Of a stretch of DNA of 64,000 bases, positions 1 to 64,000 are shown piece after piece; the first letter of the stretch is position 1, and each line of letters begins with the position of its first letter. The position numbers and the translations under genes are program-made. Origin of the DNA: Carcharhinus longimanus (lineage: Eukaryota); assembly GCA_030264375.1 (NCBI GenBank), contig JASCQW010000132.1:88253536-88317535 (forward strand). Reading direction: 5' to 3'. The notes below the pieces were generated by a model. The model was not told the origin of the DNA. It saw nothing but the letters and a program-made list of their open reading frames with translations, and made no database searches.

Positions 1-204
1 GCCAAGTTTCACTAATAGCTATAATGTTATAATTCCATGTGTCAATCCACGCCCTCAACTCGTCTGCCTTCCCCACAATATTCCTGGCATTGAAATAGAT
101 ACACCTCAGAAGATTATTACCATCATACATAACCCTTCTATTTGTGATTTTGCATGAAATATTAACATCATTTATTTTCACCCCTGTTCCACTATCTGCT
201 CTAG

Positions 205-510
205 CACTCTGGTTCCCATCCCCCTGCAAATTTAGTTTAAACCATCCCCAATAACACTAGCAAACCTCCCTGCAAGTATATTGGTTCCCTTGTAATTAAG
301 GTGTAACCCTTCTCTCTTGTACAGGTCCCACCTGCCCCAGAAGAAGTCCCAATGATCTAGTAATCTGAAATCCTGCTCCCTCCACCAGTTCCTTAGCCAC
401 GTGTTCATTCACCCGAGCATCCTACTCTTCCCTCACTGGCACGTGGCACAGGTAACAACCCTGAGATTACTACCCTCGAGGTCGTGCTTTTTAATTTCCT
501 ACCAAGCTCT
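205..510 (-). mobile_element. CR1 LINE fragment, ORF1 SGNH-esterase C-terminus
   Basis: Minus strand translates to WDLYKREGLHLNYKGTNILAGRFASVIGDGLN*, the D-G-L-H-L-N esterase motif at the end of CR1 ORF1. Confidence 0.85.
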
Positions 511-1713
511 CTAGTGCCTAGAGATATTGTGATTTCTGAATCAATTCCATTTTTACAATCAAATTCATCATTTTCTCTGCATACTCCTCTAGAATGCCAA
601 CATTCTAACTTACATTGCCATTTGTAAAAACTAATGCAAAATATTAGTGTAATATTTCCATGATACCCTCATCCTCCATAATAAACTTTCTCCCTCATTT
701 CTCACTGACCAAATTTTCCACTTAATTATTATTTTACTTTTTCGTCAACAGATTGTGATATTGTTCAAACATGTGGAGCTTTCCACCTAAAATTGTCAAG
801 AAGATTTTTGTGAATCTTCACAATCACTGAAAATGTTTTTCCTTTAAGCGTCTGTGAAATGCTCTAAGGGGAGATTGAGATAGTGTGAATGGGCAAGTGC
901 ACCATTTCCCCAGGGTTCTGCTGGCCTCCTGTCAAAGCTGCAGAAGGAGAAGTAAGAAGCGTGTGGACATTCAGTGTCATACTGTGCTACAGTAGAACAG
1001 ATATAATTTTTGAAATGTTCCCATCATTTCTCTCAAAGGCATTGCATTATAATGGGTTGCAGTTCAATGTATATCCCCCGATACCATTCCCTAACATATA
1101 TTCATGAGCATGGCAGATAAGGGCTGGATTTTTGAGAGTTGGGCCAACCATGGATATCTTTAAAAATGATTGGTGAGACCTGTATTTGGAAGTCTCATCC
1201 TATTTCCCATTTTTGATGGGAGTGGGGAGGAAATGGGCTGTGATTCACATTGGCAGGATACCAAAACTCAGCAAGTGCAAACAAACTCCATGTTTTGCCG
1301 TTCCAAAGGCTTGCAGTCTGGGAGTCACAACTTTATGAAGGAGGTGTAAATGCTTTTGAAAGGCAGGTAAGCTCTGTTTAAGTAAGCTCAGTTTAAGTGC
1401 CCCCAGCCCTTTAAAAATCCCTAGCCCTATAAAAGTTCCAAATCTACAGGGCTGATCTTACCAGAATGTGGCAATGTGTTAGTACTGGTGAGAAAAATGG
1501 GATGAATGATGCCAATGGCTCCGGCGTAATGTCTGACTGAATCTTGAGCCTCATTGACAAAAGTTTTTATGGCCACGAGAATCACACCGCACCTGCAGCG
1601 TCCTTTCTCTGATTCACTCACCATTTCTGAACGTAATCACAGCAATCACTGGGGAGCCACATATAAACAACTCTCTGGCACTTGTTCCACAGCGACTGTA
1701 AGGGATAGCTGCC

Positions 1714-3482
1714 ATGGAGACCGCACCACGATTCTCAGAGAGAGACATCACCAGGCTTCTCGATGGACTGGAGCAGAGGCCGGATGCACTCTACCCCACT
1801 CCAGGCAAAGACCTCCCACCAAAGTCATCACCCCAACTGGGATGTAGCGGCAGTCCTGGTGGGTGCAAGCTCACTGCAGGAGAGGACAGGGCAGTAATGC
1901 CGCAAGAAGATCAATGATCTTCTGCGCTCAGCCAGCGTAAGTGAGCCTCATGCAGTCTTTTCCTGGACCCCCTCACACATCCTTCCCACTTCCACCTTCA
2001 ACTCTCTCCTAGTCATTTTGATCTTTGCACCAGTAAGGAGGCCCTCCTCCTCACTCTCCTAGTTGCCATGTTTACCCCTACTCACTGCCATGCTCTTCAC
2101 ATTCCAACTCCCACTCAAGACCTATGCTTGTCACACCTCATCACCATCTTGTCAATGCTGCCACCTACACTCTCCCTTTCTTTATCATTGCAGGACGAAC
2201 CACAACAAGAGAAAGCAAGCAGCCAGAGTAATGCCAAAGCTCAGTACATTCACGCCATTTGAGGAGAGGGCCATTGAGCTGGCCAGGGAGGAGGAAGAAT
2301 GTGCCTGTGCTGATAATGAAGTGGAGGCAGCAGACAAACATGAGAATCTTCAAGACATGCTGTTATTCCTCAAGTCTCAAGTGGGTAATCAATGTGCCTC
2401 CCTTATTTCCTCTAATGCACCGTAAGCATTTCCCTTCTCTTGCACATAAAGCAACAAAGCAGACAGAAAGCAACTGAGCAGGCTGGATCATGTTCACACT
2501 CCCTGGATGCACAAGACTCAAGCAGCTCCGAGGGAGACTTCTCAGACCCCGCCATGGGATAGGCATCGCAGCTTTCACCCACATCTGGCAATAGCGCAGT
2601 TACTCAACCAGCAGTGGGATCACTAAATAGACAGGCTTCTGAGTCACTCATTGGTGAGCACCCCACAGCTGAAGAGCCGCAGCAGATGAAGGCAGGGATG
2701 TTCCAGGAACCTGCAGCCGGAGGGATGCTGGAGGCCAGGACTCTGCTGGACTCAGGCTCAATGATGTGCCGCCGGGCCCGGCGTCCCAGAACCGATGGAG
2801 TTGCAAAGGCAGGGTCACGAGTAACAGGAAGGGATGAGAGAATCCCTATTCAGAGAGCGAGGCTGATGGAGGAGCTCCATCGCCTTATGTCGGAGGAGAT
2901 GGTATTGTCACTGCAGCACACTGAGGCCAATATGTGAGGTTGACATCTGCAGTGGAGACCTTGGTGCAGGATATGCACCCCATGGCAAGGGGTGTCTGCA
3001 TCATAGCTCAGTGCACGAGCTCCATGTCTGAGGGTTTCAGCTGAACAGTACAGGGCCTTCAGCTGCATGGTGTGGGCAGTGGTGAGAATCCACAAGTGTC
3101 AGTGCCAGAGGATGGCTCGGCTTCTGGGCCTTACTCCAACTATTCTTCTATCTCATGGAAGACAATTGAGCCATCAGGTAACCAAAGGGATGAGGATTGT
3201 CTGGTGCATAATCCAGGGCCTTCCACCCAGAACATTCTGGGATCGTCCAGCTTATCTGAGCCCTTCTACCTGTGAATGACATGCCTCCAGTCCCACAGGC
3301 TGCACTGCAATACCTGCACTGCCTGAAAGCAGGTCAGGGCCCTCAAGATCCAGAGGGGACCATCACCAAGATAATCTCAGACAACAGGATGTGGAAGTCA
3401 GCAGGACATCTCGACCTCAGCTGTGGGTCTTGGGGAAGCATGTAGAAGTAGTGGGAGGGTGAGGAAAATCAAGTCGCGATAG
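1714..3482 (+). pseudogene. Harbinger Myb/SANT-like (MSANTD/trihelix-type) DNA-binding protein gene, spliced and frameshifted
   Basis: METAPRFSERDITRLLDGLEQRPDALYP...CRKKINDLLRSAS, then donor gtaagt at 1937; acceptor tttatcattgcag ending 2193; exon 2 HNKRK...TPFEERAIELA; AATAAA at 3540-3545. Confidence 0.8.
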
Positions 3483-3699
3483 GCACCTTGTGGCATGGGT
3501 GAAAGTAGTGAGAGGTAACCACTGTATATAGTTACTAATAATAAATCATTCGGTTCATTCACAGAACCTCTGCCCTGTCATTTCATGCTGCCAAGCTCTG
3601 TGGACCCACGCACAAATCAAGTGCTTCATTCCTGTGTGGTGTGAGAAAGGCTGTGCTATGTCTCTCCCCCACTGAGGACAGAGTAAAGAAGCCCCACTG

Positions 3700-4420
3700 C
3701 AGGAAACCCCCCAGTCCCCCCATTATATGGAGCCTTCACTGGTGTTTGTGGCCTCCATGCTGGTGTCATCAGTCACTTCCTAAAGGGCATCTCTTGTCCC
3801 TGAGGAGCCATCCTCCCAGTCACCACTCTCCCTCAAAGATAGCTGGCCCAAGATGTAACTGTCATGGGCGCTCCCCAGGAAATGGGCACATACATGCTTG
3901 AAGCATGTTGCGTAGACATAGACAAGTTGGACGTTGAGGGAGGGGAATCCCTTACGGTTCCTGAATAGCACCGCATGCCGCCATTGTGATTTAAGAGGCG
4001 CATGGGTACAGTCTATCAGACCTTGCATCTGGGGCATCCCTGCTAAGATGACCATGGTCCTGGCCTCATGGCTCACATAGTTTCGTTCAAAGTTGATAAG
4101 CATTTCAGCCCTAGCAAAAAGGCATCAGTCACCTCCCTGTGAGTGGCAGACTGGCAGATGCCTCAGATTTCCCCTGTGCTGCCTGGAATGAACTGCTAGC
4201 ATAAAAGTTCAAAGTGGGTAATAACTCTAAGGGCTACAGGCATTGGGAATCCTGCAGTTCCATGGGGTGCCATCTCATGCAGCATGTGGCAGAGGTGGTC
4301 CACTGTCCCTTGGGACGGATGCAGTATTCTCCGACACTGCAGCTTAGATAACCGAAGGTAGGAACATTGAGACGCTGGAAGACTCTTGGCCACACGGTCT
4401 CTGCCATTATTCCTCTGTGT
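3700..4420 (-). pseudogene. HARBI1-family DDE transposase, disrupted
   Basis: SYLRLSKLQCRRIL...TVDHLCHML...PMPVALRV; AGMPQMQGLIDCTH; FRNRKGFPSLNVQLV; FLGSAHDSYIL; GWLLRDKRCPL; LMTPAWRPQT..YN; several frameshifts and stops. Confidence 0.92.
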
Positions 4421-5654
4421 GTAGTCCTGTTCGCCGGCCTCGGAGCAAGGGACAACCCAATATAAAGTGAAGATGAGGTCTCTGACTGGCTCACACACAC
4501 CAGCCCCCCTCCTCCACAAACTATGCCTCTCTCCCCCCTCCGACAGCAACAGTGACCCTCACCCCAAACTGCAGTTCTGTGCATCCCCAGCATTCTCCCT
4601 GGTGTCCCCTGAGCGTTGGGCTGCATGAGAAGTAATGGCCACCTGAGCGCTCACCTCCAATAACCCCCTTGGAGGTGATGGTGCTAGGTTCATGTTTATG
4701 TAAAGCTCTTGTAAATGGTGTTGATGTGATGTCACACCGGCACCAGCTGAATATTTGGCATAGCCTCAATATCTGATCAGCGCTCGCTGATGACATGCTA
4801 ATTTATTCAAATTAGGTTTGTGCCCTCCCCAACATGCTCCACATCACTCCACCGGCAAGGTCAGCTCAAAATCGGAAAACCTGATCTCACCGGTGAGAAT
4901 CACACTTTTCTGAATTCTCAGCAATTTGAACCAGTTCCAGTGGATGGCGGAAGTGGGCTCAAGGTTCTGCCCACTTATCTCAACCAGAGATTAGATTTAC
5001 ATTTCGATAGACAATTTATCCCCCTCGGTACCAAGTATGTATAAGTGAGAGCACTCTTGAATTGTTAAAAATTGAGTCTTTTTCAATCTTCACATGACTT
5101 CTGAGGTCTGCCCATTTTTGGATTCTGGGTGAGTGGTTATGCAAGTGACATAAGGGCTATGAAGGAGCATAGAGGTGCATGAGTGCCCAGGTGGTGACAT
5201 TGGAGTATGGCTGACCATGGAGATAGCATGACAGATATGAGGTGGCATAAGGCTTTATGTAACAGGTAGGTGGCATTGAGAGGTATTGGGAGCATGGGGA
5301 TGGGGGAGATGGGGTAATGGGTGAGGGCTTGAGGGCCAAACAGCCTTTTATAAACTGGGCTGATGTTTCACAGAACCAAAGTGGCCTCGAACCAGCTTAC
5401 CTTGCCAGTCACCTTCCTCTGGCAGATCAAACCCAAACAAGTCCTGCCCCCCAGAGCAAGAATTATGCAGTCATTTGCATGGAGATGGAACTAACAAGTC
5501 AGAAGATTTCCCTATTAAAGCTTTCCATCTCCATGCAGAAAGGCCAGCCATAAATGTAGGCAAGCAGTCTACATGGGTATATGAAACCCTGCTAAAAAGG
5601 CCCCATTCTCAACTAACGTGAATCTGCCTACTCTTCTTTGCATAGAGTGATGGA

Positions 5655-5833
5655 ATCTTTTAGTATCCAGTGAGATGACAAAACAAAACCTCAGTTTAAC
5701 ATCTCATCTACTCCCTCATTACCACACTAAAGTATTTGCCTAGATAATGTGCTCAAGTAGCTGCAATGTGGCTTGAACCCACAATCTTCTGACTCAGAGG
5801 TGAGAATGCTATCAGTGAGTCAAGGCTGACACC
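5655..5833 (-). mobile_element. Deu-domain tRNA-SINE (SacSINE1/AmnSINE-like), 5' part
   Basis: cttgaacccacaatcttctgactcagaggtgagaatgcta is the reverse complement of a tRNA-like head; matches the copies at 39400 and 61680. Confidence 0.65.
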
Positions 5834-6437
5834 TTTACAACTGAAAGATTCAGCATTCTGAAATCTCCAGTTTAATTATTCTGAATAGAGTTAGATGAAC
5901 ACTAACAACTGGTTGTTGTTGTTCAGCCCTCACAATGACAACTGGATTCCGGTGCCCCCGAACCTCTGCTTTTCCAGTCTCCGAGCTTTCTGTTTATATT
6001 TATGCAGATTGCCACCACATTCAGTAGGCCCATTGCAGGCTGCTGGAGCTCTGCCACATGGCAGAGTAGCAAGACATAGGTGTGAGCTTGTGATCTTCAG
6101 CTTAGGCTTGGCACTATCTCATAAGGCGGCAGTGAAAAATAGTCATCTTGACTGCTGTAAGCCAGCCCCTCGCAGCTAGTGTGTGGACCCTTTTGCACTG
6201 GTGTCAGTGGTTCACCAGTTCCTGAAGCAGGAGTCTCACACCATAAACTATGTGAGAGGTGATCTTCAGGATTCAGTGGTGTACATGACCCACTGAAACA
6301 GGTGGGGCTTGAGTATCCATCTTCCAAATTTACTTCAAAATCATGTTGTTAGTCTCGCAGTGAGTTGGAACAGTCACATGTGGTTGGAAACAATGAACTA
6401 CTGCACTTATGCAAAATATTCATCTCATCTTTAATTA

Positions 6438-6760
6438 ATCATAGAATCTCTACAGTGCAGAAGGAGGCCATTCAGTCTATCGAGTCTGCACCAACCACAA
6501 TCCCACCCAGGCCCTATTCCCATAACCTCATGCATTTATCCTAGCTAATTCCCCTGACACTAAGGGGCAATTTAACATGGCCAATCCATCTAACGTGCAC
6601 ATCTTTGGCCTGTGGAAGAAAACCGGAGCACTTGGAGTAAACCCATGCAGACATGGGGAGAATGTGCAAACTCCACACAGACAGTGACCCAAACCAGGAA
6701 TCAAATCTGGGTCCCTGGGGCTGTGAGGCAGCTGTGCTAACCACTGTGCACCATGCCTCC
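6438..6760 (-). mobile_element. HE1 (V-SINE) with CR1/HER1-type tail
   Basis: tRNA-derived head (gtggttagcacagctgcctcacag on -), V-domain core gtggagtttgcacattctcccc, tail atcatagaatc. Confidence 0.9.
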
Positions 6761-7124
6761 ATAATAACAGAGCAACACATTGAATATCTACAACTTCAGG
6801 AACATATACACAATTATGTCAAAGCATAGCCAGATGATATAATCAGGGGACATAGCTAAATGTCGTAGGGTACATTTGGAATTTAGCTTCAGGGAAATTG
6901 GTTCTTCCTATCCACTGTTTAAACAAGTTCTTTCAGTTCTAGCTTCAACTGACTGCCCGTTGCAGATGAGCAAGACTGCAAAGAACAATCTAAATGTGGC
7001 TTCAGGGTCTGCAGGGTAGTATGGGCTGAAGCTGGTCCCCCCTGTTCTCTCAATCAAGGGTGACACTGTGCGGTCAAAGCAAAATATCTTGAAAATAGGG
7101 ATTCTCACCATCTATCAGAGATAT

Positions 7125-7292
7125 AGACCATAGAATCATAGAACCCTACAGAGCAGAAAGAGGCCCTTCGAGTCTGCACCAACCACAATCCCACCCAGGC
7201 CCTACCCCCATAATCCCTATATATTTTACACACTAACCCCTCTAACCTAAGCATCCTAGTACACTAAGGGACAATTTTAGCATGGCCAATCA
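7125..7292 (-). mobile_element. HE1 SINE 3' part running into an N gap
   Basis: catagaatcatagaaccctaca...ttttagcatggccaatca, near-identical to 8305-8480. Confidence 0.85.
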
Positions 7293-7419
7293 NNNNNNNN
7301 NNNNNNNNNNNNNNNNNNNNNNNNNNNNNNNNNNNNNNNNNNNNNNNNNNNNNNNNNNNNNNNNNNNNNNNNNNNNNNNNNNNNNNNNNNNNTTTTTAAA
7401 GGCCAATTATTTCAGCCCT

Positions 7420-8020
7420 AGTACATTGTTGCAGGAGTTCAAGGTAATGTCCTAGGTCCAACCATCTTCAGCTTCATCAATGACATCCCTTCATTATAAG
7501 ATCAGAAGTGGAGATGTTCACAGTGTTCATTACCATTTGTGACTCCTCAAATACTGAAGCAGTGTGTGTCTGCATGCAGCAAAATAAATGCAGCAACATT
7601 CAAACTTGAGCTAAGTGTCAATAACATTTATACCACAAAAGTGACAGGCAATGCCCATCTCCAATAAAATATAACCTAACCATCTCCCCTTCACATATGA
7701 ATGCAATGCATTCACTCTATCCTCCACCGTCATCATCCTAAGAGTTACTTTCGGCCAAAAATTTAACTGGGTGATTCTGGCTACCAGAACAGGTCAGAGA
7801 CTTGGAATTCAGCATTGAGTAACTCGCCTCCTTAAAGGCCAAAGCCTGTCCTCTACTTACAAGATGCAAGTTAGGAGAGTAACTGAATATTCTCACTTGC
7901 CTGGCTGAGTGAACTTCAATAAAACTCAATAAGCTCTATACAATCTCTGAAAAAACAGCCTGTTCGGGTGGCACCCTATCCACCAATTCAAATACTCACT
8001 TTCTTTACCCCTTGATGCAC
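7420..8020 (+). mobile_element. CR1/L2-group LINE reverse-transcriptase fragment, decayed
   Basis: ggagttcaaggtaatgtcctaggtccaaccatcttcagcttcatcaatgac resembles GV(P)QGSVLGPTIFS.FIND. Confidence 0.75.
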
Positions 8021-8304
8021 AAAATCCACAAAATGTTCCATTTGGTCAGCATCTCAAATAGTCTCTCCTAATCAAATTTATGGGTTCACATGTCAGTCCT
8101 TGTTTAGAACTAGATGTGTGAAGGTGGATGTGATGCCTTTAAATCATGTAACTCTGGGTTGGTAGGGCTCATTAGCCTTGATTAGCAGAGTCACGAGTCA
8201 CTAATTTCAATGCACCAAGCTACAAATCATGTGCAATTACATAAACTGAACATGCAGGCTGTTCACCAAGTCCTTGACCAAAAATCAGTGATGTCAAAGG
8301 GAGA

Positions 8305-8648
8305 TCACAGAATCATAGAACCCTACAGTGCTGAAAGAGGCCTTTCGGCCCATTGAGTCTGCACCGACCACAATCCCACCCAGGCTCTACCCCCATATTC
8401 CTTTACATTTTACCTGCTAATCCCTCTAACCTAAGCATCCTAGTACACTAAGGGACAATTTTAGCATGGCCAATCAACCTAACCCACACATCTTTGGACT
8501 GTGGGATGAAACCGGAGCACTCAGAGGAACCCCATGCAGACACGAGGAGAATGTGCAAACTCCACACAGACAGTGACCCAACCCAGGAATCAAACCCAGG
8601 TCCTTGGAGCTGTGAAGCAGCAGTGCTAACCACTGTGCTACCATGCCG
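8305..8648 (-). mobile_element. HE1 SINE, full length
   Basis: Head, V-domain and tail all present. Confidence 0.9.
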
Positions 8649-8683
8649 AGATGAGTGACAAGTCGGTTTAATATTGGAATAGA

Positions 8684-8835
8684 AAGATGTGTGGGTTAGG
8701 TGGATTGCCATTCTAAATTGCCCCTTAGTGTCAGGGGGACTGTCTAGGGTAAATGCATAGGGTTATGGGGATAGAGTTATGGTCGGCTTGTGGTTGATGC
8801 AGATTCAATGGGCCGAATGGCTTCTTTGTGCACTG
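8684..8835 (+). mobile_element. HE1 SINE 3' half
   Basis: aagatgtgtgggttaggtggattg...ctgtagaattctatgattctatg. Confidence 0.85.
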
Positions 8836-9769
8836 TAGAATTCTATGATTCTATGAAATTAGACTTTGGCATTCGTCCAGCAAATCTGATATAAGTCAGA
8901 GCAATCCCACTAACATATAAAATAACAATACGGCAAGCATATGAAGAAAGAGATATTCCCCCATGTCTTGAACCCAATATCTTGTTTTTCTTTATTTGTC
9001 TCTTCCCTATCCCTTTCTTCTTGTGAGTAGTTTGAGTTCAGTCAGTGACGTGACTGTAAGCATCAGTCAGCTTTGAGAGCTCAGGCCATTAATCTACATT
9101 TCTATGAGGTGAAGAAATGGAATTTCAGAGACCAGCCCCAATTCCTTCCCCTATGAAATAGCAAATATAGTACTGTAGACAGTTCTTGATGCTGGACATA
9201 GAGAGGCTATAAATACTGGGACTGCAGCAGTGGATTTGGATCAAAGTGATCTTAATCCACTCTCGACTTCCCTCAGACAACAGACTGCAGTTTGTGAGTC
9301 TCCTCCGAAGCAGATGTTCAGTACCAGCTGCCTGTGTTATTTCCCCTCCATCAGAGGTGAGAAGACTTTGCAGGCTGCTGCTCCTAATGTGTTGTGTATT
9401 GAAATTGGCCCCTCATTATTACTGAATATACTAATAGGCCTCAGGCAGTAGATGTGATAATTACAACACAAGTACCTTAACTCAGTGATTCTTTGTGGGG
9501 GTCTGCGCACAGTGATTGAATGAGCAGTGTGCTTTTCTTCTCCTTTGATCCTGTTATGTTTTGGGGAGAATGCAAAATGTGAAGAATCCTAATTTGACAG
9601 AAATGCACGTTACAGAGCTGGCTAGATTCATGTAATGCTTCAGTTATTTGAGCAATATTATCAATATTTTTCAATATAAACAATATTTTCTGCTTGCATT
9701 GTTACGTCAAATAAAATTGCCAAATGGGCATGCAATTTAAAACTGTTTGGAGCATATTTACACAACAAT

Positions 9770-10640
9770 GGCCGCGATTCTCCCATCCCGCTGCGCTAAT
9801 TTTTTAGCGCAGTGGGCCAAGAGAATCCCACGTTTGCTGATTCGTGGAGTTTGCGCATGCGTTTGCACCCCACTAGCGTCTTCCATCACCGGATTTCCAG
9901 CTGCATCTGCTCCGTGCTGGAAATCAGTGGGGAGATGCAGAAATGATTTAAATATCATTTCCATGTAACTGAAACGAGATTAGCGGGCTCAGGACTGAAA
10001 TCTCCAGGACTGAAATCTCCAGCCCACTAGCCTCTCCCACCCCACTAGAGTGTTTCACTCCAGTGGGGATTACATTAGCTCCCCACTTTCAGGGAACTAG
10101 TAGCCTGACCCTGCTGGGGTGAAGGGGAGGCAATCGGTGCCCTCCGAGAGGGTCAGGGATGTGTCCTGTGTTAGGACATCCTGGCAGTGTCAGCCTGTGC
10201 CCTTGGCACTGCCCAAGGGGATATGTACTAATGTCCAGGGGGCACCTTTGCACTGCCCATCAGTCATGGGTCATGGGACAGTGCCAAGGGCTGGAGCCTG
10301 TGGGGGCAAGGCCATGGCTGTGATCAGTGGGGGTCCCGCTGCCACTCTGCCTAGGGATAGGGATGGGTGGGAAATGTGGGAGGTCAGTGATTGGGGTAGA
10401 CAGGGGGGTAGAGTAAGCTATGGGGAGGGAGCAGCTTGCTGGGGGAGTTCGGTCCTGCGGTGGGGGCTAGAGATTGTGGCGGGCCGGGGACAGGCGGGTC
10501 GGGACTGGGCCTGGGAATGTTTGGGGGGCATCACCCAGCACATGCACAGTGTCCCCGCTCAGTCCATGCGCAGTGTCCCCGCTCAGCCCATGCGCAGTGT
10601 CCCCGCTCAGCCCATGCGCAGTGTCCCCGCTCAGCCCATG
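9770..10640. mobile_element. Non-autonomous Harbinger-type element (left part; right end lost in gap)
   Basis: Begins ggccgcgattctccc, the TIR type seen at 51445/52575; GC-rich ggcactgcc-type internal motifs shared with 51445-52575. Confidence 0.7.
10541..10640 (+). repeat. 24-bp minisatellite (catgcgcagtgtccccgctcagcc), at least 4 copies, running into an N gap
   Basis: Units read directly from the sequence. Confidence 0.95.
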
Positions 10641-11439
10641 NNNNNNNNNNNNNNNNNNNNNNNNNNNNNNNNNNNNNNNNNNNNNNNNNNNNNNNNNNNN
10701 NNNNNNNNNNNNNNNNNNNNNNNNNNNNNNNNNNNNNNNNNNNNNNNNNNNNNNNNNNNNNNNNNNNNNNNNNNNNNNNNNCCCACACCCCAAAGATGTG
10801 CTATTAGGCTGATTGGCAGTAATAAATTATCCCTAAATTAGTTTCCCTCAATGTGGATTGCCATAGTCATAGATAAGGGTCATGGGTGGAGGGGGGCTGG
10901 TGGTGTTAAAATGGCGGCGCGGGCTCTTTGGGTTGAAGGGCCTGTTTCCTGGGCTGTTTTTGTTCTTTGTTCTTTGAGCTGGTTTCCTGGAAATTCATTT
11001 TCAGTGTTCCAATTCCAAATAGATGAAAATTATTTGGAGTCATTGGTCCACCAAGTTAAATGTTTTATACATCCTGCAATCCTCTGATCCACCTTACCCC
11101 ACCAATGTCCTACTGCCCCACCTGATCTCTGACCTCCCTCTCCTTCACCCTCTGCCTGCACCACCCATTGCCCCACTCCCCTACTCATCACAACCCCCTG
11201 CTATATGGCACTTGCTCCCTGGCCTGTGGCTGTTTACAGACCTTCAATCATGCTGGCTGCCAGCCAAGAAACTTGCGGAAGAAGTTGAAAGGATATCCTC
11301 AGGTTAATATACACAGAGATCCAGGCTACTTCTAGGTTTCCTGTCAGGAAATCCTCCCTCCCCTCCACCACTCTCTACAAGCCCTGCCTAAATATCAGCT
11401 TTAAAATGTGGAGTTAGACTATGAAAGCTTTGACTAAAA

Positions 11440-11725
11440 CCATGGAATATAATCCCTACAGTGTAGAAAGAAGCCGTTTAACACACTGAGCCTGCACCAA
11501 CAACAATCCCACCCAGGCTCTATCCCCGTACTCCATGCTCGTCCCTCTGACATTAAGGGGCAATTTATCATGGGCAACCAACCTACACATCCTTGGACTG
11601 TGGGAGGAAACTCACACAGCGCAGGGAGAATGTACAAACTCCACACAGATAGTGACCCAAGGCTGGAATTGAACCAGGATCACAGGAGTTGTGAGGCAGC
11701 AGTGCTGACCACTGTGCCACTGTGC
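11440..11725 (-). mobile_element. HE1 SINE
   Basis: aaactccacacagatagtgacccaagg...tgtgaggcagcagtgctgaccactgtgccac. Confidence 0.85.
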
Positions 11726-12679
11726 CTTTTTAATCAAATTTAGGAAATTTGGATCCTAAATCCCGCTGGATGAAGCCTGTAAGCTCACACAGACACTAAG
11801 GGACCTAAAAAGAAGGCCCTGATCAGTTCGAATGTGCTTATTGGATGCTGGCTTTTCCCATGCTACCTGATTATGATGCTGCTTTATGTGCGGAAAATGG
11901 AGGCAGCAATATCTCCACAAAAACTCAGCAGATCTGGTAGCATCTGTAGAGAAAGATCAGATCGCCCTGCTTCTTTTCACTCAAACCGGAATGCAGCTTC
12001 AGGTCTAACCGTCTAACTCGGCCAAGTGAAGACTGCAGTGCAGCGGCTTCCTGAGGCCTACAGCTGAGTGCAGCAGAGTTGGGGGAAAGAGCATCAAGCC
12101 CTCTTTTTAAGACACTGGGTCCCGTAATGGAAGTAAGTTCAAGAGTCCCAGCCACTTTCAGAAGCCAGGGAGAAGGTAAGTGTGGAAGGGAAGTGGGTGA
12201 GATGGAGGTAAGGGTAGGGTGGATAGGGTGGGAGGATCAGATTGTCGATGGTGGAGGTGTTGTTAGGGCAGTCAGTTGTGAGACTAAGGTGGTCAACAGG
12301 GAGAGTCAGGTTATCAGTGGAGTGGGAGTTGGAAGGTTGATCGGGTGGTTGGAGAGGTAGTCAGGGGAGTTGGGCAGCTGGAGGGGTGGAGGGATAGTCA
12401 GAGGGTTGGGGGTAGTTAGGAGTATGGGGAGGGTTTGGGAGGGTCAGCTGAGGGTCCTTTAGTGCTTGTGGGGGTGGGGTTGGGGGCGGTGGCATTATCT
12501 GTTTTGTAGTTATCAAAAGATTGGTTTTCATTCTTTTAACATTTCTCAAATATCTAACAGTCCTGGAGTGGGGACATTCTGGGTGTGGGGGGAGCTCCCC
12601 AGTGTATCTCCTGGGTCACTCCCAGGTATAACCCTCTGAAGATCAGAGCTTATGGGCCCAATTTTTTTATCTTCACAAC

Positions 12680-12798
12680 AATGGTGGCAGAGTGGTTAGC
12701 ACTGCTGCCTCACAGCGCCAGGCACTGGGGTTTGATTCCCAGCTTGGGTCACTGTTTATGTAGAGTCTACAGATCCTCCCTGTGTCTGCTTCGGTTTC
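12680..12798 (+). mobile_element. HE1 SINE head, rest in gap
   Basis: gtggttagcactgctgcctcacagcgccagg...ttgattcccagcttgggtcactgt. Confidence 0.85.
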
Positions 12799-13569
12799 NN
12801 NNNNNNNNNNNNNNNNNNNNNNNNNNNNNNNNNNNNNNNNNNNNNNNNNNNNNNNNNNNNNNNNNNNNNNNNNNNNNNNNNNNNNNNNNNNNNNNNNNCC
12901 AGTTGACTTTCAGAGGTGCGTGGCCATTGGCAGCACCTTAGCACCACGCTCACTATAATCTCTGATCAGAACTTAGTAAACTATCAAAAATGTATAGCAT
13001 GGATATATGCTGCCTTTATCAATTAAGCAATTCTGAAGTACTAATATGCAAAATATATTTGAATATGAATGTTTATTTTGGGATGAACTTTGCGGAGAGA
13101 CTGCAGCCAATGTATATTGCTACTTGTGGAAGATTACATTCTCCAAATAATCTCACACAATATATACAGTAGCATACAGCGATGGGTTCAAATTTTATAT
13201 TGTACTTTTGGCTTTAGGCTTATGCTACAGAGGGTACTGTACCTGTGTCAAAATGCAGTGTACAAGTAGTACCAAATTAACCAAAATCTTTGTCCTGATA
13301 ATTTTATTGACCAGAAACCATGGTGACCTTTCTAAGCTTTTCTGCTTTATTATCACTTTATATTGTATGAAGTTTTACAAAGCCAGGAGCAGTTGTGGTA
13401 AAGGATGGTCAGGTTGCAAAAAATTGACAGCATATAGAATGGTGGCCAATATATTTTCTTCACTGTTTTGGATTCAGCCACATGATTACAATGTCCAGTC
13501 GCCATACACTTCCAAATTGTTGGGCCGGTCCAAAACCATTTTTGATCATCGTACATTACATTTCAAAAA

Positions 13570-13855
13570 GTGGTTAGCACTGTTGCCTCATAGTGCCAGG
13601 GACTCAGGTACAATTCCCAGCTTGGGTTACTGTCTATGTGGAGTTTGCACGTTCTCCCCGTATCGGTGTGGATTTCCTCCAGATGCTCTGGTTTCCCCCC
13701 CACAGTTGGAAGGGTGCTGGTTAGGTGCATTGGTCTTGCTTAAATTCTCCCTCAGTGTATCCGAACAGGTACCAGGGTGTGGTGACTAGTGGATTTTCAC
13801 TGTAGTGAAAATCACAGATTTTCATTGCTGTGTTACTGTGACTAATAAATAAATA
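13570..13855 (+). mobile_element. HE1-type V-SINE with alternative (non-HER1) tail
   Basis: Same head and core; tail ctcagtgtatccgaacagg...gtgtggtgactagtggattttcac...taataaataaa. Confidence 0.85.
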
Positions 13856-15169
13856 ATGTGCTGCATTAGCTGTAAAACACTTTGAGTTATCTGGCGGTCA
13901 TGAAAGAATGCTATGTAAATGCAAGTCTTCCTTTCTTCCTACATCTTGAAACAAGGGGATGGTATTAATGCACTTTATTTATTGCAAAAATTATTCAAAT
14001 TTTCACTGGACTGATTCACATTTCCTACTGAAACTGGATTGTTAGAGATACAGATCAATCTCATCAGGAGAGTCTTGGAGAGCAGGGTGACACTTTTGAA
14101 GCCCATGACATGCATTATTATCACCTACAAGTCAACATCACTCATCCAGTGTGTTAAAGCAACAGTAACTCGCATTTTCATAGTATCTTTGATGTAGTTG
14201 CTCACAAAAACGTAGGCAAACAAAGACAATTAGGGCCGAGTCAAAGGAGGGGACATTAAGACAGGAGGTGAAGCACAAGGTCGAAGAGCAAACTTTGAAG
14301 GAACCTCTCACAGCAAGGTAACCAGCTCTACCAGCAACACCATGCCTTTCAAATTCTAAAGCGGCTGCTAACTATAGCTATTTAAGTTATCAGGTGACAT
14401 GACGGATTGGCAAGAACCACCTTTAATATCAAAATGCATCAATTAGCAGTCTTCTGCTTTGATTCTGATAGTGACTTGTCTCATTAATGTACACTTGGAT
14501 CAGTTGCAGCAACTGGAATTAAAACAAACGTTACGCACCCTTGATGTCCTTAATGTCCTCAAGTTGCATGTTTGTGCACATCTGTGCAGCTTTGAGAGCT
14601 GGGACATTTATATTAACTTACAGATCATGTGTACAAGCCTCATCACCAATATTTTTTCTTTCATTTTCACTTAAGTTTTTTTCTTTATCCTCCGCAGGTA
14701 ATGATTCATGTTGAGGTTCAACTCCAAGGGAAACAGGAAGTGCCTATTCATTATGTAGAGCCAGCGAACAGGGGTAGCTGTTCAATTACAGGTTTAGTTT
14801 ATTATCACATTAGTCTTAGTGCATTGGTGTCATTATTGTAATGTCCTTACACTCTGTTTGAATTCATGACCTATTCAGTCGACATGGCCTATTAATAGTT
14901 CATCTAAATTAACAAGATCAAGTTATAGTTTCTACACTTTATCAACTAAATGGCTCAGTATAAATGAGATTCTAGGCTGCTGTGAGTACTTAGTGAGTTT
15001 TTGCATTAAACAGTTGAACGATACAAGCTGGGAGGATTTCAGATTCAATCTCTGGTTTGTACTGAGGTAACTACTCTCAGCTGGGATAAAGGAAAAGGTG
15101 CAAAATTTGACCTCAGTGCCTCTGGGCTAGGATTGACGGGTAACTCAGTCGGATTTCCTACCCATGTAA

Positions 15170-15345
15170 GATAAAGGCAAATTACTTCAGATGCTGGAAT
15201 CTGAAACACAAACAAAAAATGCTGGAGAAACTCAGGCCTGACAGCATCTGTCAGGGTCATCCTGACTCGAAAAGTTGGCTCTTATTCTCTCTCCACAGAT
15301 GCTGTCAGAGTCTTTCCAGTATTTTCTGTTTTGGTTTCAGATTTC
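15170..15345. mobile_element. Palindromic terminal-repeat unit, probably of a second Penelope-like family
   Basis: Arms tctgaaac...aaatgctgga...ctgacagcatctgt and acagatgctgtcag...tccagtattttctg...gtttcaga; centre gggtca-tcc-tgactc-gaaa. Confidence 0.65.
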
Positions 15346-16075
15346 CTACTTCTTGTCACCATCCCTTTGACGTCAGTCGGATGTAACAGAACTGGGTCCT
15401 ATCGTACTGACTCTGATTGTTGCGACTCAAGCTTAAATGTTCATTCATTGTAGCAAAGGCAATTTGGAAGGGACTAGAGGATGATGACCTTTTGTGGAAT
15501 CTTACAGCAGCAAAGAGCCAATGTCTTCCGAAAAAAGGAGAACATTTGACAAGGAATAAAAATATGAACATGATACAAATAAATTTGCTTGTTTAAACAG
15601 CAAATCACAGCCTTTAATCCACAATGGTTTGAGTGATTCTCACATGCCTTTAGTTATTGGAAACAAGTTTAACATTGTAGAATTGCCTTAATCCCCTTTC
15701 CCACCCCTGCCATCTCCTTCCCAGCTGGGATCCTTACAAAGATCAGAGTATTTTATCGGTCATGATCAGATGTGTAATTAAGAAGATGAGGAATGTTTAA
15801 TTGTTATTTCCATTGTCTAGACACAGTTGGTTCTGAATTACAATGGAGGCGTGAGAAGGTTTGCAGCCTTTTTCTCTCCAGGTGCACCTTGCAAAATGTC
15901 ACCAGCACCCACCAAATAATTGATTCCAGTTTCAGCAGGATACAAATAAAGTTCATGATGCCCTAATTACCTTGTGTCAGACAGTGAGGGATGGTAGAAA
16001 GCAGCTTTCACTAATCCTGAACTTGCACCTTATTCTAGTTTCCCACTTATCTCCCCTCTGGGTTCTTCATGTTCA

Positions 16076-16861
16076 GTAAGAAGTCTCACAGCACCAGGTT
16101 AAAGTCCAACAGGTTTATTCAGTAGCAAATGCCACTAGCTTTCGGAGCACTNNNNNNNNNNNNNNNNNNNNNNNNNNNNNNNNNNNNNNNNNNNNNNNNN
16201 NNNNNNNNNNNNNNNNNNNNNNNNNNNNNNNNNNNNNNNNNNNNNNNNNNNNNNNNNNNNNNNNNNNNNNNNNNNNNNNNNNNNNNNNNNNNNNNNNNNN
16301 NNNNNNNNNNNNNNNNNNNNNNNNNNNNNNNNNNNNNNNNNNNNNNNNNNNNNNNNNNNNNNNNNNNNNNNNNNNNNNNNNNNNNNNNNNNNNNNNNNNN
16401 NNNNNNNNNNNNNNNNNNNNNNNNNNNNNNNNNNNNNNNNNNNNNNNNNNNNNNNNNNNNNNNNNNNNNNNNNNNNNNNNNNNNNNNNNNNNNNNNNNNN
16501 NNNNNNNNNNNNNNNNNNNNNNNNNNNNNNNNNNNNNNNNNNNNNNNNNNNNNNNNNNNNNNNNNNNNNNNNNNNNNNNNNNNNNNNNNNNNNNNNNNNN
16601 NNNNNNNNNNNNNNNNNNNNNNNNNNNNNNNNNNNNNNNNNNNNNNNNNNNNNNNNNNNNNNNNNNNNNNNNNNNNNNNNNNNNNNNNNNNNNNNNNNNN
16701 NNGGTGGATGGTGTTCTCATGTGAGATGATGGCATCTGTGTCAATGATCTGGCATGTCTTGCAGAGGTTGCTGTGGCAGAGTTGTGTGGTATCGTGGTCG
16801 CTGTTCTCCTGAAGGTTGGGTAGTTTGCTGCGGACAATGGTCTGTTTGAGGTTGTGCAGTT
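16076..16861 (-). mobile_element. Penelope-like retroelement, 5'-truncated, with 14-bp TSD (middle in N gap)
   Basis: Minus strand NLKQTIVRSKLPNLQENSDHDTTQLCHSNLCKTCQII, the Cys-containing linker preceding the GIY-YIG endonuclease; terminal repeat at 16076-16151; gttcttcatgttca at 16062-16075 and 16862-16875. Confidence 0.85.
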
Positions 16862-16994
16862 GTTCTTCATGTTCATCATGGCAGAGTTTCAATTTCATGC
16901 ACCCTTTTCCTTCCCCGCCCATGCAACCATGTCATCTGAGGGAGACTAAGAAAGATGCAACTTTTGGGAAAGAATCTAGAAAATTCCCCAAATA

Positions 16995-17175
16995 ACAACA
17001 ACAACAACGTATATTTATACAACAACTTTAGCAGGACAGAAACATCCCTGGATGCTTCCCTGGAGCAATACAAAGCAAAATTAGACACCAAGGAATATAA
17101 GGCAACATTAAGGCAGATGGTCAGAAGCTTTGTTAAAGTGATAGGTTTTACGGACAGTCTTAAAGAAAGAAAGAG
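16995..17175 (-). mobile_element. L2-type LINE 3' end; resumes near 17815-17890
   Basis: aacaacaac tail then tatttatacaacaacttt...aaagtgataggttttacggacagtcttaaag. Confidence 0.6.
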
Positions 17176-17182
17176 AGACTTT

Positions 17183-17672
17183 TTAATTTGATTTATTATT
17201 GTCACATATATTAGTATACAGTGAAAAGTATTGCTTCTTGCAGGCTATACAGACAAAGCATACGATTCATCGAAAAGGAAACAAGAGAGTGCAGAAAGTA
17301 ATGTTACAATCATAGCTAGGGTGTAGAGAAAGATCAACTTAATGCAAAGTAAGCCCACTCAAAAGTCTGATGGCAGCAGGGAAGAAACTGTTCTTGAGTC
17401 AGTTGGTATGTGACCTTAGAATTCTGCATCTTTTTCCCAACAGAAGAAGGTGGAAGAGAGAATGTCCGGGGTGCGTGGGGTCCTTAATTATGCTGCTGCT
17501 TTGCTGAGGCAACGGGAAGTGTAGACAGAGTCAATGGATGGGAGGCTGGTTTGCGTGATGGACTGGGCTACATTCAAAACTTCTTGTAGTTTCTTGCTAT
17601 CTTGGGCAGAACAGGAGACATACCAAGCTGTGTTACAACCAGAAAGAATGCTTTCTGTGGTGCATCTGCAAA
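17183..17672 (-). mobile_element. Rex1/Babar-type LINE 3' fragment
   Basis: CRCTTESILSGCNTAWYVSCSAQDSKKLQEVLNVAQSITQTSLPSIDSVYTSRCLSKAA followed by IKDPTHPGH; tail aataaatcaaa on -. Confidence 0.8.
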
Positions 17673-17683
17673 AGTGTGAAGGT

Positions 17684-17815
17684 TTCAGTGAAGAGTCTAT
17701 AACTTGAAACACTAATTGTGTTTCTCTCTTCATAGATATTGGTAGACCTGCTGAGTTTTATCAACTTCCTCTGTTTTTGTTTCAGATTCCAGTATCCGCA
17801 GTATTTTGCTTATTT
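17684..17815 (+). mobile_element. Terminal-repeat arm of the second Penelope-like family
   Basis: Matches the right arm of 15170-15345 (agacctgctgagtttt...tgtttcagattccag). Confidence 0.6.
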
Positions 17816-18074
17816 TAAAGAGAGATTGGTTGACTTTGGGAGGGAATACAAGAGTTTTGGGGCCTAGACTGCTGAAGGCAGGACCACAAATGATCCTTCA
17901 CACTCCATAATCTACAGCCAGGTAGTCTGATCTTCCATGGTAACAGTTGTACATTAATTAGCTTCTATTTGTGCTACAAAGAAGTTGAGACATTTGCCAT
18001 TAGACTCTGCCAAATAGCAAGATCCACAGGCTTCTATGCTGGAGAGAATGGTCTCCAAGATCTCCTTTTATATT

Positions 18075-18405
18075 CATAGATCATCAAATCATACAGTGCA
18101 GAAGGAGGCCATCCGGCCCATCGAGTCTGCACTGACCACAATCCCACCCAGGCCCCACCCCCACAACTCTATGCATTCACCGTAGCCAGTTCCCCTGACA
18201 CCAAGGGGTAACTTAGCATGCCCAATCCACCTCACCCGCACATCTTTGGGCTGTGGAAGGAAACTGGAGCACTCAGAGAAAATCCATGCAGACACGGGGA
18301 GAACATGCATACTCCTCACAGACAGTGACCAAAGCTGGGAATCGAACCCGGGTCCCTGGCGCTCTGAGGCAGCAGTTCTGACTATTGTGCCACAATGCTA
18401 CCCAC
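18075..18405 (-). mobile_element. HE1 SINE
   Basis: Head with gggaatcgaacccggg B-box, core and HER1-type tail. Confidence 0.9.
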
Positions 18406-19390
18406 CATTGACTGCAGCCTTTCTGGATAGCCTGACAATGTACTATGTATTTCATTGTACATACTGTCAGCTTTCTTCTCAAGGCTTCTCCATCAAAGCG
18501 TATTCCTGAATGTCCTGCAGCTGAACTCATGTGCAATTTTATTCCCCAGGACCAGCTTAACACCAGCACCACTCTTACCCCTGCCCTGCTTGTAGGTTCC
18601 TCATGCCTGATGTCTGCCTCTATACTACTCTATAAATGACATGAACTGAGCTGCTGGTGATAAGTGTGAGAGTTAGTGATAGTATTTCTTCCCCTTCATT
18701 AGTCTCTTCTACCTCTTGCACTTTTTGACTCTGCTTCACCGCTTAACTAGTGGCAGCCCTTAGCTATCTGACTGGAGGACGGTATAACGGTAATTTTATA
18801 GTGAGGAGAGGCAGGGAAAGCAAGAGGTGGAAATCAGAGAATGATGGATGAGTTACAACAGAAATGTTTGAAGGAGGATTGGATATGAACATACCATCAT
18901 TTTTGATTGTTTCAGCCACACTGACCATAGCCTCAGCAATGAATGGAGCAGTGATTGGAACCACCAACTCCTTCCTTTGGATCACAACATGTTGCTGGAT
19001 AGTTTCTGCTGTCTGAATGCATGCAAACATGCGTTGCAATAGAGTGTTAGTGGGTGCTGTTCAATGTGTTTGAGTGATTTTTCAACCATGGTTGAAATAA
19101 GTGACAGTGTGTGAAAGCTGAGAAATATGGTGTAAAGCTCGCAATAGTCCAAAGTGTGTGAGGGTGAGATGAAATGTTAGGTATGAATTGTGATTGATAG
19201 AAATTGTTGGGAGTGATTGAAGAGAGCTGGTGAATGGAGCAGTGTGTATGAGGATAATAACTCAGTTGTAAGGGCANNNNNNNNNNNNNNNNNNNNNNNN
19301 NNNNNNNNNNNNNNNNNNNNNNNNNNNNNNNNNNNNNNNNNNNNNNNNNNNNNNNNNNNNNNNNNNNNNNNNNNNNNNNNNNNNNNNNNN

Positions 19391-20050
19391 GATGCCATCA
19401 GGTTCACACCCAAACAAGTGCGAACCTGCTTTATATGCACTTCAATAAACCTTAATGACATTAACTGCCCCGTTGCCAGACATTGACCCCCTCCCCTTGC
19501 CATATATTGATCTCTCTGTGATGTCACGCTGGCGAGATTTACAAATGTGAACCTATTTTGAGGGTCTCCCCAGGGGTGTGAATGTAAGTAAAGCTTCGGG
19601 GTGAGAGGGACATGGCCAGACAGTAGCCTGGCACTATCCCCTGGCACAGGTTGACACTGGCAGGTTGGCACCATGCCCAAGTCGACCTGGAGGTGCCAAC
19701 CACCCTGGCAGTGCCAAACTGTGCCAAAGGATGGGCCCCAGTGGGAGCCTTATGGTGGTTGGGGGGTCGTGGGGAGGAATTTATTTAGATTTTGCTGTAG
19801 ACTGGGAGCGAATGGAGGAGCAGGGATGCTGGTGATGGCTATTGAATGGTGTTGGGGGTGGGGCTTCCAGCTCCAATTGTTAAGGGGAGGGCACAATGAT
19901 CATGGAGGCAAGGGAAAAGGCTGATGNNNNNNNNNNNNNNNNNNNNNNNNNNNNNNNNNNNNNNNNNNNNNNNNNNNNNNNNNNNNNNNNNNNNNNNNNN
20001 NNNNNNNNNNNNNNNNNNNNNNNNNNCCCGGCAATTCCCCCGGCACCCGG
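19391..20050. mobile_element. Non-autonomous Harbinger-type element between gaps
   Basis: GC-rich ggcact/gtgcca motifs like those in 9770-10640 and 51445-52575. Confidence 0.5.
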
Positions 20051-20379
20051 TACTTTCGTCTTAATGGCAGATTCTGACAAGTTGCCCCCACCCCTCAGAA
20101 ATAATAAAAATGGACCCCCCCCCCTCTTCATTCTTTGAAAGCGCATTCCTAATCCTAGGCACTCTTCCTGAACCTTGAAGAATGAGATAGTTACTGACTG
20201 AGGAATAATATTAATTGAGTGTGATATTTACCGTGATTGTAACAAATAATCACCACGCAGAGTTTAAGGATGGAGTGTATGAGTGTTTCTTTTTTAAAAG
20301 CAGACTTCTGTCAAGTTTCATCTGAATGACAAACTGGTTGGATTGGGGTGGTGTGGTGGGAGCTAACTAAGATGCAGAG

Positions 20380-21400
20380 CGATTTTCTTTTTAAAAATGC
20401 AAGCGTCTTTGGACCCTAATTATCCCTTGCCTCGTTCTTCCCCTACTTCCCGCGTTGCTAAATTGACAATATTGAGTTGAGCTATTTTACACCCTTCAAT
20501 AAGCGTTGAAATAAATGCAGGAGGGATTCAGCCACTTTAGCAACCTGAGTACAAACAATTTTTGAAACAAATTCGAGTTGCCAAGGTATTCGATCACAAC
20601 AGCACCGCTAACTCCTCTAGTTCTACTGAAGAAAGTTATTTCCGATTTCGTCTCCGTAAAATTTCAGAAAGATAGGGAACAGCGGGAAAGAGGTGTTCAG
20701 GGGCGGATCGCCTGTTTAAGTGCCAGCTATACTTATTCCAAATCACAAAACTCCCATTAATCAGCTCTTCCCAAATTCGCTTCAGTGTGAATAGATAGAA
20801 TTTTACAATTAATACGTTTGAGTTGTTTCAGATTAACTCTCCCCAATCAACTCGGAAGTTACTATTAAAACCTAGACCATAGCCCAAGTCTAGACCTCCT
20901 TCTCGTGAAACATGAAGTTATTTGAGGTTTCGCAATGCCAAAAATAATTCCAGTATTCTATCAACCAGAATAAACTATTTTAAATATTCGGGTCTTACAA
21001 ACCCCCAGTTTCACATTTCTTCTTCCAATGAGTTTAAATTTTAAGATTTAACCTTCACACTCCGATAGAAGCTATTGAAAGTAAAATTGGGGGAAGTTTC
21101 CAATTCTTAACGCGACTCGCGTTTCGTCACAAATTGCAGTGGATAAACATTAATGAAATAGTCGAAAATGACAATTAAAGACCAGATACATGATTCGGTT
21201 TGTTGTGCCGGGGATCCCAATGCTGAGACCTGCATTAAACCGATTTGGAAGGTTCTGGTGTTTGAAAATTGGTGCTAGCTCCCAGGTTTGAGGATAGAAA
21301 TTCGTTCCCAGGGAAGTTTGATTTCATGCATAAAATATAAAAGCACATCGCAAAACAATTGTCTTGATAATTACAGAAAATGCAACAGAATTTAACGTGT
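20380..21400. promoter_or_regulatory. Repeat-free CpG-retaining island (candidate non-methylated promoter or enhancer)
   Basis: Roughly 30 or more CpGs counted by eye in about 1 kb of AT-rich unique DNA; GC box aggggcggat near 20699; acgcgactcgcgt near 21111. Confidence 0.5.
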
Positions 21401-21650
21401 CTCCATAAGCATGTTCCACTCTGAGGCTCTTCAATATAATTTCAATATTGTTGATATTTACAGTATACATTCCCCTGTTAAGGGTTTTACACAGTTACTA
21501 GCCTCTCAGTGCACCATAGCTGAAATGCCTTAAACTGTGACCCTTCCCCATTGCACCTCTATGGATACTGTCCCAACCTTACGTACTGGAAACTGGCAGA
21601 AGCAGTGCTAGTGGGCAGGATAATTTTACATCACAGTTCAGACATAATAA

Positions 21651-21821
21651 CAGGTAAAAGTCCAATAGTTTTATTGGTAGCAAAAGCCACTAGTTTTCGG
21701 AACGTTGCCCCTGACAAAGGAACAACTTTACGTGACAAACGGGCAGTGCTCCAAAAGCTAGTGGCTTTTGCTACCAAATAAACCTGTTGGACTTTAACCT
21801 GGTGTTGTGAGACTTCTTACT
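21651..21821. mobile_element. Penelope palindromic terminal-repeat unit, degenerate
   Basis: ttggtagcaaaagccactag...ctagtggcttttgctaccaaataaacctgttggactttaacctggtgttgtgagacttcttac. Confidence 0.85.
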
Positions 21822-22084
21822 TAAAAAATGCATCAAAGATAATGCTGGAGCACTGTTGACCTGATTCTCCAAACCCCACTCCCCGTGAACACAGCTCTCA
21901 GCACGGAAGTGACAAATTTACCTTATTGTAGTAAGACCAATGAGAAGAAGTCTTCAAAAATGGATTCAACCCCTCAAATATCAGACGGGCCTGAATGATG
22001 AAGTGTAATAAGGCAAAATCCTTAAAATTTTAATGTTTAGTCTCTGCATTAATGTACATACACAATACTTATATGCCAATGTTT

Positions 22085-22390
22085 TAGGTTTATTTAGCAA
22101 TGTCACAAGTAGGCTCACATTAACACTGTAATGAAGTTACTGTGAAAATTCCCTGGTCGCCACACTCCGGAGCCTGTTCGGGTACACTGAGGGAGAATTT
22201 AGCATGACGAATCCACCTAACCAGCATGTCTTTTGAACTGTGGGAGGAGACTGGAATACCCCAGAGGAAACCCACGCAGACATGGGGAGAAAGTGCAGAT
22301 TCCGCACAGACAATGACCCAAGCTGGGAATCGAACCCGGGTCCTGGTGCTGTGAGGCAGCAGTGCTAAGCATTGTGCCAAAATGCCACCA
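22085..22390 (-). mobile_element. HE1-type V-SINE with alternative tail
   Basis: gtcacaagtaggctcacattaacactgtaatgaagttactgtgaaaattccctggtcgccacac plus the HE1 head. Confidence 0.9.
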
Positions 22391-23925
22391 AAGGGATTGT
22401 CGCTCTGATGTAGCTGAATGTCCATTTAGTTGGCATAATGTATCCCCTGCTCTTGACTCTTATCATAAACTATTAGCAAAACGCACCGTGGCTGCAGGGC
22501 ATTTGGCAACTTGCCGGTGGCACATTTTCCAATAGAATTGATGTCTCCCAGGACCTTTAGTGGATCCATTCAGGATGGCCTCAACTTCAAGCAGAAATTC
22601 ATTCAAACATACAGATACTATCCGCATCATGTGCTACTGGGTGTTGGCATCAATACCATGTAACATCTTATTTGAGTTCCCAGTCAGTTAGAGGAATCCA
22701 CAGGTAAGGAGAATGGGCTGGATAGAGAGCTTGCTATGACATTAAGCGATATAGGTCTCAAAAGCCCAGAAGAATTTTCCAGCTGCCCACCCTCTCCCCC
22801 CTCACCATAATGGGTTTTCCTATGGCAGAGATGGCTTGCCGTTGCCATCGGTGGGATCTTTCAGTTCTGCTGAATGATAATTTGTATGGCTCTCCCATCC
22901 TACTGCCAGGGAACCCACAATGGCGGTTGTCTTTGATGGGACCAGATGATTCTGCCAGCAGGAGGAGTTGGAATATTCTATCCCCATTGTTAAGTTTTTG
23001 GCCTACATTGCATTAATTGATATCAGCTGACATTACAGTAGTGGTGTTATGATTAACCTTGGTGCTCTTGAGATTGGGGGCATGACGTTAACTGAAAGTT
23101 ATCTTGGGCATCAGCTCTTAGTTGAGAACCACAGCTCTCTTTTGATAAATAGGAAGTTTATGCTAATGCCTTTAAGCCTGGGTGAATGTGGTGTGCAGAG
23201 ACTCCAAACTAGAAAGAAACCTAGGCACAGATCTAATAATTAGTGTCCATAATGTGCAGGAATTATTTTTTTCTCTTGGTTCCAATATACNNNNNNNNNN
23301 NNNNNNNNNNNNNNNNNNNNNNNNNNNNNNNNNNNNNNNNNNNNNNNNNNNNNNNNNNNNNNNNNNNNNNNNNNNNNNNNNNNNNNNNNNNNNNNNNNNN
23401 NNNNNNNNNNNNNNNNNNNNNNNNNNNNNNNNNNNNNNNNNNNNNNNNNNNNNNNNNNNNNNNNNNNNNNNNNNNNNNNNNNNNNNNNNNNNNNNNNNNN
23501 NNNNNNNNNNNNNNNNNNNNNNNNNNNNNNNNNNNNNNNNNNNNNNNNNNNNNNNNNNNNNNNNNNNNNNNNNNNNNNNNNNNNNNNNNNNNNNNNNNNN
23601 NNNNNNNNNNNNNNNNNNNNNNNNNNNNNNNNNNNNNNNNNNNNNNNNNNNNNNNNNNNNNNNNNNNNNNNNNNNNNNNNNNNNNNNNNNNNNNNNNNNN
23701 NNNNNNNNNNNNNNNNNNNNNNNNNNNNNNNNNNNNNNNNNNNNNNNNNNNNNNNNNNNNNNNNNNNNNNNNNNNNNNNNNNNNNNNNNNNNNNNNNNNN
23801 NNNNNNNNNNNNNNNNNNNNNNNNNNNNNNNNNNNNNNNNNNNNNNNNNNNNNNNNNNNNNNNNNNNNNNNNNNNNNNNNNNNNNNNNNNNNNNNNNNNN
23901 NNNNNNNNNNNNNNNNNNNNNNNNT

Positions 23926-23993
23926 ATTGAATGGCGGGGCAGGCTCGAAGGGCTAGATGGCCTACTCCTGCTCCTATTTCTTATGTTCTTATG
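23926..23993 (+). mobile_element. CR1 LINE 3' tail after a gap
   Basis: gaatggcggggcaggctcgaagggctagatggcctactcctgctcctatttcttatgttcttatg. Confidence 0.8.
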
Positions 23994-26900
23994 TAAATTC
24001 TGCTCATCTTTTCACTGTCTGAAATGTAAAATTGTTGGAAGATAATGTTTAAAATGTGACTTCTGAATATGCAAGAATGATCTAATTCTTAATTTTTTCA
24101 ATTTGTTTTTAGCCAGTGTTGCCATGGAAGCTACATAAGAACGGGAAGGATGAATTCATCCATCATAATTCATTGCTCCAGTGTACCATTTGTCCTGACA
24201 GTGTTGAATACAATTATCTGATTTTCATCTAAAGAAAAAAAAATGGTTTGTAGCTTCTAACTTAATCTAATTTTAAAAATAGAAATAGCTAAAGAAATAG
24301 GTCTAGAGTAACAACCACAATGCAAACAGTGTACAGACTGCTCAAAGCTAATTTCACACAATGGCAAGGCGTCACAGCACTTTGGTTGCCAGTATGCTGT
24401 GCCATGCAGCACTAGGATGTGAGCACATGTATGAGTTTGCCATGCAACAAATTTACTGTCTTGACCATGCTGTGCAGAGGTGTCAGGCAGAGATGCCCTC
24501 ACTGGGAGGAGAAAAGGCAGAAAAGGTCAGACAGGAACCATCCCCCTTGACTCCCTGTAGGGTCCAATGACATTGGGAGATCACCAAGAATGCACACAAC
24601 AGTCAGAGTAAAGTGTGAGAAAACAAAAGCATGAAAAAGAAAGAAAATCTTACTCGTGCCTTTGTACGTCTTACTGCTCTGTCTTGCCATTTAAATGACA
24701 CTTTCTGGGATGTTTGACATACCGTTCACCCTGTTTAACAAGTGCTTAAGAATTTATTTGAACGCTGTGTGAATGAANNNNNNNNNNAGTGTTACAAATG
24801 AACTTAGCACCTTTGATGATATGAATTGATGACTAAAGTGGCACAATGCACAGTGCCAATGGAGACATGATTATTGTGGAATTGGCTGAAGAGGGCAGAG
24901 TGTGATTCAACAGCTGCAGACGGAGTGCATGTGTCTCCTTACACGCACTGGAAAATGTGAAGGTGCTTCAGGTGAATACTGTACTGTTTTTCCCACTTGG
25001 GGGAGCTGCTGTAAGCTGGCCAGGCACCAGCAGAGACTTATTATTAAAACAAGCAGTTTTCTCACTGGAAAAGCCTTGCATCCTGATGGGATAACCACTG
25101 AATTTGTGAGTAGGTCACAGACAGCCAAATAAAAGACTGTTCAGTCAACAGCTGATCACATAGGCAATTCAATTCATGTTAAATACACAGATACCAAATA
25201 GTACTATACACTGAGTAAAGTATGTTCTAGAATTTATTAACATTTTAGCTTTGTTTCTCTTTTAGCCCAGGCACTTTAAAGATTGTTAAATATATATTAC
25301 TTCTTGAAATTCTTCAGCACTTCTTAAAATTCTATAAACCCAGGAAATAAGGGTACTTCCTTGTCTTTCACACTTTATTTAAAGCTCCACAAATGTGTTT
25401 ACAGTAAATGTCTATTGTTTAAATGCACTTTGATAAAACTGAAGATTAGCAAAAACCTAATGTGGTTGTAAATTTGTGTGCATTTAATATATTTCCTCAT
25501 TAATTTTTCCCCTTTCTGCTGTTCTCTTCTGCTGAAGACACTGAAACATTAGATTATATATCCTATTTTTTACTGAAGTGCTCACTCTTCATACATGAAA
25601 CCAGACAGTAAGATTGGATGACTATTTGATGATACTTAGCATCATTTCTAAGTCCTGTTCTTCTTCAACTTCTACCGATGCTCATTTTCAAGTAGCGGGG
25701 GGGGGGGGGGTGGAAAAAAAAACAGAAAAGCAAAACAAGTTGACNNNNNNNNNNNNNNNNNNNNNNNNNNNNNNNNNNNNNNNNNNNNNNNNNNNNNNNN
25801 NNNNNNNNNNNNNNNNNNNNNNNNNNNNNNNNNNNNNNNNNNNNNNNNNNNNNNNNNNNNNNNNNNNNNNNNNNNNNNNNNNNNNNNNNNNNNNNNNNNN
25901 NNNNNNNNNNNNNNNNNNNNNNNNNNNNNNNNNNNNNNNNNNNNNNNNNNNNNNNNNNNNNNNNNNNNNNNNNNNNNNNNNNNNNNNNNNNNNNNNNNNN
26001 NNNNNNNNNNNNNNNNNNNNNNNNNNNNNNNNNNNNNNNNNNNNNNNNNNNNNNNNNNNNNNNNNNNNNNNNNNNNNNNNNNNNNNNNNNNNNNNNNNNN
26101 NNNNNNNNNNNNNNNNNNNNNNNNNNNNNNNNNNNNNNNNNNNNNNNNNNNNNNNNNNNNNNNNNNNNNNNNNNNNNNNNNNNNNNNNNNNNNNNNNNNN
26201 NNNNNNNNNNNNNNNNNNNNNNNNNNNNNNNNNNNNNNNNNNNNNNNNNNNNNNNNNNNNNNNNNNNNNNNNNNNNNNNNNNNNNNNNNNNNNNNNNNNN
26301 NNNNNNNNNNNNNNNNNNNNNNNNNNNNNNNNNNNNNNNNNNAGAGAGTGGGGGAGAGAGATGGTTCGAAACGACACCAACAGCTCAGCTTAGACTCCCA
26401 TTCTGACTGAGTTAGATTGGGACCTGCCTCCTCATCTGTTCCCAAGAGAGGAAAACAATGGCTCACCACCAATGATAAAAACTGCCAAGAAAACCAACAG
26501 CAGACAATGAGCCAAGATACTGACTTTGGGCAGGTCACACATCACACACCATGAGTATACACACACGGTGCATACACATATTGCATATTATAAACACAGT
26601 ATATAATAGATACAGAGCGCATAGACATACACTGATAATAGAGACATTGTGCAAATTAGACAATGTAATACATAAACAGTGCAGACAGGGTGGGATTTTC
26701 CATTCTCTGCACAGAGAGTTGGCTGAGGTGAGAAAACTGGCGTGTAGCTCGCACAGCTAGCTTTTCACTCCACATAATCCAGCATTCTGTGCAAAAGAAA
26801 TCTGCAGGCGTGGCCCACACATTCACGCTGGGGGCAGTGCAAAGAGGCAACGCCAGGATACAGCCAAGCCATGTCCCTCTCCCTTCGAGGGTTATACTTA

Positions 26901-28076
26901 CCTGTGAGCCACTGGTAATAGCGTAGACATGCACAGTACAAAGCAGATGCAAAGTGCAGAATATACACATGGTATATAAGACATGAAAGGGTGTAAGGGG
27001 TGGGTTTGCTGCACTCTTTACAGTGTCTTGTCCTGTATAGCTCCTCACGTTCACCTAGCTCTCACCTGCTCCTCGAAATAGTTGTTGGCAACCATATTCC
27101 TGGAAACTGCTTCGACAGGCCAGCCGAACCAAGTTAGAGCAGTCATTGGGAGCTGCTACCTTGGCAACTTAGGAATTAATCTTTCCTGGCCTACCTATGT
27201 GAAGGCTAATTCTGGCAGACTAGTAAATGAGACCAATCTGAGGCCCAATGGTTTTGGAGGCTGGTCAGCATTGTGTATGAACACCTAGAGTTCAACAAAA
27301 CACAAAAAATGTCCTGACCATCCACTGTATCCGAATCTATCTCCAGCTGTCTAAATTTGGCTTGCCACTGGACCAAGATAGGTCAGGACTGAGGGAGAGA
27401 GAGAGGCTGATGACATGCAATTCTCTCTCAACAAAACCCAATTCATGAGCAAATCATGATCACTATCTTTGATCTGTCACCCATCATTTAGCTGTTGTAA
27501 GTCCTGTGGTGATAGGTGACCAATGTTGCTGTAGGTATGGATTCACTGAGAGCTGTAGTTGTGAACATGCACGCAGCTGGTTCAAGCCCATTTTTTGCTG
27601 GAATGAAGTAGAAGTGGAACTCAACAACTCCCTGAGTGACTCAATTACTTGCTTTATTTCTTTCTAAAATAAACTTAAAGGGTTTAGCTATAACCAGAGA
27701 GTGCAAAGTTGTGATTTGCTCTTCTTGTTCCCTGTGGGAGGCTGGGCACATTTTCAGTGCCCCGGGCCAGCATGTGTTGCAACTCCTGGAAGCTCGATTT
27801 TCAGAGCTTGGAGAATCCGTAAATCTGAGAGCATTGTGGATAGCACATTTCAGAGGTGGCCACACCACAGCTAAAGGGACTTGAGGAAGGAAGGGAATGA
27901 GTGACCACCAGGCAGTCCAAGAGATGTAGGCAGGTGGTTCAAGAGTACCCTGGGGTCTCATTTGCAAATCAGTATTCAATTTTGGAGGCTGATGAAGGCG
28001 CTGGCTCCTCCAGGAAGTGCAGGCAGAGCCAAGCTTCTGGCACCACAAGCAGCCTGTCTGTACGAGGGGGAACACA

Positions 28077-28144
28077 GTAAAAAGTCTGACAACACCAGGT
28101 TTTAGTCCAACCTATTTATTTGATAATATACTCACTAGCTTTCG
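28077..28144 (-). mobile_element. Penelope terminal-repeat arm entering a gap
   Basis: gtaaaaagtctgacaacaccaggttttagtccaac...cactagctttcg. Confidence 0.75.
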
Positions 28145-28244
28145 NNNNNNNNNNNNNNNNNNNNNNNNNNNNNNNNNNNNNNNNNNNNNNNNNNNNNNNN
28201 NNNNNNNNNNNNNNNNNNNNNNNNNNNNNNNNNNNNNNNNNNNN

Positions 28245-28550
28245 GCCTAGCATTTATTGCCCATCCCTAAGGACATTTAAGAGTAAAATACATAGCTGTG
28301 GCTCTGGAGTCACATGTAGGCCAGACCAGGTAAGGACAGCAGATTTCCTCCCTAAAGGACATTAATGAACGAGATGGGTTTTTATGACAATTGACAATGG
28401 TTTCATGGTCATCATTAGACTTTTAATTCCAGATTTTTATTGAATTCAAATTTAACCATTAGCTGTGGTGGGATTTGAAATCGTGTGAGAATTACCCTGG
28501 GATTCTGGATTACTAGTCCAGCAACAATACCACTGCATTCTGCCTCCCCT
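28245..28550 (-). mobile_element. tRNA-derived SINE with LINE-derived tail (same family as 50112-50600)
   Basis: cagcatttattgcccatcccta-type tail; ggtgggatttgaa and ctggattactagtccag head motifs. Confidence 0.75.
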
Positions 28551-30675
28551 ATTGGTAGCCTTCTAACCACTTCCCACATTTTAGATTCAGAAATACCCTG
28601 TCTTCACCTCTCTGCATAACTTCATTGATGAGAAGTTCTGCCACCTTCTTTGATGCTTACAAGAAGCAGAGATGCTGATGTGGCAGAACCAAACGCTAGC
28701 AGATTTGGAGCCTACTTTGCCAGCAAAAATCTCACTACAAAATCCAACAGATGATCATTTAAAGATGACAGTTTTTTTAAAATTGTGGTTATAATTTCAA
28801 ACCACAAGAACTTGACAAATTGATTTAATGAGAATGATATCAGTAACAAACTCCAATTAATTATCACTTAATCTTCCAAATACTGGACGGCACAAATACA
28901 GAAATTTGATGTGAAGCACTATAGTTAACCCAGACTTTTAACATTGCTGAATTATGCAATGTTCACAATTATCAGATATCTCTTGCTATGCACCTTTGCT
29001 GCTGTGTAATATTCACACACAACCACTTATATACTCTTCTTCGTCTATCTTTATTTTATCTCAATATATTTTAGATTTGCACAAAGCATAGTGATTGACT
29101 CAATCCTAAAAGATCAGCACTGAAAACATGTTACAATTGTACTGAGTTACACCCCTGTCTGGGAATAAGTCATATTTAACACTTCCTCTGTAGGAATTCT
29201 GGTATCTGTGTTGAATCAACTGTTTCCTAGACTCATTTGAGATTAATTTAGTTTCTTATTTTATAAGAAGGAGAAGATTTTTTTGCTTTATCATTAAGTC
29301 AATGCTGAACAATAAAACATTTGTCAATTTCTTCCACTCAGCGTTACTGTCAGTGCTCCAAGGAAAGGTAACAGCATGTGAGATGCAAAGCTTCCTCTAT
29401 TCTGCCCAACATTGCATCTTCATGCAGCTTCAGAAGAATTCTCCTTACTTTACCAGTGTTGTGGGGTAATTGAGATGACCAGAACTATTTTAACTATAGA
29501 CGATGCAAAACTCACAAGGCAGATATCTCTGTATAAAGATGTAACATTTATTTAAAACAACAAGCAGCTGCAAGGAGATCATCAAAAGCATTAAGTAGCT
29601 CTGAGATAGAGTGACAGAGCCTGTCAGATGAATCTAACGTATACAATCGAAAACAGATCAATTAAAGCTTTACTTATCTATCATTCCCACCTTTCATTAG
29701 TTTAAATCAATTACATTTAACATACACATATTAATAATACTCTCTGACATTCATCTCAGCCAACTGCATTCTACCATTCAGCATAGTGATATTTCATTCG
29801 GACCCTAACTCCCATCTTGGAGGAAATCACTTCCTTTGTTGCTTGGTTACTAGACGCTTACTACAGGGGTCAAAGTGGACGTTAGCACTGGATTGTTGCC
29901 AAACTGGATAAACATGTGATCCCATGTCCAGGCACGTCCTTATCCTAAGTCTAAACAATGAATAAACCCATTCATAAATGTTGCAATATATGTTCCCGCA
30001 TAAGAAACTTTCTGATATGAATTTTACTTCCCAGGCATTTGGTTCTAAATTATTGGCCTTTATCATCATGCCTTGCGGTAACCTGCTTTGGGCTGAAGTG
30101 AACAATGACTCATACAATACGTAAAATACATTAAAATATCTACATATATGTTTAAAATAATTACTTGTTTAATTCTTTTACTGCATCCACATATATGTAA
30201 ACTATTCTCTCATTGGTTTATTAACTTGTTTCAAGAATCATTTAACTCTCTACTGGTAGTCTTGTCAAAATTCTGTTTGAAAACCTTATTAACTGGTTGG
30301 AAATTTCCTACATCAACCAGCATGATGTAATTGCCATTCCATGGTGTGGTCTCTCGGCTAGATTTCAACTCTGTCCTTAAAGAACCAAGAACTGTGTTCT
30401 CAACACCATTCTGTTCTTTTCAAGACAATTCTAACCCAACTCAGAACATGCAAACTTTGATGTTTGTGGCAACACATATTAAATGTAACATGATTACTCT
30501 GAATACTGTAATATTTGAGGCAAAATTTGAATCTTCACCGAACATTGTAATTAAAATTGGATTGGTTATTTAAGAGATAGATGATCCACTCCAGCCAATT
30601 AATTACCATGGGGAGAAGAGTTAACAACTTACCTCATGGAGTGTGGGCCGGTTAGATCAGATGATCAGATCAGAT

Positions 30676-30885
30676 TAGGTCAGATGAGTCCAAAGATGTG
30701 CAGGTTATGTTGATTGGTCATGCTAAGAAATTGCCTCTTAGTGTCCAGGGATGTGTAGGTAAGAGGGATTAGTGGGCATAATATATAGGGATATGGGGAG
30801 AGGGCTTGGGTGGGATTATGTTTGGTGCAGACTCGATGGGCCAAAGGGCCTCTTTCTGCACTGTAGGGTTCTATGGTTCTACGAT
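30676..30885 (+). mobile_element. HE1 SINE 3' half
   Basis: gtccaaagatgtgcaggtta...ctgtagggttctatggttcta. Confidence 0.85.
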
Positions 30886-30972
30886 ATTCTAGATCACAGT
30901 CAGAGCATTTACAAATTCTGCTTATCCAGTATTCATGTTTCATTACAGGCATAGCAATCATAGATTGCAATG

Positions 30973-31275
30973 AGCAGCACGGTGACACAGTGATAACACT
31001 GCTACCTCACAGTACCAGGGACCCGGGTTCAATTCCAGCCTCAGGGAACTGTCTGTGTGGAGTTTGCACATTCTCCCCATGTCTGCATGCGTTTTCTCCA
31101 GGGTATTCTGGTTTCCTCCCACAATCCAAAGTGCAGATTAGGTGGATTGGCCGTACTAAATTGATCTTAGTGTCTGGGGGATTTGCAGGTAAATATGTGG
31201 AGTTTGGGGAATAGGCCTGGGTGGGATTGTGGTCAGTGCAGACTTGATGGGCTGAACGGCCTCCTTTGGCCCTTA
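30973..31275 (+). mobile_element. HE1 SINE
   Basis: gcagcacggtgacacagtg...gacccgggttcaattcc...ggagtttgcacattctcccc. Confidence 0.9.
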
Positions 31276-31299
31276 GAGTCTGTACTGATTTCAATCTCA

Positions 31300-31542
31300 C
31301 CCGGGTCCTATTCCTACAATCCAACATATTTACCCTGCTAATCCTCTGACATTAGGGTCAATTTAACATGGCCAGTCAACCTAACCTGCACATTTTTGGA
31401 CCATTGGAGGAAACTAGAGCACCCAGAGGAAACACACGTAGATGTGGGAAGAATGTACAGACTCCATACAGTCATCTAAGGCTGGAATTGAACCCGGGTC
31501 CCTAGTATTGTGAGGCAGCAGTGCTAACCACTATGCCACCAT
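31300..31542 (-). mobile_element. HE1 SINE, inverted relative to 30973-31275
   Basis: ggaattgaacccgggtccc...tgtgaggcagcagtgctaaccactatgccacc. Confidence 0.85.
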
Positions 31543-31769
31543 GATAATATGACAGACAAGGCAGCAAGTAAAATAAGGATATGGAAGGAGGCAACGGGGG
31601 GGCGGAGGTGCGAGTATAGGTATTACATATTAACTGAATATAAAGGAGGCCTCTTTGACCTCTTTAACATTGGCAAGCTGAAAAAATGGGGTGGGAAGAA
31701 GAAGTTATAAATAAGCTAAACATTTATTTTGTCGATCATGGAAGTCCAAATGAGATTTTTTCAATCAAT

Positions 31770-32520
31770 GAGTGACCATTGAGGGAAAGAAGAATTCATA
31801 TAGCAATATGAGCTCATGTTATTGGCTGACTAGAGTGTCACAAGAATCCAGTAGCAAGGCAGAGGCAGCTGAAACTATTCACATTTCATTAGTACTTCTG
31901 GCACAAAGCTGGTACACTTCACCAATCTGACTGGTAACAATATACCAAGTGAGATACTGGACAGTCCAACAGCTCAAAAATGATTTGAGAGAGTGAATAA
32001 GATCTTTCTCTCTATAACAAGATGATTTCTGAAACCTGAAATGAAAGATAGCAAGTATTGTAAAAGGAAAGCTTTGTCTGGAAAGAAAACAGGCTCAGCT
32101 ACAAAATGATGCTCGCGAACTTGATAAGTGTGAAGAAAGGGAAGCTTAAAATTCAGACAGTGAAGAAATGGAAAAGTACAACACAAAGTGTATGCTGGAT
32201 ACAATCTTGCCAAAAATGGAAAAACATTTCATGAAACACCACACACTTTTAGAAAACAGCATTCATGAATTGGAGCAAGACCTCAGAATCAGATCAGTCA
32301 CCCCATCATGTAAGCAGGTCTATCCGGACAGAGCACAGTCACAAAACCACAACAAAAGAGACAGCAGAACAAAACATTGTGGCTGGTCATTGTTAAAAGA
32401 GTGAGACATCAAAAACCTCAAAAACAAATAGGCTCACATCAAGATTACAAAGAATAAGTCCCTATCACAACAACCACAGCAATCCAAAACCACATAAACT
32501 GTTCACATTAGAATTAATGA
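31770..32520 (+). mobile_element. Highly decayed Gypsy-type gag relic (tentative)
   Basis: Fragments LKPEM..SIV..KALS..QLQND..LDK..IRQ*EE recall the gag motif IRDRIVVG..D..LS..LQL..LTL.KA..IRQ.E. Confidence 0.35.
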
Positions 32521-33879
32521 TGATTAAATGCTCTAATGGGAAGCTTGATTTTCCTTTGAGGAGGAAGTTGCATGGATATCGAAGTGAAATTACGGATTGT
32601 GTTTTCCCATCCTGATGCAGCATGTAATTGCATCAGATAGGTTTTACAAGTTGCAGATGGGACCCAATTCCTCGATTCCTATCCCAATTCCTATTACATT
32701 AACATAGGAAAAGGGGTGGGTTGGTGAACCCATGTTCAGCTGTCCCGACGTTGCCAGCCCCACTGTGGAAATGAGCAGCTTTTGAAGGTGACGCGGAGAT
32801 GTTGTGAACCTTGGAGAACTGTATGAAAGATAAGTTCAAAAGGTGTTGCCAACTTCATTTCATAATGAAATGATGATTCATATGTCATATACATTTTTCA
32901 TACAGTGATCAATAATAGGTTTGAAAAGGTTTTGACCAACAACAATGTAAAAGTGAAAATGTCTTCAGAAACATTACAATGCATTATGCAATGGGTAAAA
33001 TGCACTTCTGTGTTGTATAATAATGAAATTCAGATTTGACAGCGTAAATTGACCCCTCTGTTTTTGTTGAAGTTCAGCTCAGTCATCGTTGGCTGTTTCA
33101 AAGCCTCAACAGAAGATTGAGCCATTTAGTTCAGTTCATCCATCTATGTGGCTATTTCAAAGTTTTCATTGATGATTGATGTTCTCACTGTTTGCAAAGA
33201 CTTTGATATATTCAGCTTTGGAAGTTTTATTGACACAGTTGTTCAATGGAATCCTAATGAATGCTTGGCTGAGTTCCAAGCCCACTAATGGATTGAGATC
33301 AGCAAGAGATGTTCAATGGTACCTCAATTAATGTCAGTTCCAAACCCACTATTGGATTTGATTCAGCAAAGGTTGCCAAGTGGATTGTGAATTTACTTAG
33401 CATGACCAATTTATGAGTTTCTTAAAGACTTCCTGATGTTATTATAGGGTTCATGAGTTTTGTATATAGTGGATACTGTATGAGTGGCTTTGGAAGATAT
33501 GATGGAGGGAGGAGATGAGGAGCCAAGGACGTATAGGGGATTCTAGGTGTTGAGGGAAGTAGATAGAGTGGTGGAATAAGGGAGCCTTACATTCTTCTCG
33601 AACTGGTTTGATATTTCAAACAACAGAGGTGGCCCTTTAAAACTGGCCGTCTTGGTATCAACCTCCCTCTGTCTCTACCTTGGGCCTGCTGCAGGAAGTG
33701 GCAAGCATTTACCAGCCCATCCTCACCTCCCTGCCACTGCTAAACAAGAGGCGGGAGAACAATGTCAGAGATTCCCTTACTCCCAATTCCCACTTTCAAG
33801 ATGAAAATCCATCCCTTTGTATCCTTCCAACCTGGAGGTTGTCACTAGCAGCTACAGTGTAGAATTATAATCTGTGCAC

Positions 33880-35630
33880 ACTAAAGAGCACATTGATTTA
33901 GGTGTGGTGCAGGAAGGACAGTTTCAGATTCTGGGATCACTGGGACCATTTCTGGGTAAGGTGGGACATGTACAAGTGGGACAGTTTACATCTGAACCAG
34001 AAAGGGATGAACATCTTTGCTGGATGTTTTGCTGGTGCTGTTGGGAGGAGTTTGAACTAATTTGGCAGTGGGAGGGGATACAGACTGTTAGCAGAGAAAA
34101 GGGCCAGAATCAAATAGCAAAACAAATAAGTCAGAGGGAGTGCAGCTGTATAAGATTTCAAGGGAATAAAGCCAGGCTGGATGGCCTCTACTTTAAAACC
34201 AGGTAAAACACATGGGTTGAGGGCAGTGACTGACACGTGGAAATGTGATATAGTAGCCATCACAGAGACAGGGCAGGGAGGGGCAGGATTGGCAACTCAA
34301 CATTCTGGGATATAGAATCTTCAGGCGAGACAGGGGAGGACGTAAAAAAGGAGGAGGCATTGCATTATTAGTTAAGCAGTCAGTACTGCAGTGAGGAGAG
34401 ATGATGATATCTTGGAAGGAGCATCAAATGAAGCTTTGTGGGTAGAGCTTAGGTGTTAAAAAAGGTAGCCACATTGTTAGGTGTTTATAGATAGTCAGAG
34501 GGATATTGAGGAGCAGTTATGTGCTCAGTTTGTGGAGGTGCGTAATACCAATAATAATTGTTATTATATTAGGTGATTTCAACCTTCCCAACATTAGCTG
34601 GGATATACATAATGTTAAGGGCTTGGATGGAGTAGATGTCTTGAAATGCGTACAGGAGAACTTTTAAATCAATATGTGAAGGGTGCAACAAAGGAGGGAG
34701 CTGTGCTGGACTTGATTCTGGGGAATGAATCTGGACAGGTGGTTGAAGAGGTGGTGGGGGAGTATTTTAGTAATAGCAATCACAACATGGTACAAGTTAA
34801 GCTTGTATTGCACAAGGGAATAGATAAGCTGTTAAAAAAAGTCTTGGATTAGGAGAATTTTAGTAAAATAAGATAGGATCTGGCCAAGGTAGAGTGGAAG
34901 TAGCTTCTAATGGGAAAATTTATGTAAGAGCAGTGAGGGGCATTCAAAAAGGAAATGGAAAGGGTGCAATCCCAGCATGTTTGCTCTGAAGTGATAGGTA
35001 AGAATAACGAGCCCAGAGAACGATGGATGACCGGAGGTATTCAGGATACAATGAGAAGGAAAAGAAAGGCTTTTAAAAAGTACAAGGGGAGAAAATCAGT
35101 GGAGACATTAGTGAGGTATAGAAAGTGCAGGGTGGATCTTAAGAAGGCAATTAGGAATGCAAACAGAGGATATGAGGTAGCTCTGGTTGGTAAAAGTAGG
35201 GGAAATCCCAAGGTATTCCATAAGTATATCAATAGGAAAAGGATAACCAAGAAAAGAGTAGGGCCCATTAGGGATCAAGGGGGAAATCTGTGGGTGGAGC
35301 CAGAGGACATTGGTAGAGTGTTGAATGAATACTTCACATCCATCTTCACCCAAGAGAATGAGAGCAATGGTATGGAATTCAGGGAGAGAGATTGTGAGGT
35401 TCTTGAGCAAATTGACAGAGGGAAAGACAAAGTATTGGAAGTGCTGGCAGCCTTAAAAGTGGATAAATCTCCAAGTCCGAATGAATTATGCCTTAGGCCA
35501 CTGTGGGAGTCAAAGGAGGAGATTGCAGGGGTTCTGACCCAAATTTTCAATTCCTCTCTGGCCATGAGGAAGACAGCTGGAGGATATCTAATATTGTTCC
35601 ACTATTTAAGAAAGATTGTAGAGATAAGCC
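33880..35630 (+). mobile_element. CR1 LINE: end of ORF1, APE endonuclease and start of RT, disrupted
   Basis: DTWKCDIVAITET, LGDFNLPNI, ATKEGAVLDLILGNESGQV, GNPKVFHKYINRKR, LNEYFTSIFTQE, LKVDKSPSPNEL. Confidence 0.95.
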
Positions 35631-35975
35631 ATGGTTCTATGATTCTATGATTGAGAAGCCCTTTAAAGGACGACACTGCTCACCTCCCTACTATAGAAGA
35701 AGGAGCTAGAAAAAGTCCCTGAAATACTGTCTGCCTCACTTTCCTGGCCAACAGGCCACAGCTTGTAGGGGTCCCATCAATGTGATCATCAGTAGGTCTT
35801 GAATAAGAAGACAAAGATGAGACTGGTCACCATTAGAACACGTGCACTTGCCAAAACAAAAATGTTTGTCATTTGTAAGAGTTGGGTTTCTAGAGCTGAT
35901 TCCCCCATCTCTGTGTACCCGACCTGGAAGTGAAAATCTGGGCTGTTTGTACACTATCTTTCTATTGTACACTAT

Positions 35976-36099
35976 GGGCGGATTTTCTGGCCACATTTGC
36001 CCAAAACCGGAAAATTCCACTTGTGGCCAACGGACCTTTGGATACTCCATCCCTTGCCCAGTACAATTCCCATGGCAGGTGGGATGGGAAAATTCGCAC
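35976..36099. mobile_element. Approximately 125-bp Harbinger-type MITE
   Basis: TIRs gggcggattttc and ggaaaattcgcac; siblings at 42009-42134, 44716-44836, 57397-57520 and a partial copy at 36984. Confidence 0.75.
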
Positions 36100-36314
36100 T
36101 TTTTGTCTTATGCACTGTGTATCTATTATATCCTGTGGCTCAGATTATCACTTCAGGGTTTGGTTAACAGAGATTAGAAGTCAGGCCTGCTGCCCCAGAA
36201 CAAAAACAGCCCTTCATCCCAGGCCAACCTTCATCTCGCATGCACTCCCCTTGCTAACCTATGCCACTAGCTGATGCCCCACATCCACCCCCTCGTGTGC
36301 CTTCATATCAGAGA

Positions 36315-36565
36315 ATTATAGAATCATAGAACCTCTGCAGTCCTGAGTTGGCCCATCAAATTGGCACCAACTCTCATTTCCCCACTCATTTCCCCCCACA
36401 ACCCTGCTAATGTACACATCATGAGACATTAAGGAGCAATTTAGCATGACCAATCCTCCTAACCCATACATCTTTAGAAAGTGGGAAGAAACTGAAGCAG
36501 CCAGAGGAAACATCCACAGACGGGGGAGGGTGTGCAAACTCTACACAGTTACCCAAAGCTGTTCT
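36315..36565 (-). mobile_element. HE1 SINE, head-truncated
   Basis: atagaatcatagaacc tail; aatttagcatgaccaatcc; tgtgcaaactctacacag. Confidence 0.75.
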
Positions 36566-37126
36566 AACTTGTAAGGTGGGACATTCAGGGTCAGAGAGAG
36601 TAGGCTGTGAACCAGAAGTCAGTAATGTCACCCATTTTGAGGCACTCCTGGTACAGTTGCATCTGCACCAGAACTCATCATTTGGGGTCTGAAGCTTTTG
36701 CGGGGATGTTGGAATATCAATTTCTCCTGATAAGGTACAGTAGCTGAAGCCTGACATTCTCCAGCCACTCTACAGTTCAGGGGACATTCCACTGAAGCTG
36801 CAAAGGCTACATGTAAGGGAAGAGACAGTAATTCTTTCTGTTATCCAGAATCAGGAGTGCTCATTACTGAGCCACAGATCCTGCCCCAATTTGCAACTTA
36901 TTGAAGATCTGAACAATTAGAACAAACTGGATAAATTCAAGAAGTTATTTCACAGGCCTGGCGAAGTTCCAAACAGCTTAACAGGGTGGATTTTCTGGCT
37001 GAAAATTCACACCCGAGGTCAACGGAACTTTAAATAGTCCACCAAATTTCCTGTCCTGTCAGCACAGAGTCAGGGAGGAGTGTTCAACTGTGAAGTTACC
37101 CAGAAGTTAGATCTGATATTTTTCTG

Positions 37127-37321
37127 AAATCTCACAACACCAGGTTAAAGTACAACAGGTTGATTTGGAATCACGATCTTTTGGAATGCTGTTCTTCCTC
37201 ACCTGAGGAAGAAGCAGGGCTCCGAAAGATCGTGATTCCAAATCAACCTGTTGAACTCTAACCTGGTGTTGTGAGACTTCTTATGTGGCCGTACCAGTCC
37301 AAAGATGACATCTCCACATCG
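37127..37321. mobile_element. Penelope palindromic terminal-repeat unit with 13-bp TSD
   Basis: Inverted arms of about 70 bp plus tail ...catctccacatc; tgatatttttctg at 37114-37126 and 37322-37334. Confidence 0.9.
37199..37235 (+). ncRNA. Minimal type-I hammerhead ribozyme motif
   Basis: TCAC-CTGAGGA-A-GAAGC-AGG-GCTCC-GAAA-GA-TC-GTGA: stem I, CUGANGA box, stem II, GAAA box, loopless palindromic stem III, NUH site. Confidence 0.7.
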
Positions 37322-38236
37322 TGATATTTTTCTGCCTAACATTTCCTGGGTATCTATCCAGATAAGTGAATCGGAATCATGAGACTCTAATTCAAAGTTG
37401 GAGACTTTTCCCTTAGGTTCTGGATGCAGAGAAATTGCCAATCGGAGGTTGAATCTTTCCAGGTAATTCCCACCGAGTCCTTGTATGGGGACCTCTGAAA
37501 GCACACCCGCCCACCCTTTCCGCACCTCCAGTGCATCTTCTGACAATCCACAGGGGTAACAATCCAGAGACTAAAAGATCTCAACCATGGAGTTTGGATC
37601 TGCACACAGTGTAAGTTGGCTACAAGTGGCCAGGGATAATGTCCGCTCATTGAAGGATTAAGTTGCGGCTGGGTTCTGCTGCAAGGGACTCAGACGAGGA
37701 CCATGATTTTGATTTGATTTATTATTGTCACCAGCCTTACTATTCAGTGAAAAGTATTGTCCCTTGCATGCCATACAGTTGGTGGCATACAGAAGGAAGC
37801 TGACATGGAGACAGACTGAGATGCCAGTGCGTTAGCTGATCTGCCAGCCAGTCACTTGCCGTTGTCAAGGTGCATGGAGGAGTCCAGCCTCGACTTGGCA
37901 TTGCATAGAGTTTTCTCTAATATCTTCTCCATCTGCCTACTGTGTTGTAGATCTGTAGGTGTAACAGTTGCTGCTCCCGTCACTGTTACAGCCTTGTGTG
38001 GACAGACCATCAGAACCCCAACCCTCCGTGCATGAATGCAGCAACACATTCTGCCAAATCCAGTAACTCAATACAACATCTTGAAAACAGTCCAGAGTAA
38101 TTTCAGGCACTTTGCAACAAAATAAGTTATCCCTCATCACCTTACCAGCAAGGTGGATTTTTCTATGATGATATTATGGGATTCCTCCTGAGTCTGATCA
38201 CATGTTTTTTGGATAAGTGACCCATGAAGTGAAGGT

Positions 38237-38480
38237 TTGATTTGATTTATTTTGATTTATTATTGTCACATGTATTAACATACAGTGAAAAGTATTGTTT
38301 CTTGCATGCTATACAGACAAAGCATACCATTCATAGAGAAGGAATTGAGAGAGTGCAGAACGTAGTGTTACAGTCATAGCCAGGTTGTAGAGAAAGATCA
38401 GCTTAATACGAGGTAGAACCATTCAAAAGTCTGATGGCAGCACGGAAGAAACTGTTCTTGAATCAGTTGGTATGTATCCT
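38237..38480 (-). mobile_element. Rex1-type LINE 3' end (short piece also at 37705-37775)
   Basis: Near-identical to 17183-17420. Confidence 0.8.
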
Positions 38481-39399
38481 AAGAATCGCTAACTCTGTAA
38501 GAGATTGTAATAGTGCATTGCTAGAGAATTTAAAAGAATTAGAATAAAGTTTTAAAAGCATAGAGTGAGAGTAAAAGATAGAATTAGAGGGTATGCAAGA
38601 AGTCACCGCTCTCTGACGCCATCTTGGATTTTCATTTTACTGGCTGGTAATGGCAGATTCCCTCTTAGCAATTTGGATCATCCCAGGAGACTACCCTCAG
38701 TCACAAACAATTCCCAACCCAGCAAAATGGTGAGGTCTACCTGTATACTGCACAAGAAACAATACATTTCAGTGTATGTTCATACATGTGGCAATAATAA
38801 ATCAAATCAAAGATCAGGGGTATGAGTTTCACTCCAGCCATTATTCCAACAAGAAAGAAACTCAGCCCAAGTTCTCACCATAAATTCAACTTTGAACTTT
38901 ACCCCTTGGTAGGTCATTGGATAAATGTATTGCATTTGTGGGATATGGAGAATGTGTTCCATGTATCTGTGCTATTGGCTTATCTTATTAAACACTGCAG
39001 CGAAATATCATTTTTAGCTCAAAAATCCCTTGAGTGGGGAAGTTAGAAAAAATCAGCTAGAGTTTTTACTTAAAAGTTTTATTTAGTAAACATTTGACTT
39101 AAGTTGTCCAACAGACAAAGATTAAGGATATTGGTTTTGACTTTTATTTGCCTTAATGTTGAACAAAATAGTGTAGATTTATGTAGCAAGAGTGATCAAT
39201 TGAAGGAGGTATGTGTGTGCTGCTACTCTGCAACTTTGCCTGAGCAGCGGTCAGTAATGTTAGGGCAGTTCTGAAAAGAAGAGAACATTGAAAGATAAAT
39301 CTGAAAAGGGAAACAAATTGTGGTGGCCCAAAGTCGAGCTGTGATGTCCGGATGTAGTAACACGTTGTGTTGAGAATGTGGTTTCATGAGTTTTAAAAT

Positions 39400-39855
39400 A
39401 TTGTTCATTGGTAGAATTCTCACCTCTGAGTCAGAAGTTCAAGGGTTCAAACCAAACTGAGGACCCAAACACATAACCGAGGCTGGTATTTCATTGCAGA
39501 TTGATAGAATGCACTTCAGAACCAAGGAATAGCTCTTGAAATGTAGTCCCTGTTGTATGTAGGCAAATGAGGCAATATTAACAGTTACTGACTTTTGGGT
39601 AGGATGGTGAACTGGAGCTCTGTTTGCCTTCGGGTCTCTTGAAGAAGAGCAGGGTGAGCTCTCTCATTGTAGTTACTTACTTGTCAACCAAAAGCCAACA
39701 AAGCCAGATCAGCCATCTAATTCACTGTTTGTTGTGAGCAATTTGGTTGCTTCATTTTATTACATCTTGCAGTGACTGCGTTTCCAAAGATATTCATTGG
39801 TTCTGAAATGCTTTGCAACATCACAAGGAAATGAGACAACTTTCTTTCTTGAAAG
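39400..39855 (+). mobile_element. Deu-domain SINE, decayed
   Basis: tggtagaattctcacctctgagtcagaag...gggttcaa head; ttgaagaagagcaggg core; cattggttctgaaatgcttt tail. Confidence 0.65.
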
Positions 39856-40148
39856 TATAGGGATCGTTCTTCTGGGTGAGGTATTTTTGGTTTCAAGCTC
39901 AATTCCACCATTAGGACATAAATTCTAGACTGATATTGAATGCAATAATGAGCAAGAACTGTACGGTCAGAGAAATTGGGCGGAATTTTATGAGAATGAT
40001 TCTAAGTCTCCAGCTGGCATGAAAATGGAAGATGTCCTGATCCATTTTCTGGGCAAGTTTTCATGCTGAATCTTACATACTTAGTCATTAAAGAAATGGT
40101 CTAGACTATTTCCAGCTGCTGCAAGCAGTGATCTGGGCTTAAGTTGCC

Positions 40149-40380
40149 GAGTAAGAAGTCTCACAACACCAGGTTAAAGTCCAACAAGTTTATTTGGTAG
40201 CACAAGCCACAAGCTTTTGGAGTGCTGCATTCCACTGTGAGTGGATGCACTCACTTGACGAAGGAGCAGTTCTCCGAAAGCTTGTGGCATGTGCTACCAA
40301 ATAAACCTGTTGGACTTTAACCTGGTGTTGTGAGACCTCTTACTGTTCTTACCCCAGTCCAACGCCAGCATCTCCACATC
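40149..40380. mobile_element. Penelope palindromic terminal-repeat unit with 10-bp TSD
   Basis: Inverted arms gtaagaagtctcacaacaccagg and cctggtgttgtgagacctcttac; flanks ttaagttgcc (40139-40148) and ttaaattgcc (40381-40390). Confidence 0.9.
40251..40287 (+). ncRNA. Hammerhead ribozyme motif with a C3-to-U core change (probably inactive)
   Basis: TCAC-TTGACGA-A-GGAG-CAGTT-CTCC-GAAA-GC-TT-GTGG. Confidence 0.55.
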
Positions 40381-41199
40381 TTAAATTGCCTGGCAGCCTG
40401 CAGAGAGAGCTACTGTGTATGTGCAGACCTCCGATTCTGCACATGCTCAATTTCAGCAGCAGGGATCTGAAAGGCAGAGAGAGAATTGTCAGGCCCCTAC
40501 TGCTGCAGGCAACCTGAACACAGTCCCATCCACCACAATCACAGGGGCACAGGCTGAATGCGAGCCTCACAATGCATGGAATTCTAGCCCCCACTCATCC
40601 CTGCCATCCAGACTGTTGGTGCCCCCCCGCGCCCAATCAGATCACATTAACAGAGTGCACAGTGACCCCACCCTCCCCACCTTCACCACGATTGGCTTCC
40701 CCTTCCTGCCCACCCCTTTAATGTCCTATTCCCTTCATTCCCCACCTCCTTCATGCCATGTTCCATTCAGGCTGCACCCCACCTCAGGCCCCGGTAGGCA
40801 GTGCCAAGATGTCTACTGGGCATTGCCCAGGTGCCAGGCTGACACTATCCAACGGGCACTTCCCCCTTGCCCTTGGCCTCTCTGGGGAGTCTCAATGGTC
40901 TTCGGTTTCACCAGTGAGGACAATATAACTGTTCCCTGTTCATGGAGGGCAGGTGTTTTCCTCGCCGGAAAAATCCTATTCAGTTCCAGGATTACCAGCG
41001 TCAGTGCTTTAATATTGGTGATTCTGCAAACTTGGCCCTCCTTATTGTTGAGGGCCAATTTCTCCTGCAAGCAACAGGTGGGACACTGAAAGTGAAATTT
41101 TCTCTGAAGAGTACTAAGTGCAGCAGTGTGCATAAAAAATGCCTTTATCCTGCCAGCCACAATTTTTTTTTGTGCCCATCATCCACTTCCCAGCATGTT

Positions 41200-41860
41200 C
41201 CATTTCATTACTAATACATTCACGAAAGACATGGTGGAACATCAAACATGAACATGATGGCACATAACCAGAGCACAGTCTACTTCATGTCTAAGGCTGC
41301 TCCAGGTGACAGACTTTCAGCACTGATGGAGGTCCATTCCAAGGTCAATGCAACAGACTCTGAGCACATCACAGGAGCATCTGATGCTATCTACCCTACG
41401 GACAACAACCTGAGAGCATCCCACAGAATCACGCACTCAGGGTGCCTGAGCAGGTCAAATCCAAAATTGACGGACTAACTACTGACCTAGTCTACGTATG
41501 GACTGTGTTTTTAAAATAATTGGGGTGGGGGGAATGACATGCAATAGGCTGTGTGCCAGATGGTGCAGCCCGAGTCAATGCTTTGCATACTGCAAATAGT
41601 TTATGTGCTCTATATAAAGTAAATAGTTTGTAACCTGTCACTGCTGCATTGTCATATGCATACAGTACCAATTGCCCCAGCTTAAACAGGGAAGATGTAA
41701 GCTGGGAGGTCACTGGACATCCGATGATGTGGACAATAGCATTGATGCATCAGTATCACGGAGATTCTGTCCAGCAACGGCAGACACGCAGCATGTAAGA
41801 ACAGCTAAGATTGTTGAATAAACCCCTCTGCTTGTTAGACCCTTGTCATTAGTCTATACA
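41200..41860 (+). mobile_element. Gypsy LTR retrotransposon 3' end: pol C-terminus relic, PPT and 3' LTR
   Basis: ITHSGCLSRSNPKLTD* resembles the TRSGR.S.PP..L.D motif; purine tract aaacagggaaga then TG at 41696; AATAAA at 41817; CA at 41860. Confidence 0.6.
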
Positions 41861-41869
41861 ACCAACAAC

Positions 41870-42008
41870 TTCTAAAATTTGCTTAAAACCTTTTACGTTT
41901 CTTGCTTTTCCCGGTTCTAATGAAAGATCATTCACTTGAAATTCACAAGTGAACTCTTGTTCTCTTTTCACAGAAGCTGCCTTACCTCCTGAGTATTCCC
42001 AACATTTT
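41870..42008 (+). mobile_element. 3' end of the second Penelope-like family, decayed
   Basis: ttctaatgaaagatcattcacttgaaa...cacagaagctgccttacctcctgagtattcccaacatttt. Confidence 0.55.
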
Positions 42009-42134
42009 GGACAGGATTTTCCCATCCCGCCCACAATGAGAATTGTGGCGGGCAGGACATGGACCATGCAAAAATCCATTAACCCCAGGCAGGATTTTCT
42101 GGTCTTGGGGCGAGTGGGCTGGAAACTCCCGACC
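42009..42134. mobile_element. Approximately 125-bp Harbinger-type MITE
   Basis: Reverse-complement homolog of 35976-36099. Confidence 0.75.
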
Positions 42135-45044
42135 TTTGTGTTTTTATTGCAATGGAGCGCAAGCTTACAGTTTGATTGTGGTAATATTTCAAAGATCCTC
42201 ATGTTATATCTTCAATCCTCATGATACCTCTGAACCACAAGATTGCCCTTGGAGACTGGAGTTCCAACATAATCTTGCTGCCATGGTCCTATCAAACATG
42301 AACACACGCTGAGCAATTTGCCAAGTTTGTTCAAGATGGCAGGAACAGTGTAAATGATATTATAATAAGATGGAGGGGGCGATTATCACAACACACTGGG
42401 GACATCGCGACCTGCGAATATTCTCAAATCTGTGAAGATGAGTTCCTCATTTACACTTCTGACTATTTTAAGGAACCGATAAACAGATGTAACTCAATTT
42501 GTGGGACTCGATTGATTTTAAACGTGGTGACGAGAGGAGGTAGAAATATACCAGGTTTGCTCTTGGAGGGTTGCAATGACCAATTGTGGCGGTCTCTGTT
42601 GCATAACTGGGAACATTACACATTCAGGTGTAATTAAACAAACCTTACAAATGGTCAGAATATGCATTGTTTTAAAAAACAATGTGATTGTAAGAACAAT
42701 CACAGAATGGAAATATTAACAGCCTAACCATGGTGCTTGGTGTAGACTGTTTCACTGATGTGAGCATTTTAATGCAGGAATAGGACAACAAAATCAACAG
42801 TGATGTTGGGTCTATTAAAACATGCATAAGCTCAGATATGACTGTTGTGTTTGATGGACTTCAACTAGAATCACTAACTCAGAGTGGCATTCTCCCACTC
42901 TCAGCCTGAACATTCTGAGATTTGCTTCATTGCTCAGTATATCTTCAACTTGTTTTCCCAGATCAGATACATTGAGAGACATTCTCCCAAGCAAGGGGAG
43001 GCAGGCTCAGGTTTGTGTCAGAGGTTAAATCTCCCAAAACTGAAGTCAGGTCACTATCAGACATCTTCCTGCTCTTAACAGGTTTCACTGGATAGGATTG
43101 AAAGTGAGACAGGAAGCCCAGTGGCTCTATTAAGAAACCTTTAAGATACTCAGAAAGCCAATTGAGATCAGTTTTAACCCTCAATCCTATATTCACGGCC
43201 AGGGCGTCTGCCTCTTATCAACCACTCACCAGGATTACAATGGGAAGAGCTCCTTGATGAAACTAACAGGCTTCGATCAACTACTCTGAAGATCTCCAAC
43301 CATTGAGAGACTGCTGTTAAAGCACTTCTCTCTGAGAGTGCTTTCACTGCTAGGCAGATGATTGCCAACTTGTCAGAAGGGACTTCACCAGTTTAACACT
43401 TCACTGACCTTCAGCTACACTTCTCTGCTGCCAGTCTTCACCACAGCGTGAGTGCAGCTTATGTTCTCTGAGCCACCTCCGATGTGGAATAAGAGGACAA
43501 GTAACACCAAACCACCAACTGTAGCAGCTGCAACACCACCTATAACACTGACTGCTTTCTCCTTAGCTGCATGCCCCTCCATAGTGCTGTAGAAGAGGGC
43601 AAATAGATCCATCTGGCAAGACCCCAACACAGTGTTTCAGGCAGAGGGAGAAAACAAAGTCGAGATGTGTGAGTGCCTGGGTCTCAGGAGGTTCAGCTGA
43701 CACCCTAGAATGCACAAGTAACTCCCGGCATCTTCACTCTACTGCAATCTGTCTTCTTAAACCTCTCTTCCTTGTCACCTCCATCCCCAACTCCAACATG
43801 TGCAAGGAACTCATGGATTTTGGCACGAAGGTGGAGACAGAACTATCAACTGTCCCTTCCTTCCACTAGCCTATCTGGCCAAATATCCATTAATTCTCCC
43901 CCTTTCACTAGATCTAAACTTGCCTTTCTCCAGTTTCTAGTTGCACGAGGCAAACATACCATTCAAACTTCTAGTGTTTTACCATTCAGTGGCCTGTTTT
44001 CCACTCATCATGAACATTACGTCAGCAGTGCTCTATTAGCCATCTTTAATGTATATATACTTCTGTAAGCTTGTGTTCAGATATTTTAACAAGCTGTGCA
44101 ATTAAAGTATTGCATCATATAATCAGAGCAGAACTTAGTAAAGTTATTCTGTCTGGTAAACTGTCTGTCCTTCCTTTCTTAGACATATGACAATTGTAGT
44201 AACATCTTCATACATATGATGCCTGTCTACTTGTCTCAACCAGCAGCTAAAACAATCTTCAATTTCTAAGTAGCCCAGAAAAATTCAGCTCCTGAACAAC
44301 TGGAACTGAAAAGTTTTCTGTGGACTCAGGTAACGAGGGTCGCTGGGCCNNNNNNNNNNNNNNNNNNNNNNNNNNNNNNNNNNNNNNNNNNNNNNNNNNN
44401 NNNNNNNNNNNNNNNNNNNNNNNNNNNNNNNNNNNNNNNNNNNNNNNNNNNNNNNNNNNNNNNNNNNNNNNNNNNNNNNNNNNNNNNNNNNNNNNNNNNN
44501 NNNNNNNNNNNNNNNNNNNNNNNNNNNNNNNNNNNNNNNNNNNNNNNNNNNNNNNNNNNNNNNNNNNNNNNNNNNNNNNNNNNNNNNNNNGTGTCTGCAC
44601 AGCAATCAGTGATAGTCACTGAGCTGTCATCTTGCCCAGTATCTGGTCCAGTTTAGGCACACACTAATGACATGAAGCACTAGGCCAATCTTGAACAACT
44701 AAGAGCAGCCCAAGTACAACCCATCGCGTGTATGCCATGGGAATTGTAGCAGGTGGGACGGGACTTTGTAAAAGTGCGTTGACCTCGGGCGGGATTTTCT
44801 GGTCTTGGGGTGAGTGCGGCTGGAAAATCCTGGAAAATCAGATACAAGATCCCTTGTATCTGATCCAGCTGTTCTGTAAGAGAACTAAAGTTTGCTCAAA
44901 GGCATAGTCCATTGTTTTATTTGGAAAGTGTAAGAATAGAAATCCTTGAATTGATAGTTTAACACATTGCTGAAATGTCTCGACGCATTTAACAGAATGA
45001 ATTACAATTTTGATATGATTATTCAACAACACGACATCCATCCT

Positions 45045-45316
45045 GTATCAGCAACACTTCACAACCTCCGCCATCTGGAAAGACAAGGGCAGCAGGTACC
45101 TGGGAACACCATCACCTGAAGGTTGTTGCTGGGTCAAAATCCTGGAATCCCCCCACCCTCCTCCTTCCCCACAGTGGCACTGTGGGTTTATCCACACCTC
45201 AGGGACTGCAACTGTTCAAGAAGGCAACTCACTCTCACCTTCTCAAGGGCAACTAGGGATAGACATTAAATGCTGGGCTCGACAACAACACCCATATCCC
45301 ATGAATGAGTGAAAAA
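45045..45316 (+). mobile_element. CR1/L2-group LINE 3' end
   Basis: aagggcaactagggatagacattaaatgctgg...atcccatgaatga tail, shared with the SINE at 50112-50600. Confidence 0.7.
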
Positions 45317-45494
45317 GCAACAGCAAGAGGTTCCTCTTTTAGTTTGATGGTATTGGTTGCAAGAGAAATGCTAACCAGAATATAAAGAACATTTGCTTCT
45401 CTTCCTCAAATAATACCATGAGATCTTTAATATCATCGTGGGCCGAAGGGCCTGTTCTGCGCTGTAATGTTCTACTTGAGTAGCTAAATGATTC

Positions 45495-45712
45495 AATACA
45501 TAATCTGGAATGCACTGCCTAGGAAGGTGATGGGGGCCGGAAACCTTGCAACGTTTAAAATATATTTGGATGAGCATTTGAAATATCATAACATTCAAGG
45601 ATATGCGACAAGTGCAGGAAAATTGGATTAGCATGTCTTTAATGGTAGCTATTGCTGATGCAGACTCGATGGGCCAAAGAGTCTTTTCTGCACGGTATGA
45701 TTCTTTGATTCT
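45495..45712 (+). mobile_element. CR1/HER1 LINE 3' end
   Basis: tctggaatgcactgcct (WNALP)...gactcgatgggccaaag...tatgattctttgattcta. Confidence 0.8.
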
Positions 45713-46397
45713 ATAAGCAAAATGCTGCATATAGTGGAAATATAACTAAAAACAAAAAAATGTTGGAACACTCAGCAGGTCATGCAGCATCTGTGCAGAG
45801 AGAAGCAAAATTAACATCTAAGACTTTTGACATTTGTTTAACAACATGGCAATAACCATGTAATTCATCTGAAGGAAATCCTAGGTCTATGTAGAATGGA
45901 GAGTACTGTGCTAATCAAATGAATCCAGGAATTCTGATCAGTTAGAAGCCTGAACTTGACAATTGAAGATTGAAATGAAGAATTGCAGAAGAGGAAGCTA
46001 AAGAATTCTGGGGCCTTTGACAATTGAGAGGAGGTTAGAAGGCCTGCTAAATCTTTGGAAATGGGATCTGTATAAAGATTTATAACAATGAGAGTGATGT
46101 GCAATATGTCACTCTCCCAAAAGTGAATGTGCTGTCAAATGTAAAAAATACTTCAAACCTGAAGGAAACGGATGTAACTATTGGCTAGAAAATTCCAAGG
46201 GGCTAAATTTTAGAACATAGAACACTACAGCACAAACAGGCCCTTCGGCCCACAAGTTGCGCCGATCATATCCATACCTACCAGNNNNNNNNNNNNNNNN
46301 NNNNNNNNNNNNNNNNNNNNNNNNNNNNNNNNNNNNNNNNNNNNNNNNNNNNNNNNNNNNNNNNNNNNNNNNNNNNNNNNNNNNCTCAGGACCTGTT

Positions 46398-47232
46398 GGG
46401 GGGCAATTTTAACCAAAGCTGCCTGGAGGGAACCACCAGGATTGGGGTAACGCTGTCTTCACTCTCCCCACAGGAATGAACATAGAGTAATAGTAGGCTG
46501 ACCTACAGTAGGCTGTACCCCGCCCGGATATTTGACCGCAGTGTCATGGAAGAGAACGTATAAAATAGAATAGATGTCTCAGGCCCCTAGCCTTCCCAAC
46601 CACCCCTGAGCTGTCACCCATAATAAACACTATTGTGACATTAGCCCATGTGCCTGGCTTAGACCTATTAAGGCTCTTAATTGGCCAGTTAGTGGATGGT
46701 TTCCACTATAGCCCCTACAATAATACATGTGGTTGGGGAAGACGGAACGATGGAGACCAGCTTGCTTCTCCACCAACTCCAGCTAAAAGGCAGGAAAGGG
46801 GGTGGGGGGAGGTGTCCTGTCCATTGATGCAACCCACTTTTGTGCCTTCCACCCCACCCCAGGGTCAAGAAGCTGATGCCCCACTTCCCTCCCCCAAGGT
46901 CCTCAATCCTTCTCCGATCAAATATCCCAGACTTACCTGTAAATCTGACATCCATATTCTTCCTTTGGAACTGTTTGTAGTCTCAGCAGTGGCTATGGCT
47001 GCGCCCTGGCCCCACTGGGACTATTCAGCTGCTGATCGACCAGGTTGCCCTGCACCCCTGAGGGTGGGGCTTCCTTTCCCTGAGGGCTGGACACACCCAC
47101 TCAGTTTGTTAAGGCCATCCCCAGCACATTATTGCTGCGGGTAAGCCTTTTTATAATCAGTTGACTCAAGACTGACTTTTCTACCGAGGGGAGGACAATA
47201 TATTCTACCCTCACCCTTTGAAAATTCACAGC
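46398..47232. mobile_element. Non-autonomous Harbinger-type element, decayed
   Basis: Ends gggggcaattttaa and ttgaaaattcacagc; internal aggctcttaattggccagttagtgg motif. Confidence 0.5.
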
Positions 47233-50111
47233 AAGGTTTAAGAGAATAGCTGTAGAAATCAGTATGATTATGCAACAGCTGCGATTTTTGCAGAGAAGCC
47301 TGGCTAAAAAATATCTACTACTTATGATTTTCTACGTGAACCTGTCCTAACACAATTGCAGTTTGTTCTAAAATATCTTAATTGGTAACTTAACAATGAA
47401 GGGATACGGTACAGACTCATGTCACTGACATTCTATCAAACATAACATACAATTCAATTGGACTTTCTAGTCACCTCAGGACCAACAACCCCTGAGTGGA
47501 AGAAAGTCATCCTCAGTCCCAAGGCACTGCCTAGGAGAGAGAGAAAAAGAGAGAGAGACATAGTCAAAGTATAGCAGCGCATGGTCAAGGCTTGATTTTT
47601 TTTTGTCACACGAAGAGAAATTATCTAACAGTAATAAAAATGTACACTACAAAGCACATGAAAAGGAAGAATCTCAGAGTGCTTTCTCAGGTAGAACGAT
47701 CAATATTGAGTAGGAAAAAGGCAAAGTTGGACTGCAGAGACTCAAGGCCTAGTCAAAGAAATAAGTTTTGGGAGGAAGTAGATTTTCAAAGAGAATTCCA
47801 GAGGGCAGAAGCTTAGTGACTGAAAGGTCAAACTCTAATGACAGATCAGACAGGGCAGGAAACAGGCAATAACCTGGTGTCAGAAGAGCAGGAGATGCGA
47901 CCAGAGACAGTTCGGCTGGACTTGATTACACGAATAAGGAGGAGTGCTTACTTGGAGGGTTTATGAGCACAAAGATTTCAAATTCTCTTGATTTTCTTTC
48001 TTTAACCAATAGAATCAAAACAATGGAGGAAAGGGACACAAGAAAAATAAATAAATTGCATCATAAAATGTGCTGTTTCCTATAGATACAACTGTATGTG
48101 CAGAATTATTAGTTATCCTCATACATCCTGCAAAGTGATTGCAAGGATCTTTCAAGCATCTTTAATTCAGGCAGCATCTTCAGCTAGTTAAACTGGGAGA
48201 CAGCACCAGCAAGACACAAAGGCTGAGATTTTCCAGCTTTGTTGTCATAAGACTTGCCGTGTGTGTTGGCCAAAAGTCCACTGGTTTTTCAAAGGACTGG
48301 AAGATCCTGGTGGCAGCCGGGGCTGGAAGTTCCTGACCTTGATGTACAGCGATTCCAACCCAGATATTCTCAAATAAGCATTTTATTTCATCTGCAGTTT
48401 TTCCACATTCAGTTGCTGGACAGTACATTAGGATGCCAATCAATAATCTTTCATCATCTTTAAAGAGTCTGGGAATAAAGTTCTTCTGGTCAATAAACTT
48501 AGTAAAAAAAAATCATCCCAAATGTAAAGGGTGATTTCCTGTTTTGTACTGTTTTCTCAGTAAAATTATTAACAAGAATTTCACCGTATTAACAGCCACA
48601 ATCCCTGTAAATCGAGAAGGAATAGAAAATGGATACAAAAGCAAAATATTGCAAAGAAAATGAAAAATAAAATGCTGGAAATACTTAGCAGGTCTGGCAG
48701 AATCTGTGAAGAGAAAAAGAGATTTAATGTTTCAGACGTGTGAAATATTAACCTTGCTTCTTGATCTCCATAAAACATGGGCATCTGCTCTTCAGCTTCC
48801 AGCTTGTGTAGTACACTCCCCAAACCTTGAAGGCTAGAACAACTATCATAGTTAGAATGGCTGGACCAACTGATCCTTCATGTAAGTAGCACCAAGTCCA
48901 GCTCAACAAAACATCGCTTCTACAGACTATTTAGGTAACTTGGGGAATTATGTAAGTGAGAGAGCTTTAAGGGTTGACAGAAGAGGTATCATTCCAATCA
49001 TTTACTGAAAACAGAGTGGTCTGAGAAAGGTGGTGGGAGACGGGAGAGCTGAAATCTGGAGGCATTATTTAGGGATGGTGGTAAGCAATTTGTTGGTGAA
49101 TTTTAGTTTTTCTCTTTTTCAGTTTAATCCAGAGTATAGGATTTCCCAGGAGGAAACACAGTTCAGCAAAGTGAGTGTGTGACTGTGGCATTGAGAAGGA
49201 GGCCCTGTGGACACTGGTCCTGCTTAATAGCAATGATGTACTGGCTTTCTGTGAACACAAGGAGAAATGCTACAAAGTGGACAGCCACGCAGACCAAGGC
49301 ACCATGGCTGTGCAGGTTGTTTGGGATGGGGTGGGTGTTGATGAAGAGCAGAATTGAAATGTGATAATAATAGGATATAGATAGCACCCACTGCAGCTAA
49401 GAATGAGAATTCTGGAGAATTTGTTGTCTACCCCGTGCCAAGGTAAGGAATATCGCATCGTGGATGCAGAGGAACTTGGAAACGGATGGGATAAATCCCA
49501 TTGTCATGGTCCATGTTGAAACAAACAATAGTTAGGAACCTGGGAGATCCCTAATGAAAAAATATTAGAAGTTAGGCTCCTAAATTAAAGAACAGGACCT
49601 TGAGGTAAATAATTTCTGGATTATTATCTGAACCATGTGCAAGTTGGCATAGGAAAAGACAGATCATGAGAATTAACATTTAGGTGAAAGACTGGTATGG
49701 GAAAGAGGGAAAGAGGGATTCCTTCTCATGGGATATTGACACCAGCTCTGGAACAGGAAGCGCCTATACCAATGGGATATATTGCACCTGAATTGGGCTG
49801 TGTAGAAATAGGGTTATAGTGAAATAGATTGGATAATATCCCAAGTAAAAATAGAGAAATGGCAGAAATATTAAATAGTGATTTCACTTTGGTATTTATT
49901 AGGGAGATGTAGAAAGTAGACATTACATTGACTGATGAGATAGGCAAGGAGGTTAGTGCATTTAAAATAAGGAGGAGAGATAGAACATAGAACATAGAAC
50001 ACTATGTTGAATAAACTAACTAAATTCATTAAAGATAAAACCCCTGGTCCAGGTGGATTTCATCCATGTATTTTAAAAGGCTCATTGGTAGAGATAGCAC
50101 CATTATAGAGA

Positions 50112-50600
50112 CTGTGACATCGTGGTAATATCACTGGGCCTTTAATCCAGAGGCCCAGCTGGGGACATGGGTTCAAACCCATCGCGTCCCAAACAACCTG
50201 CAGAGCCACGGTGCCTTGGTCTGCATGGCTGTCCACTTTGTAGTATTTCTCCTGTAGCAGCTGGTGGAATTTAAATTCAGTCAATAAATCCGGACTATAC
50301 TGCGAGTCTCAGTAACAGTGAGTTAAACCAGTTTAACGGATTTATCCCATCCGTTTCCAAGTTTCTCTGCATCCACCAGTTAAACTATCATCAGTTGTCA
50401 TAAAAAACCATCTGGCTGACAAATGCCATTTAGGAAAGAAAATTTGCCATTTTTTACCAGTGACAGATCCACAGCAATGTATTACTTTTAACTGCTCTCT
50501 GAAAATGTCTAACAAAGCCACTCAGTTCAATGGCAATTAGAAATGGGCAAAAAATACTGGCCTTGCCCGCAATGCCCATGTCTCAAGGAAGAATAAAGAA
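50112..50600 (+). mobile_element. tRNA-derived SINE with LINE-derived tail, inserted in CR1
   Basis: gtggtaatatcactggg...taatccagagg...gggttcaaaccc head; ggcaattagaaatgggcaaaaaatactggcc tail. Confidence 0.8.
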
Positions 50601-50999
50601 AGCAGAGACATCACTGCTTACATTTAATAATTTGTTAGAAGAAAGGTGCAGTGCCAAAGGATTGGTGCATAACTAATATAACTCCTTTATTTAAGGAGGG
50701 GGACAAAATGTGTTGAGGGAATTATAGATCAGCTAGCTTTAAAATTGGTTGTAGGGGCAATAACAGAACACATAAAAGGGGAGAATAGAAAACCACCTAG
50801 AAATGAGAAATAATATAATGAATAGTCAGCATAAATTTTAAAAGGCGAAATCTTGCTTGACCAACTTCAGACATTTTTTGAAAGGAAAAATGTGGAATGT
50901 GGTAAGTGTAACTTATCTGGATTTTCAGGAAGCCTTTGGTAAGGTGCCCCATAATAGGTTAATGGATAAGGTTAGAGAATTGAAATTGGGACAAGTGTT

Positions 51000-51275
51000 T
51001 ATTTTTAAAGTTTATTTATTTATTAGTCACAAGTAAGGCTTACATTCACACTGCAATGAAAATTCTGTGAAATTCCCCGAGTCGCCACACTCCGGTGCCT
51101 GTTCAGGTCAATACACCGAACCAGCACATCTTTCAGACTGTGGGAGGAGACTGGAGCACCTGGACAAAATGCAGACATGGGGAGAACGTGCAAACTCCAC
51201 ACAGATAATGACTCAAGCCGGGACTTGAACCTGAGTCCCTGGCACTATGAACCAGCTGTGCTTAGCCATTGTGCA
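51000..51275 (-). mobile_element. HE1-type V-SINE with alternative tail, inserted in CR1
   Basis: tttatttattagtcacaagtaaggcttacatt...gtcgccacactccggtgcctgttc. Confidence 0.85.
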
Positions 51276-51444
51276 ATGGCAGAATGGTTTATAAGCTGAC
51301 TTCAAGATAGAAAACAAAGAGTGGAAGTAAGGGGTTATTCAGAGTGGCAGAAGATGGCAAAAGGTAATCTACAAGGACCAGTACTGGGGGCTACTGGTAC
51401 TTGTAATTTGCATTGAACATTTGGATGTCGGAATCAGAAGTACA

Positions 51445-52575
51445 GGGGCAATTCTCCCAAACGTGCTGAATTGGTGAGAAAACTGGTCTAGATCACAACT
51501 GTTTCTTCAGTGCAACTGTAGACCTGAATCTCCACACTCTGTGCAATGCAGAGGTCACAATCATGAATCTTATTAACAACCCAGAGGGCGAGGCCTATTC
51601 GCACCGGAGTCTGACAGTTGCAGAACTTTGCACATGTGCAGTGGCCCCGATCTGTCAGTCTCCCTATTTGTTGGCCAGCTCGATCGCTGGCCAGCCCAGG
51701 ACCCCGACAGTGCTGCCTTTCCAGCATCCCTCCCTAGCCCAATCGCAGTCCCCATAACAATTTCGGGCCAACCCTGACTCTCCCCCATCCCGGAGTGCCC
51801 TGAAGTCCAGCCCATACCCCCCCCAGCAGTGATGATTTTCTCAGCCCACTCCACCCCAACAGACACCCCCCCCTCACTGACACCCCCAGGGTCAGACACC
51901 CCCCCAGGAAGCAGACCCCTCCCCCTCCTTGGCAGGCCAGCCTGCCTCAATCGCTGGCTTCCCTCCAACCCAGACCGATCTCCATGCAGAGTAGCAACAG
52001 GACCCCCCCATCCCCACCAATCATCCCTGAGGCCCAGCCCACAATTGGCCCCACCCCCTTGGTACTGTCCCACACCCGTTGGGCAGTGCCAAGATGCCTC
52101 CTGTGCATAGGCACTTAGCCCCTTGGGCAGTGTCAGGGGACACAGGTTGTCACTGCCAAGGTGCCCAGGCCCAGGGGGGACCAGACCCCCATCCCCAATC
52201 CCTTCTGGGGCCCCAATTGTCCCGCATTCATTCCAGCTGGGTCTCCCGCCAGTTCCCTGAATGGGGAGCTATTCTAAACCCCGCCAAAGTGAAGTACTCC
52301 TGGCAGGGTAGGAAGTACTTTTGGGCCCAGCGATTCCCATGCCAGGTCTGATAATCATATTTAAACTATACTTAAAATAGATTAAAAACAGATTCAAATG
52401 ACTTACCTCTCTTTCCACCGGTTTCCAGCGCAGTCTTGACTGCGACTGTTCTCTGGCTCTGGGAGACGCGCATGCATCGGGAGCGCGTGCATGAATCCCA
52501 CAAAATGGCCAATACGCGATTCTCCTAACTGGACCTGCCAGAAAATTTGTGGGTCGCAATGGAAGAATCACCCCC
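51445..52575. mobile_element. 1.13-kb non-autonomous Harbinger element with 3-bp TSD (ACA)
   Basis: TIRs ggggcaattctccc and ggaagaatcaccccc; aca on both sides; removing it restores the CR1 RT frame S-T-I-S-K-S-A-D-D-T. Confidence 0.9.
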
Positions 52576-53148
52576 ACAATTTCTAAATCTGCAGATGACA
52601 CCAAATTATTTTTTTTCAGGGGGAAGGTATGGGATAGTCACTACTGAGGAACACTAGAACAAATTTCAGGAGCACATTAATAAACTTGCAGAATGGGCGA
52701 ATAATTGGCAAACAAAGGCAGATAAATGCATGACGTTACGTTTTGGTAGGCTGAATAGGGAAGTCATTTAGGAAAGTGCAAGTCAAAGTCATGTAGAGGA
52801 ACAAAGGGATCTCAGAGAACAAATACAACAATCATTAAATGTTGCACCACAGGTTAACACAAAAAAATAAACCAAGCTAAGGCTTTATTTTTAAAGGGAT
52901 AGAATCGATAATTAGGGAAGTCATGCTAATACTATATCGAACATTGGTTAGAGCACATTTAGAGTGCTGAGTGCAATTCTGGTTGCCATATTATAAAATA
53001 TATATCAAGGCACAGGAGAGGGTGAAGAGAAAAATTACCAGGATGATACATAAATGCATGAGTACGCATATCAGGAAAGGACCAAGAGTCTATGTCTCAT
53101 TTTCTTGAAAAAAGGTGGCTCAGGATGACCCAATAGAATTCTTTAAAT

Positions 53149-54137
53149 TCTCGAGGTATTCAACAAAGGATTCCTGTTGTACCTCAAGGCTGGATTTCAC
53201 CAGCCATCTGAGGATTGGCTGAAAGACGGTGGGGTCTGGGAGAGGTGGCAAGGGACAACAGGACCTGGCATGCCAGTCATTTTGCTGTCACATGTGATCA
53301 TGCCACCAGTGGGATAAATAGCAGGCCTGAAGCCTAGATAAGCCATTTAAGCATTTCAACAGCAGCAGAAAGGGGCCTTGATGCTATTCATTAAGATCAT
53401 AAATGCATAGAATTACCTGCGATATATAGTACAAAACAGGCCATTCAGCCCATCCAGTCCATGCTCAATACAAGCCTCCTCCCATCTTCCTTCAGCTAAA
53501 TCTCTCATCATAACCATCTATTCCCTCCTTATTCATATAGTTGACTAATTTTCCCTTAAATGCTTTGTCACTCCCTGTGATAGTGCACTCTCAGTTCTCT
53601 TGGAGTAAAGAATTTTTGTCATTTCTTAGTGACTCTGTTGTTGCTTCTCGCTATGTTCTTCCCCACAAGAGGAAGCATTCTCTCTGTGGAAAATTAGACA
53701 ACTATATGAATAAGGAGGGAATAGATGGTTATGATGAGAGANNNNNNNNNNNNNNNNNNNNNNNNNNNNNNNNNNNNNNNNNNNNNNNNNNNNNNNNNNN
53801 NNNNNNNNNNNNNNNNNNNNNNNNNNNNNNNNNNNNNNNNNNNNNNNNNNNNNNNNNNNNNNNNNNNNNNNNNNNNNNNNNNNNNNNNNNNNNNNNNNNN
53901 NNNNNNNNNNNNNNNNNNNNNNNNNNNNNNNNNNNNNNNNNNNNNNNNNNNNNNNNNNNNNNNNNNNNNNNNNNNNNNNNNNNNNNNNNNNNNNNNNNNN
54001 NNNNNNNNNNNNNNNNNNNNNNNNNNNNNNNNNNNNNNNNNNTCTCCCAGACCCCACCGTCTTTCAGCCAATCCTCAGATGGCTGGTGAAATCCAGCCTT
54101 GAGGTACAACAGGAATCCTATGTTGAATACCTCGAGA
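53149..54137. repeat. 95-bp inverted repeat (53149-53243 and 54043-54137), 1 mismatch
   Basis: Manual reverse-complement alignment; the second arm abuts an N gap. Confidence 0.9.
53400..53700 (-). mobile_element. CR1 LINE 3' end, decayed
   Basis: catagaa...caggccattcagcccatccagtccatgct...ttcccttaaatgc. Confidence 0.6.
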
Positions 54138-54974
54138 CCACTTGCAAGCAGCCATGGTACTTTTGTACTTAGACTCAATTCTTTTGAGAGGCTGCCTCCT
54201 TCAATTGCATAATATGAGTCAGATGGCCCCCTTACCCCATCAATAAAGCCCTGAGACTTGACTTTATAATAATAACTTCAGCAACTCCACCGACTATCCT
54301 GGTGATCACCACAGCACATCCAATGCACAGTTTTTTGTAATTCTTTCTCAGTTGAGCTAATGCTGAGTTAAAAACGATGGGTGTTGTATTCATTCCTGTG
54401 TGTGTATGTGTGTGTGTGAGAGAGAGTGAGTGAGATAGAGCTTGTTAGATCGGGAAAGGCTACTTCATGCCATTCAGTCTCAATGGTCCCTCGTTTACCT
54501 TCTTCTCCTTTGTACTAATCAACCATTTTCCTCTTTCTGTATGCAGCAGCATATTTATCAGTCACAAATCACACTTGGAGTGTGTAAATCTCATATTCAG
54601 CTCTCCAGCGTTTGGCAGGAGTTACAGGAGCGACAGCTTCCTGGATCTTTTGGAATAAAATTGTTCATGTTTTGGTTTATATGTCAGCTTGCTTATTGAC
54701 AATGTGTAGATCATGCAATCCCAAATCTGACACTGATCTTGTCTTGGGCATGGGGCCACACTATAAGTGTTTTAAAACTGACAGATTTTTGGTTGAGATT
54801 TCAGGAAAACAGTTGGTATCTAGACTGGCTCACTCGTGTTTATACTGTTAAAACCAACTCCCTCATCTCGACAGCAGAAAGATAAACCCAGGAAAATTTC
54901 AAGCTAAAATTCTGTTGTCAGGATAAGGAAGCTAGCTTTGGCAATGCAAACAAAGAACGAGAACCTTACTTAGG

Positions 54975-56410
54975 GCCTGCAGCTGAAGGCACTGATACCA
55001 ATGGTGAAGCAATTAAAATCAGGGATACTCAAGAGACGAGAATTAGAACAGCACAGATATAACGAATGTTGTGGGGCTAGAGGACACAGAAGAGACAAGA
55101 AAGACCATGGAAGCATTAGAAAGGATGAGAATTTTAAAATTGAGAGTTGTTTAACAGAGAGCCAGTGTAGGCTCGCAAAGACGGGGTAATGAGTAAGTAG
55201 GAATTGGTGCTAGTTGGGAAACAACAGGCAGATAGGTACGTTTGGGATCATCTGAAATTTATTGAAGGGAGAAGTTTGAGGCCAACCTGGAGTGCATTGT
55301 AATAGACAAGAGTCAACAAAAGGCATCGATCGGACTTTCAGATAAGCTGAGGCAGAGGTGAGTCAGGCAATGTTACAGAGCTAAATATAAACAGGCTGAG
55401 TGATGGTACAGATATGTGATCAGGCGACTAAGGTTGTAAACAGACTGTTTTAGTCTCAGGTTTTACCACAAAGAGGAAATGTTGGCACAAGAACCAAAGA
55501 CAATGGTTTTGATCTTCCTAATATTCAACCGGAGGGAATTCCTGCCTATGCAGTACTGAATGTTGAACCAAGCAGTCTAATTATTAGCAATAGTAGAGGA
55601 GTCAAGAGGTGGTGAGGGAGAGTGGGATGTTGTTAATGTACATGTAAAAACTGATGTGTTTTTACATGATGTATCGAGGGGAAACATGTGGATGAAGAAC
55701 AGCAGAGGACCAAGGATTGATCAAGCAGATCAGTTGGAGGGACCAGAGATAATAGCTCGAGAGCAGAAAGTGAAACCATTGCAAGTGGTTTGGTTACAAT
55801 TAAATAATGAAACAAGGCAAGTGCAGTGCCAGCGGAGAGGTGTTAGAGGAAGATGGTGCAGTCAACCATGTCAAACACTGCAAACAGCTGAGGAAAGACA
55901 CAGATGGATGGTTTACCTTTGTTACAAGCACATGGAGTATCATCTGTGACATTGATAAGCAACATTTCAACACTGTGGCAGGGGTAGAAACTAGAATGAA
56001 CAAAATATAAAATATTGGAAAGATGAACATGAATTTGGGAAGATGACAACATATTCAAGGGCTTTGGAGAGGAAATAAAGGTTGGAGATGGAGTGTTATT
56101 TTGCATGGATGGGGGTGGGGATGGTTAAGGATCATTCTTTTGAAGAGAGGGATGACAATGGGAGACTTGAAGGCCAGAAGGGTAGTATCTGAAGAGAGAA
56201 CTGTTAACCATTAGTGGAAGTTTGTCCAGGTGGACTAGTAGAAGAAAGTGAATGGCAGAGACAGCAGTTCAGAGGATCCCAATCTTCATGTCAAAGAAGT
56301 CGATAACTCCTCCCATTTGTTGCTGACATTGAGGGTGGAGGAGACAAGGATTTAATTAGACATTCTGCAGTGGAGAAAAGAATCCACGTGTTATCTTTGC
56401 ATTCCATTTG
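54975..56410 (-). mobile_element. L2 LINE RT region, decayed
   Basis: PCHSVEMLLINVTDD...FPQLFAVFDMVDCTIFL resembles HSTETAL.KVTND...LDLSAAFDTVDH.ILL. Confidence 0.75.
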
Positions 56411-57707
56411 AATACCCATTCTAACGTCTGCTATCCAAACAAAACACACCTAGCTTCAACCAATTCTTCCATCCAGTGAATGAAGCTGTATAGATAGATA
56501 CCAATCGGTTGTAAATGCAGATTGATTTTGTGAGGAAAATCATGCATCATTTTATACAGTGCTTTGTATGGCATGGTCTATTCACAGTTACTGTTTCCAT
56601 GGGGAAAAAAAAGGTGCGAGGAAATTATCCCATCTGTACACGAGAAGTTTTCCAAATTCCAATTTCTTGCCAGGTAAAAGGTGCAAATTTCAGGCAATTA
56701 AAGTAAAAAGATGTGAAGTACCACCAGCTCAGTGCTGTGGCATCAAGTGAACTGTTGTAACATTGAGTCGAAAAATAGGAAATTTCTGCCTATGATTCAT
56801 TTGGTATAATTTTAAGCAGTTCTCTTGCAGTTTTTCTAGAATATACCAATGTCATTAAGGCACTGGTTTGGAAAGGTTACCATTCCAGACAGCATGATGG
56901 AGCTGTGTTTAAATATAAACAGACATAGAGAGGTATGTTTCAAAGGTGAAACAGTGAATAAAAGAAGATTCACATTTTCAAATCACATTATCACATCTCC
57001 ACAAACATGTCTTACTTAAAATTACTCTGAAACGCAATACTTCTTCTTCGGCAGGCTCTAGGGATAATCGACACCATGCCAGTTTGATCGGTTCTGAGAT
57101 GGCTGATAAGTCTACAACATGCAGGGCAAATGGTTCTTGAAGGGTTGGCCAGGTAAGGTGTTTGGAGGTTTGTGTGTTTTATCTTACGTCTCAGCTAATG
57201 CTCTGCACATTCCCAATAAAATCTCTCCCTGTGTTCCACACCTTCCCAGAGGAGCCATTTCTATTTTGGCCAGCCACAGGTCAGGGACTCCCATGAATCA
57301 GCAGGGATGTTTGTCCTCTTCAAGCTTTGAGGGCATCCCTAAAGTGTTTAGTGCAATAGCTGTTGTGTTGTCAGATGCTCAATGGTGACAAGCAGTGGGA
57401 TTTTACAACCTTGCTTATCCCAAAACCGTAAAATCCAACCTGTGGTCAGTGGAACTTTCCATGGTCCACCCCTCACCTGCTCTTATTCCCATAGTGGCTG
57501 GGTTGGTAAAAATTTAGCCAATATCCCCTAAACAGAAAAGAGATCAATGACCAGTTAATGTAGTAATGATGTTAGTTGAGGTGGAACATTGGCCAGATTG
57601 CCTGGAGAATCCTCGTTCATCAGTGAATACCACCCTGGATCATTAATCACATTTAATATTTCTATAGTTCTGAATGTGGGAACGAGTTCTCTCCTCAGTT
57701 TCCTCGG

Positions 57708-58191
57708 ATGGAGAAAGCTAGCACGAGGGGGCATGGCTTTAAATTAAGGGGGGGTAGCTACAGGACGGATGTCANNNNNNNNNNNNNNNNNNNNNNNNNN
57801 NNNNNNNNNNNNNNNNNNNNNNNNNNNNNNNNNNNNNNNNNNNNNNNNNNNNNNNNNNNNNNNNNNNNNNNNNNNNNNNNNNNNNNNNNNNNNNNNNNNN
57901 NNNNNNNNNNNNNNNNNNNNNNNNNNNNNNNNNNNNNNNNNNNNNNNNNNNNNNNNNNNNNNNNNNNNNNNNNNNNNNNNNNNNNNNNNNNNNNNNNNNN
58001 NNNNNNNNNNNNNNNNNNNNNNNNNNNNNNNNNNNNNNNNNNNNNNNNNNNNNNNNNNNNNNNNNNNNNNNNNNNNNNNNNNNNNNNNNNNNNNNNNNNN
58101 NNNNNNNNNNNNNNNNAACTGGTCGGCGCAACATCGTGGGCCGAAGGGCCTGTTCTGCGCTGTAATGTTCTATGTTCTATGTTCTATGTTC
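57708..58191 (+). mobile_element. Young CR1/HER1 LINE 3' end spanning a gap
   Basis: STRGHGFKL motif; gggccgaagggcctgttctgcgctgtaa followed by (tgttcta)n tail. Confidence 0.85.
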
Positions 58192-58378
58192 AGTTGTTAA
58201 CCAAGCTTTCTCATGTGACAGCAAAAACACTCACTCCTATGTAACGTAAAAATAAGACGTTGGTATCCAGGCATAATCCTTCTGTGATCTAAACCACATA
58301 AGTAATAAATGTAAAAGGCTTATTTTAAAAGTCACATTACGCAGAGAGGCCATCATGGTAACATTTTAATGAGGTGTC

Positions 58379-58642
58379 TGTGGTAACATGGATCCTTTAA
58401 GGGGGCAATCCTTTGTGAGCCACTTGATTGGGCCAGGCCCTATGGAGGAGGCTGCAGGGGAAGCCAAGCTTATTGGGAGTAAGGGTGCATGTCCTGGGAC
58501 AGTGAGGATGCTCAGTTGGAGCCGGATAGGAGTGGAGAGTAAATGTGTATATCAGTTTTGTCAAATCCTTATCTTGTATGTATATTAGTTAATAAACCAT
58601 TTCTTGTTGGAGCCACACTGAGTCGCCTTCCAATTTAGCACA
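58379..58642 (+). mobile_element. Solo LTR, 264 bp, with 5-bp TSD
   Basis: Termini TGTGGTAA...TTAGCACA; AATAAA at 58591; gtgtc at 58374-58378 and 58643-58647. Confidence 0.85.
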
Positions 58643-58799
58643 GTGTCAGTGTTGTTTCACTGGAGTAAGTGAGAGACTAGTGGACTGTTGGTGGCATTGT
58701 TCTTTCAAATAAAGTGTTAAACAAATATCTCACCTGCTCTGTTCGGTGAACATAAGAGATCACAGTGCACTTTTTGAGGAAGTGCAGACGTTGTCCTGA

Positions 58800-59765
58800 G
58801 ATAGGATTTTCCATGTTGGCTTCAGGACTGTCAGCCCCAAACTGGGGTCAGAATCCTGCACTCTGAGCTGTGATTGTCCCCATATTGGTCAATTAGTCGC
58901 CAGAAGGCAGGCTCACCTTCATGCTAAGGACAACTATTGTAGTTGGGAAGACAATAGGAGGCCCTCCTATGCAGAAGTAGCAGTATAATATCCTTATAGA
59001 TCAGTGAGGGATAGGACACCCAAAATTAAGACTTCCTCTCTCAAACTTGTTAAAATATAAAATAAAACAAGGCCTTTTCAGCTCGGCCAGTACTGTGGCA
59101 GAATAGGAAGGGATGGGTGGGGTACCCTACTGTGCGCGAGCCTGCAGTGGTTGCTGCACAGAGGTGGGGCAGGAAACCTTGCTAAACCTTGTCTACAGTT
59201 CTGGCTCCTCCCATGGTCTGCCACTGCAAGGCTGCGCCCAGGCAGCTGTACTCTCTCCACCTATAGCAGGGACTTGGAAGCCAACTGGAAAATTCCAGCC
59301 AGCCTCTGACAATAGGCCTCGGTATTCACTTTATCCACGATTATCCTCTGGCCACTGCTTGCAGGCAGATTGCCCTGATGCTCCCCCACTTGCATCCTCA
59401 CTGAATATTCAAACCGCGCCACCATGATTTCACAGCGGCACGGTTTACAACAGCTCCATAAAAGCAAGCCTGGTGACCTCACCTCTGAGAGGGATATCAG
59501 AGGAGAACTCACAGGTCACCACTACTCACCTGGGAGTCCAATGGAGAGGGGACATCGGAGAGGAAGTGGGAAAGCAGCTATGGGGGGGTGCGTTGTCTCC
59601 TGGCTGTTCTGGAGTGAGAAATGCTTCTCACAGGCCCAGTACAGGCCTCCATTTTTGTGGCACCCTTGGTCTTCAATGGGTGGGGAAGGGTATTAGTGAG
59701 CCCTTTTCACATCTCCGGTTGCCCCCTCTGGAGCTTAAGCGAAAATTACTAGGAGAAAATATCTT
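58800..59765. mobile_element. Non-autonomous Harbinger-type element, decayed
   Basis: Ends gataggattttcc and gaaaatatct; internal ggtcaattagtcgcc motif. Confidence 0.4.
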
Positions 59766-61679
59766 TTTGGAGTAGCAGCTGGAAGGGAGTGGGAGCAGGA
59801 ATATCCACCAGGTCAGTATATGGGAGACTGCAAGGTCGCATGGGGGTTTTGATGACTTGCCAAGTCAGATGCACAGTGTGTGAGAATGATTTTTTCCATG
59901 AAGACAGAAGGACCCTGACTCAGAGGGATTAATGAAACCATTCACATTTATCTCCTACCTCGCATCCCCCTCCCCGCCCCTGACTCCACCCTCAGATTGC
60001 AAGGGATGGCTGTAAGCATAAATAGTGTGGATGGGCCCAACCAATGGTCCTACCAGGAGGCTAAGCCATCAGGAATATCAATCATCATGCTTGGCTGGAT
60101 GTACAAGATGGAAGGTTCATATGAACTGCTACTCATGAGAGTTGGGGAACTGTAGTTTCATGTTAATGATCAAATTGAGTATAACCTGGAAGCTTGAAAA
60201 TAACCTAGCCTGCCACTGGAAGAACCCACTTGCCTAACAACATTCTTAATCCTTCTTTGACGAGTCAGTTATGTCCATAGGTCAGCATTATAATGGGTGA
60301 TGGATGATGCTGCCACTGATTGGTACTAACTGGCCAAGCATTGAGCTCCGTGGTTTGCACTCAGCTTTCAATTAGAGAGAGGTGACACACTTTCAGCTCC
60401 CAATACAAAGGTCACAGAGCTCACCAGGCAGCCCTGATCCAAGAAATGTTGTGGCAATGATGGTCCTCCCTCACCCCCCCATTCTTGCATGTCAGCACAC
60501 AGGGTCTATACATTGATGCATATGCCCTCAGTCCTCACCCTTGGGAAGGTGGGAGTGGGCCACCAAGGCTATCTAAGGTAGACATCCATCTGTCACATAG
60601 TTGGGAGAGGCTCATGTGGGGACATGGTCATAATTTGTGAGAGTAAAGGAGTGGAACTCAGTAGGAAGGCACTCACATAAAGGAATGCCAAGGGATGAAT
60701 GTCCCATATCTTGATGGGGCAACGGGTCAGGGCATTGGCAGTACTCCAAATTGCTCACAATTCTGTCCCCTCCCTTTCAGTTATTGAACCTTGATGATCA
60801 TGGAGCCAGTGGAGTTGGCTGTCCTAATTGTTGTGGCCAGCAGAGATGACGTCAACATGTGGTTGCATGTTGGCAGGATCTGTGCCCTGCAGAGGAGGGG
60901 TGGCAGGGCATCCTGGGTAACTGGGGGCAGGACCACACATAGAGATGGCTCAAAAGTGCCACTAGCAGGCACAGGTCAACCCGAGGAGAAACCCTTATTT
61001 TTAGATGATGGAGAACCAGTATTGGTGTCAACTGCAGATGTCCCAAGTAACAGTGGACCATCTATGCCAAGTGCTGTAGGAGATGGTGCCATACAAAGTG
61101 GGTCATGCAGCCACTCAACAGTAGCCCTGACATCCAGTCAATCCACAGGAAGCAGAAAGTTGGCATGCTGTCTATATTGCATTTAATGAAAGTTGGTTAA
61201 CTGCATATCGCAATCCCTGCTTTCTGGGGCTACCGAATTTAGCTGGAAGGAGATTTTAACTGACACATAGCTTGCTGTTGATTTTTTGCTACTGAGCCAA
61301 CAAGGTGCCAACAAGCCATCAAGTGAAACTAACTTTAAATAATAACTTAAAAACTTATGGTTTTGTAATTTGCCAGACCATAAAATTGTGTGAAAATGTT
61401 GCTTTTACTTAGTTTATAGCAAAATGCATCCTTTGCATGAAAAGCAAAAAGGGGAAATTAAACCCCCCCCCCACCCTTTGTTTCAACAGATTTGGTTAAT
61501 TTGGTTCTGCCATAATTCTGTGACCATTTTAATGTGAAAGTTAACAAGGTTTCCTTTTGACTTGGAATCACAAGTGATTTACTGCTGTTGTGTGTCAGAC
61601 TGTAATCTACTATTCTTCCTTCACTAGATGTAGAGTGGGGAAGAAACATTGCAAATACTAAGCCAAATCAGCTGCAGAA

Positions 61680-62098
61680 AAAGAAAGACATGCAGTAGTA
61701 TAGCAACTTTCACAACTTCAGGATCTCCCAAAGTGTTCAAGTACTTCTGAAATGTCATGTTGGAGAGGCAGCAGCCAATTTTTACACAGCAAATTCTCCC
61801 AAAGAGCAATACATCAAATGACCAGATAATCTGTTTCAGTAGTGTCAATTGAGAGATAAGCAGGACACTGGGGAGAACTCCACTACTCGTGTTCAAAATA
61901 GTTCAACAGTCATGGGAACTTTTATACTCACCTGAGAAGGACCCTGTTTAATGTTATATCCTGAAGACAGCACCTCCAACAGTAAAGTACTTCACAGGAT
62001 CAGCCTTGTGTTTGAATCTCTGGAGTGGACCCACTCCCTGAATCCACAACCTTCTGACTCAGAGATAAGAGTGCTACCAGCTTGGCTTTGTTGACACT
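61680..62098 (-). mobile_element. Deu-domain SINE (SacSINE1-like), near full length
   Basis: gcagccaatttttacacagcaa, ggacactggggagaactccc, gacagcacctccaacagt, acaaccttctgactcagagataagagtgctacc. Confidence 0.75.
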
Positions 62099-62146
62099 TC
62101 AGCAGACATTAATAGCTCTAACCTAGCTTACATTTATTATGTTAAT

Positions 62147-62800
62147 TGTAGTGTAAAAGGTTAATGGCTATGTTAATTAGACAATGATGTTAATGATAAT
62201 AGAAGCATGTCATCAAAGGCAGATATAAATAGCTCTAAATAGTTTCAAGAGAAACTAAATATCCCCAAAGGACTCTGAGGATAAGTGAAACCTCATGGAG
62301 CCAGAAGACCATACAAGAGCAATAAGCCAAACCATGATAGCAACCCAAATCCTGCTAGCAGTGCTGGAGCTCACTGTTTAAGAAAACTGAGACCAGAGTG
62401 TTAACCCACAAGCATAGACCTAGGAACCACCCAACTTCACAAAGAAGAAGAACCAAAATAAGACATGCCTTGGGTGGGGACAGTGAGTGAACCACATACC
62501 ATGCCTATAGCCATTGAACAGAAACTACTCATCCCACAACCCACTAAACACATCAAGGATCAACAACAAGAACAATGATAGGAGCCAACAGGTATCAAAC
62601 AGCTTTGGGCTTACAAGAAACAACACAAAAAAAAAAGGTCAGTGCCCTTCTATATTCAGGTAAGGGCATAGCCGATGATGTCCTGGAATCCAGGAGACCT
62701 CAGCATTCTTTGAGGTGGTTTTAAGGGTCTTTGATAATTACATCAGCCCCAACAAGAATCTTGTCATTGAACGAGCGAGATACATCACAAAGGAGACCAG
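62147..62800 (+). mobile_element. Gypsy element 5' end: possible LTR and PBS, gag relic
   Basis: KVSALLYSGKGIADDVL...FEVVLRVFDNYISPNKNLVIERARY matches Gypsy gag; TG at 62147 to CA at 62295, then tggagccagaag. Confidence 0.65.
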
Positions 62801-62926
62801 GTCACGTGGTTCATTTGATTTATTTATTTTAATGCCTTGTATAGACTGACCAATTGTGGCTACAGAGCTTTACAATGTGAGTTAGTTCATGACCACTTGT
62901 AGTTGGCATATTTGACAAGGTGCTGT

Positions 62927-63490
62927 CATAAGTCCATAATGAATAGGCAGGCCACTTGGCTACTTGACCCTGCTCCACCATTCAATATGATCATGGCTGA
63001 TTTGATGACATTCCTCATGTCATCACAGTTTAAAATCCTGTCCTTTCCCCATAACCTTTGATTTCCTTTTTGATCAAAAATCTATTTATCTCAGCCTTAA
63101 ATGTACACAATAACTCTGCCTCCACAGCTCTCTGTGGCAAAGAGTTCCAAAGACTCAGACCATCTGAGAGAAGAAATTCCTGCTCATCTCGGTCTTAAAT
63201 TAGTGTTCCTTTATTTTGAGACAATGCCCTCTGGTCCTAAACACTCCCACGAGGGAAACATTGTCTCAGAATTCCCCCACTGTCAAATCCCTTAAGAATC
63301 CTAGATGTTCCAATGAAATCATCTCTCATTCTTCTAAATTCCAATAAGTAGAGTCCCAACCTGTTTAACATTTCCTCAGAAGTTAATCCCTCTATACCAG
63401 GATCATCCTCGTGAATCTTTTCTGAACTGAATCATATCTTTCCTTTACTAAGGAGACTAAAACTGCTCACAGTACTCCAGTAGTGGCCTG
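62927..63490 (-). mobile_element. CR1 LINE 3' end
   Basis: cctgctccaccattcaatatgatcatggctga; gagttccaaag (LWNS on -); aaactgctcacagtactccag (LEYCEQF on -). Confidence 0.85.
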
Positions 63491-64000
63491 TTCTTCTATC
63501 TCTGCATTGGCCACACAACTGTTATTTAGGCTAAATTTTTGTTTTTCACTTTCTCAAGCTAGAATACTAAAGTAAGTATTATTCTACTGCATTCTGTTAT
63601 CTTTGAACTGCAGGCCTAGGCAGTGAGTAATCTTACCTGATATGAAATTTAATTGTTGGGCATAACACCTGATTGATAGCAGCTGAGAAGATACCATCAA
63701 GATCTACATAAACAATGTGAATATTGCAACCTCTGGTTAACCTTGCGTTCCTGGAAGAAGAACTGAGAAGAGCTGAGATTTGCTTTGGGAAAGATTGTGT
63801 AGCAAGCTTCCAGGGGAGGAATGAAGCCAAAAATTCAATTTATGTAGACATTGCATTGGAGTCTCAGCACTGCAGCCATGTGGACTAGACAATCACGGAC
63901 ATCAGGAGGAAGGGCCAGAAATAGAGTGACTGAACATAGCACGCACTATTCAGGTTTCTCAGCAACTTGTACCGAGGTACCAAGGGGATGAATGGAGAAT

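Follow-up and report, generated by a model that had tools for sequence, protein, structure and literature searches.

A probable Penelope-like hammerhead, mutated and predicted to be buried, in a 195-bp fold-back insertion of shark DNA

In a 64,000-nt stretch of shark DNA (the window), the hammerhead motif found at 37.2 kb is very probably a mutated minimal hammerhead of a Penelope-like element (PLE) that was left in a 195-bp fold-back insertion, where the ribozyme, predicted to be buried, probably does not cut. On its own this copy matters little, as it is one decayed example of a published association in a published insertion form. It does carry a warning for motif counts, since descriptor matches in such genomes will often be damaged motifs locked in hairpins and counts based on them thus overstate the number of active ribozymes.

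A minimal hammerhead motif with both catalytic boxes

The minimal type-I hammerhead motif occupies 37199–37235 on the + strand. An initial annotation, made from the letters alone, had placed the motif here with its stem I, both boxes, one stem II mismatch and a cut after 37231, and all of these are confirmed in the sequence. In hammerhead numbering the upstream half has C3 at 37203, N7 at G37207, A9 at 37209, an extra A at 37210 and G10.1 at 37211, and the downstream half has C11.1 at 37223, G12 at 37224, A15.1 at 37227, U16.1 at 37230 and C17 at 37231. The core boxes CUGANGA (37203–37209) and GAAA (37224–37227) are present together with U16.1/H17 (37230–37231), and the cut is predicted after 37231, at a UC cleavage site. 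Stem I is 4 bp long (37199–37202 with 37232–37235). Stem II has four pairs, a 3-nt loop and a mismatch at its second position (A37212 versus C37222). With the core boxes and helix I in place, with an extra nucleotide (A37210) between positions 9 and 10.1, and with G37211–C37223 forming the G10.1–C11.1 pair, the assignment to the minimal type-I class holds. An extra nucleotide after A9 is tolerated in viroid and PLE hammerheads, as the initial annotation had stated for a viroid (PMC3705267; PMC4209133), and in the viroid hammerhead an extra A at this point causes a moderate slowing (PMC3705267).

Stem III requires a correction. It had been described as a GAUC palindrome, which takes in the cleavage nucleotide and omits A15.1; the true stem from A15.1 to U16.1 (37227–37230) is AGAU, which is not palindromic. 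In a homodimer AGAU would pair as A-U, G.A, A.G and U-A, leaving two pairs that flank a tandem G.A mismatch; scored with one shared clamp, this stem reaches −6.7 kcal/mol versus −14.6 kcal/mol for AGCU.

The motif is real and not a product of chance. A chance match might be argued from the isolated 37-mer, which folds no better than shuffled letters (176 of 200 shuffles fold as well), and from an Rfam search that returned 6 matches at E up to 5 with no hammerhead model among them. We give this explanation a negligible probability. A minimal-hammerhead descriptor run over both strands of the window gave a single match, this one, and gave 0 matches in 100 windows simulated with an order-2 Markov model. 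The family-majority letters described below improve both stems, and position 17, where C, U and A all occur, is never G in the 8 arms of the repeat present in the window.

The motif lies in a fold-back insertion

The insertion (37127–37321) measures 195 bp, is without an ORF, and consists of an inverted arm, a direct arm and a one-sided tail. It is flanked by a 13-bp target-site duplication whose left (37114–37126) and right (37322–37334) copies, given on the + strand, match at 13 of 13 positions. The inverted arm (37127–37201, − strand), recognized from its alignment to the direct arm and from the fold, is the reverse complement of the element's 3' end. The direct arm (37202–37285, + strand) reads as a 5'-truncated 3' end (pseudo-LTR) of a PLE, and the tail of about 36 nt (37286–37321, + strand, start approximate) is missing from the inverted arm and common to the 40-kb unit described below. 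The arms are identical in 68 of 76 aligned columns and differ in 8, and in the inverted arm the hammerhead copy is broken, position 3 being G and position 12 being A. Together the arms are predicted to form a near-perfect hairpin of ~80 bp (−114.5 kcal/mol, z −19.3, with none of 200 shuffles as good).

Two letters that are rare in the family are common to both arms, at the pairs 37229/37177 and 37244/37162. The second of these is C at 37244 in the direct arm, where the family has A within an AATAAA hexamer. Under independent mutation of the arms, sharing two rare letters would have a chance of ~0.001–0.025 under most settings and 0.11 under the laxest. The shared letters point to a single molecule, already carrying them, as the likely source of both arms, or else to later homogenisation of the arms. 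Should the source molecule already have had these letters, an element with a non-palindromic stem III would still have been mobile. We also considered stem I as a junction artefact, which is ruled out by family contigs that align from 37198 and by the 40-kb sibling, which has the same upstream letters.

Sibling loci in the window

Five copies of the repeat had been claimed for the window. Five repeat loci do exist, but both boxes are visibly intact at only one of them, the 37.2-kb copy. The nearest copy on the same strand, 3.05 kb away, is a fold-back unit with a tail (40149–40379, + strand) that has an 11-bp target duplication matching at 10 of 11 positions. Its hammerhead at 40.25 kb has an AGCU stem III but a U at position 3, and itself lies inside a hairpin. 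At the turn of this unit a 7-bp mini-hairpin (40237–40254) takes the 5' strand of the hammerhead stem I; the mini-hairpin may be either upstream sequence that is native or a product of the junction. An older fold-back unit (21643–21821, + strand) has both boxes broken in its direct arm and shows no convincing target duplication, the best being 9 of 11. Two further loci are 3' ends on the − strand: one at 16075–16151, with the second box and an AGCU stem III visible and with box 1 in a 551-N gap, and a diverged one at 28073–28144, interrupted by a 100-N gap that lies immediately 5' of its second box.

Of the 6 window arms that no gap interrupts, 1 keeps box 1 intact. At position 12, 3 of the 8 arms carry A in place of G, a change that CpG decay would produce. 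In all three complete units the predicted turn lies 5' of core position 3 by no more than about 12 nt. All arms traverse the predicted cut site, which suggests that the template was uncleaved. The window has no direct (head-to-tail) tandem of the repeat. We also considered the 37.2-kb and 40.25-kb copies as the two ends of one element, which is ruled out by a tblastn search that found no PLE ORF between them.

The window includes 14 N runs (3,432 bases), among them 16152–16702 and 28145–28244. Two of the runs begin inside the repeat family, as expected if palindromes break short-read assembly. A 24-nt tandem repeat at 10536–10640, with at least 4 copies, runs into a gap. A 95-nt inverted repeat (53149–53243 / 54043–54137), its arms 99% complementary and one of them adjoining a 301-N gap, is either a fold-back of recent origin or an artefact of the assembly. 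A SINE-like family of ~300 nt is abundant in both orientations, with several copies arranged as short inverted pairs; copies lie at 6441–6756, 8304–8647, 11447–11726, 18082–18399, 22111–22384, 30728–31545, 36408–36527 and 51036–51282, and we take the family to resemble shark HE1-type SINEs. A fragment of a DDE_Tnp_4 transposase at 3783–4124 (− strand) scores above the Pfam cut-off. Frames at 2063–2937 (+ strand), which have no Pfam match, presumably resemble the partner gene of Harbinger-type transposons, and an open frame of 237 aa at 34937–35650 (+ strand), likewise with no Pfam match, reads in our estimation like a fragment of LINE ORF2.

Family letters and abundance in sequencing contigs

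We aligned contigs from 4 of 22 listed sequencing runs on 36650–37750 at 80% likeness, with 9,831–14,491 contigs per run. At 37229, C accounts for 93–98% of family depth (97.5, 97.5, 97.4 and 93.3% in the four runs), which restores AGCU, and at 37212, G accounts for 94.6, 91.3, 95.2 and 91.7%, which restores the stem II pair; at 37244, A accounts for 97–98%. The AGCU stem III that the initial annotation had seen in sibling copies is thus the prevailing form, and it is present in 5 of the 8 window arms. The defects in stems II and III are peculiar to the 37.2-kb copy relative to the family majority. Read at stems II and III, the family-majority motif looks like a well-formed minimal hammerhead that would be dimer-competent; among the 40 family variant rows listed, none falls on a box 1 position. 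A second subfamily, found in loose-end consensus rows and in window siblings, is 7 nt longer after stem I and has the second box, AGCU and A17.

Depth over the bin containing the motif is ~3,800–22,800 times that of the unique flank bin in the four runs, a ratio that is not a copy number. The repeat family is very abundant, as had been anticipated from the window alone. A 28-nt family pattern gave 0 loci in collections of metagenomes, viral genomes and prokaryote genomes. Many contigs of other loci join 37283 to 37704–37711, which is the top joint with 23–56 contigs per run. The partner of this joint is the AT-rich start of repeat family D12/D8 (17181–17422, 37707–37778, 38245–38486), which weakly hints that the element inserted repeatedly into the AT-rich end of D12/D8, the sides of the joint being shorter than 30 letters.

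In each of the 4 runs, contigs bridge the right junction of the 37.2-kb insertion to its unique flank; three of the runs are labelled as different organisms, and the bridging flanks differ at 0/472, 3/225, 12/461 and 15/392 letters (0–3.8%). A junction common to several organisms indicates that the insertion is older than their split; no empty-site joint was among the joints listed from the 4 runs. Persistence of this kind, along with the very stable fold, the two rare letters common to both arms and shape-level Rfam matches to miRNA models, could mean that the insertion was kept as a functional dsRNA hairpin, serving as an ADAR or Dicer substrate or as a miRNA-like precursor, with the ribozyme incidental. 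We regard this as distinctly improbable. The Rfam scores for MIR6425 and mir-3851 are 44.6 versus 142 and 31.8 versus 106 bits, far under gathering, and hairpins are a routine product of this repeat family, being formed by 3 of 3 complete units in the window. Presence in relatives this close is also expected of a neutral insertion.

Link to a Penelope-like element ORF

The initial annotation had named the repeat a Penelope terminal repeat in a shark. We located an ORF fragment at 16704–16865 (− strand) that, judged by homologue matches and a domain scan, corresponds to the linker between reverse transcriptase (RT) and endonuclease and contains C-x4-C-x2-C. The fragment lies on the 5' side of the 16.1-kb repeat in the same orientation, which agrees with that name, and the link between the two spans the 551-N gap. 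Its 51-aa frame (P0001) matches 24 of 28 candidate proteins at 67–93% identity, and all the named ones are shark proteins, as fits the proposed host; its identity to shark RT/GIY-YIG proteins reaches 92%. P0001 itself has no Pfam match. A domain scan of 9 of its homologues found RVT_1 in 3 and GIY-YIG in 3, with both in P0002, the GIY-YIG matches and the RVT_1 match of P0002 all being below the Pfam cut-off. A tblastn search of the window gave no further piece of a PLE ORF. Taken together, the order and sense of these pieces support the 37.2-kb repeat as the 3' end of an endonuclease-bearing PLE, with the RT-endonuclease fragment linked across the gap.

Endonuclease-bearing PLEs of the Neptune type have a CX2-5CxxC linker motif between RT and endonuclease (PMC8557442), and C-x4-C-x2-C in P0001 fits this definition. 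Because Nematis elements also have the linker motif, we treat the Neptune clade as a lead for the shark element and not as a result.

A unit that is short, non-coding, palindromic and high-copy and has a target duplication might also be a MITE whose termini resemble a hammerhead by accident. This is extremely unlikely in our view, given that the tail is asymmetric, that the duplications measure 13 and 11 bp and so have no one fixed length, that the junction sequence is variable, and that an RT-endonuclease ORF fragment stands upstream of the repeat in the same sense.

Folding and predicted activity

In its context, hammerhead-compatible pairing of the 37.2-kb motif lies 43.2 kcal/mol above the ensemble, and in the isolated 37-mer it lies 2.8 kcal/mol above. 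For the 40-kb sibling the hammerhead fold is predicted 32.0 kcal/mol above the ensemble. All of these values come from nearest-neighbour models, which leave out tertiary contacts, proteins and helicases. In + strand prefixes ending at 37225–37245 the core is predicted to be already paired with the upstream arm. The − strand transcript folds at −122.5 kcal/mol, with G3 and A12 in its hammerhead copy. When two 37.2-kb copies were co-folded, the lowest-energy state was not the dimer hammerhead, and the same held for the AGCU sibling. The 37.2-kb copy is without a second intact motif in tandem with which to form a dimer. We conclude that this copy is probably inactive, being buried in predicted dsRNA, privately damaged in its stems and lacking a tandem partner. 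One finding runs counter to inactivity: both of its catalytic boxes are intact despite the 8 differences in 76 arm columns. A transcript begun inside the loop region would, moreover, escape the antisense arm.

The initial annotation had supposed that such motifs are able to cleave pre-mRNA of the host or generate small or circular RNAs. Private damage, the missing tandem partner and predicted sequestration by the antisense arm all speak against this for the 37.2-kb copy. That it nonetheless works as a ribozyme on host read-through RNA, cutting it either alone with a protein or as a heterodimer with the copy 3 kb downstream, is very unlikely. Both boxes and the UC cleavage site are in its favor, an AUC triplet supports good catalysis in a viroid hammerhead (PMC1636495), the hammerhead of the lizard Anolis Poseidon element (PAc) cleaves with, and only with, the element's protein (PMC11167929), and the 40.25-kb copy shares its strand. 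These points are outweighed by the predicted burial of both copies, by 43 kcal/mol at 37.2 kb and 32 kcal/mol at 40.25 kb, and by a stem III that in comparison with AGCU is 7.9 kcal/mol weaker in the AGAU homodimer and 6.7 kcal/mol weaker in the heterodimer, whose 40.25-kb partner also has U3. In published assays a schistosome hammerhead did not cleave as a monomer and cleaved weakly as dimers (PMC4209133), and 1 of 9 Xenopus retrozyme dimers cleaved (bioRxiv 10.64898/2026.07.22.740005). Nor was a host exon detected: the search gave a single Pfam match, a transposase, in the 194 of 216 gap-free ORFs of at least 68 aa that were scanned, the other 22 being mostly in SINE-like repeats and short exons being of a size that would escape. 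An inactive, decayed hammerhead within a PLE fold-back accordingly remains our preferred description of the 37.2-kb copy.

Proposed origin of the insertion

Such an insertion could have arisen as follows. The endonuclease of the element would nick AT-rich DNA, and reverse transcription would start at the tail, cross the uncleaved hammerhead and stop at its 5' edge. The inverted arm would then be made from the same molecule, either by self-priming or by a template switch. A + strand transcript of the finished insertion would make the antisense arm first, and the hammerhead letters would pair while emerging, giving dsRNA that is not cut. Judging from the literature, the family-majority motif would be active only where full-length elements stand in tandem, either by dimerizing or with help from the element's protein.

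A broader reading, which we put forward as speculative and on balance unlikely, is that many thousands of shark Penelope stubs turn back at the 5' edge of the hammerhead, that their antisense arm cages the ribozyme and that they are tolerated in transcribed DNA, the 37.2-kb stub having come from a source with a non-palindromic stem III. If this is true, the pre-existing non-palindromic source would count as in vivo evidence that Penelope elements can jump without ribozyme cleavage. The abundance of the family would permit two genome-wide tests, one asking if the point of fold-back is linked to the ribozyme and the other if copies with a dead ribozyme still serve as sources.

Comparison with known systems

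Earlier work has already described the class, its extra nucleotide, the dimer model and how abundant the motifs are across the genomes of fish, coelacanth and frog (PMC4209133). The minimal hammerheads (min-HHR) described there for metazoan PLEs have a type-I topology with no stem III loop, a helix I of 4–5 bp, an extra nucleotide between 9 and 10.1, a G10.1–C11.1 pair and palindromic 15.2–16.2 positions. They occur as thousands of mostly single truncated copies and as nearby opposite-strand pairs, and are known from fish Xena, Poseidon and Neptune elements, from coelacanth and from Xenopus (PMC4209133). The shark motif has the same topology, extra nucleotide and helix I, and 15.2–16.2 is palindromic in the family majority, whereas in the 37.2-kb copy stem III is no longer palindromic and stem II is short of one pair. 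The word "shark" has 0 occurrences in the main text and one supplementary file of that paper, a literature search for "hammerhead ribozyme" with "elasmobranch" gave 0 matches, and our search of the literature found no paper on a shark PLE hammerhead family, although the repeat databases Repbase and Dfam may cover sharks.

The PAc hammerhead is dispensable for insertion in vitro, and no RNA-seq ends are reported at its site (PMC11167929). The shark arrangement is like that of PAc in that the hammerhead lies just 5' of the tail where reverse transcription starts and the target is AT-rich; the shark arms that cross the predicted cut site likewise recall the uncleaved RNA that serves as template in PAc (PMC11167929). 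The two differ in that the shark element belongs, as far as its linker motif indicates, to another PLE clade, and in that PAc was tested intact whereas the shark copy is a decayed stub.

Typical insertions of endonuclease-bearing PLEs combine 5' truncation, an adjacent inverted copy and a palindrome at the junction with a one-sided tail of 30–40 bp, and in rotifer examples the target-site duplications are 8–10 bp (PMC3846280; PMC8557442). The junction palindromes have been interpreted as self-priming (PMC3846280). The 37.2-kb unit matches this form in its 5' truncation, inverted copy, junction palindrome, one-sided tail and target duplication, and departs from it in having ~85 bp per arm, no ORF and a 13-bp duplication and in turning at the 5' edge of the hammerhead. 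Animal non-LTR retrozymes, which are PLE-derived and non-coding and carry a type-I hammerhead, are present in the one chondrichthyan genome sampled (bioRxiv 10.64898/2026.07.22.740005). In contrast to these head-to-tail arrays with at least 2 complete motifs, the 37.2-kb unit is head-to-head and has one intact core.
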